A model generated the notes under the pieces. The model was not told where the DNA came from, did no database searches, and saw only the letters and a program-made list of their open reading frames with translations. Shown one piece after another: positions 1 to 64,000 of a stretch of 64,000 nt of DNA. Source of the DNA: Adineta vaga (lineage: Eukaryota > Animalia > Rotifera); NCBI GenBank assembly GCA_021613535.1, contig CP075493.1, positions 7,998,001 to 8,062,000 of the forward strand. The letters run 5' to 3'. Position numbers and translations under genes: made by a program. Positions within the stretch are counted from its first letter, which is position 1, and every line of letters begins with the position of its first letter.

Positions 1-1642
1 TCAATTGAGAGTGTCATAAATTCACTTACTTCAATTCCTTTCTTTCGTTGTTTCTTAATAAACAAACGTAATGGTCGACATGATTGAATTCTAAGAACAA
101 TTATAACATAGAATCAATATTCGATATTGATCATCATTCTTACTCTTTCAAAACTTCCCCTGAAACAAACTTGTTCGACAATTCTGTCGATTTTTTCTTG
201 GTCATTCGTCTAAAAAGAGAATCTGAAAGACAACATTAAAAAATAACAGAAATTGCTTATTTTATCATTGTGCCTTTTCACATATGTTAAGTTTTTCTTT
301 ATTCCTTGCATTATCTTTTATATATATATATATGTAATTATTAAAATAACGAAAGATATGTATAATTAAAATCTCATGAGCGATGAAAACCAAAAACAAA
401 AAGCATATATTAAATAGAAAACAAAGCTGCATTGACCGTCACCATTATCAAAAAAAACAGAAGAAAAAGAGAGAAAGATTTGTTCGAGAAAAGAACGTCG
501 CAAAGATTTACAATTAGCACATCCAAAGAAGAAATGAATTTTTTAAAGATTTTATCTGCGATAAAAAATAACAATGAAGTGATAACAGAAATATGTGTGG
601 ACGGCGAAGAAAAGGGATTTAAGATGGTGTTAAAGGTGTAAGACGAATGAGTTCCGCAGGTGATTGCTCATAATTATCAGGTATAATAGAATTCTTTGGA
701 GATAAATCGTTGATCGTATGTGTTTTTCGAATTTTAGGAAAGATTGGTTTGTTTATCTAAATAGAAAGAAATTAAACTAGTAAACAAAACTAAAAATGAT
801 ATTATGTGAGTTAGTGTATAGATAAAATACATAGTTAGTGATAACTAAACAAAAAGCATGCACAAACTACATCGTGTAAATAAAATAGAAGCAAAGCCTT
901 ACAACAGATCATTCTCGTAGTTGAATTGTTTCTAATTTTTTTTCAACTTTAACTCGATATTAAAATCGAGTTTGGATCACATTCTAGAGATGTTGACAAA
1001 AGCACACAAATATATTAAATATTAAATAAAAATAGAGTAAATTGATTTTTAGCAAATAAAAACAAGCAGTCAAAATGTTTGTCATGAGGAAAAAAGAACA
1101 AATGTAATATATCGGCAAATAAATAGATCAAATAACATATAACAACAAAAGTAGAGGACATGGTCATTAGGGTCGAATATATTTACATTGATCAAATCAA
1201 ATACTAATTGAACAAATATTCAAAATAGACATCAATAGTTGACTTGAGATTAATTGGTCAGTTTTATTTTCCTATATATGCATGAATATACTTAGTAATG
1301 ATTCAACAATTGTCACATTTCTTTTTGTTGAAATTAAAGTCAAAAAGATTAATTACGAACATCTGAAGGTCTAGAGAAGTTAAGTGTATGGAATGAGGAA
1401 AAATGAATAGTGTGCTTAAGATTATCAACACAGGAAGAAATTCGAATGGTTGATAAGTGACATGAAGAGATGAGAAGAAGGAAAAGCAGCAGTGAAATTT
1501 CATTCGATATCCTATTATTACACACACACACGCACACATGTATAAGTAGCAGCAAGAATACAACAGCAATCTCCACTCCAAACATGTATGTATTAACTCG
1601 TTCTTAAATCTCATCAATTGTTGTTCTCTCTTACTTCAACGA

Positions 1643-4600
1643 TCAATTTCTCCTGTTTGTTGTCTTGCTCGTCGTACTGTCTGGTACATTATTGTTCGGG
1701 ATTGGGTGAACTCTATTTTTTAACTAGACAAGAGATATGTCGAATAATAAATCAATAAAGACCAAAAAAATAAAACATTACGAATACGAAAGTTTTTCAT
1801 TTAGAAAGAAAAATTGCGAAATGAAAAATGAGATTATTTTCTTCTGACTTACATTGTTATTTTGTGTTTGAGGTTGTTGTTGTGGTTGTTGACGAGTACG
1901 TGTAGCAGATTTTGATTGCATACGTCCAGATGTAATCAATGGGCCCCAACCTTGTTGTTGCGAAAAAGCATAACCAGATCGAATTGAACGTTTACTTTGA
2001 CGAAGTTTTTGTTGAATATGCGCAACAAATGCAGCTTTTTCTTCAGTACGAAATTTCTGATTCAATCGTGCACGATCGGTCTTATTTGGCATAAATCGCA
2101 TGCGAAAGAATCTGTAAAAAGAAAGAAAAATTAAAAACCAAAACTTACGAAATTGATGAACTTACTCTCGACAAAAGACAGGTAATAATAAAATCGTACA
2201 TGTTAAAAATAAGGTAAACCAAAAGTTGCCCGTTGATAACACAGATTGTGCCACCCCAACGTACCCATAATTTGTTTTGAAAATTGAATAAATAATTGTT
2301 GAATATAATACAAAATGAAACAGGAAATGTACAACAATTGTACCCCAAAGAACAAAATGATATAAACCAGTCCAATACCATGTTTCCAAAGCATTTTCTA
2401 AATTAACGACGATAATCATTATTGTTGCAACCATGAAACCGAATGATTGTAAATCAGCTTGAGTCATACCACCTGGTCGCGTACTGTTCGAAACGGATAA
2501 ATATGGCACAAAAAATATGATACATGATGTTAAAATTCCATGTATAACACTTTCAGCAAAGATTTTCTTATTGAAAAATTCATTATTTTGACCAGGTGTA
2601 TATCTTAAATTAACAATAAAGAATAATTATTCGTTCGTGTTTTCTTCATGAAGAAAATAATACTTACAGAGGAGGTTTACTCATTGAATGATCAGCACTC
2701 ACATCCTAGACAAAACAGAGAAGAAAATTAAAAAATGAAGAACAATTGAGATTGTGTGATGTACCTGATCGAAAACACCTAGTGCTAGAACGGGTAATGA
2801 AGAAAAGAAAACATTATATGTTGCCACGAAGAATGGATCATATAATGTCTAAAAAAGAATTGTATATAGACATTTTATCTTTGTTCAATTGTAAACATAC
2901 TTGAGCTGAAAATCCCGAAAAAAATCCAAACCAAAAATGACATAATGTGAATGCGAAATTCTTATAGAAAAAATAACGTAAAAATTTTGAAATTCGCAAA
3001 TATGACCACCGGCCATGAACAAGTAATAATCTTTCAAGATAACGAAATTGACCAAAACTATAATCACTTGCCAGAACAGCTTGTCGACCTTCTTGACCGC
3101 TGATACCCACACCGATGTGTGCTTCTAAAATGAATAGAATAAAAGATTGCATTTGCTTTTTTTTTTCATGACTTACTCTGTATCATCGAAACATCATTAG
3201 CACCATCACCAATAGCTAATGTAATCTTCTTTTCATTCTGCATAACTAACTCAACAACTTGAGCTTTTTGTAAGGGTGTAACACGACAACAAACGACAGC
3301 TTTACACATTGTACCCAGTTCTAATAATTTCATTTTTAATTTATCCGTTAAAGCAAATGCTAATGCTTGACCAGTGATTAATAAACCAAATCCTTCAAAT
3401 TGTTCTCGATCGTGTGCTCCGGATTCATGTGTTGTTGTTGTTGTTGCATGACCATTTGAACGTTGAGTTTTACCATTGGGTTCTTCATTTTTTCTATGTT
3501 GATCAAATTTCATTACGTCAATACCCCAATCTTTCCAATCGAGTCTTTTCTGTCGATCTTCAATTTTTACATCAAATAGTTGTTCAATTTTACCAATCAT
3601 TTCGTTTCGAATTTCTGCTAATTTTTTCTCAACACTGTTTTCACTATCTTCTTCGATAATATAAATTTCCATATCATTCGTTAATAAACGACATGATAAA
3701 CCAATATTATAAGCCGTTTCTAAAAGGGGACATATTTTATTCACGAAACGAAATCTTAAATTGTCTTCAACACTTACCAACTTTATCGCCAGTTAAAACC
3801 CATATTTTGATACCAGCACGTGCTAAACGTTCGATACATTGTGGTACACCATCTTGTAGTTTATCTTCAATAGCTGTAGCTCCAATTAACTTAAGATTTT
3901 TTTCAATTTCTTCATATGTTTCATTCACTTTCTCTTCACGTTTTTCCATACTTGTACTACAAATATCATTTTTCATGAATTTATACAATTTATCTCTTTC
4001 GAAAGTACATACTTTGCTTTATTCAATTTTTCGGCCCATTTGTTGTATTCACCTTCATTTAATTCTCTATATGCCAAACAAAGTGTACGTAAACCATCCG
4101 TAGCAAATTTCTATAGAATTAAAAAAAAGAAAATCAATCAATAGATAAATATCCGAATTAGTTTTCCTTACATTTAAATGTTCATCTGTTTCGCTCATCA
4201 TTTCTCTTTCCGAAGAATCTAAACGTTCTTTAATTTTCGAATCAGCACCTTTACAGAATAAAATTATTTTGCCATCTTTCTTCACAATAACCTAGAAAGA
4301 AAAGAAAACAATCTTTTCAATACAAATTATTTTCCGATACATACCGACATTCGTTTTCGATCATTATCGAAATCCAATATATTCAATAAATCATAGGTTG
4401 AATCTTTATCCTGTAGTTTAACTGAAATACTACTTTGTGTACGATTCTAATAAAAAAAAAACAATGGATTGATATTTTCTTATCTATCCGTATCCGTTAA
4501 CAACTTACAACAAAAACAAAGCCAAATGTTCGTGCAGCAGATACAAGAGCATTTTCATCCGGTGATTGTGCTTGATAATTAATCTTTCCATCTTTTTCTT

Positions 4601-7362
4601 CAGGCATGACAGTATGACAAAGTGCTAGTAAGGTGAAAAAAGTATGTACATCTTTATCGCCTTTTTTGATTGCATCGATCAATTTTTGATCGTACCATTC
4701 GAAATCATCATCTTTTTCATCGAAATGAATAGCTTTTAATTTCTAGAATAGATCTTACGAATTTGTACAGAAAAATTATCAAGAAAATATTACTTCAGGA
4801 TCCTGAATTTCATTACCAGCTTCATCTGTTACATATCCATAGAGTTGTCCACGAATAGAACATTTATTAAATGTCATAATGTTCTAAATAGACATGAACA
4901 GAATTCAAAATTCCATTATGGAAATCAGATTCTATTCTAAAATCGTGTGAAACACTGTTCAGATCGATATATAATAAACTGATGTCAATCTGTTACAACA
5001 GGACAACGATTAACTTTTGTACTCTGTTCGAAGAAATCTCGTGCCATTATAGAGTCTTTTAGTTTTAGTGAATATTCTTCATTAGATAAACTTTGATTAG
5101 AAAAACTGATTATCTTTCTTTTTTTTCTTCATTTCTATGATTATTAATTAAGGAAACGAAGAGATGAAATTGGAAAAAAAAACTTATTATATCTTCGTTC
5201 ATTCATGTAAGTGCTATTGATGATTAATTCAATATACTAAAGAGATTTGACGTCATAGAAATTTTACATTTTCAAGCTGTTGAATACCATAGATACTTAA
5301 AAAGTCAGTCCACCGAATGATATTTAGCGTAAGAAATAAGCACATAGGCAAAAACAAAATATTTTCAAAAACTTCGCTCTCAGCTAATTATATCTTTTTT
5401 ATCACATAATCGTGAAAATCACGATTAATCATGTGTGCGTGTGTGTACGTATCACACAAACCTATTTTCGATTTGTTAAATAGAACGACTATTTACGAAA
5501 GAGAAAAAGGGCAATATGCTCTAAACTTATTTAGTGTTATACTTCTTTTTTTTACCTAGTAAATACCGTAGGCGGCGTTTTTCTCTCACCTATACTATGT
5601 TATCAAAATAATTTTATCCTATCATCTTTTCGATCAGAATAATATTATTTTCTATAGAATTACCTGTGTTAAAGTACCAGTTTTATCTGAAAAAATGTAT
5701 TCAATTTGACCTAATTCTTCATTTAATGTCGTTGTTCGAGCTTGTGCAGGAACATTATTTGGTTCGTAATACATTTTACTATCCCAATCAATCCATTTTG
5801 ATTGTAATAAACGAATAAATTCCACACTGACATAAAGTGAAATCGGTACGACAGTGTTTAAAATGATGATATACGATAAAAAGACTAATAAACTTTTTTC
5901 AAGTGCACCAATACGTTGATCAGTTGAAATATAAGTTTCCCATGGTAAATACATACGAAAATCATAGCCAACAAACGATTCCCAAAATCCGCAACATATT
6001 GTCATTATAGCACACATGACTAAGAGAAAGAAGAAGATCTAAAATGATAAAGAACAAATATAGATTGTTAGAAGAAGAAAGAAAAAAGGAGTTGAATTTC
6101 TTACGCCAAGAATAATTCGATTCAATAAATGATCAATTTTCGTTCTTTTAAATGTTGCTTTGCCACTGTTTTTCATTAGTTTTGTATCTGCGCCAGCATA
6201 GCATACAACTGAAATCACACAAGACAAAAAAAACTCTGGTCATTTTTCTTTTGTCTTTTTTGACTTCTTACTTCCAAAAGCCCAGTGTGTATTTCTTAAT
6301 CTTGTTCCACGTAATAGTACATTATCATTTTTCAATGGTAATGTTTTTCCTTTCCAAGTTAAATTGCCTTCAAATCGTCCGAGATTATTATTTGGTGCTT
6401 CATATTCGATCTCAGCTAAAATGCAAAATCGTTCAGTAAGAAATTCTAAATTTTAACTGTATGTTACCATCAAATTGTGAGAGTTGATCAATATTGTCTT
6501 CGAGTCCACAAGTTTCTTCAAGTGCTTGTCGAACTTTCAAATTTGTTTCTCCATCTAATTCAGCTGTTTCAATAAAACAAAGACCATTCGGTTCACTTGT
6601 TGATACAAGAACAATATCAGCCTAAATCATTTCGATTTTCTCATTATTCATCATTTCATAAAACAATCTTACTGTCACAAATTCATTATTTTCTAACCGT
6701 ACTAAATCACCAACTTTGATATCTCTCCATTTTCTAGCTCCTAGCTCATTTCCCACCACTGTTTTTGTCTCACGATTGTTCACTTGATTATCACTTCGAT
6801 GCCGAGCCTAGATGAAAACAGACATAACAAATAAATAACAAGAAATTTTCTTTTCAGACATACAATATCATCACTAGCATCTTTTATTGCTGTTAATGCC
6901 AAAACGAAAACAAGTGGTAGAATAGTTGTAACAGGAGCTAACGAACTAATTTGTGGAATTAACTAGAAAGAAAAACCGACTCATTCATTAGAATTAGTAA
7001 TGCATTCGTCAGTTTAATTTACCTGTAAACATAGAAGAAATAAAAAGTAAGCATTTGCTAATCGTCGGAACTGTTCAAATAGATTTTTAGGTAAAAAGGT
7101 GATTAAATTATATTTGGACGTTGAAATTTGGTTGCCCTACACCAAGAAAAAAGTGTTTTATTTTTCAGTGCAAAAGAAAAAGTGTTATTCAATCTTACAG
7201 CATACTCTTTTGCAGCATTCGCATCTGGATCATTAGCTTTAATTTTTCGACTTGTTTCTGGAAACAACACAAAGAATATATCTTATTGTATTGAAATGTA
7301 AAAAGAATTTTAATTGACTCACCTTCAACTTTCTTCTTTTTAAAAAATGGTATTTTATTCAT
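1643..7362 (-). CDS. ATP8B: P4-type ATPase phospholipid flippase, ATP8B subfamily (multi-exon; alternative last exons possibly extend to 114)
   Basis: Spliced translation [64 protein letters not shown]. Contains ELDGETNLK (actuator), [11 protein letters not shown] (phosphorylation site), [60 protein letters not shown] and the C-terminal RSGYAFSQ motif. GT-AG introns throughout; nearest terminal exon ends at TGA 1645-1643. Confidence 0.95.
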
Positions 7363-8920
7363 TGGTTAACAAGTTCAAACACTTGCAAGTATCGTTCAAT
7401 TCTTACGCAATCAACAACATATCACAAATAGCTGAACAACGAAAATTGAATTATATATCCAAAAGAAACAAAAGACAATAATAGATCTAAAAAACACCGA
7501 GAATTTTCTTTTCTTCGATTACGTACAATGATTCAGTCTGATGAAAAGATTTCTTTTTTCGTTCTCTTACGAGTCACAATAGGAAAAGAACAAAAAGTAT
7601 CACATACTACTACATATCGGTCATATACGTTTATTCAGAGACTGATCAAATAGTCTATTGGGACACGTAATACAACGAAACCATAGAAAAAGAAGACTGA
7701 TATTTATATATATATGACCCTACCGGAATAAGTTGCATTCATGAATGTTGTTTGAAAAGCAACGATGAACATAGTGTAGTCATAGCGATGAAGAAAAAAA
7801 CAATTAAAACAAAAAAAGGCAAATCAGTGAAGTGTGATGGGCATATTCTACCCTTTTTCTCTCGATCTTTTTTGTTGTTAATATTTAAAAATACAAGAAG
7901 GAGAGACTTTTAATGGCATTTGATAAAATAAAAACTTTTTTTTTCTCACTTTTTCTCTCTTTGACAACAGCATAGCGTGTTTGTTGTTATGTAAAAACTT
8001 ACGCCATGAATTGACGATGAATAAAGACAGTCTATCATACTAACGAGACAGAGAGAAAGAGAAAAAAATGAGAAGAAATCTCGGTAACAAAAGTCATTTG
8101 CAAACAATGCGACGTAGGATAAAAATAAATTAAATTAAAAGATAAAAAGACTTGAATATCGAGTTAGGGTTTTATTCACTCACGAAATCATACTATTTAT
8201 TGGCAAGGACATTCTTCACAATTCGTCAAAGAGGTCTTCATTGTATTTTATCTCGCTGATGTCGTCTAACACATGCTGCTACTCTACAATTATTGATATA
8301 AAAAAAAAGACGTATAAGAAAAAAAATGAAGTAGGAGGAAGAGAAGAGAAAAGGGTAATATTAATAATGTGAACATACGTCGAGAAAAAAAAATAGAAAA
8401 AAAAAGAAAGATATGAATTTATGAGTAATAAAACAATTAAAATATATCAGCGTGGGTTTAAACAGATAATACACCTTTAACTAAATGGAAAAAAAAAATA
8501 ACAACAACATTTAATCATTGTTTTGTGGTCACTGGACGAATCGTTTCATATTTGATGTTTTTATTGTACTATCACGACATCTATTGATTGTATAGGACAC
8601 GTGCATTTTTTAGTATATTTGATACTATTCATTGAACATAAGAAAGTTAGTGAATAAAAATTAAAGGTTAGCCTGGAAAATGTCTACTGTTATCAATTTT
8701 CTATCGTGAATATGTTGTTTTTTATATGATGATGATATGTACATAAAAAATATAAATGAAAAGAGACTTGAAAACTATGGTTGAGAAACATTTCATTAAG
8801 TATAATTGTGTACTATTTTCTTATTTAAAGAAATATTTGATTTATCACAAGCAAAGGATATGTGACAACAACATGATTTGAAGATAGATCTCATAGAATT
8901 TGTTTATTATTATTTCAATC

Positions 8921-8990
8921 CAGAGGTGGGCAAGTACGGCGCTTCACGAGTACGAGTACCACCCCTCTGAGTACGCGTACTTCGAGTACT
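8921..8990. mobile_element. Possible relic terminus of a non-autonomous DNA transposon (hAT/MITE-like)
   Basis: GC-rich island in AT-rich intergenic DNA. Begins CAGAGGTGGG, has an imperfect inverted copy (CCACCCCTCTG ~8959-8969), and six short GTAC-core repeats, mostly (G)AGTAC. No partner TIR or TSD seen. Confidence 0.4.
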
Positions 8991-9853
8991 ATGTTCATCT
9001 TATTTATAAAGTGATTGCATTAATACACCCCAATGAATCGTCTTCTATGGTTTATACAAAACTATAACTTAAATGAATCATAAATTTTATTTTTGGTAAT
9101 TTGCTTATTGTGCGAAATTACCTGTGTAGTTAAACATATTGATAAACAAAATAACAACGCTACAATCACTATTTTTACAAATATATACGGGCTTCCTAAC
9201 AAAGGCAATGATCAATAACCAACAGAAGTAGATGATATGGATTCAAAGTCTTTCCGTATCGATGCCCTCAAGAAATGAATATACTGTTGTTAAGAAATAG
9301 TTTTTATTCATCAATAAACGGTCATTTGATTTTCTCTCACATATCTGTCATATTCTTTATGATATACTGCTCGTTTGTCTTGTTGCATCGTCGTTTTGAT
9401 ATGAAAGAAATTTATTAATATAATATTCACAATGAATTAATAAAGTTTGTTTTTGGTAAAGAGAAAAACACATGGAAAGTAATCGGCCAATACATCAATC
9501 TTATTATTATATACTCAAGTCAAATGAAATACAGAACGATATTATATTTAACAACATAATGAAAATGTCGAGATCATTTTTTCTCGTCAATTTGTTTGAT
9601 ATCCTTGTACATGCATATTCTTGTCAGAGGTCATGTAGACAAAGAATAGAAACAGATGCGTTCAACCGTGGAAACCATCTTCACTATTCAATTCAACTTT
9701 CATTAGTAAGTTCGTTTTCGTAGAGCGTCATCTATCTATCATTTCTTTTTTTTTACATGTGTTAACCAATAAGAGAAACCAATGACGTTATAATTGCATT
9801 GTGTATTGTCAATGCATGAATGAATGAGACAGTCAGGAAAAGTTGTTTTCTAT

Positions 9854-9863
9854 TGCCACGTCA
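9854..9863 (+). promoter_or_regulatory. CREB3/XBP1 (UPRE-type) element TGCCACGTCA upstream of TEX261
   Basis: Exact match to the TGACGTGG(CA) consensus (reverse strand), 60 nt before the ATG of an ER-Golgi trafficking gene. Confidence 0.5.
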
Positions 9864-9923
9864 ATTCATTTATTTTTGTTATAGATTTTCAACGAAAGTA
9901 CCAGTTCACATAATTATTCAATC

Positions 9924-10550
9924 ATGTGGTTTATGTATGCATTATCTTGGATAGCATTTATTCTTATTGCTATCTGTTTAACCATTGCTGTTGCTGCTGG
10001 TATGTATTATGTTGCTGAACTTATTGAAGAATACACATCGATTGCTAAACGTATTATACGTATTATGCTTATTACGGTGACGACTCTTAATATTCTTTTG
10101 ATGTTATTCGAAACACAATTTACATGGACACTTTGTGCTATCGGACTTCTATCCAATGTAATCTACTTTTTTATTCTAGCCGATTTTCCTGTTATTGGTT
10201 TTCTTTCACCAACATTTATTTTTTCCATGGTACTCTTAATCATTCATCATTATTTTGCATTTTCATTTTTCAATTATCATTATTATCCATTTCCGGAAAT
10301 TCTTGCTTATTTTACAATCTTTGTTTGGATAGTTCCATTTTGTTTCGTACTATCTTTATCAGCTAATGATTATGTTTTACCACAATATTCAGAACCGCAA
10401 CGAGAACGTTATAATGAAGATTCAATGCTTAATAATGGTGGTGATCTTGTATCAAATTATTTCAAGAAACGTGCGAAAAAGATTGGACTCTTAGCATTTA
10501 TGCGTTCGGTACAAGATACAATCTTGCCGACACGAAATAAGAAATATTAA
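9924..10550 (+). CDS. TEX261: TEX261 / Svp26-family multi-pass COPII cargo adaptor (intronless)
   Basis: MWFMYALSW...IAVAAGMYYVAELIEEYT, FPEILAYFTIFVWIVPFCFVLSLSANDYVLP and DLVSNYF match the TEX261/Svp26 family. Confidence 0.93.
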   Translation: MWFMYALSWIAFILIAICLTIAVAAGMYYVAELIEEYTSIAKRIIRIMLITVTTLNILLMLFETQFTWTLCAIGLLSNVIYFFILADFPVIGFLSPTFIFSMVLLIIHHYFAFSFFNYHYYPFPEILAYFTIFVWIVPFCFVLSLSANDYVLPQYSEPQRERYNEDSMLNNGGDLVSNYFKKRAKKIGLLAFMRSVQDTILPTRNKKY

Positions 10551-10962
10551 ATATTTCTATCGAACACATTTCTTGTCGAATTAGAATAATCTGTGATGTG
10601 TTGTATATCTCTTTTTTTTGTTGTTGAAATATTCTTCTATACTGAAAGAGTTCAAATGTCTTACAACTTATTGTTAACTGAAGAAAAAAAAACGTTATTT
10701 GTTTTCTAGATAACTTATGTTTGTTCCTTGACCAAGATAATATCTTGAAAAATATAAATGTTTATTTGTTTGCTTTTTTTTTGAAATAAGTTGATGATTT
10801 CACATCTTTTTTTCTAAGAATGAATGAACAAAATTGTTTGGAATATATCGAGAGATGATCAGTTCATACGTTTGACAGAATCAAGAGAAAGAAACGAAGT
10901 AATCTACTATCAAAACAGAGAACAATCGACTTGAAAATTTCTTTTGTAGATATAATCAAAAA

Positions 10963-12541
10963 ATGCGGTTTTCTATTTGGTATGGACTAGTTTTCTTTGT
11001 GCATTGTTTAATTGATATTAATGCCAAATGGGTCGCTGATGTCGATTCATCGATTATTAATGAAATAAATCAAAATCCATCTGTTGGTTATTTAATCAAA
11101 TTTCATGCTCCATGGTATATTTTCTATCGGAATGTTTATAGAAGTAGATAAGAGAGAAATTTTCATTTAGGTGTGGTCATTGTAAACATTTTGAACCTGT
11201 TTATGAAGATATTGCCAAAGAAGTCAATGATTTATCATTATCAAATGATGATTTGAAAGATATTCGTATTGTTCGTATTGATGCAACTATTTACTCAGAT
11301 GTAGCGAATTATTATGATATTCGTGGTTTTCCAACGATAAAGTTTATTCGTGGCAGTCAAATCTATGCGTATGAAAATGAACGAACAAAATCTGCTCTTT
11401 TAAATTTTTTAAAACGAGTCAACGGTCCTGCATTACGTTGGATATCATCCAATGAACAATTCAATGAAATACGTCATGAACATGAAGTTTTCTTTTTACT
11501 TGTAACGACAGACACTGAAAAAAATGAGTCATTAATCAAAGAATATTCAGATGTTGTCAATCGATATCTAAGTCAAGCGTATTTCTATGCAACAAATGCA
11601 TCGATTATTCATCAAACATATTTTTCGAAATATCAATTCGATGATCAATCTCAAATATTTGCAATCAAAAAGGATGAATTCTATTCCTATAAACCTGATA
11701 TTTATAATAATAGTTTAGAAGAATTTGTTATCAAAGAAAAAATTGCTACTTTTCCACAAATCGCAGCTGGGAATATATACGATTTGATATTGACCAAACG
11801 AATTCTGATGATTTATGGTTTTAATGAACAACAAGAAAACTTTCGTCAATTGCAAAAAAGGTTCATTTATTTTCTTTTTCTTTTTATTAATATTTAGTTA
11901 ATTTTAGAAACGAAATCAAATCTCAAATTCAAGCCTATGTGATGAAATACTCATCTTCACTTCATGATACATTTCAATTTTCATGGACCAATGATCTTGA
12001 ATTACTTAGTAATATTGGTAAAGAATTGAATCTTTTTAATCACGAATCTTTATTTTTAATTTTAATCATTTTTTTCCAGCGGTATGGACAGTGGAAGAAC
12101 CAATTTTATTTCTTTATAATAGTAATCAACGTAAATATGGTATTTATTCACTTGTATCTATTATCGATGAAAATATTGATATGAATTCTATTCTAAATTA
12201 TATTACATCTAATTATTCACAAATTATTCAACATACAGGTAATACATGGTCAAAACGTTTATTTCGGCCATTCTGGGAATTATATCGAACAATCATTGCA
12301 ATGTTTATCGAAGCACCACTTGTTTCAATGCTTGTCATGGGCCTTCCAGCGTCAATGTTATCAATTATTTGTTATTGTATATGTTGTTTACCAAATGAAA
12401 CAATGATAAATGATAATATAGACATGTCTTATGAGAAAATGGCAGAAGACGATGATGATGATGATGGCGTTAATGAAGACGCCATAATCAAGAGATTCTA
12501 ATGAAAATCAAAAGACAACGATTGAGAAAAAAGATGATTAA
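10963..12541 (+). CDS. TMX3: Thioredoxin-related transmembrane protein disulfide isomerase TMX3 (4 exons; apparent 1-nt frameshift near C-terminus)
   Basis: Signal peptide; FHAPW|CGHC active site split by an intron at ~11115-11170; GFPTIKF; TM segment APLVSMLVMGLPASMLSIICYCIC; acidic tail. Literal stop at 12501; a KKDD* ending lies in the +1 frame, ending 12541. Confidence 0.9.
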
Positions 12542-13486
12542 ATCAGTTCATACTTTCATATCTACTACAGTATTGCATTTTTAACATTGGTGATAAAATA
12601 CTAGCAAATATCTGTTCCATTTTTTTGTTACTGCTAAAAAGTCAAGATTCTTTTTTTGTTGGATCAAAAATATTCCATTCTATTTAAACTTTACCTAAAT
12701 TTTTCGTTATAGAATTGAACATTCTGAGAACCGGAACTCTAGTTTCATTCCCAACATTACGACAGCAATTTTTCAGTCTTATTTTAAAAGTAGCACATGT
12801 TGAGAATAATCTTTTAAAAAAGGTCTTGTGCGATAACAAAATGGATATAATTTACCTTTCGTTATTCTAATTCTCCTTGATTAATTTTTCTTATTTTGAA
12901 TATTCATCATAGCAACCTTTCGAGAGAAAAAAAGAAGAATAAAATTACACTTATCGTCCATGAACTAAATGTACAGACAAAAAAGGATATACACATTTGA
13001 GTTGAGATTATAACAAAAAGAGAAAGAAAAAAGGACTTCAAGCTTTGTCTCGTACATGATAATGTTCAAGGTGAACAAAATATCTAATGTAATCAAAAAC
13101 ATGATCTAACCTTGGAAATATACGATAAAAAAAGAACGAGAGAGAATGTATTAAATCATGGATTTGGCATTGATAAAAATTTCCTTTTGTTTTGACGTGA
13201 GATCTTCGACGTGCTGTTTATGTATTTGTTTGTAAAACAAGTATAGATGTGTATTGAATACTTTAATCTTGAAGGGTGAATAAAACAATGTGTGACATTT
13301 CTCGTACGTACAGGGAAATGTCGAGCGAACGACGATTACTTTAAATAGTGAGGAGAAATTCACATAAACATTCATCGCTTTTAACTAGTAGTCAAGTTTT
13401 AACAATAGCTTAGAACTTCATTATTCCGCTAACCCGGTGTTTGGTCAAATTTTGTTCTTTTAATTAGAAGAAGATTGGAAAAGAAA

Positions 13487-16239
13487 ATGAATCGATTATT
13501 TCTTATTCTTGTTGTTTGTCTTGTTATACAAGGAATAACTGCTGATATCAAATCAAAACGTAAGTTTCTTTTTTTCAAATTCAAAACTTTTTCTAGTTAA
13601 TTTCATATTTTGTTTTGTTTATGATAGGACAACAATGTCGTGATATGGTTGGTGATCGTTCGAATTGTCAACGATTTGTTCGTTGTTTTCATAATGTACG
13701 AGTTTTATTTACATGCGCAGCTGGTACCGCTTATGTACCTGAATTGAAAACATGCGTTGAAAAAGATCAAGTTAAAAACTGTGACGATTCAAAAGATCGA
13801 ATTGGTATGTTTCGAAAGATTTCGATTACGAAATGGTTAGAAAAAATGAAATTCTATTGTTTCTTTTTTTTGTGTAGATATAACTATTACTACAAATGCT
13901 ACTCACAGTAATGAAGAATATCCAACAATTGAAGCTGATGCGAATGCACTTGACGGTCTAAAACAAAAAGGTATCGCAACAAAAGTTTCAGCTGCTAATG
14001 TACCAAAACAATTTGGTTGTCAATCATTTTGTCAAAATCAAGGTGTTTGCGTTCTTGTTGCTCAATCAGTTACTTGCCGATGTCCAACTGGTTATACTGG
14101 TGTTCAATGTCAAGTAACACGTAAGATCAAAAACAAACGATAATCTATCGTACCAGATATATATATTTAAATAAAGAGTTTCTTATCTCGACAAAGCAAG
14201 TCTGTGATCCGAATCCATGTGATAATGGTGGAATTTGTGTTGTAGTAAAACCAAATACAATTAGTTGTACTTGCTCACCAGGATTTGTTGGATCTCTGTG
14301 TAGTTATCCTGGTAATATTAGTAGATGTAGTATAAAGAATGATAGATTACTATTGAATATCAAAAAAGTTTTTCAGATATTACTTCCACCATTGAACTGA
14401 TTAATCATACTACAATGACGACTTCTACTCAAGCATGTTTAGTAAATCCTTGTTTCAATGAAGCTATTTGTGTGACTGTATCTAATGGAGATTTCTGTTG
14501 TATCTGTAGAACAGGTTCTATAGGTCTTCTATGCGACTATAGAGGTAGTTGGATGAGACAATTGAAAAGGAATAATTTTATTCTATCATTTTTCTCTTCA
14601 AGATCGTCCAACAACTATAGGTTGTGGAACGAGTAATCCTTGTTTAAATTCAGGAGTATGTATATCGACACCTACTGGTTATCAATGGCAATTGTCAGAT
14701 TAGTACAGGTACTAAACATAGAATTTACATTTAGAATAGTTTAGTTTTAGATATTAGTTAGATTTTGTTTCTCTTCTGAATAATCAAGCATCTGAAATAA
14801 TTTTGATTCGTTGTTTTTCTCTTCATCTAGCTGTTATTCTTGTTGCACCACCTAATCAATGTCAACCAACTCCATGGTACGAAATCATATTGATAATTGA
14901 GTTGAAATTTTCGAAACTATTTATAATCTATTTAGTCAAAATGGTGGTACCTGCTATCTTCGTCAAGGAACATTTGGTTGCTCATGTCCTGTTGGTTTCA
15001 GTGGTGTATGTTGTGAAATCAATTTAGCTGCAACAAATCCATGTTATAACAATCCATGTGTCAATAGTGGAACATGTCAAGTAGCTGGACCTAATCTTTT
15101 CCGATGTGTCTGTCCAACTGGTTTCAATGGCATTCGATGCGAATTACGTGTATGCGATCCAAATCCATGTTTATATGGTGGTATTTGCTTAGTTGTTGGT
15201 AATTCATTTCAATGTCAATGTCCACCTCAATATACTGGACCTACATGTGCAATTTTAATTCCACCACCAAATCCATGTGCATCTCAACCATGTCTCAACG
15301 GCGGTACCTGTACACCCACAAGTCCAACAAGTAAAAGAAATTCTATTTTGTTTATTTTAAAAACCACAATTTTCCTTGTATAGCTTATGTTTGCTCATGT
15401 ACACCAAGTTTCTATGGACCATGCTGTGAAATTCGTAACTATTGTATACCAAGTCCATGGTAAGATTTCAATTGATATTTATTCTTTTTGATTTATACTA
15501 TGAATTCTACGTAGTTATAATGGTGGTTCATGTGTTGCTACAACGACTGGTTATCTCTGTCAATGTTCATGGCCTTATACCGGTAGTAATTGCGAAACAA
15601 TAATGACAACACCAGCTCCTCGACCAGTTTGTGCTTGCGTTATCTGTCCATGTCCAGCACCAGTTGTAGCCGTATTTAACCCATGTTTACCTAATCCATG
15701 TCAAAATAGTGGTGGCTGTGCTGTTGTTCAAAATGTAGCTAGATGTTACTGTCAAAATAGTTTTACTGGTTACTATTGTCAATTTGGTAAGTGAATTTGT
15801 GTTAAATTTCTATTTATAATCGCTTTCCAATCAAATTAGCTCGCAAACGTGCTATGAGCAATGCTCCATGTTCAAATGTAACATGTGAAAATGGTGGTGA
15901 ATGTTATGTTAGTGAACAAGGCCCACAATGTACATGTCCAAAACCATACTATGGTGAACGTTGTGAAATGAGTAAGTATCAAATAAATGTCTTCAAATCA
16001 AAATATATCTATTTGATTTAGTTAACCGACCACGAACATGTAATCCAAGTCCATGTGGTAAAAATGGTCAATGTATTTCAACAAAAGAAGGCAATAAATG
16101 TGTCTGTAAAAATGGTACAACAGGTGTACTCTGTGAACAAAAACTTATGCCAGAAAATTATCGTTGGTGCCCAAAAAATTGTCAACCAGGTACGACTTGC
16201 GTTTTTGAAGGAAATACACCCAAATGTCGTGCTCTTTAA
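13487..16239 (+). CDS. Secreted protein with N-terminal chitin-binding CBM14/ChtBD2 domain and ~10-13 EGF-like repeats
   Basis: Signal peptide MNRLFLILVVCLVIQGITA. Peritrophin-type C..GDRSNCQRFVRC..LFTCAAGTAYVPELKTC..C domain. Repeated NPCxNGGxC...CxCxxGFxGxxC units; ends TPKCRAL* at 16239. Confidence 0.85.
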
Positions 16240-16421
16240 GTTAAATTAATTTTATTATATTAATTGTGCCTTCTGATTTTTCTTGTTTTACGTTGACACT
16301 ATATTTATTTCCTTCTCTCTTGTTTGTTTTTTTTTGTTTTAATCAAAACTTATTTATTGGTTTTTTATTTTATCGTTAATCCTATATAAAATTCATTTAT
16401 TTATTCTTAAACGTCATTCTT

Positions 16422-16793
16422 TTACCGTCTAGAGTATTTTTTAAATATAATTGTATAGAAAAAAAGAAGCAGAAGAATTAATATCGTATGCGAATTAGAT
16501 TTTGTAGAAATATTAGAATTTTGTTGTCGTTGAGTTGTTATACTATTGTTTAATAAAATAGATGGTGAGATCGTAGAAGAAGTTCGATTATCTCTTTGAT
16601 TTGTATAGAAAAATACAGGATACGAAGTCATATTTGCAATTGGTCGACCTGATATTGTTTGACTATTTGTATAATAATGATTATTCATACAATAGATTAC
16701 TAAATGAATTTCGATCGACAGTAAAGAAGAATGTACTGTTGAAATCTACTTACACAATAATACCGAAAGAATTCGTAGAGATGATCTTCTCAT
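16422..16793 (-). CDS. Small (~105 aa) orphan signal-peptide, Ser/Thr/Asn-rich protein with C-terminal hydrophobic anchor (2 exons)
   Basis: ATG at 16793 gives MRRSSLRILSVLL. A GTAAGT..TTTAG intron (~16753-16700) joins in frame to LIYCMNNHYYTNSQ...TILILLLLFFYTIIFKKYSRR*. Several NxS/T sequons. Confidence 0.6.
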
Positions 16794-18683
16794 ATTTGCA
16801 GCTTGAATATGGTTTACAAGAGAGAAATATACTGATTCTTATATATATGAATGAACAATGGAAGGAGTAATTTGAAATTAATGATAAAGATTTCATCTGA
16901 ATCATAGAATTACTCATATGTATTGTAATAGTCTATTTATTTCACATATAACTAGGATTTAATTGATATTCCAGAGTGTATATAAAGGTGAGAAGGACGA
17001 GACTTAGGAGTAAATTGTCAGATTGTATATGAAATGATTTCATCATTTGAATAGAAATGTATATTTAATTAGTTCGAAAAGAAAGAAAATATGGTGACTA
17101 ATGAGTATACTATCACTGATATAATTTTAAAAAGTGCAAGTAAACTTGTAACATTAAAGAAAAGTCGAGAAGACTTTGTGATCATTCTTTTTTTTTCATG
17201 AAGTGTTTGTTGTGTGGCAAGAGTTGTATAATAAATAATATCTTCCTGTTTTTATCATTTTCAGTTATTAATAACAATCAAAATCATTTACATATTCAAT
17301 AATAACTTGATTCTCATAATATTCCGTATGATTTAATCAAGTAGTATAGTTTAATTAACAAGAAAATAATGAATTCTCGAAAGGATTTCTTTTCACATGA
17401 TGAACAAAGATATAGAAGAAAATGCAAAATCCGTATATAAAATTCTTTTGTAAATTCTTTTTATTTCATTGCATATGTAATGCCAATAAGCCAACCGGAA
17501 ATGAAATGTCGGTCGTATACATACGTCTCTAGAAAAATCAATCGGTCGCTTTTCTTTTCTTCAATCATTTCCTCATCAATAAAATCTAATAGAATGAAAT
17601 GAACAATTTTCTACACTTACGATTGCTTGTTTACATGAATTTATTTTCCGTTCATTTTTTTATTCTTATTAATAAACCAATCAGTCGATCCACAAAGATG
17701 TATACACACACACACACACACATGTGTATCCCTATTTCTCCAAACATGCAACAGAATCGCAACGATATATTCTATTCGCATTTCTTCCTCATTCTATAGT
17801 ACGTGAAAAGGTTAAGATTTGGGATAATATATAAGAAAAAGAATGATAGAACTAGCTTTCCGTTAGCATGGGACTTTCTCGACAAGGAATATAAAAGAAA
17901 GAGAAAGGAGAAGAATGAAGAAGACGATCGACTACGATGATGATGATGATGATGAAGAAGGCGCATCCATCGAATAAGAAATAGAATAGAACAGAAAAAC
18001 CGATGTAATTGGTATCGCCATTAAGCGGCTAAGAGAAACTCACATGCATCGAACCAGTTATGATTCTATGAACGATGCGCGCGATAGCTAGTAATGACTA
18101 AGCATACAGCCTACTACTATCATTCTATCTATTCGTGTTGATTCGTCATCGTCTATCTTTAGCCAAAGCGACGATGACGGGCGTAACAATTCGACAATAC
18201 TTCTTGTTCATAAGAATGCTACAGTACTCACATTCATTCTTCCATTTGGTGAATGTTACTGACTGCCCGATAACAAAATCATAAGAAGAAGAAGAAGGAG
18301 AAGAAGAACAGGAATGATATATACACAAGTTTAGGTAATAATTATTTATGTTTTCTTTAATTTTATCACCCTTACAAATGTTGCATAGAAAACGCATGTA
18401 TTCGCCACACTTGAAGGAATCTATTCATTATTTTCCTACAGATTCTAGTAAAGTTATAGTGAAGAAAAAAGAACTCAGCAGGACCTTTTTTTTGTCTTTC
18501 TTTCTAAATCCGAGACTTAAATATTCTTTAGAATTACCTGTTGTAATAGACATATATATATGTCATTCTTTTAGCTATTATTTATGGTTGAACTCAAGTG
18601 AATACTCTATCAAAATTAAGTTAAAATCTGATGATTATAAATTTTGATTGGAAATATCGACGTCGAAAACAAAATCAACGATA

Positions 18684-21202
18684 ATGCAGATTCGTCGTCG
18701 TTGTCGACGTTATTATTTAACTCAGACATCGATGTTTTTCTTAACAATCGTATCTACCTTTGCCACGATGATATTCTTTCAAAGATATTTTTCAACTGTT
18801 TTTTTTCAACAACATTACGAAATCGATCAAATCTTTCATGCTGATGAAACTGATTTTGAAGATGCACATATCTTACCCCCAAAAAATGTTCATTTGATAT
18901 CGAAAGAATTCTATAATACAACATATTTAACGTGTCAATATCCAAAATTAACTATTGATAATCCAAATATATGGAAATATTTACAACCAGTAAAAAAAGC
19001 AAAACCTGATTGTGAAAAAGCAACGAACTGGGTTTATGTTGAAAATGGTTTGTTGAAAAGGAAAGAAAAGAAAAATTGACTAGAATAGTTATTTTTTTAG
19101 GTAGTTTTCGATTATCACAACAAGCGTTACAAAAACATGGAGCCATTGTTTGTGCTTATCGTCCAATTCTTCGATCCAAAGATGATTTTTCGACGATGGA
19201 AGGTGCTCGATTATTTCCTATTGTTGATAAAATGCCACTTGTATCAGATTTTTTTCGTGCTGATTGTCGAGCACGTGATGGAAGTTTCTATTCGAATATT
19301 CATTCAGGCATTATGTTCGATGCTGGTTTACATATGAGGTAGATTCATCATCGGTATGTAGATTTAAAAAATTTTTCCTTTCTTCTTTTCAGACATATAT
19401 GGAATCCAATGGTAAAAACTCATCTAGGTTATAATGTGTTAATGTTTGGTTTTGATTCCGTTTCTCGAATGACTTTCATGCGTTTCCTACCGAAAAGTTA
19501 TACTTATCTAATTAAAGAACTTGGAAGTATTGTAATGAAAGGTTGGAAAAAAGAATATTTGTATGTTGAAGATGTTATAATTGTCTTTCATTTATTTTCT
19601 TAGGGTATAATATTGTCGGTGATGGTACACCAGCAGCTCTTTTACCGATTTTAACTGGAAAGACGGAAAGAGAATTGCCGGAAGCAAGACGAGGACATAC
19701 TGACGCACAAACAGTAGATCGATTTCCTTGGATATGGAAAAAGTTCAAAGGTAAACGACGATCTTCTTTATTTATTAACAAACATCTAAGAAAAGCATAG
19801 AATGTATTGATATTTCATATCCGAAGGGATATTTTCAATGAACACTTGAGAATCAATTGATTCTTGAAAAGCTGTAATCAAAGTCATTTATTCTATGGAG
19901 AAAAGAACTGCTTTAATCATATATGAATGCTAATATTTATCTTCTTTAGATAATGGTTATGTAACACAATGGGCTGAAGATCTTCAAAATGTTGGTACAT
20001 TTCAAATGCGTTTAAAAGGTTTTCGTGATCAACCTGTGGATCATTATGGTCGTCCATTTTATCTTGTAGCTGAATCGATGCGTACATCTAAACCATATTG
20101 TTTTGGTTCAATAACACGTTTAAAATCCATGCTCAACTGGATACGTGATCTATATGATATGTATCCAATTCAACCGAAATTTTCCTTTGTTTTTCATTCT
20201 CAATATTCTCATGATTCAAATAATCGTTTACCCTATGGTGATGATGAATTACTTGAATTTTTAAAATTTATGCATCAACATGGTTATTTTGATAAGACAA
20301 TATTTATTTTAATGACTGATCATGGTGCTCGTTTTTCTTCCTTAAGAAAAACTTATCAAGGTAAATTAGAAGAACGTCTACCATTTATTTCTATTCGTAT
20401 GCCTCCAAGTTTTCAAGAACAATATCCTCGGATTATGTCTAATTTACGTTTAAATTCACATCGTTTAACAACTCCATTTGATTTACATGAAACATTTGAA
20501 CATCTATTTGAATTTCATTCAAATGAACCGTATCAATCGAAAACTAGTCGTTCATATAGTCTTTTACAACTAATTCCTGAAAATCGAACTTGTGAACAAG
20601 CTGATATTGAACAACACTGGTGTGCATGTCTTCATTGGAATGAAATATCAATTAATGAATCACTTATCTATAAATTTGGACAACAAGCTGTCGATTTTCT
20701 CAATGATTTTATTTCAGATTATAAAAATGAATGTGCAAAATTAAGTCTATATCAAATACATAAAGCAAGTCAATTAAAACCAAATGATCGATTATTAAAA
20801 TTTGTTGGTTCAAGTGATAAAGATGGTCGTGTACCAACTTTTCGTAACCAAACATTAAAAAGAATGAATAAAACAATAGACTTAAAGCAAATGCGATCTT
20901 ATCAAATTCAATTTGAAACTATACCTGGACATGGTCAATTTGAATTAACAGCTGAATACAATCCAATGAATGATACATTTCTTATTCGAAAAAGACGTTT
21001 AAGTCGAATGAATAAATATGGACATACATCAGCTTGTATTGCACATAAAAGACCTGAGTTTCGAGAAATTTGTTATTGTTCTAAATTGTTAAATCGTACT
21101 CAAAAATCGAATCCTTTTCTTGTTAATTCTGTTCGAAAGAATATGAAAAAAATAATAAAAATGTCGAAAACTGTTGTCCAGAATAACAGTTTGCATGTGT
21201 AA
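18684..21202 (+). CDS. DUF229-family type II membrane protein (alkaline phosphatase/sulfatase-like superfamily), 5 exons
   Basis: N-terminal anchor; NVLMFGFDSVSRMTFMRFLPKSY, GYNIVGDGT, GFRDQPVDHYGRPF, YSHD, MTDHGARF, GKLEERLPF, RLTTPFDLHET, RTCEQADIEQHWCAC, SRMNKYG are typical DUF229 motifs. Confidence 0.9.
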
Positions 21203-21517
21203 TTAAAACTATACAATAATAGAATTAATTATATTGTAAAAATGTTTTTCACTCTAATAACACGGATTGTAAGCTAATGGTTAATTTTGCTCCCTAAATG
21301 TAAGATTAGTAATTATCTTACGTCATGAAACACTTTGATACATATCTTCACTACGTCATTTTTTTTCATGATAAAAGTATTCAAATTTATTTAGTGAGTC
21401 AAGTAAAGGTGAAAATGGTTCGCATCTTAAAAGAATTCAGTTATATATATGATCCATGTACGTTTCACTATCATTACAAAAGCAAACGTATCTGAATTAT
21501 CATCTTCTATCGATAAA

Positions 21518-22342
21518 ATGCATATTATTTTATGTGGAACTCTTGTTATAATCTATTTAACAACTACTGTTCAATGTCAAGGAGGCGGTGGAAGTGGTTT
21601 TGGCGGAGGTAATATACTCAATTTGTTTTTGAAATCCCGTGTTAAATGATAACATAAATCAATGTTTGACTTTTCGCATTATCTTTAATTTAGTAAAATG
21701 CTCATGTTCTATTTAGGTGGTTTCTCTGGAGCTGGAATCTTTAATTATGGAGATTATGGTAGTTCATGTACAGGTCCAGACTGTCCTTCAAGTACAGTTA
21801 TTTGGTTGAGTATACTCGGTGGTATTATTGGAATACTTTCATTAATATTCGGTGTAGCCTATTGCATTAAATATTGGAATGGACGTCCACGACAATCAAA
21901 TATATTATTTATTAGAAATAGAATAGTACAGAACTGTGAACAAGAGAAATCTTATATGAATATATTTCAATCTGGTTATTGGAAAAGTCAATATTTTCAA
22001 TATGGTAAATGGCATGGATCTTGTCGATTTTCTCTTTCATTTAAAGATGGTTCGCATCAGACAGTTACAGGATCAGGAACTGATGATGTAGGAAAATTTA
22101 CTATCCAAGGAATATATTCAACTGAAACAGGTCGATTAGGTCTCACAAAAGTCTATCAAAAAGGTACTGGTAATCCATCTCAAAATTTAGGTCATCAAGT
22201 TACCATTCAATTAACATGGAATCCAACAAGCAAGCAATTTGAAGGTAAATGGTATGTACAAACGAAGATGTATCATGGTGAAAATAAATTTGAACTAAAA
22301 TTCGATGGACATCATCTATCAACTGTATATGAGAAGATATGA
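21518..22342 (+). CDS. Single-pass type I membrane protein: Gly-rich short ectodomain plus cytoplasmic all-beta domain (2 exons)
   Basis: Signal peptide MHIILCGTLVIIYLTTTVQC, Gly-rich linker across intron ~21609-21717, TM VIWLSILGGIIGILSLIFGVAYCI, then SGYWKSQYFQYG..GSGTDDVGKFTIQG..LTKVY..NLGHQV..FEGKW. Confidence 0.75.
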
Positions 22343-23568
22343 CGCAATAGGATTGTTTTCTTATTTTTATGTTTTCAAATAAGTAATAAATTATTATCAT
22401 GTAGTTACACTATTCACCACCAGATGTATGACAATACTATGCTAGATCGTAATTTTCAAATCTCTGCTCAACAATGTGTGTGCAGTTTGGAGATGCGTGT
22501 CTTAAATTCGAAGTATGACTCGAGTACAAGATAAAAAGAAATATGATGAAATCTAGTCGGAAAAAAGAGTCATTTTAAAAGTGGAGATGATACGTGCGAA
22601 TAGCAACGTTTATTCAGAGAGATCCCGTATAGCACATGTGTCACACAATTTTCTTCACTTTTTAAATGGAACCATAATTTAACATCACGTCATTTGGAAA
22701 ATATGTATGATAAAAACTCGACACATACGTTTATAGTAAACGAAAAGGAAAAACTAATTATGCGTAGGTCATGCTCTAATGATATGAATCAATAATAAGA
22801 ATAACAAGAAATGTTATCACTTCGTTAGTTTGATATATCGTCGGGTGTCATGCCAAAGAGCAAAAAGTATTTCGATGATGAAGTTACACACTGAAAACTA
22901 TTGGATTTCCAATATGATTGAGATAGTACAAAGTAGAAATGAAGGTGAAATATCACTTCGTTAATATATGTTTGTATGTATTGCTCAATTGATATTGTAT
23001 TAGAAAGTCTTAAAATATTAATGTCTATAGAATGATATGATTTTATTAGTATTCATTAAGTTACTAATGATACACGCTACTTTATTCAATATATGTCCTT
23101 GTTCTAGAAAAAAGAGAGATGATATAGTTTCCTTTTTTCTTTCTCGGTTTTTCCTGCTCAATTGATTGACGACAACCAACGTGTTCACTCTGTAACCATC
23201 GCAAAAAAAGAAAATGAGCGATAGAAAGAAAAAAAAAGTTGTTAAGTACGGCTGTTTTTTCTTCTTCTTTTTTTCTTAGAATTCTGTTGCTAACTAACTG
23301 TAGTTGAGATGTGATCGTTCATAGCTTACACGGCGCGGTCATATATGCAGAAAATTCGCTTATTCGTTCTGAGAGAAAAGCAAGAACACACACACGCTAA
23401 CTTTTTTTCTTCTTCTTTATATCCATCTATTACCAGCTGAAGAGAGTGAAAGAAAAGGGAAGAAAACTATCTTTTATATTTAAACACCATCGTAATATAG
23501 ACAAGTATCACATTATATCTAAGCATATAATTTATTACACTTCACAATTTTGTCTTTTAACTAGTCAC

Positions 23569-24345
23569 ATGACAACTCTTTCATCGTAAGTATAAATCTA
23601 TTTGAAGGATTCAAATTATGTTTTTTTTTCTCTACATCATAGGTTTTCATCGATGACGACGATGTTACAAACATCACAAATCATTTGGCAAAGTGTTAAT
23701 CTAACTGATGAACTTAAAATAAATCTTGAATATGATATTGATCGAAATTCATTAAATATATTTGTGAAAAATACGAATGATAATAAAGACTTATCTTGTT
23801 CTCTTAATGTCCTATCCGATCAAAATCAAATCAAATCAAATCTGACAACAATTTGTCGAACTTCCTCAGATATTATACAACAAGGTTTGTTTTTAAAAGA
23901 TAATCATTCTCATTGTTAAATCACTTGAATTGTTTCTTTAGATGAAGATAATGAATCAACGATTTGTTATGAATTATCAACTACTTATGTTTATGATATA
24001 ATCGATGAGAACGAAATCAATGATCAAACTGATATGAGTCAAACAAAGATGACTTTTTCTTCTTCATCATCATCATCCTTTTCCTGCTTTGATGATCAAA
24101 CGATGGATAATGATGATGGATACTCTACACATTCACTTGACGATATCGAACAACAATCAATAGTGATTCCTTCATCCAAATCAATCGTACCCTTCTTTTC
24201 ATCTTTACATCATTATAATTCTTATTCTCATTATTCAGAACAGTATGTTTCACCTATTCGTCGACTAATTGAACAATTGACGTGGCAAAATCCATTTAAA
24301 AAGACGATACATGACATGTTAATAATGAGTCATCTTTTCGGTTGA
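23569..24345 (+). CDS. Hypothetical acidic/Ser-rich protein (3 exons)
   Basis: ATG 23569; phase-compatible GT-AG introns (~23586-23642, ~23885-23941) join three ORF segments into one frame. No recognisable domain. Confidence 0.6.
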
Positions 24346-24750
24346 CTAATTAAATTGATGATCAACATTATCAGCATATGTCGAAAGACATGTTTCTCTG
24401 TGTTTGTGATGTATGTTTGAATGTATTTTGCATGTGCATGTGACTTTCGTCAATATTATTTTTCTTTGTTGGGGTTTAAGTAACGTTACGGAGGTTGTCA
24501 TTATTAAAAAATATGAGTCATCCACATAAGTATATACTCAAATTATTGGAAGCTGAAGGTGAAGAAAAAGAAATTTTAATCCTGCCTGAAGCTACCATCG
24601 ATATTTAAATGAAAAAAATACATCGCTACAATTTTTCTTCTCTTTATTTTAATGTTTTTCTTTCTTCTTTATAGATTTTATTAACCAACTTGCATGTACT
24701 TTACATTATACATACATCACTGAATAAACGAACATATTTCCTTTCTTCTA

Positions 24751-25458
24751 ATGAATAAACTAAACTATACATATGTCAACGAACATTCAATATCAACATC
24801 ATTAATATGTCCAATTTGTTTGGATATATTACAAGATCCACATACACATATCTCATGTGATAGTGCCTTTTGTCGATCATGTCTACTGAAATTAGCAGAA
24901 CCGATTTGTCCAATTTGTCGATGGCATTGGAATGATACAATTCATATTGATTATAATATATATTTACCAAAAACGAATCGATTAATTCGTAATATGCTTG
25001 ATGAATTACAAGTTGAATGTATTGATTGTAAGACAATTCATCAACGTGGTCAATTTGATCATGATTGTAAACCTCTGATGGTTTCATTGCCAGAAAAATC
25101 AAATACATGGGAAAACTTTCAAATGTTCTCGACGACTTTGATGATCTTTGTTTGCATATTATTGGTTTATTTCTATCGAGATATTGTTTTTGAAAAAGCC
25201 ATTGATAATCATTCTCAAAAGAAATTACTGTATAGAAATGGTATTGATATTGATAAGTATTTGTTCGATAAAATTTACTATTCAATAGTTAAAATTATCG
25301 AATATTCCTTGGTAGTTTTTTTATGTAATTTATTTCTTTGGTTTAATATTTTATTCTACGGTGATCGTTTTGCATCGAAAACGACAAATCAAATATTGAA
25401 AAAAATCCTCGAAACTTCAATTATTATTAATTTAATTACGTATTCAATTTACTATTAA
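24751..25458 (+). CDS. Intronless RING-finger (C3HC4-like, TRAF/LNX-type) protein with C-terminal transmembrane helices; putative membrane E3 ligase
   Basis: LICPICLDILQDP..H.SCDSAFCRSCL...CPICR, then NRLIRNMLDELQVEC..C; three hydrophobic C-terminal segments. Confidence 0.8.
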   Translation: MNKLNYTYVNEHSISTSLICPICLDILQDPHTHISCDSAFCRSCLLKLAEPICPICRWHWNDTIHIDYNIYLPKTNRLIRNMLDELQVECIDCKTIHQRGQFDHDCKPLMVSLPEKSNTWENFQMFSTTLMIFVCILLVYFYRDIVFEKAIDNHSQKKLLYRNGIDIDKYLFDKIYYSIVKIIEYSLVVFLCNLFLWFNILFYGDRFASKTTNQILKKILETSIIINLITYSIYY

Positions 25459-25538
25459 AATCTTTATAAAAGAAAAGATATTTTTTTTATGTTTTTAAAT
25501 TTCATTTTTTATAAATAATATAGGGAAATAAAATACAT

Positions 25539-26068
25539 TTAATCAAGACGCATTGCTTTAATGAAATCTTGTTGTCGTTGTTTCGCCATGCGAATAAGAT
25601 TTTCACGATCACGAGTATAATCGATTAATACATCATTAAGATTATTTTTGAAATCAAGAGATTTTTCTGATTGATTAGCACGTATTAAAGTCATGATATT
25701 ATTTGACGATAATATTGGTTTAGGACTAAGAATTGATTTGTAATCAAAGCTATTTTCAAATGGAATATCAGCTGCAGAACCATATCGAATATAATGTGGT
25801 GATTGAGGTTTTACTTCATCATTTGCTTTTTCAATGATTGAAGCCACAAAATTTGTATCTGTTGACTTGTTTTTATTTATAACTATTTCAAAGCCATCAT
25901 CTATATGTAAGATAAATAAATATTGTTAAACAAAATAAAAAAATATTCAAATAGAATTTGTTTAGACTACTTACCATAAATAATTTCAGATGTTTGTGGT
26001 AGATTTACTGTTGATGTGTTTGAAAGAATTTCAAAATCATCCACATCCCAATCGGCTCGTCGAGCCAT
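25539..26068 (-). CDS. Hypothetical ~150 aa protein with two LIR/AIM-like motifs and C-terminal helical segment (2 exons)
   Basis: MARRADWDVDDFEILSNT...EIIY, intron 25974-25901 (GTAAG..TAG), DDGFEIVINK... in frame with ORF 25539-25847. Confidence 0.7.
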
Positions 26069-26264
26069 TTTAAAAAAATGAAATTGTCAATTGAGTTTTG
26101 TTTTTTTGCAGTTAAACAGAAAAAAATGACGAAAGCTTGCAGGTTTTTATAGTACTTATTCAATGACGCAGTTTAGTAAAGGTGTGATCACTTTATGTGT
26201 TTTTTTTCTCTTTTCTCTTCTAACATTTGAGTGTTAAATAACAAGTAAGAAAAAAAAAGAATAG

Positions 26265-26336
26265 TAGCAGCGAGTAGTTTCGATCTACCGACCTCTGAGT
26301 TATGAGCCCAGCACGCTTCCACTGCGCCACGCTGCT
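26265..26336 (-). tRNA. Initiator tRNA-Met (CAT)
   Basis: AGCAGCGTGGCGCAGTGGAAGCGTGCTGGGCTCATAACTCAGAGGTCGGTAGATCGAAACTACTCGCTGCTA. A1-U72 pair, perfect 7-bp acceptor stem, ATCGAAA T-loop (A54/A60 initiator signature), oligo-T Pol III terminator just downstream (~26258-26250). Confidence 0.95.
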
Positions 26337-26442
26337 ATGCTATTTCATCATCGAATTTAAGAAATTATCATAAACGACAAAAAAAACTACTAGACACTAG
26401 TTATTCTATTTATATTTAGAAAAATGAGAAAATATTCAGTAT

Positions 26443-29400
26443 TTAGACTGTATTTATACAATCTGGATGACATGTTTTTACACAATCTTCTGGATATTTT
26501 TCATTTAATATTCGACAAAATCCATAGGCTTTTTGCATTAAACAATCATCTCGTCGATCGATACATTTTTCTTGAGGAAGATTTTTGCTTGTAGTTGTAC
26601 TTAATCTTGTATTCGTTTCATCGACAAGTTCTTCATGATGAAATAATGAGGAAATATCTTGTAAACGTTGAATAGATATACATTGACCACACGAACGTTG
26701 ACAAGCTTGAGGAACAGGAAGAAAATTATTATCAACAAGTATTGTATAACGATTATCACAATATTCATTTCGTAATTGATAGATTGAACAATAAGAGCTT
26801 TTATCATAACATGAAATACCTTTTGTTCGAATGAGACAAAAAGGAAATTATAAGTATTAGTCATCTATGAAACAAAGAACTTACATTGATATTGACTTCC
26901 GATTTGTTCACAACGTTCATTTGATAAACAAGGATTTGTAGCACATGCATCTGCATACTAGAAAAAAGTTTATCTTAATAAATTAGAAAATAAATATTCA
27001 GTATAATCATTACTTGACAACGATCACCAACTTTGCCTTTTGGACATATACAGACGATATTATTCTGTGTAGCTGTACAAACACCACCATTACATGATGT
27101 CGGCGAACAAAGTATTGCTAGAGAACAAATATATAACAAAATCTTACTCGTACTATTTAGAAAGTTTTCTCTACCTTCACAACGACTTCCCGTATATCCC
27201 TGTAGACAAAAACATTGTGTAGTCACTGTCCTATTTAAATTGTATCGACTAAAACAGGTACCACTATTCAAACATGGATTTTGATTAACACATGGATTTT
27301 CTATCAAAAATAAAAGTCAATATTATTTTCTATTGAAAATGTCTCTTTTGAATGTTCTTACCATATTGACATGATGGTCCAACATATTTTGATGAACACA
27401 TACATATTCCATTGACACATGAACCACCATTCATACAAGTCGAAATACAATTAATATCTTGAGATGTATTCAAAGCTGTTTCACAGTATTGACCGGTATA
27501 TAAACTTGGACAAGTACATGTAAATGAAACACTTGTTATGTTTGAAACAACAGAACAAATACCACCATGTCGACAAATTGGATTAAAACATGGATTATCT
27601 GTTCGAAAAAAAACATCATAATTAATAACGAAAAATAAATCTATATATTTACCAAATCCACAGAATGTTCCTATATATTGAGCTGGACAAATACATACTC
27701 CATTACTACATGGACTTCTTAAAGAAAGAAAAAGGTAAGATTCAGTAGTAATAAGTCTTCATTCTTTTGTCAAGCAATAACTTACCCATTCATACATAAT
27801 CCTCCACATGGATTCATCAAAGATGTTTCACATCGACTTCCTGTGTATGTTCCTACACAACGACATGTAAACCAAGTATCTGTTTGATTCCAATGTGGTT
27901 GACATATAGCTTGATTTAAACATGGTAACGATAAACATGGATTAGTTTGTTCACAATATTCACCAATAAAATGATCTTGACATACACATGTATATGTTTT
28001 ATTTGTTGATGATAGAGCACAATAACCGCGTGTTTGACAAGGATTACTAGCGCATGGATTATTTTCTATTAATGTTTTACACGATGTCCCAGTAAATCCT
28101 TCTCGACAAAGACAGGAACTAACAGGTGGATCAGTATTTGAAGATATACATGTACCATTATTATCACAATTAATTGATGATGTATTACATGGATTATCTA
28201 GAAGAACAAACGAGATTGTATTAGTGAAAAGAAGATCAAATTAGAAAATTACCGTATTGACATAAAGAGCCCACTTTATTTTCTGGACAAATACAGATAG
28301 GTCCTGTTGGTTGTTCACTACAAATTTTATATTTTGGACAAAGCATATTCGAACATGAACTTATTGCTAAAACATAGAAGTAAAAGTGTTTTGTTTTTCG
28401 TCAGAATAATTTCTCTTTCATTTTACCTGTATCACAATTCTGTCCATAAACTCCAGGAGGACAAATACATCGATAAGCTGACCAATTAGTACCTGTATCA
28501 GCGAGTAACGTCGTACATCCACCACCACGTTGACATGGTAATTTCGTACAAGAATCTCCTAAAGCATTCAATTGATTAATGATATATAAAATATGAATTC
28601 AATAGTCATGTACGTAAGGAACACGTTGGACCAGTGAAACCTGTTTGACATAAACATTCTGCCATTGTCGGAGCAATTTGCCGGCATATACCACCATTTT
28701 GACATGTATTTATCGAACAAACCGAAGCTATAATAATATACAATCCTTATTTTCTCGACCAATGCAGAAGTACTCATTAAACTCACCCCATTCACAACGT
28801 GGTCCGGCAAATTCTGCTGAACATAAGCATCGAATATTGGTATCATTATGATCGCATATACCTCCGTTCAAGCAAACATTTGAATTACAAGATAAACCTA
28901 GATCTATTGAAACAAAAAGAAAAATTCATTTTTCTAGGTCATTTAAATCATCTTACAGATTGAACAATCATAATGTCCAAAACCTTCGGGACATAGACAC
29001 ATGAAATTATTCTGTGGGCCAAGTGGAATACATCTTCCATGATTTACACAAGGTTGTTTCTGACAAGTATTTGTATATTGACAACGGTCACCTGTTAAAT
29101 AAGATGGACAAACACATTGATAATTTGGAGGATTTGTATTTTCTATAGGTTCACATGTCGATAAATAACGACATGGAGAACCAGCGCATGATGTCAATGT
29201 ACCTAAAGAATAAGAAAAACTTCATCCATGTATAGAAAAGAGAAATGTAATTACTTGAATTGCATGATTGTCCATTTAAACCATTCGAACAAATACAATA
29301 ATATGTAGATTTCGATGTTGGAATACAAACACCATTAGATCCACAAGGGTTTTTTGAACAAGAATTGAGCGAAACTAAAGATTTTTCACAGTATCGACCA

Positions 29401-30764
29401 GTAAAGGTTTGATTACATATACAATGTGTTCTACTATTATTAGTTGAAATATCAGTAAAACATATGCCATTATTAGAACAGGTCGTATTTGTACATAATT
29501 CTTGTATTGTTTCACATCTAAGGAATCAATGTGAAAAATAACATACAAAACTCTTCTAATTACTTAAAACTTACCGACTACCCGTTGTATTTAATGGACA
29601 TTGACAATAAGAAATATTTGTTTCTTTATTCATCAAACAAGTTCCATTATTTTCACAAAATATCGTCTTGCAAGTGATATCGCGATATTCACAGTGTAAC
29701 CCTATATAATCCATTGGACAATCACATCGATACATTCCATCTTCTATATTCGAACTTCGAATACATTTTCCCTTATTTAAACATGGATTGGATATGCATA
29801 CATTCATTATTGATTCACAATTAGTACCATTATATGGTGATACACATTCACATTTGTAACTATTTGATAATATTGAACAACTACCATTGTTTTGACAAGG
29901 TGAACTCAAACAAGGATTTGTACTAATTTCACAGTGTGCACCTGTTGTATCATTTGAACATAAACACGAATAATTACAAGTGTGTCCTAAACAATTCGAT
30001 GATGGCATACATTTTCCTCGATTACATGGATTAGATAAACAACTATTGACTAAAGAATAAAAACATTCGTAACTTCTTCGATTCGTTTGTATTTTATTCA
30101 TTTTCATGCTTACTCTTATCACATCGTAGACCAATATAGCTATGGTTACATTCACATTGAAAGCCATTATCAAATGTTGGTGTACAATTTCCATTCACAC
30201 AAGGATTTGATAGGCACGCATCAATGATGATTGTCTTACATTGATCTCCACTGTAACCATTTACACATGCACAAGTTGGTGTACTACATGATGTATCCAT
30301 ACAATCCACCGTACAATGACCATTGTTCTGACAGTAGTCGTTGCATGGATTCACTAAAATAGAGATTATAACACCAGTATAATGACAAGATAGATTTTAA
30401 ATTAACGAACTTATTTGACAATATTTGCCTCGATAACGTTCGGGACATGAGCAACTCGTATTGCTTAAACAAACGCCTCCATTGAGACATTGACACATAT
30501 TTAAAATATTAATACTTGGCGAAAATAATGCCGTTTGACACAGCACACCTGTATAACCAGCTTTGCATTGACAAATAAAGTGTGTTGATGATATCTGCAG
30601 ACAATTACCATGCGATGAACATGGATCTGTTTGATTTTCACATGAACCTAAATAAAATATAGAGAAATATATAGAAATTCAATAAGCATTTTCCAACCAT
30701 TGATGAGTGCAGAAATTGATGAAGCCATCATTACTGAAGCAGATTTTGTTGAATTTGATTGGCA

Positions 30765-30798
<34 letters not shown>

Positions 30799-31667
30799 GG
30801 TAGAAAGCATGTACATTGTCCAACATTTGATGAAATATCTTGTAAACATGAACAGGAAGTAGCTGAACAATCGAGTGTTAAACAACCGACTATCATCACA
30901 ATTAAAATTGTCTCTTGTAGATAGATTTCTAAAAAGTGATTCACTTACTTGATACACAATTAATTAAATTCACACTTGTTTCATGTGATTTTCGAAAAAA
31001 ATGAGAACTTAGATTAAATCTATCAGTATCATTGAGTTCTGTATAAGTGCCCATTGAAAACATAAGATATACATTGGGCACGAAACTTATATCATTCGTA
31101 TCTTCCGTAGAAATAGATCGTTGAAATGTTGCATAAAAATTCTGATTAGTAGTATTAGTTTGAACAACACAGATATCTTGCTGATTATCAATTGCTGGTA
31201 CGGTTTGTTCATGTGAATATCTAATGAGTGACTGAGTAAATTAGAGTGATTGACGTCATAGAATCTTTCTTACCCATCCCAAAGTGTTTGAGCAGTAGGA
31301 AATATCAAAGCAATATCTACATTATTTGTTGGTGTTATATCTGACCAACTCAAAGCTATATAAGTAGATGTAAGATTAATATTCGAATTTGCTTGACCTA
31401 AAAATTCAATTACCGAAAAAAAACAGTTGAATTGGATCAACGTACCTTGAATGATGAACTCAACAACGTTCAAAATAGAATCATATCTCCATGAAACAGT
31501 AAACGAACCAGTCGTGGCATCTTGAATAGTCCATATACCACCCAAACATTGACTTTGTACTTCTAGAGTACAGAAAACGATAAAAACTATATTTTTATAT
31601 TGAAAATAAACATACGTTTAAAGATTTGTATGATTAAGAGCAATAATATAGATGTATTATGCTTCAT
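26443..31667 (-). CDS. Large secreted protein: signal peptide, DOMON-like domain, ~25 EGF-like repeats, two C-terminal ShKT-like domains
   Basis: MKHNTSILLLLIIQIFK|QVQSQC..FTVSWRYD..VEFIIQG..YIALSWS..DIALI..DNQQD..FQRSISTED (DOMON). Many NPC...CxCxxGYxGxxC exons. C-terminal CYDKSSYC..C..ACQRSCGQC and CIDRRDDC..GFC..DCVKTCHPDC; stop TAA 26445-26443. Confidence 0.85.
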
Positions 31668-33293
31668 CTAAAAAGAAAATGTGTATAGATCATCATGATC
31701 ATTTCTCATTGCTGTTCGAAGAAAATGATCAGTGATTGAAATCGGTTAATTTTGTTCTCTTCTTTACTTACTATTACCGAGCATTTATATCCATTGTGAA
31801 CATATAAAAGAAAGAAAAGAATGAACGAACGAACGAACTAAGAAGAAGTTCATCGAACTTTCATAGACACTATTTACTCGATTATTTTGCTTTGGTGTCT
31901 TTATCGTTCTCATTGATATACACTTCTATTCATCTTGATTTCTTCTTCGGTTCAATATGACAGGTGTAAAATATTATTAATTCACCATGGATATCTCATT
32001 AAAATCAAATCGAACTCAATAGTAGACGTTATTCTATCAGATATATACATATATATATATGCACATCAAAGTACATGTCTTTCTAAAGATCATCATATCA
32101 ATCAATTCTACTTGTATTTCATTAGAATAAGCATCGTTTATAATCTGCGATATTGATTAAAGTGAAAGATGAGCAGTATATGAAAACAAGAGATTAAAAT
32201 GTCATGAAGTAAAGTCAAAAAGTTTGGTTTTGTAATAAATGAATTATTTTCATAGCAAGAAGATGATAGTATAGAAATGTCGATAAATGAAATTCGATTT
32301 GAAAACTCATATGCTATGTTCATTAACATGACCAACGCACGATATGACTGCGAAATACCAACAGAGAACTATATAGCTTTGCAAAATATTTATCAATCTT
32401 CATATCGCTCGTCGTTATTGTTTATTTAAAACAAGATATGTACGTTAGTTTAATGGAATCAGAGAGTAGTTTACATCCATATCGATTATTATATTCTTCG
32501 GAAATATATTCATTTTTGTTCAGAGAAAACAGTATATATAAAAAAGTACTCTCTTTGATTTCATCTTCGTTCCTGTAATCTAATACCCTTTTCTATATGT
32601 TAGTTTTATCAACTGATAAAATTAGTTCATCTGTTCGAATCAAACTATCCATGAGCAATTCATGAAACAACTACAAATAGATTCTTTGTTTTATCTTATT
32701 TCTCATAAATCTAATCATACGCAAAACATATGGGCAAGAATGATCGGACATTCTTTTTTTTTCTTGTTGTTGTTTATGGAGAATATAATGTATATTACAC
32801 AAGAGAAAGAAAAAGGAGAATCATCAATGCTTTTAGAATATTTCCGCATGCCTGACAAATGTTATGATGTAATCGAACTTTTGTTATTTGTTCATGATAA
32901 TAAAACAACAAAGTGTAATGATAATTAGTTGACCTTGAGAAATAATTTTTATTTCTATTTCTATTTTTTACATTCATCAAACGAAGAAATGACCAAATAA
33001 CTATGTTCAATATCGTTTATTATTAAATAAGGCTGACACGATCAATTAGTTAAAATTGTATATACAAAGTGTTGTTCAATGTTTATACTAAAAAGACACT
33101 GTTAAAAGAAAAAATACATACAATCTATTAATTTTTATGTTTTACTTGATATGATTATGAAATGTATATGTGTATGTAAGGGTCAGTTTATGTTATATAT
33201 TTGTATACATATCTATCATTGAGCTAGCGAAGTTTTCCGCTATCTATCTTTCGATGCCTTTAGGAAAAAGAAAATAAAAACAATATCGTTCTA

Positions 33294-33316
33294 TGATGAT
33301 GATGATGATGATGATG
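33294..33316. repeat. (GAT)n microsatellite
   Basis: Run of ATGATGATG... upstream of the mucin-Kunitz gene; other short repeats are (GAT)n at ~17936-17953 and (CA)n at ~17705-17721. Confidence 0.8.
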
Positions 33317-33624
33317 CTTGCAAGCAACAAGCGACTCGTTACTGTAATGATAATGTAAACTGAGAAGAAAGATTTCTGATTGATCATAGACCGATTATCA
33401 ACAAATTACATAGAACAGTGAAGAAAGAGCAACATAACAGGACGAACTGTCCATCAGTAGTACAAATAGATGACGCGTATTACATTGGTAGAGATAGAGC
33501 AATAGAAAAGAAAAACAGAACAAATATTCTCGACAACATGTATAACTAATCACTTGGTATAGTTAATCAGTTTGAGTATAGTCAAAGATCAATCGAATTG
33601 AAGAACAAGAACAACAATAAAATC

Positions 33625-35551
33625 ATGTCTATTTGTTATTTCTGTTTGTCATCACTATTAGTATTCCTGTTAATAGTACACGTATGTAATATGAAACTTT
33701 GTTTTATATTTTGATGACTTTTTTTTCATTAGTGTACTCATGCTGCAAGTCTTCGTTCATATTTACAACAGACATCAAAATGGTTTCCTGATCGACGATA
33801 TTCTTCGCTAACTGATAGTGATGATTTATTCACTTCTGTTGAACCTGTTTTATCACGACGGCGACCTTTTTTACCATTAAATGACCGACGACGACGGTGG
33901 TCAAATGATGAAATTTTGATAGATGAAACAATTGTAGAACGATTAACTGCTGCTACATCAACAACTGAGAATGAAACAACAGGAACAGTGACTGATCATT
34001 CTAATGATATCATATCATCTAATTCAACTGATTTTGAGATAACATCGAATGAGACTTCAACCACAATAGAAACAAAACATCCACTATTGCGACAAGATAT
34101 AGCTGAATATAATGAAACAGAAAATGTGTCAACTGTTTCGATAACGAAAGAAATTACACTAACTTATGAAACTACGAATGGTGATACTAGTACAGTTTTA
34201 TCAATAACATCAAATGAAATTACAGATATTAATACAACTGTATCAGCAAATGTAACTGATAGTAATTCAACAGAATTAAATGAAATAAGTGAATCAATTA
34301 TTGAATTATTTGATAATCTAACTACTCACGGAACTATCAGTAAGTTTTATATTCATCAATTTACATTTTCTTTCTATCGTTATATGAAGGTAACGAAACA
34401 GAAATAATAACAACAACAGCAGCAGCAGCAGCAGCCAGCAGTGAGCTCATTCAAGCAAACAAAACTAGAAACAACACGTATTCCTCAAACAGTACTCTTA
34501 ACAAATTATACATCTCCAACGCTTACGTCTGAATTAGATACAGCTATTATACTTCTTGATTATACCACTAAATATCCTCCAATAACATCAACAGAGTATA
34601 ATAATGAAACATTAAATGAGACAGAAACAACTACTATTGGAGATTATATTACAACTATTAGAGATGAAGCCATGAATATAACTGATGTGACTACTATCAT
34701 CGTTAATACCACAGAAAATCAAACTACTATCTATGAACAGGAAATTGATAATACTACAATGATTTTTGATACCACATCAACTAATATTACTGATGAAAAT
34801 GAATATTCGAATGAAACCACTAGTTTAATATTAGAAACAACGGAAGAACCTATATGTGACCTTTCCTGTCAATGTACAAAACAATGTCCTTACGGTTTTG
34901 ATTTCATTAACGAGACATGTGAATGTCATCCACCCTGTAAAGTAAGTTTTGCACAATAATGTTCATTTATATTTGAACAGTTCATATCCATAGAATTATC
35001 AATGTTTTGGTAATGATACATGTATTGAAACTATGAAGGACGACCTGACTGTCAAGCAGAAAATGGCACTGAACACGGTAAGACCTAGTTAGTAAATAAA
35101 ATTTAACATATAATCATCGTATTTACTTTAAGATCGTCCAAAACGTTGTTATCAACCACGTGATCCAGGTTATCATGATACGAATATTCGATATCATAGT
35201 CGTTGGTATTATAATCCTGATCAAGATGCATGTCATTTATTTGTTTATCGTGGTTTGGGTGGAAATGAAAATAATTTTCAAACATTACACGAATGTCGTT
35301 TAGAATGTATCAGTATGTTTCAAACAAAAACACTTTTCTTTATTTTACATACTATTTCATTTGATTTCTTAGCTTGTGCTCAAGCACCCGACCAAGGTGA
35401 ATGTTTAGGTCGTTTATCGATGTGGTACTATGATCATAAAACGAATCAATGTTCACAATTTGATTATTCAGGTTGTAAAGGAAATGATAATCAATTTTTC
35501 CGAAAACAAAATTGTATTGATACATGTGTTACTCGAATACTTGGTCTTTAA
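33625..35551 (+). CDS. Secreted Thr-rich mucin-like protein with antistasin-like Cys module and two BPTI/Kunitz domains (apparent 1-nt frameshift ~35033)
   Basis: Signal peptide MSICYFCLSSLLVFLLIVH|CTHA, RRRR furin-type site, T/E/N-rich stalk, CDLSCQCTKQCPYGF..CEC. Kunitz RWYYN..C..FVYRGLGGNENNF..C...C and GECLG..WYYD..CSQFDYSGCKGNDNQF..C...C. Confidence 0.85.
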
Positions 35552-35884
35552 AAAACAAAACTTGTTAAGATTTCGTTCTTGTTTGTGTTCATTCTGATTA
35601 GTTTGCTCGTTTTTTTTCTCACTCAAATATGCTATTTCCGCTTATATATATGTGTGTGTACAATTTTATTCAATTTGTTTGTTAAACAAACAATTATAGC
35701 AGAAGAAAACTAATAACGAACTTTATTTCATGTTTAGCATTCAATTATATGAGATAGAAGTTTTATTTATAATCTAACATTCAAATTTGATTTCCTGAGA
35801 CTAATCATAACTGTGTTCAAAAAATAAATAGGATACATTGTAGGAATATCTGACATAGAGAGTGAGAGAGAGAGAAAGAGATAT

Positions 35885-36617
35885 TTAAAGACAAAAATTG
35901 AAATCACATTTTGTACAAACGAGAAGTAACGATGGTATCATCCCATCTTCATTATGCCATAAAGTTGAATGAAGTTTTGTTTCATTACAATGAGGCATTG
36001 TTTGTCGATGATATGCATGAATTTCATTCAATGTTCCTGTTTTAATCTGATATTGAAATGAACATTGTCGACAAACAATTGGATGTTGAGAAGAACACTG
36101 AAAAAGTGAATCATTCGAACACATAGGACATTGAGTTTGATTTAATTCATCGATTGAAGGAATATATTCCGGTTGTTCATCAGGTATACCTTGTAATCGT
36201 TCCATTTCTAATTCACGAAGAACTTCATTCATTATTGTCCAATTTTCTTCAAATTCAGCTTCTTCAGCTGATAATGGTAAACTATTACTATCCATATCCA
36301 TCGATGTTGTTGGTGGTAATGAACCAAACATTTTAATCCATTCGGATTCTACAATATCACGAGCTGATAATGTTGGTTCATTATCATCGAACTAATTTAC
36401 AAAAAAAGAAGACATAAAACGAAAACTAAAAGAAAGGTTTTTACAGAGAGGTGTCGCATTTTATTGACAATTTTATCACGTGCTCGTTTGAATTGTTGTT
36501 TACAATGAAGTCGATAACGATCTTTCCATGTTTCATCTGAACGAACAGTTGGTGAAGGCATTTTATATAATGCTGAATGGCCGTTTGACGAGCAGGAGAA
36601 GCAGGAAATGTAGACAT
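35885..36617 (-). CDS. RPAIN: RPA-interacting protein (RIP/RPAIN)
   Basis: HSALYK..WKDRYRLHC..KRARDKIVNKMR N-terminal motif, acidic middle, C-terminal Zn-binding CPMC..CRQC..H...C..LLLVCTKCDF. The upstream ATG is out of frame with HSALYK (small indel). Confidence 0.85.
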
Positions 36618-36929
36618 TCTCGTCGAAGTTTAGAAGACAAAGAAATCTAGAATAAAATTAATAATTATTCGATTTTGTAGATCAATTATCATCACTATTC
36701 CATATTATCAAAAATAATTCTTAGAATCTCGATATTTTCTGTAATATCAATCAAAAATGTCAGCAATAAGAAAAGAAGACTCGATTGAGATTTCTTAATT
36801 TAGAGATTATTTTGTCAAATACACAACAAAGTCACGGCAAATACAATAATAAAATAATAATAATACATCAAACGGAAACAAGTTTTGACTAGATAAATGA
36901 TAAATATTGATTAAATAATTGTGTTAAAA

Positions 36930-38862
36930 TTAAATCTGAAGTTTCATTGATTGAGGTAAACTTGTCTTATGTTCTAATAACATATCTGTATCCATTGCAA
37001 TTCCAGCACAAGCTGAAAGAATATTTGTTATACAACGATGTTGTTTAAAAAGTGCATTAATGACCGGTGTACCAGGTGGAACCAAGGGTGCCTTTAAAAG
37101 GTACGATAAAATCGATAGAACAGGTTCAAATGATTGATATTCATCCTGATCTTGTGTTTTATATGTAATACGAGTCATCAATTCAGTTAAAATGACTAGA
37201 TCAATGATTAAAGGTGATGCCAAAAGTGAATCTTCGCATGTATTATGAATTGCTATTGTACTAAGACCATTCATAAATATAGACGATATATATTCATCCA
37301 TCGCGCGTTTTGAATCTAGATATATATATATATATATATGAGTTTTTATTTTTATATTCAATACAATGAAATATATCTTCTTTACCTTTGACAAATGGAA
37401 CATATTTAATAACGACAACATGATCTGGATGTTCATTCGTTTTCTTATTATATAATAAATGATTTGCACCTACCATATCATCGACAACATTCGATTTACT
37501 AATTTCTTTCGAACGAAATTGTTGTGGTGCACTTAAATTTTTACCATCATTATTTCCTAAATGATTATAGGAAACAATAGATTGAAGTTTTAAACCAGCC
37601 GAAACAAGAAAATCAGCAAGAACTGATTTCATTTTTGTTTGTCCACTTTTAAAATCGTCACCACCAATAAAAATATTGTGTTTTTTAGCCAATTCAATAA
37701 TGCCTGGCACTAAAGTATTCTGTGGACTACCATTAATATATGGACAACCTTCTAAAATAGCAGCACAAGCGAAAATATTCGATGGACTTATTTCATCTTC
37801 ATTTCCAGCGATTGATTGAAGAATTTCTTCACTTGTTTGATTTAAACCTGAACGAACTGAAACAGATAACAAATGATTATGGAATGATGTCGAAAGATAA
37901 GTTATAGTCTTTACCATCAACATATCGTTCCGTATTCGCAGTCCATAGAATAATAACTTTTTCTAAATTATTATTTTTTTTAAATTCTCGAATATCATTT
38001 CGAATACGTTCTAAATCTTGTTGTTTAGTTCCTTTTGATATTAAATTATTCGCTCGATCTTCTTGATTAGCAGCAATAAAATCCGGATAATAAATTGATG
38101 GTAATGGTTTCAGTTTACTCATGGCTGATTTTAATTTTTCTTGTAATTCATAATCAAAAACACAAGCTCGTCTCATTGATTCATATAGATTCGCTTCATT
38201 GATATCCCATCCACCAATAACAATATCATTCGGATGTAACATAGGTAAAATTGTATTGAACGGAATATGAACTTCTTTACCTTCATTGTTACTTCCAATT
38301 CGAATGGTTGTCGATTGAGTTAATGAACCATAATAGTTTGGGTGTTGTTCACCCTCTTAAAAGTTTCGATTATTAATATGGTCTTTTTCGAATCGATGAT
38401 TGATTATTCTCTTACCTTTACGCATCCATGTCAAATTTTCTTGATTAGCAATAAGTGCACCTGTAAATGTTGAACCATTATTTCCTCCCCATCCAACAAG
38501 CATAACACCTGTACGTTGTATGTGTCGTTTTGTACGAAACACATATTGATATTTACGTGGAATAATTTCCACACGTTTTGTATTCTGATCAACGTGACAA
38601 TGATTCATTTCATAGACATATTTACTTTCAATATATTCATTCGAATACGTCGTATTTTGACTATTGACTTGAATCGAATAATCCGATGTCACACCTGAAT
38701 GATTAGAAAAGATGATAGATGAAAATAGGTTATAGATTTCTATTTACCATCGTGATCAGCAGGATTGACATGTTGATTATCCTCACTAAGACTATTAACT
38801 TCAACGATAGCTGCTGATTTCGAATCTTGTTTCGTCAATGGAATATGACCATTAGTAGCCAT
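36930..38862 (-). CDS. ISYNA1: Inositol-3-phosphate (myo-inositol-1-phosphate) synthase, 5 exons
   Basis: [80 protein letters not shown]. Confidence 0.97.
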
Positions 38863-38915
38863 GATATTCTTTTTTTTCAAATCAATTCTAAAACAAAACA
38901 AATCTTAGTATTAAA

Positions 38916-39669
38916 TCATTCGGAATAGAAGAAAGGAAAGATTAGATTCGATTTATTCGAACCAAATATCTGAGAAAATGTTTGTTTTTTTCGAACAATA
39001 TTCTTCTTTTCATCATATTGTGTTTGACCATTGAACGATCTTTTTAAAACTAGATAGAATAATCTGCTTATAAAAACAATATCAAAATACACAAGATAAT
39101 GATGAAAACCGATGAATGCTTGCCATCTCGTTTCAACAAATCCAATCAAATAACCAATATTGAAGAAAAGAATTCTCAAAATAGTCAAGAAATGAAATCC
39201 TCCCATCTCATTCCATAAATAATCACATACAAATGTATAACCAACAAAATGTGCACATAGAAGATGAAAAAGCATTAGAAGAAAATATCGTAGATTATGT
39301 TGACCAATACAAGTACCAACAAAAAAACAATGATGATCTTGTACGGGTATACAACGTCGACATAAATGACAATGATGTGATCGTTCTTGACGATAAGTTA
39401 AACAATATTGACAATATTGATCAGTTAATTTCTCTTGTTTAGAATATGAAATTGACAAAAATGTTGTTCGAATTAAATTAAAATAACCTTGAAAAAAGAA
39501 ATATAAAAAAAGTACATTAAATATCACATAGTTAACATCCGACAATTGTTTGCGTTCACGATATGCAGGAACGACAATAAAATAGATAAAATAAAGTGCA
39601 TAAAGTAGTCCGATATAAGCATAACACCATGTTATTCCTATTCAAAGAACGCAAGAGAAATATTTTCAT
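38916..39669 (-). CDS. DHHC palmitoyl-S-acyltransferase (ZDHHC24/22-like), single exon; apparent 1-nt insertion near codon 11
   Basis: YCQYCLTYRQERSHHCHLCRRCIPVQDHHCFFVGTCIGQHNLRYF DHHC cysteine-rich domain, TM helices, GQTQYD and FG..LIFPF tail. ATG 39669 joins the main frame if one base at ~39637 is removed. Confidence 0.88.
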
Positions 39670-39695
39670 CTAGAAGAATAAATCGTGGTTAGTTT

Positions 39696-41420
39696 TCACT
39701 CGTTTATATCCTTTGTATAGTCATTTCATAGAGATTATGTCGTTTTCACATTTATAGTTACTTGTTCAAGTGCACTACTTAACAAGTGAAATCGATGATG
39801 TTCATCAATTTCAAGCAGATTTAATTTATATTCATTTTGAATCGATTCTAATTGTTTATGTTCGTCACCATGTGAAACAATTGTCAATGAACAACCATAA
39901 GCACCAAAACGACCAGCACGACCAATACGATGTAAATATGTTTCATGATCATTCGGTAAATCCATTGAAATAACAAAATCAACATAATCTAAATCGATAC
40001 CACGTGAAGTTAAATCTGTTGTAACTAATATTTGACATTTATGTTTATACATATCACGCATAGCTTTTGTTCGACGATTTTGTGTCAATGAACTTGATGT
40101 ATAAGTTGTCTCATAACCTAATGTTTTTATTCGTTCACAAACAGCAGATGAACGCATACGTAGATTAGAAAAAATAACACATTGACGAAATTTCAATTGT
40201 GGTAATAAGCGTAATAGAAGTAAAACTTTCTGTTCAAATAGATGTGATTCTAACGGATGATATGGAATGATAATGTAAAATTGTTGAATACCAATTAAAC
40301 TTGGTGATTCAGAATCGACGATACGTACACATGTTACATCACGCATATATCGTTCAGAAAAACGTACAATATGTTCGGGATATGTCGCAGATGCTAGTAA
40401 AACTTGTTTATTCGATGGCATATAAGAAAATATCGAATTTATTTGTTCCTAAATTGATATATAAAACATTCTCGTTTGACACAAAGATTTCTGAACGTTA
40501 GAAACATGATTTTTATTCAATCTTAGAATCTTTTTTAGTTTATATGTAACATTGAAAAGCTAATATCATTTGAGAAAATAGAAATAGTCCATATTCATAA
40601 TCGTTTGTTTCAAAGATCGTCCTAGATTTCAAATGCTTTCAATGAATTCAAGATGCTCATGAAATAAATACAACAATGTTTTCTAAACTATTTTCAATTG
40701 AAACGCACGAATATAAAGCGTTTAAAGTCTATGGTTAAAAGAGTTTTTAATTATTTAAAACGTATTTTTTCCACGGAAGACTATTCAGAGTATGTAAACA
40801 AGTTGTTTTCAATACTTGTAGTTTGTCTTTCATCGTAAACTGTCATTTCATTGAAAGAAAACTTTATTCTCCTCTTTTCTTACTTGAAATTCTTTGCATA
40901 ATAAAACATCTGCTTCATCTAAAACAAGTAATCGAATTGTATCAGCTCGAAGGTATTTTAAACGAAGTAATTCTTCGATTCGTCCGGGTGTTCCAACAGC
41001 AATATGACATTTTCTCAAATGATTTTGATCATCTTTTAATGATGTTCCACCAATAAACGTATGTACAAGACATTCAGGTTGTTTTACTGTTTTAACGACT
41101 TGAACGATTTGTTGAGCTATTTCACGTGTTGGTGCAAGCATGATTACTTTCGTTGCTATCGTTGACAAATCTTCCTCGATAGGTTGAACAAATTCTAAAG
41201 CAGTTATACTAAAAACTAGAGTTTTACCAGTGCCAGATTTCGCTTGAATAAGAAGATCAACACCGAGTAATGCTAATGGTAAAGCTTGTAATTGAATTGG
41301 CGAGGGTTTACTAAAACCTGCTTTTTCCAAGGAACGAATTGTAAGTTCAGAAATGGCCAAATCGGCGAAAGTAACATTCTCGTCGGTTTTAACATCATTT
41401 GTTAAACCTCTTTCAGCCAT
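39696..41420 (-). CDS. DDX20: DEAD-box RNA helicase DDX20/Gemin3-like (helicase core only)
   Basis: Q motif GFSKPSPIQ, QAKSGTGKT, PTREIA, GTPGR, DEAD, SAT, TDLTSRGID, YLHRIGRAGRFG. ~420-nt intron ~40872-40450. A probable 51-nt last intron gives ...LEQ|DINE* (stop 39698-39696); the unspliced stop is at 39735. Confidence 0.88.
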
Positions 41421-41669
41421 TGAACTAGAAGAGAAAACAGAAAGCCTGAAAGAAAATGACTGTCACGGCACGGTACAACTACAGTTTCACGACAACCCTC
41501 TTCCTCTTTATTTTATTATATACATTTATTTAACAGAACAGGAAAAGGATTCTATTGGTGCATCATTTAGCCAGTACATAATGAAAAGAGACATAGAGAG
41601 AGAGAGAAACAGATGTCATAAGAGAACAGAACTTTATTTACAAAAAAATGACATACATATATAAGATAA

Positions 41670-41976
41670 TTATTGAACAGGATAAATAGATCTAATCTGT
41701 AATACTATATTTTTTAATGATTTATCATCAAAATCTTGACACCATACAAATTCTTCTAGATAGATAGGAAGTAAAGATCTATACATTTCACCTTGCTTTT
41801 TTATTTACGCTTTACTCTCATCCAAGTATTTTCAATATGTTGTGTGTGCACACCAATTACTGGATCAACAAAAAGTCTAGAGTGATTAACTGAAGCAAAT
41901 GTACAATCGGGATTATTTCTCAATGAACCATATGCCTTCCACTCATCGAAATGAATTGTTGAACCTATAACATATC
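41670..41976 (-). mobile_element. Decayed Merlin / IS1595(ISXO2)-like DDE transposase fragment
   Basis: GSTIHFDEWKAYGSL..SVNHSRLFVDPVIGVHTQHIENTWMRVKRK*, then after a frameshift LLPIYLEEFVWCQDF..IRSIYPVQ*. In-frame stop plus frameshift, N-terminal half missing. Confidence 0.85.
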
Positions 41977-42481
41977 TACTGTTGTTGTTAATTGATGAAG
42001 CTTTTTTATAGTCAATTTAGCAATATTGTCAACATTTATATCATTAATATTCATGATATTTTTATATTTTCTTTAGACATTTGGAGAAAGATTATAACTT
42101 TATATATGGTTTCTTTATTGCGACAGATTTTGTTCATATTATAATTAGATAATCTTATTTCTTTTTGTTTTAATTAAAATAAACTACTATGGAAGTGCTA
42201 TGGCGTTGTGTGATCTCTTTCATTTCTTTACAAGAGAAACTGAAACCAGATTATTCACTTCTATTACTTAATATCATATTTATTGCGTTTGTTCCTTATG
42301 ATATCTGTTTCTCTCACTGTCTCTTTTCATTAAGTGTTGACTAAGTGATACATCAAACCAATAGCATTTTTTTCCTGTTGTGTTATCTTAAATGTATATA
42401 ACAAAGAGAGCAGTCGTTAAACTGTAGTTATATCAAATCATATAAGCAAATATAGCATAGCGTATCAAGAAAAGCAATGTC

Positions 42482-45400
42482 TTAGTCAATAACGATCACA
42501 TTATTGGCAGAAGATGATTTCGATTCCGAAGATGTAATTGCATTGTTATTTCGATCAACTTGTGGAAATGTCGGTCGAGTCTTTATTTGTTGAGATGATT
42601 TTGTTACAACAGAATTCATTGTTTGTAAATCTAAATCAAGAGAAAATATTCAAGTGTTTCTTTCGAAATTTCTTGGGTTTCAAGCGTGCAACACAATTAT
42701 CGAAACCTAATTGGCAAAGTTTTCTCGTCGATTCTTACTTGTCGATTCCTTTGTGTTATTAGTACTTTTTTTGGTTGATTTAGTAGTCGATTGTCTACGT
42801 GGTACTAAATAGGAAAAAAAGTAAATTTCTTCATTCTAGTGAATATTGTATTAACTTTTTAAGAATCGTTGTGTATTATCAATGGGCATGATCAAGTTTT
42901 CAATATTTGTTCGTGTAAACGGTGAATCATCACTGGTTACTGACGAATGTAATAATGCGAAAACTGATTGATCATTTTTTGTCATTCCGACTGATGATAA
43001 AATAAAAGTATGTTGATTACTCCTTCGTAAATTATGTTCAGATGTATACTGTTCAATTTGTTTCACATTTATATCATGTTTATTAGTTAATTTTAACGCA
43101 CTCATTATCATACTGAAATTATCAGTTAATACTGTAGAATTGATTACATTATTAGGTAATGCACAGATCAGATCAAATGAATCCCTAGAAAGACTTCAAA
43201 CCAAATTTGAATATTCAACGGCAAAAGATAGAAACTTGAATACAAAGAATCGATCAAGAATATTTAACTCACTTGTTGTCTTCCATAGAAACAACATTGT
43301 TGACAACTGTTTTTAGACATCTTGCTACTTCTTCAATAATACTTGATGCAGTTAATTTAAGTTTAAACTTTCGTCGTTTCATTAATCCATGTGTATGACA
43401 CATTTGTCGAATCGTATGTTCTCGACAGATATTGTATTCTAATGTCAATGCATGAAGACATGGAGGATGTCGAATTGAAAAACAACGTCGATGTTTCATA
43501 AGAACATATGCTGGCGTTTGTCTTTCTTTATTTAATAAACGTTTTGTGACAGTTGCTAATGATGATGATGGTTTAAAAATTTTATTATTTTTTTCCGATA
43601 AAATAACAATATCCTCGTCATCGTCTTTCTGTTGTTTAACAGTTTTTCTTTTTGGTCCTCTTCGTTTAGGTTTATTAACTTGTGGTGTTGTCGGATTTTG
43701 TTCATTGGTTGCACTTACTGGTGATGGTAACCGTGATGGCGGCACCAGTACCGGTGATGGCGGTGACGGTACTGGTGCTGTTGATGTGTCCATGCATAGT
43801 GCCAATGATCCATCTGCACAACGAGTAAGATAAAGTAAGTCGACATCTTTGGGATCAATATCGTTATGGTAAAGATTAAGTTGATGCATTTCATGAACAT
43901 GTAGATATAGACTATGATGTGTATAAGTATAAAATGAGCAATGAGGACAGAAGAACATATGAGTAAAAATATGTTGAAGGATTATTGTACTAAATAGTAA
44001 GCGGAAAAAGAAAGAAATTCTTTGCTAAATAAATGATCAATGAACTGACCTTGAAGTACTTTTGAATTTACAAATATTACATCGATAACATTTGGAATCG
44101 TAAAATGCCGATAAGATGCCAGTACCATTGAGTGGTTCACGACGAATTTCTAGTTTAGCTGTGTGATTCAAGATTGAAACAGGAGATGGTGGCCGAAACC
44201 GCGCTTGAAAGACGGATTCTGTTTGATAATGAGCTGATAATTGAAGTGGTGACTGTACTGATGGTGGTGTTGGTGGCGGTGGCGGTGGTGGTGACTAATA
44301 TAAATATATTTTCGTTATTAAAAGTACTTTTCTTTAATTCGACTGTGTTCTTTTTCTCTAATGAATTATAAATTTTCTTTATTCTATAAATATTTTTTCC
44401 CAATTCATATGATTTACAGTTGAATTCATTAGTTCAAAAGTAAACCGATATATATGAATTTTGAATATTATTTTATAGACACTTAGAAAGTTCAAACATA
44501 GAACATATTCTAAGCGCTAAGATGTTTACATGATAAATCTATTAAATGCTAGTTGTGATTAATTAATTTCATAATTATTGAGATATGATTATACAATTGT
44601 CAAAATTCTTGGTAGCTTATATTTTATCTATCGTGAAATGTTGATATTACTCTTCGAAAGAAAATTATCTGATTGATTTAACTTGAATTTTGTACTCGCG
44701 GTATGTTCGTTTCATCCGAAGCAAAGCAAATATCACGTGAAGGATGTATATACCTTTTAGTCCGTCTATGTAACGATTGATTCGCCTGACTGATTCATAA
44801 TAAAATAGTCAAGGATCAAACAAATCGCATCATCATCATAAACAATCATACAATTTTCGTAATTGTAGATAGAATTTTGAAAAAAATGTAAATTTTCGAC
44901 TTACTGAATGTGAATAGGGTATTCGAGTAGATTTTCCTGGTTGAACACGTTGTGCCATAGGACGCATAATTGATGATGTCGGTGTAGGTAGTGGTAATGA
45001 TAATGGTGACGGTGATGAATTCGAATGGAATGGTGTACTTTTAAATTTTCTCGGAGATGAATGCATATATGTATCATTTTGATGCATCATTGGAACTGAA
45101 TCGCAATGATCTAAATGATGCTTTGTTACGTTCATAATAGTAGGTGGTGATCGTGGTGGGAATGATGCTCGTGAATGTGTATGAATAGAATTTGAATATA
45201 TTCTTGAAGATGTTTCAGGTTTGCTGGCCCAATCGAATGCTAGAAATGAATGAGATTCAGGTTCTCGATGATAGTATTCATTTGGATGAAATATTCCTGA
45301 GACAGGTTCGTAATTGACTGCATTGTATGTAGTTGGTAGTTGATGATAGTTATTATATCTTTGTCTTTTTGACCAATCGACTAATGATGGATTAATATGA

Positions 45401-45552
45401 ACATTTGCACTGGAAAATCTTCGTTTTTTACGTGTATAATGATCATCATACATTGGTGGTATCGAGTTTATGTGTGACATTTGTGGTTCAGGTTCAGTAT
45501 CATCATCTTCCTCTGCTAAATAAAGTATGGGTGGTGAATACGAAGATTCCAT
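42482..45552 (-). CDS. C2H2 zinc-finger nuclear protein, Pro/Ser-rich, multi-exon
   Basis: YRCNICKFKSTS|STIILQHIFTH and FFCPHCSFYTYTHHSLYLHVHEMH fingers, NLS-like RKKRR and KPKRRGPKRK. Last exon ends ...NNVIVID* (TAA 42484-42482). Confidence 0.8.
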
Positions 45553-46513
45553 AATGAATATAAGGCGTAGGTACTTCGTACGTACGTTCTTTCTTGTGAA
45601 TGTGTGTGTGTAGACAAGACAAGTGAAATAACAAGCAAAACTAAAACCAATGAAAACTTTATTTTATGAGCGCTACTAACGTGTTTTAATTTCTACAACT
45701 TGTAGCGGTAGAAAACAAATTATTTGATTGGTTGACGGAAAAAAACATACTTCAAACGACAAGACGTTTGTTTATATTTTTATGTTCGTAAAAGCCTATT
45801 GCAATTTGCAACTTTAATGATGAATAGGAACAAATTTTCATATTTTGAATATAAATGATCCACATGATTCATTTTTTCATACATATATTACTGTTTAAAT
45901 AACTTGCATAAATTTTCATTCAACTTCAATGTAAAATTAAAAAACTAATTGAAAAACAAACAGGAATCAAAAATATATTTAGGATAGATGTCTTTCATGT
46001 GATATCTTTCTGATGACCAGCACTAAAAAATTATTAGATTAGATACGTTCGAAAAAGTCGTCAAATTGCTACTTCGCATCAAATATGTCATGAATATTTT
46101 TCATTTTAAGCCGCTTATGAATTTTTGCATATATAGTTCATTGAATGAATTCAATTATTCACGCAGCAGATGTTTCTCTTATTTTCGCAAGAGTAACCTG
46201 TCGTTCTTTTTCGCTCAGCAGGAATGTAAAGTTTCCTTTTTCTTCGCACATTTATTTAGCACGTCTATTCTTCTCGTCACACACTTCAATATTCGATTGT
46301 TAGCGTTGTATTCCTTCTGATTTCGTTTCCTCTTTTCTTTTCCACCCAATGTACACGAGCGCGCGCGCGTCTTTCCTATCGAATTTTCTTCGAGTGAACA
46401 TAGCAGGCGAGAAAAGAAGAGAAAAAGAACGAACGACCGACCGGACGAGCGAACGTTCATTGTTCTCTTTCGCCAACGTACAAATTGACTAGCATTGGGA
46501 CATTTGATTTGGA

Positions 46514-48571
46514 ATGATCACGAAACGGTAAGAAATTTAATTGATATTTTTAGGATTTTTGAGGAAACGAAATCAATGTTTTTCCTTAGACAAAGTTGCA
46601 GTCGAAGTAGTTTTACTGACGACGAACTCGATTGCAATGAAAATTTACCAATTATCCGAAAAATTTCAACATTTAGGAAAAAATCCTATAAAAAATGGAC
46701 AAAAGAAGAGGTAGAAAGGGAGTCATTATTTTTCTTTGCTTTAACTCTTTTATATAATAGGATGAGCGTCTGCGAGAATTTATTCACTCTGATGATGATT
46801 TTATTGATTGGTCGAATATATCGAAATATGTGGGCAATGGTCGTACGGATGCTCAATGTCAACATCGTTGGGAACGATTTCTTGACCCTTCGATAACAAA
46901 AGGACCGTGGACGGATGAAGAAGATAGAAAAGTAATCGAACTCGTACGTGATTATGGTGCAAGACATTGGAGTTTAATTGCAAAAGAATTAAAAGGACGT
47001 GTTGGAAAACAATGCCGTGAAAGGTTTGTATTGTAAAACTTATTATTCCATTCTTTTTTTTAACGATTCTGTTCTTTCTCCAGATGGCATAATCACCTCA
47101 ATCCATTGATTAATAAAAATCCTTGGACTAATGAAGAAAACCTTCGATTATTTATCTTACACCAACATCTAGGAAATAAATGGGCTGAAATCGCCAAACA
47201 TTTCAATGGAAGATCAGATAATTCAATAAAAAATCATTGGAATTCTTCAATGAAAAAGAAGTATTATTTAGAAGTGGAAAATCTGAAAAAACAAGGCCTC
47301 GATTGGACAGCATTGTAAGAGAAATCTATTCAAATATGAAAATTTTATTTTTTTCAAACAATAGAATTCCATCTGATTTTCCATGGCCAAAACTTGATCA
47401 AATAATTTCAGCTAACGCGAATCAACCATCTCGAATTCCACTAGGTACAATAACAAATCGCTCATCACAAATACATTCTACAAATACGAAAATGCTTACC
47501 ACAGAAAATATACTACCATCACTAGCTACAATTAAAACAGAAGATCAATCACCCATTGTGAACAGTAATACTGATCATCAGTATCAGATCTTTTCAACTG
47601 GAAATGATTATGATGCTGCAGTAACACAGAATACATCAACAATCTATTCTAATCTATTGCAGGTAAATTCATATTGATATTTTTTCAAATAATCCGTCTC
47701 TTCTTTCGTCGATAATTCTCTACTGTATTAATTTGATTCTATAGCCTCCATCTTCTTGTCAAACTTCAACTGATTTTCTATTACATCCATCATCACAAGA
47801 TCTCGAACATTTATTTTACTATACATCTCCATCACCGATTAAACAATTACCAATGCTTTCATCTTCTGCTAATTATACATCTTCATCAAGTCAACATTCA
47901 CAATCTGATGAATATCATCAACATCAACATCAACTACTATTTCATTCTCAATCATCGATTGATTATTATTCATTACATTCATCGTCGAAATCGTCATCAT
48001 TACCCGTATTTACTTGTTCATCAATATCAGCAGATACAAATTTTTTGACCACTGATGATGCATATGTTATAAAATATAATGAAAATATCATTGTTTCACC
48101 AACGAATGCATCTAGTGTTTCATCTCCTTCGAAATATCATATCCTTAATACACCAGAACGGGTATGATGATTGACTAATAGTACGTATTTGAATTGAACT
48201 TCTCTTCATTCTTTAGCCACATTTAATTTGTCTTACGCCAAGTCCAAAACGAGATTGTTTCAAGTAAACTAACATTCATCAATTATTTCTAATCAATCAA
48301 ATTTTCTTCTAGTGAATATCTTCCTGATTCACTTATGTGTGAGAGTTCTTCATCCATAAGTTTAAATAAATATGATCTACCCAAAATTGTACAAGAAAAA
48401 ACTGGCGTAAGAGACAAGAATATTTTCTCTGATAATCTTCATATCTTTCTCCTATCTCTTTAGTACAATCCAACATATACAGAAATCTTACTTGGACAAA
48501 CACGTGATCAACGTTTTGTAACTGAACAAGCTCGTCGTTATCTTTCCTGTTCATCATTGAATAATTCTTAG
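46514..48571 (+). CDS. MYB: Three-repeat (R1R2R3) Myb transcription factor, B-Myb/MYBL2-like, with C-terminal MuvB-binding motif
   Basis: KKWTKEE|DERL..RTDAQCQHRW, KGPWTDEED..GRVGKQCRER|WHNHLNP, WAEIAK..GRSDNSIKNHWNS. Last exon YNPTYTEILLGQTRDQRFVTEQARRYL*. Confidence 0.93.
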
Positions 48572-49259
48572 GATAATTTCTTTTCACCATTTCAGCATAG
48601 TTCAATTCTTTTAGTCGAATGTGGTTCGAAGAACACGCTATGAAGAAAACGACATTTGCATCAGGTTTATACAGTTGATTATTCTGTATATAAATCTATA
48701 CATGTTCAAAAACAAAATTCGCATTTATTTATTGTTAGAGATAATCCGTTTTTATTTACATCTTTGTATATATTTCTTTCTTTTTGTGTATGTGTATTCA
48801 AAGAAAAAAAAACGATTATGCTTGTCGATTCAAGCGAGGAATATATTTCCAGAAGAAAACAAAAAACGTCGTAATTTTTATCTAAATCTTGTTTGATTAT
48901 ATTGAACAGCTTAGATAAGCATTATCAGCATGTGAAGATAGAAATTAAGTTGGAAATGAATCAAAACGTTGTTCAAATCATTATCGTAGATCATCTATAT
49001 AGGCAAACAATAGCGACATCTTTGTATTGTACTCATTGTTTAGTCGATTTCTCGACCATCTAGAGATCAGCAGTTATCTGACTGAATGAGTGAGTGTGTG
49101 TCTGTAATTAATAATTGATATTTATCTAAAAGATCACAAGTCGATTCTATTGTTAAGGTCTTTTCATTTGATGTAACATCAAAGTTTCGAGAAAAATTGA
49201 ATTAATTCAATTATTTCTCGATGTCAGAAATAGATCTCATTGATTGACATTTTGCATCT

Positions 49260-49272
49260 TCACGTGACGTGA
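49260..49272 (+). promoter_or_regulatory. Overlapping E-box/CRE-like element TCACGTGACGTGA upstream of PMVK
   Basis: Palindromic TCACGTGA (bHLH-Zip: SREBP/USF/TFEB-type) ~50 nt before the PMVK ATG. Confidence 0.4.
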
Positions 49273-49318
49273 TATTTATGTTTTTGTTTTCAAAAAAGAT
49301 TGTTTTAGATCAATTAAT

Positions 49319-49962
49319 ATGAATACATCATTTGATAATTTAAAATATTCACATGTAAAAAAGATCATTCTTCTTTCTGGTAAACGAAAATGTGGCAAAG
49401 ATTATATTGGAGAAAAACTAGCTGAAAAACTTCAAGCAGTATTATTACATCTAAGTGAACCATTGAAATTAGAATATGCACGAATAAATGAAATAAATGG
49501 TGAAGAATTGTTAAATTCATCATCGTATAAAGAAAATTATCGAAAAGATATGATCAAGTAGATAAAATTTGAATGTTTCTCTTGTTAGTATCTATTCATT
49601 TTAATTTTAGATGGGGTGAAGAGAAACGTCGTGCTGATCCATCGATATTTTGTCGTTTGGCTATTGAACAAAAAGATGAAATATGTTTGAAAAACCCAAT
49701 TTGGATTATTTGCGATATTCGACGTTATACCGATGTTGATTTTTTTCAAAAATATTTCTCTAAACATGTACTACTTGTCCGTATTGAAGCATCGATTGAG
49801 ACACGTCAAACACGAGGATGGATATTTACACCAAATATTGATGATTCCGAATCGGAATGTCAACTTGATGACAATATTCTCTGGTCTTTCATATTTTCTA
49901 ATAATAATTCAGATAATTTCGAAGAACAAATGAATAAACTTATTCAATTGATTCATTCGTAG
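49319..49962 (+). CDS. PMVK: Animal-type phosphomevalonate kinase (2 exons)
   Basis: IILLSGKRKCGKDY, LSEPLKLEYA, YKENYRKDMIK|WGEEKRRADPSIFCR, WIICDIRR, RGWIFTPNIDDSESECQLD. Confidence 0.96.
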
Positions 49963-50015
49963 ATAATGATTTAATAATGTGATAATATTCGTTTCTTTTG
50001 TCTTTCAGATTATGT

Positions 50016-51771
50016 ATGGCTAATTTGGCAGATATTGAAATTGAACCTACAAATGAATCGAGCTTGGCGTCAGAAAATGATGAAATACTTGATCCTCGAG
50101 TTCAGGTTTTAATAAAAAGAAACTTCATTTTACTAATCATCTCATCGATTTTCAATTCTCATTTAGATTGAATTAGAACGTTTAAATCATGCAAATGAAG
50201 CAATCAATCATTTAGAGTTGCAACTTGATGTATATATATGTTTCTAAAATAGATTTTCTTCTCTTCATCATTGCATTGATTCTTTAGGAAGCTCGAAGAA
50301 CTCTGAAAGAGTTTTGTGATATTGGCGAAGAAGAATTATCTCGATTAGAGAAAAGTATTGGATCAGCTGTAGGTAAAGCACGAAATTATTATGATGCTCG
50401 AATCAAACTTCGAGATGCACGTGAAGCATTAACAAAAGCTAAGCATCGATTTGAACGTGCTCAAGCTTTACATGTTGCAGCAAAAGAATTAGCAGTTGTT
50501 TCGGTAGGAATTTTCATTTATTTTTCTTAGTTTCGAAATGATTTAACTATCTTTTAGGCTGATTATATCGATGAAGCTGAAAAATCTAATCAAAATGCTG
50601 CTACCTGGAATGAAACCTATGGACAAGCAATTGCTAAAGTATGTTTTGAATATGATGAAGAGAAAAAAGAACCAAAATGACGTCTGTCGATTAGGCTGCT
50701 GATGCTGAACGAGAAAAATATCAAGCTGATCTAGATCAACAATATGCCGATGCAGCGTATGCTGACGTTGAAAAACAAGTAGAAAAATTACAGAAAGAGT
50801 ATCGACGAGCGATCAATAAATCACAGTAAAATTGCAGAAGGAAATGTTTTTCGATTGAATAACTTTGTTTTCGTTATCTTATAGACCTTATTATGAAAAA
50901 AAAGCTGAATATCATAAAGAATTAGATGTAAGACTATTGTGTAGATTCTACTTTTCACTAAACACGTTAATACATTTTTAGTTTCAGAAACGTAAAGTTT
51001 TTGGACTTGAGAATTGTGTCAATGAAGCAAAAGCTCAATATCAAGAATCATTGCGTAATCTTGAAAAAATCAGTAATGAAATTCACGCACAACGAAAGCA
51101 AGGAAAATTACGACGAGAATTAGGTGAACGAACAGCTGGTGTAGGTGAAGAACAAATTACATATACAGAATTTGTAAGAACTTCTTTCGAAGAATCAATT
51201 ATGAATTAAGTTTTTATACATCATCTAGGAACAATTACCACCATCACCAGTGAAACGAAGTCCTTCACCATCTCCTTCACCTAAAATTCCTACTTTAAAA
51301 CGATTAAATCGTCCAGAACAATTACTTCGTTCATGTTTACTTCGAACAGAAGCGTTACCAGCTGGAATTTTTGCTAATACAAGTGGACGATCATCACCCG
51401 AAGGTGATGAAACAACACCAACAAATTTCAATGATCAATTTCTTCTCAATCCTAAACCACAACAACCACCACCACCTATCGTCGTAATCAATTCAAATAA
51501 ACAAACAAACAACATGACACAGAATGTTCATCAAAGAAAGTCAAGTGATGGTTATTCATCACAAATTACCGATGATGAAGATGATAAAACTAGTTCACTT
51601 CATGTCCTAACAGATGAACAACTTGAACATTTAGCTTGTGTCTATCATCCCCTACCTCAAATACCAACATCATCATCTCAGACAGGTACGACTAGAACAT
51701 CGTCTACTCAAATGTCAGAATCCTTATTACATTCACTAAGCAATCCTCTTTCGAAACTTGTTCTACGTTAA
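50016..51771 (+). CDS. SH3BP5: SH3 domain-binding protein 5 (Sab/Parcas-like Rab11 GEF), multi-exon
   Basis: LDPRVQ|IELERLNHANEAINHLELQLD|EARR, KARNYYDAR, AINKS|PYYEKK, AKAQYQESLRNLEKISNEIHAQR, LGERTAGVGEE. Confidence 0.92.
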
Positions 51772-53691
51772 AACAATTGGTTATCCTATTTTTCTTTTCT
51801 TTATCTATATTATACAGACACAATCGACGAACTTCTTTTACAGTTTGAAAATTCCAGATTACAAGCTAAAACATTTTTTCGTAATTTATTTAAAAATAAT
51901 AATGAAAAATGAAATGAAAATAGATGAGCTCATTTGCATGGCTTATTTCTTTTGAAAAAATTTCATTGCTTACTGCTAATTTGAATTGCATGAACTATTC
52001 AGTTTTTTTCGTTTTGATTTTGTTGAATACGTTTCTATTTTCAACCCTGTTCCCCTAAAAGAGAATACAAGATATTTAGTCAATTGGCTTATTATTTTAC
52101 AGAAGAAAGGTGCTATTGTATAAATATATATATATGTTTTGTTTCTGGTTTATTCAACACGCTTTGCTATTGATATTTATTTTAATTCATTCATTTTGTA
52201 GACATTAAAATATCTATTATTTACAATTCTGTTTTCGTTTTCTGCTATGTGATAGTACTTTGTTTCTAAGCATATATATATATTTTTTTTTGTCGTTGTT
52301 TATCATTGGTAGAGAATAAACTTCCTCGTATATCTGTCATTCCCAAGCACAACTAAAAAGACAAGTATATATCTTGTTTAAATGAAATAAATGTCTATGA
52401 ATGGTACCAATTTTATGCTCAGTTTGACTTTTTCCATTTGCGCCAATTGAGACAGGTCATCGAATCAATTAGTATGAACACTAAATAAGTTCATGTGATT
52501 GGTTACACATATGTGTGAAGAAAATGTAGGTGGAGAAGTTAAAATCTTCCTTGCACTCAAGTGACAACAAGCTTAAACTATCAAGTAGATTGAATGATAG
52601 ATTTGATTTGATATAGAAAAATGTAGCATTCAAATATATGCATTTGCTTTTTAATAAGATTATCAAACGATTCTCATAATTTTTATTAGCCTTTGATTGC
52701 AGCAGATAAATGAATAATAATCTGACAGAAGGTAGACAAAAAAAGAAGAAGAAATGACGATGCAATTGAATTGGATGAAAGAAATCTTATCTTTTGGAGT
52801 ACACCGTGATTGAACATCCAACGCATTCAATCAATATGAGAACACTTGAAGAGAAAAAGAAATTGATAATATTTCTTCGATGAATGATTATTAAATTCTG
52901 TGAAATGAGAAAATCATTAATTCAATTTGCAAATTTTGTAATGTGAATATTCAACTGTAATTTTAACGAACAACATAAAATCGAAACTATATGTTTCAAA
53001 TCATTCAGTACTGCATATTGCAAAGATTCATAATGTTTTATAACTACTATGATGATTAATTCAATGTTTCTTTTTTGAGATCATAGTTGTTCTCTTTGAT
53101 ATTTTTTACCCTTTTCTACCGACTTGAATGAATCGATCTTTCATCAACTTTTTTTTGCAATACAATATTAACCAATGATATTGATTCTTTTTCTCCCCAC
53201 CAATAAAAAATGCAAACCTTTCTCTCTCTCTCTCTCTTATCAGTTTCTCGACAAGAGAAATAGTGTTATTCGATGCAGATATTAAATCATAAAAAAAAAG
53301 AAAAAGTGCAGTGTATACATACATAGTCTTCTTCTCAATACATACGCATCATCATCATTGCTCTCAATTGAAGAAAATACAATTCCTTGATTTTTTTATG
53401 ATTATACCATGTGATTATACCAATATCAAAAAGTTCTAATTTTATTACTACAATAACAGCAACGATCAACAACAACAACAAAATTTGATTATCCGTGAAA
53501 TCATCACTTCAATTTATTGCATCATTATTAACACCTATAATCATCAAACAGGTAAACAGACCAGAAAAATTCCGTTTTTTTTCCTTTCTTTCTTGACAAA
53601 TAATCCCAAAAGACAGAATATCAATCAAGCATGAAGAAAAACAGAAGTACATATTCGAACAAATCTATCTATTTCTATATTTATTTAGAAA

Positions 53692-55298
53692 ATGAATACA
53701 AACTATCCATCGATCATCTCATTGGATCATGAATCTAATTCTCGTCTCTATGAAACAGCTTATAATACATATGTTCCATATCCTGATTATGCAACATCAT
53801 CAAAATTAGAAGCATTTGATTACAATTATTGGCCAGCAAATACAACAACTACACATAATATTTTAGCTGTTCCATCAACTTCAACTGCAGATCATATTCC
53901 AACATCTTCATCATCTATAACATTACCAAATCAAACTCTTGAAACACTTGGAACTAGTCCACCTGTACATTTATCACAACTTAATTCAACTACAACAATT
54001 TCTGCAACACATCATCATCATCATATTCATCAACATCTTTATCCATCAAATGAATCTTCGAATTGGCTACCATCAACTGATTATCAATCACCAAGTACTT
54101 ATCGTCATTATCCATATCCAAATAATAATTTCTATGATCAACCTCAATGGTCAACACCAACACCAGCACTTCCAATTAAATTTGAATCTTCTTATAGTCC
54201 ACCATTGTATTATGAATCATCACATCATCTTGAACAACCACTAACAGATAGTAAAGAAGAACCATCCGATTCTTCCTATACTAAATGTTCTGAACAACAA
54301 TCAAATTGGTTTAAACAACAATTAGCTCCGGTTCCACCGAAAAATCCTACAAATGGTATGTCACACATAGCGATTGACCTTTTCTAAATCAAAGAAGAAA
54401 TAAAAGGGCATTGAATTGAATATTGCTTAAACACGCGCTTCCACCTTGGTGTTAGATATTGATCAGAGTGTTCGGTGTTGAATGTAAACAATTTAAGGAA
54501 TATGAGAGAAGTAACAATCATTCACTTCGTTTTGATTAAGTTTGATTTGGAAAAAAAGAATGTTAAGTGTCATAAAATGGTACCGTACTGCATGTATTTT
54601 GTTTTATGACTTTCAATTGTTGATACACATAGACATTGATAAGATTAATCTCGAGCTCATCCATTGAGTGGCACAGAAAAAGAAACCAGTCTAAATAAAA
54701 GTAAAACAGAGAACTATTTGCGAAACTTCTTTTTTGATTATTGAAAAAAAGAAGGAAACGAATATCATTCAACTTACCTCTATTAAAGACATTTGATTAT
54801 GTCGTATACTGATATATATACATGCAGTTTTTATATCTGAAGTAAGCGCTAGTGAAGATTTTATTAGGTCGAGTGTTATAAAATTTTATAATAGTAAGAA
54901 GAAAAAGATGAAAAAAAATAATGATGATTTCTCTATACTAGGAAAAACGCGTACACGTGATAAATATCGAATCGTTTATACTGATCGTCAACGATATGAA
55001 CTTGAAAATGAATTTACTTTGTCGAAATATATTTCAATACCACGAAAAGCGGCTTTATCTTCAACATTAGGATTAAGTGAACGACAGGTAAGTGTTTAAA
55101 ACAAATGATCAGAAAAGGGAAATTTTTGTTTTCTTTGTATAGATTAAAATTTGGTTTCAAAATCGTCGTGCAAAGGACCGTAAAATCCATAAAAAACGTC
55201 AAGAAATCTGTTCAAGACAATTGAATAATTCGAACGATGCTGATTCATCAAGTGATGATGATCTTGAAAGTCCAACTTATTATTCAAACTATGTGTGA
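53692..55298 (+). CDS. CDX: Caudal-type ParaHox homeobox transcription factor (3 coding exons: 53692-54355, 54942-55087, 55143-55298)
   Basis: [45 protein letters not shown]|[14 protein letters not shown]. Hexapeptide-like NWFK, poly-His N-terminal region, introns before GKTRT and within helix 3. Confidence 0.95.
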
Positions 55299-55816
55299 TT
55301 CTATTTATTACCTTGCAGTTTTTTTTTCGAAATACATTAAAACACTTCGTTTTTTTTGTCATTTTTGATATATGTAGAAAATAATATTTTGATTGTACTG
55401 ACTCTTTATTTCTTCATGTTTTTTCTTCGTTTTTCTCAGATTGGTGATTGTAATACAACTTGTGTGCGTTGGCGGTAAAGGACATTTCTCTCTTATTTTC
55501 TCGCATTCGGTCATAAAGCTCCTAATACAATGTAAGATAGCTGGAATGTATATTTTCATATTAGACATACTCGTGTTAATACGATTACCTCGAGGCACCA
55601 AGCGTTCGAACGAACAAAAAAAACACGAATGATTGTTCATCAGTTATTTTCTCGATCGTTCTTTCTTCTTTATATCGTCAGTCAGTAAGCACATATGTGT
55701 ATATATATATATCTTTATAAGAAGACCATAATACATGTGTCTTTCACACATATATACGCACACACTAATCGACGTCGACCTGTTTTCTATCTGTTCACTA
55801 AAACAAATAGCAAACA

Positions 55817-58800
55817 ATGCCATTTTCGATGTTAGTATACCGATTAGTATATTATGATTTATTTATAAAATTATTTATTTGCTTAAAATAGGTCATACGA
55901 TTTTCCACTACAGCAACCAAAATCGACTTCTGCTGAGATGGATCCTAGTGTGCTCTGGTGTCTTGGTCCAGACTTTGATAAACAAACAGTTTTAAGTTTA
56001 CTTGGTGATAATAATTCTATGGATACTGCTTTTATGCAACCCACCACACCTACTTGGTGGATGTCTAGTCCATCTCAATGGAATCCAGCATCGATGCATG
56101 ATCCATCTATTTATACACCTCGTTCAGTTATGAGTGAACTGGGTCCTCAATCACCTACGAGTGGTGCAACAAAACGACCATTTTCTGATGTAACCAATCG
56201 AACGACGAGTAAATAATTAGTTATTAGCATATATGTTTTTAGAAATTTATTATCTATCGGTTTCTTTTTTGCAACAATAGATCGACAATTTACTAATAAT
56301 CAACCAATAAATAAGTTGGACTTTTCAACACCAGTCCGATCATTAACACCTGATTTGTACAATCGAGTACCTTCATCTATTAAACGATCACGGATTACAC
56401 CTGCATTAGCCTCTACCTATGAAACACCACCACCTCCAGCACCTTTTCCTTCAACTACATCAACAATCGAATCAGCAGAGTAAGTCAGAATAGAAATATT
56501 CATCTTCTTCTTATGAAAATATAATCATTTGTATATAGACGAGCATTGGAAATTGCTCTTTTACTTAAAGAACATCCCGATTGTACCTGTGTACTTGTTA
56601 CACTCATACAAGAATATCAAAGCCGGTTAGTTCTTTTTTCTTCAATCAAAGGATAATACTGTGAACAAAATAAATCGTTTTTAGATTTCAAAAACCGCTT
56701 CATGTTAGTGAATTATATACAATGAAACATGTTATTGATATTCAAGACTATGGAGGTAATCGAGTGGCTCGTCTCTTACCGGCATTTCGTGTACGTTTCG
56801 ATGAAAATAATATCCAAGTAAGGAGTTTTTCTTCAACTTTCAACCAATAATTATCTAGTTACATTTTACTTAGAGTCATTTGGAACAACCATACTGTATA
56901 ATACATTGTTCTAAAAATTTTATTGTAAATCCTGATCTTGATTTACCGTTCGTTCGAGTTCCATTCAGTGCATTTGCTGAAAATATTCGTCAATTATTAA
57001 CTCAACACAATGGCTCAATGCCTTTAGCCAGGTATGCATTAGTATCAATTTTTATTCTCAATAAGAATGTCTTTTGATTCTCTTCTTTGTATTTAGTTTT
57101 CCTCAATGTTATATCCACAGTTTCGATCCTTTAGTTGATCATAATGATGGTGTTCCACTTGAACATTATATTTCATGTAAAATCAATATTTTCTTAAATT
57201 TTCTTTGAAACTCAAAGTGAAATATTCCCATTATTTGCAGGCATCAAAGATGTTCAAATTGTTACAGGACAAGGTGTTATTAAAAAAGTACAATTTTCTA
57301 ATACACCGGGTGTATCATTTATGCCAACACCATTTGATACATCAAATAGTAAGTTGAATAATACCATTAAAGTCTATTCTCTTGGTTTTTTTCTCCTATA
57401 ATAGTGCACGTTGAAATGTGTGCTGAAGTTCAACAGCGTTTACAACAATTTTCACGTGAAGTTCTTGATTTACTTAAAAATCAAGGATCTCATTGTCGTT
57501 TACCTGTTTCGAAATTTGTTTCTGCTTATCATCAATATTTCAGTCGACAATGTCGTGTAGCTGATTATGGTTTTTCAAAAATTATTGATCTTTTACTTGC
57601 CATTCCGAAATCCATTCAAGTACGAAAGAAATAAACTCAAATTTTATCATCATTAATTCACTATTTGTTTTTCTTCAATAGATTTTGGGTGATGGAAATA
57701 AACGTATTATGACAATTACACATCGTTGTCAAATGAAACGATTTACTAATGATATTATTCGTATCTTGAAAAATAAACCACAACGATCAATGTCCATTAG
57801 TGAAATTCCCATGGAATATGGTTTGGAAAATATATTGATATTGTAATACATATATATACATAAATCTTCTTGTTTTTATTAAAGAAATGGCTTATAAAAA
57901 ACCGTTCTATGTTGCTGATTTTGGTATGTGCTATTTGGAAGATCTTGTCAATGAAGTTAAAGATAATAAAGAATTAGTTGTTGAAGCTGATAAAGATATT
58001 ATTAAACTTTATCGTAAAGGTAATAATAAATACAAATTTTCTGATTAAATTCTAATATCATTTTATATAATTTTAGAACGAACAGATTTAGAAATTTATG
58101 CAACACGTAATTTTGAAAAAGATGTGATCGATATGCTTCGTATTTTACCTGATTTCAGTATACCATTTCAAAAATTTATTCCATCTTATCAGTAAGAAAA
58201 CAAAAACCTATTGACTTTTTTCTCTTCGATGTTTCACTATTTATATTTAGTCACCATTTTGGTTATCAATGTAAAGTACAAACATATGGATTTAGTCGTT
58301 TAATTGACTTACTTGAAGAACTTTCACATGTTGTTAAAGTATGATTTTTAAACTCAAAAGATATACCTTCATCATATTTTATTAGATTAATGAAGATAAA
58401 AATGGCGAAAAAATTGTTCAATTAACATCAACTATGATGGCACATGCCATTTTATTAAATATTGAACAACTAGTTCGTAAACCTCATGGTCCAATTAAAT
58501 TAAAAGATCTTCAAGCACAATATTTACAAGTTTATCGAAATGAACTGAATCCAGAAGATTTTGGTGTAGCTAGTATTGAAGCTTTACTTCTTACAATGAC
58601 TGATAAACTTGATGTAAGTGAAAATAACAACGAATACATTATTTTGATTCTTTTTTTTTTCTTTCTTCCTTAGTTTCATTATACTGAAGCAGATATTACA
58701 CTTTCAATTAAAGAACCTAATTCAACAACGATTCAATTAGCTAAAAATGTTGTTCTTACCTTAATGTTATCTCAATGTCAATTATCTTTTTGGCAATTGA

Positions 58801-59306
58801 AACAAGATATGCTTGCTCGTTTTAAACAAGATGTTACGTTAACTATGTGTCGCAATGAATTACGAGATTATGTCGAAGTAGGTTAATACATTTTTCTATT
58901 TCTCATCTAAGCTGATTTCTATGTATTAGGTTATCGATCAAACAGTTCGTTTAACTCCACCAATGTTTTTTGCCTACAACGTTGTTCTTCTTCTTAGTCC
59001 ATGTGAAGGTCGCATGGCTTATGATGATTTTATTGTTGAATATCAACGTCGAACTGGTTCAACTCATTTGCTTTATCCAACAGACTATGGTTTTCCGACA
59101 ATGCCTCGTCTTTTCGATGCGATTCAACTTGTTGCTTTAGTTCGTGGCCGACGTAATTTTAAAATGATTATTCTTAATCCTGAGTTTCGACGTATGTTAT
59201 ACAAATATTTCATATAAATGAAAAAAAAATGACCTCTTCTAATTTCTTTTTAGTCGGTGGATATTCTCAACCAACACCCTTTACACCATCCATGACACCT
59301 TTCTAA
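55817..59306 (+). CDS. MARF1: MARF1/Limkain-b1-like protein consisting of tandem LOTUS (OST-HTH) domains, many short exons
   Basis: [46 protein letters not shown]|[26 protein letters not shown]; FQKFIPSY(Q/H)[24 protein letters not shown]; [12 protein letters not shown]. Start MPFSM|SYDFPLQ at 55817; stop TAA 59304-59306. Confidence 0.88.
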
Positions 59307-60419
59307 TATTTGTTTCACAATCCTCGTTTTGACACACTATGCAACATCGTTTTTCATTTTGTCTACCTACGACATCTTGAAAGAAGTTTATCTAAAACTT
59401 CTTTCGTCGTTCTTCACATTTGTGTCATTCTTATTATCTTTAACAGTTTAATTAGAATTATTTTACTAAATATTATTTTACTGCTGCTCTTTAATATTTA
59501 TTTATTCACATAGGTTAAAACGAGGTGATCTATTATGTTTTTCTGTTCATTAATCAGCCGTATTTTTATCATTTAATTCGTAACCAAAAGAAATTATTCT
59601 TTTATTTTTCTTCTTCGTCGACTATTTTATATTTCATTCTGTACAAATCATACATATGTGCATGAATATCTATTTATTGTCTCAGCACCACTCTTGGTGC
59701 AGATTTTCGTCTTGTCTTCTTATTTTCTACTTGAAAATTTCTATACTTATATCAATACGACGTTCTCACGCGTGTGTTTGTGTATCGTTTGTTCACTACA
59801 CTTTTTACCGATATTTTATGTTATAACAACACTTTAAAATTTTTCTTCTTTTTTATTTCGTCGATTTCTTTCTTTTGATTTGTAGTAGATAGATACAGTT
59901 GATATACCGATGTTTCTTTCTTTTTCCTTTTATTATCATAGCATACCTATTGTCTGTTCCTTTTTTCGAAAAGTTCATTTATATTGTTATTTTATTCATA
60001 TGTATACCAATAAAACATGCGAGATACATTAGTACTCTCTTTTCTATATTTGTCTTCGTCTTCTATGTTGATCATGTTATTCATGAAAATAAAAATCAAT
60101 TACTAAAATCCGAACTATCATGTCAGAAGAAGACTAAACTTACATTGAAACTTAAAAAATCTACTAACTACCTAGCAATATAATTATAATTAATAGATTA
60201 AATTGTATAAATAAAAATATGGACTTAGAATGAAAATTTTAGACAGTTATTTATTTATCTATTTTCGAGGATAAAATCCTTATAGCAGGAGACATCTGTA
60301 GAGAATCCAATTATTGATTTGTACTATTCGTTTTCCATCTTATATTTTCAGGAGAACGAAAACTTTTTTTTCTAAAATCATTTATCATTATTTTTTAGAT
60401 TAATTTTCATATACATTCA

Positions 60420-62531
60420 ATGCTTCTTGCTAAATTTGTGACACAACGTTGTCTAACTTCTTCGAAACTTATTAACAATGTTTGTCAATCCATGCAACGT
60501 CAAATATCGGCTAAAAAATCTATAGAAAAGATTCCGTTCGTTACATTAAAATATTCTTTCTAATTACTATCTACTTATTATCTATTTAGACCACTACGAC
60601 GAAAGCCTAAATTTGATTCTCTTCATGTCGAAACATTATTGCGATCAGCTGCGGAAGATATAACATTAGAAAATCAATATGAAAAGTAACGATCTTTTTT
60701 TTCATCAATTCCATTGAAACATCTTCTACGATGTCTTCTTAGATTATCGAATATTATATTACCATTAGCTAATTACTCATATGATGAACAATTGGAAGTA
60801 AATCGAAATTTATTTCTATATAGGCAATGACTCTATTTCTATTTCTAGATAAAGCAAGATATAATAGAACAATCATTCGATCAAATAGGAAATGCTATCT
60901 TATGGGATAAACGAATTGATAGTCAAGTTTTAAAATATGTCGAATTTCAAGAAGGGCAATTTTGCCATGTTAAACCAACTATTCCATCAGTATGATTATT
61001 AGTTTTTTCTTGTTGTTGAAATATCTATATATTGTAGCCTATAACTGAACAATATCGCTGTAAGGATGATCTATCGTGTGGTTATAGTATAGATGGACAA
61101 AAAACAATTGGATTTTATATTAAGCCTTCAAATAATAAAAGTAATTTTTTAAATGGTAGTAAAATCATTTCAAGATTTCTTTTTCTAGAATTTTCCAATA
61201 CTCTATGCGTATCACCGATACATCTGAAAAGTATGAAATCAAAACATATATCAGCCATAAAGGTAAGTTTTTTCAAAATCGTATAAAGAAATAGAGGAGG
61301 AGAAAAATTTCTTTTTCAAGCATTTCGATCAATTTCTTAAACAACATTCATTACCTATTTGTACAAATACGAATATATTGAAAAAAGATCAATATTGGCG
61401 TACGATAACATTAAAATCTAACGAACGCGATCATCTAATGATGATTGTTGTTGTTCATCCACAATCATTAAGTAAGGTGCTTTCTGTGAAATTCCCAATG
61501 AACTTTTCATTTTCATCATATTTATTTTCTTTAGAATGAAATTGATCAAATGAAAAAAGATCTATTTAATTATTTCATCGATGGACCTGGTCGTGAATGT
61601 GAAATAAATACTTTGTATTTTCAAACTTGGTAATATATTTGTATGATATTTTTGATTTATGAGAATCTTTCAATCATATTTAGTCCATACGCTCGTTGTA
61701 CAAGTGAAGAAAATCCATTCGAATTGATATATGGTGATGCTTTTCTTTATGAAACATATAATGGAAAGAAATTTCGTATTTCACCTGACTCATTTTTTCA
61801 AACAAACAAACAAGGTTCTGAAATAGTCTATAGAAAAATGATAGAACATGCTCAATTAGATGAAAATACAGTTCTATTAGATATTGGTGCAGGCATTGGT
61901 AAGAAATATGAAATCATCTAATATGATATTCTTTGATGTTTACATTTAGGTGTACAATCTATTATGGCTTCACCGATTGCAAAAAAAATCTATGCCATCG
62001 ATCCTTTGAATTTATGTATTCAAGATGGAAAATTCAATGCCGAGTTAAATAAATGTCGAGATAATATCGAATGGATTTGTGGTTTTGATGAAGCAAATTT
62101 ACATCGAATTTTGAAGAAAATCGGTGATTTACATGGAGATAATTCGCGTATTGTTGCTATTGTTAATCCTTTACGATATAATTTAAGTAAGTTCATACAA
62201 ATACTTAATGAAAACGAGATATATACTTCGAATTTTTTGTTTTAGCGAATAAAACAACTAATATACTTCGTAGTTTACCATCAATTCAACAACTCATCTA
62301 TGTATTAAGTAAAACTGATCAACAAATTATGCATAGTTTCTATGAGTATGTCTATATCATTTGATAAATCTATTCATTACTTATCGATCTGCTCGATTTA
62401 GATTAGCAGCTGGTACACGATCAAAATTACAAGAAGTTGGTCGACCATTCGTTCCTAGTGATATCTATCCAATTGATTTACTTCCACATACAATGCATAC
62501 AGAAGTTGTTGTGAAATGTGTTCGAGTGTAA
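60420..62531 (+). CDS. TRMT2B: TRMT2-family (tRNA m5U54 methyltransferase, TRMT2B-like) protein with mitochondrial-type presequence; catalytic Cys absent
   Basis: PLANYSYDEQLE|IKQ, YRCKDDLSCG, FRISPDSFFQTN, LLDIGAGIG, DGKFNAELN, IVAIVNPLR, LIYVLSK, PIDLLPHTMHTEVVV. N-terminus MLLAKFVTQRCLTSSKL is basic/hydroxylated with no acidic residues. Confidence 0.82.
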
Positions 62532-62889
62532 ATTAAAACGATATGTTTTCAAAAAAAGAAAATAAAATCATTGATTAATATTGTTGTTTTTGATCACTTA
62601 TATATGATGCTTCTAAATAATGATGGCATCATCTCGTCATAATCATCTATAGAATATCTTTGATAAAGTGAACGAAACCGAGCGTCATCTATTGTCAGTC
62701 AAATTTATAATCTAGAATGAATCATTTTCAAAATCTGATTGGTTTCTTTCTATTTAAGACGGTGTGTAATCTAGTCTAGCTAGCCGATCGACATCGACTC
62801 ATGAATGAATTACTATTCCATTTCGTTGTTTGTATTCTTATCATTTTTACTTTTTTACTTTTAGATCTTTTCTTTCCTCAACTTACTCA

Positions 62890-63690
62890 ATGGCTTCTAT
62901 TAACGATGATGCATATGAATCAATTGGTCTAGTAAAACCTGAAGTTTATGTATATGTGATACCTCCACGTCAATCAACTACACGTAAACATCGTGCTGCT
63001 GATTGGAAATTAGATACACCTAATTATATATGTCGATTAAAAATAATCTCGAAAGGTGAAAAATGTTTAATACGTTTAGAAGATCGAAATACAGGCGGAC
63101 ATTTTGCTACATGTCCAATTGAAAGTTATCCATCCATAGCTGTTGAAAATGTAGAAGATTCCACACGTTATTTTGTTATTCGTGTTCAAAATGATAACGG
63201 TCAACAAGCATTCTTAGGTATTGGTTTTAATGATCGTTCGGATTCATTCGATTTTAATGTTGCTCTACAAGATCATTTTAAATATTTAAAACAAGCGAAA
63301 CAAATTGAACAAGAAGCTCAACAAACGGCAAGTAATCCTTCACAATCACAACAACCAAAATTAGATTTAAGCTTCAAAGAAGGACAAACAATAAAAATCA
63401 ATTTAAAAAGTAGTTTACCAGGTGATGAACAAACAAAAAAATCTGTTAGAAATGCCAATGAATCTTTTGTTCCCGGAATCTTACCACCTCCACCAGGTTC
63501 ATCAATTCCAAAATTAACACCACCACCTGGTTCATCATTACCAAAATTAACACCACCACCTAGTTCAACCAGTGCAAATGTTGTTCCACAATTATCAACT
63601 ACGGCAGTAGCAGCAACATCACCATCACCACCAAATAATAACAATAATAATACAAATGTTCATTCCGATTTGAGTTGGATGCAATTTTAA
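62890..63690 (+). CDS. NECAP: Adaptin ear-binding coat-associated protein (NECAP), intronless CDS
   Basis: YESIGLVKPEVYVYVIPPR..RAADWKLD, DSTRYFVIR, GIGFNDRSDSFDFNVALQDHFK, LDLSFKEGQTIKIN, GILPPPPG and the C-terminal WMQF* (WxxF AP-2-binding) motif. Confidence 0.96.
   Translation: MASINDDAYESIGLVKPEVYVYVIPPRQSTTRKHRAADWKLDTPNYICRLKIISKGEKCLIRLEDRNTGGHFATCPIESYPSIAVENVEDSTRYFVIRVQNDNGQQAFLGIGFNDRSDSFDFNVALQDHFKYLKQAKQIEQEAQQTASNPSQSQQPKLDLSFKEGQTIKINLKSSLPGDEQTKKSVRNANESFVPGILPPPPGSSIPKLTPPPGSSLPKLTPPPSSTSANVVPQLSTTAVAATSPSPPNNNNNNTNVHSDLSWMQF
63483..63566 (+). repeat. ~30-nt coding tandem repeat in NECAP (PPPGSS[IL]PKLT x ~2.5)
   Basis: CCACC..GGTTCATCA.T.CCAAAATTAACA unit repeated twice plus a partial third copy. 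Confidence 0.75.
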
Positions 63691-64000
63691 TTCTTTCTTT
63701 TTGATTGATCTTTTTTTGGTGGAAAAAAAAAGCATTGGTAATATTTAACATATGTAGATGTCTATCTTTCTTCTTTCTTTTGTCTTTTCTTATACGTTTG
63801 AAATGTTATGAACAACAAATAAATCAATTCATTATCGATTATTTCACAGAAATCAAACGTATTATATACATATTATTAGAAAGACCTTAGATTTGTATTC
63901 AAACTGATTGATGCATGCATGTTAAAAATGAATCTAAGTTTCGAAAGTCTAAGCTCAACTGTCGGAATCTAATCTTCGGAAACACCATGTCATGTTTAAT

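Follow-up and report, generated by a model that had tools for sequence, protein, structure and literature searches.

A candidate spliced-leader-resolved operon of DDX20-like, ZDHHC and ISYNA1 genes in Adineta vaga, a bdelloid rotifer

The window, a stretch of 64,000 nucleotides of the Adineta vaga genome, contains four minus-strand genes in close succession, and the cluster is bounded on its 3' side by a convergent Kunitz-domain gene (Table 1). A preliminary description of this DNA had named the four genes DDX20, ZDHHC, ISYNA1 and RPAIN, and these assignments are borne out by domain and structure matches, the last of them as RPAIN-like. The spliced gene models were searched one exon at a time. 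The exon ORFs of the DDX20-like gene carry the DEAD and Helicase_C domains (Pfam), and the top solved structure is human DDX20 (2oxc, E 3.4e-45), with eIF4A as a weaker match (7e-31); the intron of this gene (40883-40449) is 435 nt long. The Pfam domains NAD_binding_5 and Inos-1-P_synth are spread across four exon ORFs of ISYNA1. For the RPAIN-like gene the match to XRIP1a is weak, and the matches of its Rotaria ortholog to RPA_interact_N (5e-5) and to RPA_interact_C (3e-4) fall under the Pfam cut-off. DDX20, ZDHHC and RPAIN are single-copy in the genome, and a paralogous region on contig 4 has retained ISYNA1 alone.

Two of the reading frames are disturbed in the window. The ATG of ZDHHC at 39669 is not in frame with the main ORF (39641-38916, stop codon 38918-38916), while all 12 orthologs read MK.(F/L)LLRSLN..(T/G/A)W within a single frame, and the window must therefore carry one additional base near the 5' end of the gene, at about 39639-39634. 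This +1 frameshift relative to all orthologs is found both by protein alignment and by DNA comparison. Similarly, DNA comparison places a -1 frameshift relative to all orthologs near the 5' end of the RPAIN-like gene, at about 36582-36581. The two frameshifts may be assembly errors or genuine lesions.

Table 1. Features of the minus-strand cluster and its 3' boundary, with spacer lengths among bdelloid lineages.
Feature	Position	Strand	Details	Spacer length among lineages
Pyrimidine tract and AG before DDX20-like gene	41425..41440	-	4 nt from ATG 41420; putative acceptor for the leader in the first cistron	
DDX20-like DEAD-box helicase	39735..41420	-	exon 1 41420-40884, exon 2 40448-39735	
DDX20-ZDHHC spacer	39670..39734	-	65 nt; TTCTAG flush with ZDHHC ATG	13-98 nt (13 lineages)
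ZDHHC palmitoyltransferase	38916..39669	-	single exon; Pfam DHHC 2e-23	
ZDHHC-ISYNA1 spacer	38863..38915	-	53 nt; pyrimidine tract and AG 38901-38888	22-62 nt (13 lineages)
ISYNA1, myo-inositol-1-phosphate synthase	36930..38862	-	multi-exon; stop 36932-36930	
ISYNA1-RPAIN spacer	36618..36929	-	312 nt; pyrimidine tract and AG 36660-36647; promoter-sized	182-816 nt (6 lineages)
RPAIN-like gene	35885..36617	-	two exons	
Convergent Kunitz-domain gene, last long ORF	35255..35551	+	Kunitz_BPTI 1.5e-21 (Pfam); 3' boundary of cluster	

The first in-frame stop of the DDX20-like gene is the TAA at 39737-39735, and the ends of the orthologs coincide with it. The preliminary description had taken the third in-frame stop, at 39696, and had reported a near-zero spacer of 26 nt in front of ZDHHC; with the stop corrected, this spacer is 65 nt. 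The distance of 53 nt between the ZDHHC stop (38916) and the ISYNA1 ATG (38862) was given correctly, as was the lack of a usable splice donor within either of the two short spacers. In all four genes of the cluster a pyrimidine-tract AG precedes the ATG by 0-29 nt, and the sites agree with those first noticed. The AG at 39671-39670 abuts the ATG of ZDHHC (TTCTAG|ATG), the AG at 41426-41425 lies 4 nt ahead of the DDX20-like ATG, and in ISYNA1 a purine-rich stretch of 25 nt separates the AG at 38889-38888 from the ATG. The RPAIN acceptor (AG 36648-36647) is found 29 nt upstream of the ATG at 36617, in a spacer earlier put at about 310 nt. In the window, 0.6% of positions and 21% of 40-nt stretches show a run with at least six pyrimidines out of eight before an AG. 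The chance of finding an acceptor in front of all four genes is thus about 0.002, and that of finding one at a single fixed position is 0.6-0.9%. A TATA-like stretch can be seen by eye at about 41522-41516; in relatives, too, A/T-rich boxes of a comparable kind lie upstream of DDX20.

That rotifers carry out spliced-leader trans-splicing has been known since 2005. A search of the genome with the published rotifer leader, allowing at most two mismatches, gave 59 copies matching at 21-22 of the 23 bases, and the reversed control gave none. In every copy a GT donor comes next (...CCAAGAG|GTAAAT), and the arrangement is one of divergent pairs. All 59 matches thus share the organisation expected of a leader RNA gene, in which the leader exon runs into a 5' donor. 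Two Logan contigs from separate runs of one relative (L021 and L022) bear on the transcripts of the cluster. They comprise ZDHHC, a spacer of 35 nt and ISYNA1, with introns 1 and 2 of ISYNA1 missing, although these introns are kept in all genomic lineages (12 of 12) and also in the contig 4 paralog. Upstream of the ZDHHC acceptor the contigs still hold 29-45 nt that have not been spliced off, and they continue collinearly across the two acceptors without any exon attached from upstream. They are most simply read as bicistronic, cis-spliced RNA, the RNA origin being suggested by the absent introns. Exact-pattern scans of JGI metagenome contigs, which possibly include little rotifer RNA, gave no matches to the leader's 3' terminus, either fused to the start of ZDHHC or placed 4-34 nt ahead of the start of ISYNA1. 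When the N-terminus of spliced ISYNA1 from L021 was searched as a protein, mostly genomic exon fragments were returned and no more RNA-like contigs. No contig was found with the leader at these AGs, nor one that would connect DDX20 and ZDHHC in an RNA.

A cis acceptor and a trans acceptor are indistinguishable by sequence alone, and the AGs might accordingly be ordinary cis acceptors served by a shared or distant 5' exon, in an arrangement of the nested or alternative-first-exon kind. We consider this highly improbable, since neither spacer offers a usable donor, the two RNA-like contigs cross both acceptors without any upstream exon being joined to them, and the genome is rich in leader genes.

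The DDX20-ZDHHC-ISYNA1 layout is common to 13 bdelloid lineages, with short spacers throughout (Table 1); the flanking synteny is kept as well. The proteins of these lineages show just 57-75% identity to those of the window, and the remainder of the DDX20-ZDHHC spacer is barely alignable, while TTCTAG(AT)ATG, at the start of ZDHHC, does not vary among the 13. The equivalent of the DDX20 acceptor, Py-AG|A, lies 4-40 nt upstream of the ATG in all eight lineages with contig coverage. For ISYNA1, under a strict rule, a Py-AG|A is present 5-25 nt upstream in 11 of the 12 lineages in which the ISYNA1 ATG was located, and the twelfth has a weaker CAG. In nearly all lineages whose contigs cover the sites, each of the four genes has a Py-AG|A ahead of its ATG. 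It could be argued from the frequency of Py-AG in 40-nt stretches that the genes are packed together by chance in an AT-rich compact genome and that the acceptor-like sites are functionless. With the ZDHHC site invariant in 13 lineages and sites conserved ahead of all four genes, such chance packing is very unlikely, and we give it next to no weight.

At 16-58 nt upstream of ZDHHC's acceptor the lineages have an A-rich hexamer, in most of them AATAAA, which in one lineage (L026) extends over the stop codon of DDX20. The shortest spacers are 13, 21 and 22 nt (in L036, L030 and L026, respectively). Spacers of this size put the ZDHHC branch point and outron in the DDX20 coding sequence, and transcription must therefore start within or upstream of DDX20.

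The conserved gene order is in itself weak evidence, because synteny extends to the genes on either side. The convergent Kunitz neighbour is also present in Rotaria socialis, L025 and L030, and the flanking PMVK/SH3BP5 genes are syntenic in L020; the order may thus reflect a general bdelloid microsynteny which is not specific to the cluster. Such synteny extending past the cluster is compatible with compact but independent genes, each having its promoter in the 3' part of the upstream gene and a short outron to which the leader is added, with the bicistronic RNA representing occasional read-through. The ISYNA1 paralog on contig 4 points in the same direction, as its nearest upstream ORF is about 400 nt away and a Py-AG still precedes its ATG. 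Acceptors of this kind are therefore not operon-specific. Two short motifs of the DDX20-ZDHHC spacer, CCGGTGA and ATGACCTT, are conserved in several lineages and could be factor sites, and the distance ahead of RPAIN leaves room for a promoter. CCGGTGA, which follows AATAAA in several relatives, may be either a 3'-end element or a promoter element; however, it is missing from the window's own DDX20-ZDHHC spacer and is not enriched across the window. Independent genes would also need promoters within coding sequence in 13 lineages, including those with spacers of 13-22 nt, and the supposed read-through is the main assembled path in two separate runs. An arrangement of independent genes is consequently a possible explanation, but a rather unlikely one.

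The presence of leader genes, the very short spacers, the invariant acceptor, the layout common to 13 lineages and the apparently bicistronic contigs together suggest that DDX20-like, ZDHHC and ISYNA1 probably form an operon of the tunicate kind that is resolved by the spliced leader. The spacers of 65 and 53 nt are within the distance of about 100 nt or less that is used as a criterion for same-strand neighbours, and the distance from ISYNA1 to RPAIN exceeds it. The operon reading put forward in the preliminary description thus fits the gathered evidence for its core of three genes, while the membership of RPAIN is doubtful. RPAIN has a similar acceptor, and with 312 nt in front of it here and 182-816 nt elsewhere it may well be transcribed from its own promoter.

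In the proposed mechanism a single primary transcript would start upstream of 41426, presumably from a single promoter, and the 23-nt rotifer leader would be trans-spliced to the acceptors at 41425, 39670 and 38888. The end of the leader, ...CTTACCAAGAG, would then be joined exactly at 41424, 39669 and 38887. The upstream messages would have their 3' ends inside the spacers of 65 and 53 nt, or where these spacers end. One leader serving all genes with little or no intercistronic DNA would correspond to the layout of tunicate operons or of the SL1-type operons of C. elegans.

In tunicates, one leader is used for monocistronic and operon genes, and the operons, like the cluster described here, consist of unrelated housekeeping genes on the same strand (PMC1488885). 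Intercistronic DNA is absent from the operons of Ciona intestinalis and amounts to 23-30 nt in Oikopleura dioica (PMC1488885). The evidence from tunicates, unresolved dicistronic cDNA together with very short spacing, is of the same type as that presented here (PMC1488885). In contrast to the tunicate operons, the cluster in the phylum Rotifera has stop-to-ATG distances of 53-65 nt. The SL1-type operons of C. elegans, a minor class in nematodes, resemble the proposed operon in having little if any intercistronic sequence as well as a general rather than a dedicated leader, and also in the AATAAA-like hexamer that many rotifer lineages have a short way upstream of the acceptor. Resemblance to the SL2-type operons would lie in a polycistronic unit resolved by trans-splicing, and some rotifer spacers (65-98 nt) approach the nematode spacing of about 100 nt, but the spacers of the rotifer relatives go down to 13-22 nt. 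We know of no second, operon-specific leader in rotifers.

The chaetognath Paraspadella gotoi also belongs to a gnathiferan lineage and lacks an operon-specific leader (PMC12460157), and its leader differs from that of rotifers. Trans-splicing affects about half of its genes, and 18% are in operons, which were defined by a spacing below 250 bp together with leader reads (PMC12460157). The same paper treats the origins as independent, and contains no operon data from rotifers (PMC12460157). We consider it somewhat better than an even chance that bdelloids use tunicate-style operons, and that this cluster, with its invariant ZDHHC acceptor, predates the split between Adineta-like and Rotaria-like bdelloids.

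We found no description of rotifer operons resolved by a spliced leader in the searchable literature, and a paper from 2025 mentions rotifers just in passing. The locus is well suited to a test, since the ZDHHC message would have nothing but the leader as its 5' UTR. If the operon reading is true, Rotifera would join the short list of animal phyla with operons, which bears on whether operons follow trans-splicing wherever genomes become compact. It would also reopen the question of a gnathiferan origin shared with the operons of chaetognaths, and in Adineta and Rotaria the annotation of genes and the analysis of their expression would be affected.

The window (G000:C1:7998001-8062000, on contig 1 of a 100.8-Mb assembly of 6 contigs; G+C 30.5%) carries four genes on the same strand, as claimed in the preliminary description and confirmed here by a minus-strand reading and a Pfam scan of the exon ORFs, with protein and domain searches run one exon at a time. 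The DEAD domain of the DDX20-like protein matches human DDX20 (2oxc, E 3e-45) far better than eIF4A (7e-31), and the closest named proteins to ZDHHC in the protein search are from Rotaria socialis (72% identity). For the RPAIN-like gene, the RPA_interact_N and RPA_interact_C matches of the Rotaria ortholog are both under the Pfam cut-offs, and its XRIP1a match is weak. At 435 nt, the DDX20 intron (window 40449-40883, minus strand) is longer than in most relatives (about 50 nt) and in Rotaria socialis (110 nt), and shorter than in L019, a contig of another relative (about 1056 nt). An open stretch of 48 codons upstream of this gene, likewise on the minus strand (window 41800-41950), resembles on visual inspection the C-terminus of a DDE transposase; it has no Pfam match at E 0.01.

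Genes of the cluster in the window, and stop-to-ATG spacers across lineages
Feature	Position or length	Strand	Basis or scope
DDX20-like, DEAD and Helicase_C, about 416 aa	exon 1 41420-40884, intron 435 nt, exon 2 40448-39735	minus	Pfam
ZDHHC, DHHC palmitoyltransferase	39669-38916	minus	Pfam
ISYNA1, myo-inositol-1-phosphate synthase	38862-36930	minus	Pfam
RPAIN-like, two exons	36617-35885	minus	domain matches of Rotaria ortholog
DDX20 to ZDHHC spacer	13-98 nt		across lineages
ZDHHC to ISYNA1 spacer	22-62 nt		across lineages
ISYNA1 to RPAIN spacer	182-816 nt		across lineages

The AGs reported before the four ATGs (41426-41425, 39671-39670, 38889-38888 and 36648-36647) are all present, that at 39671-39670 being flush with the ZDHHC ATG. 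The DDX20 stop, previously placed at 39696, has to be corrected, as the TGA ending there is the third in-frame stop. The first in frame is the TAA at 39737-39735, and the orthologs end at this same first stop. The DDX20 to ZDHHC spacer is therefore 65 nt and not 26 nt. The ZDHHC ATG at 39669 is out of frame with the main ZDHHC ORF; in the alignment all orthologs read MK.(F/L)LLRSLN..W in a single frame, and relative to them the window has one extra base near the 5' end, at about 39639-39634 (minus strand). RPAIN lacks one base relative to six orthologs, also near its 5' end (about 36582-36581, minus strand). Both indels are in short homopolymers and both ORFs are intact apart from these, and the frameshifts could be either errors of the assembly or lesions of recent origin.

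When a pyrimidine-tract acceptor (Py-AG) is defined as at least 6 pyrimidines of 8 followed by AG, 0.6% of positions in the window qualify, 21% of its 40-nt stretches contain one, and 0.9% of its ATGs directly follow one. The chance of a Py-AG at most 30 nt before the ATG in all four genes is about 0.002. Conservation of the acceptors is a stronger argument than this calculation. A ZDHHC protein search and twelve contig look-ups gave 12 further bdelloid lineages (four Rotaria socialis assemblies together with ENA and Logan contigs), in which ZDHHC is 57-75% identical to that of the window. Every contig of sufficient reach has DDX20, ZDHHC, ISYNA1 and RPAIN in this order on one strand. TTCTAG followed by ATG is invariant at the ZDHHC start in 13 of 13 lineages (TTCTAGATATG in the relative's contig L037), and the DDX20 to ZDHHC spacer outside TTCTAG is barely alignable. 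In nearly all lineages a Py-AG followed by A is also found 5-25 nt upstream of the ISYNA1 ATG, 4-40 nt upstream of that of DDX20 and mostly 1-30 nt upstream of that of RPAIN.

In most lineages an AATAAA-like hexamer precedes the ZDHHC acceptor by 16-58 nt; in L026 it overlaps the stop codon of DDX20, and in L030 and L024 it is within coding sequence (all contigs of relatives). In L015, L019, L020, L022, L023, L029 and L037 the spacer contains AATAAA, then after 0-12 nt CCGGTG(A/G), later (A)TGACCTT and finally the pyrimidine tract; these motifs may act as a 3'-end element or as a site for a factor. In the window itself this part of the spacer has diverged (ATATAAAC...AACCACGA).

In L036, L030 and L026 the DDX20 to ZDHHC spacer is 13, 21 and 22 nt, respectively, and consists solely of pyrimidine tract and AG, so that the ZDHHC outron and branch point are forced into the DDX20 coding sequence. 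Such spacers are the strongest reason for considering DDX20, ZDHHC and ISYNA1 as probably a leader-resolved operon, followed by the invariance of the acceptor that adjoins the ZDHHC ATG and, in third place, by a bicistronic contig. The main rival, that the genes are overlapping units transcribed independently, from promoters located within the genes upstream of them, we consider less likely.

The bicistronic arrangement is seen in L021 (1306 nt) and L022 (1025 nt), Logan contigs from two runs of one relative. Upstream of TTCTAG and the ATG they retain 29 or 45 nt of unspliced sequence; the complete ZDHHC ORF follows, then a spacer of 35 nt that has a Py-AG of its own, and then ISYNA1, uninterrupted at codons 39 and 131, where introns are found in all genomic lineages and in the contig-4 paralog of the window's genome. 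The simplest reading is a bicistronic RNA, apparently cis-spliced and with trans-splicing yet to occur. A DNA contig from a species having lost both introns at once would give the same structure and seems quite improbable.

A genome search with the published rotifer leader, GGCTTATTACAACTTACCAAGAG (PMC3795323, Table 1), allowing up to 2 mismatches, gave 59 matches; the reversed control gave 0. The leader exon, with variants of 1-2 base changes, is followed by a donor (GAG/GTAAAT). Copies form divergent pairs with a spacing of about 154 bp, e.g. at the genome locus L002:1340-1530, and contigs 2, 5 and 6 also carry tandem clusters of leader genes.

Synteny extends beyond the cluster, which weakens the operon case. 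Beyond RPAIN, the window, Rotaria and the relatives' contigs L025 and L030 all share a convergent Kunitz gene, and PMVK and SH3BP5, a tight pair at window 49319-51771, adjoin each other and the cluster in L020 (441-2669), a distant bdelloid contig. A second ISYNA1 copy (G000:C4:4637500-4640000, L013/L014), 77-87% identical per exon, also carries a Py-AG, 20 nt ahead of the ATG; its nearest upstream ORF is about 400 nt away, and there is no DDX20, ZDHHC or RPAIN nearby. Four unannotated same-strand ORFs further upstream of this copy gave no Pfam match. An orphan acceptor is the mark of a trans-spliced gene, not of an operon. It is doubtful that RPAIN is part of the operon.

Operons in Ciona are recognised by an unresolved dicistronic cDNA, the leader on the downstream gene and near-absent intercistronic DNA (PMC1488885). 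By comparison, the first would be represented in a relative and the third is approached, while the second is missing; two scans of metagenome contigs found no leader-ZDHHC or leader-ISYNA1 junctions. A 2025 chaetognath paper counts rotifers among the lineages showing 'trans-splicing and operonic transcription', with no data given (PMC12460157), and no description of operons or polycistronic transcription in bdelloids or Adineta was found in the literature searched. In the mechanism we propose for this cluster, one transcript would cover DDX20, ZDHHC and ISYNA1, and the leader would resolve the cistrons.
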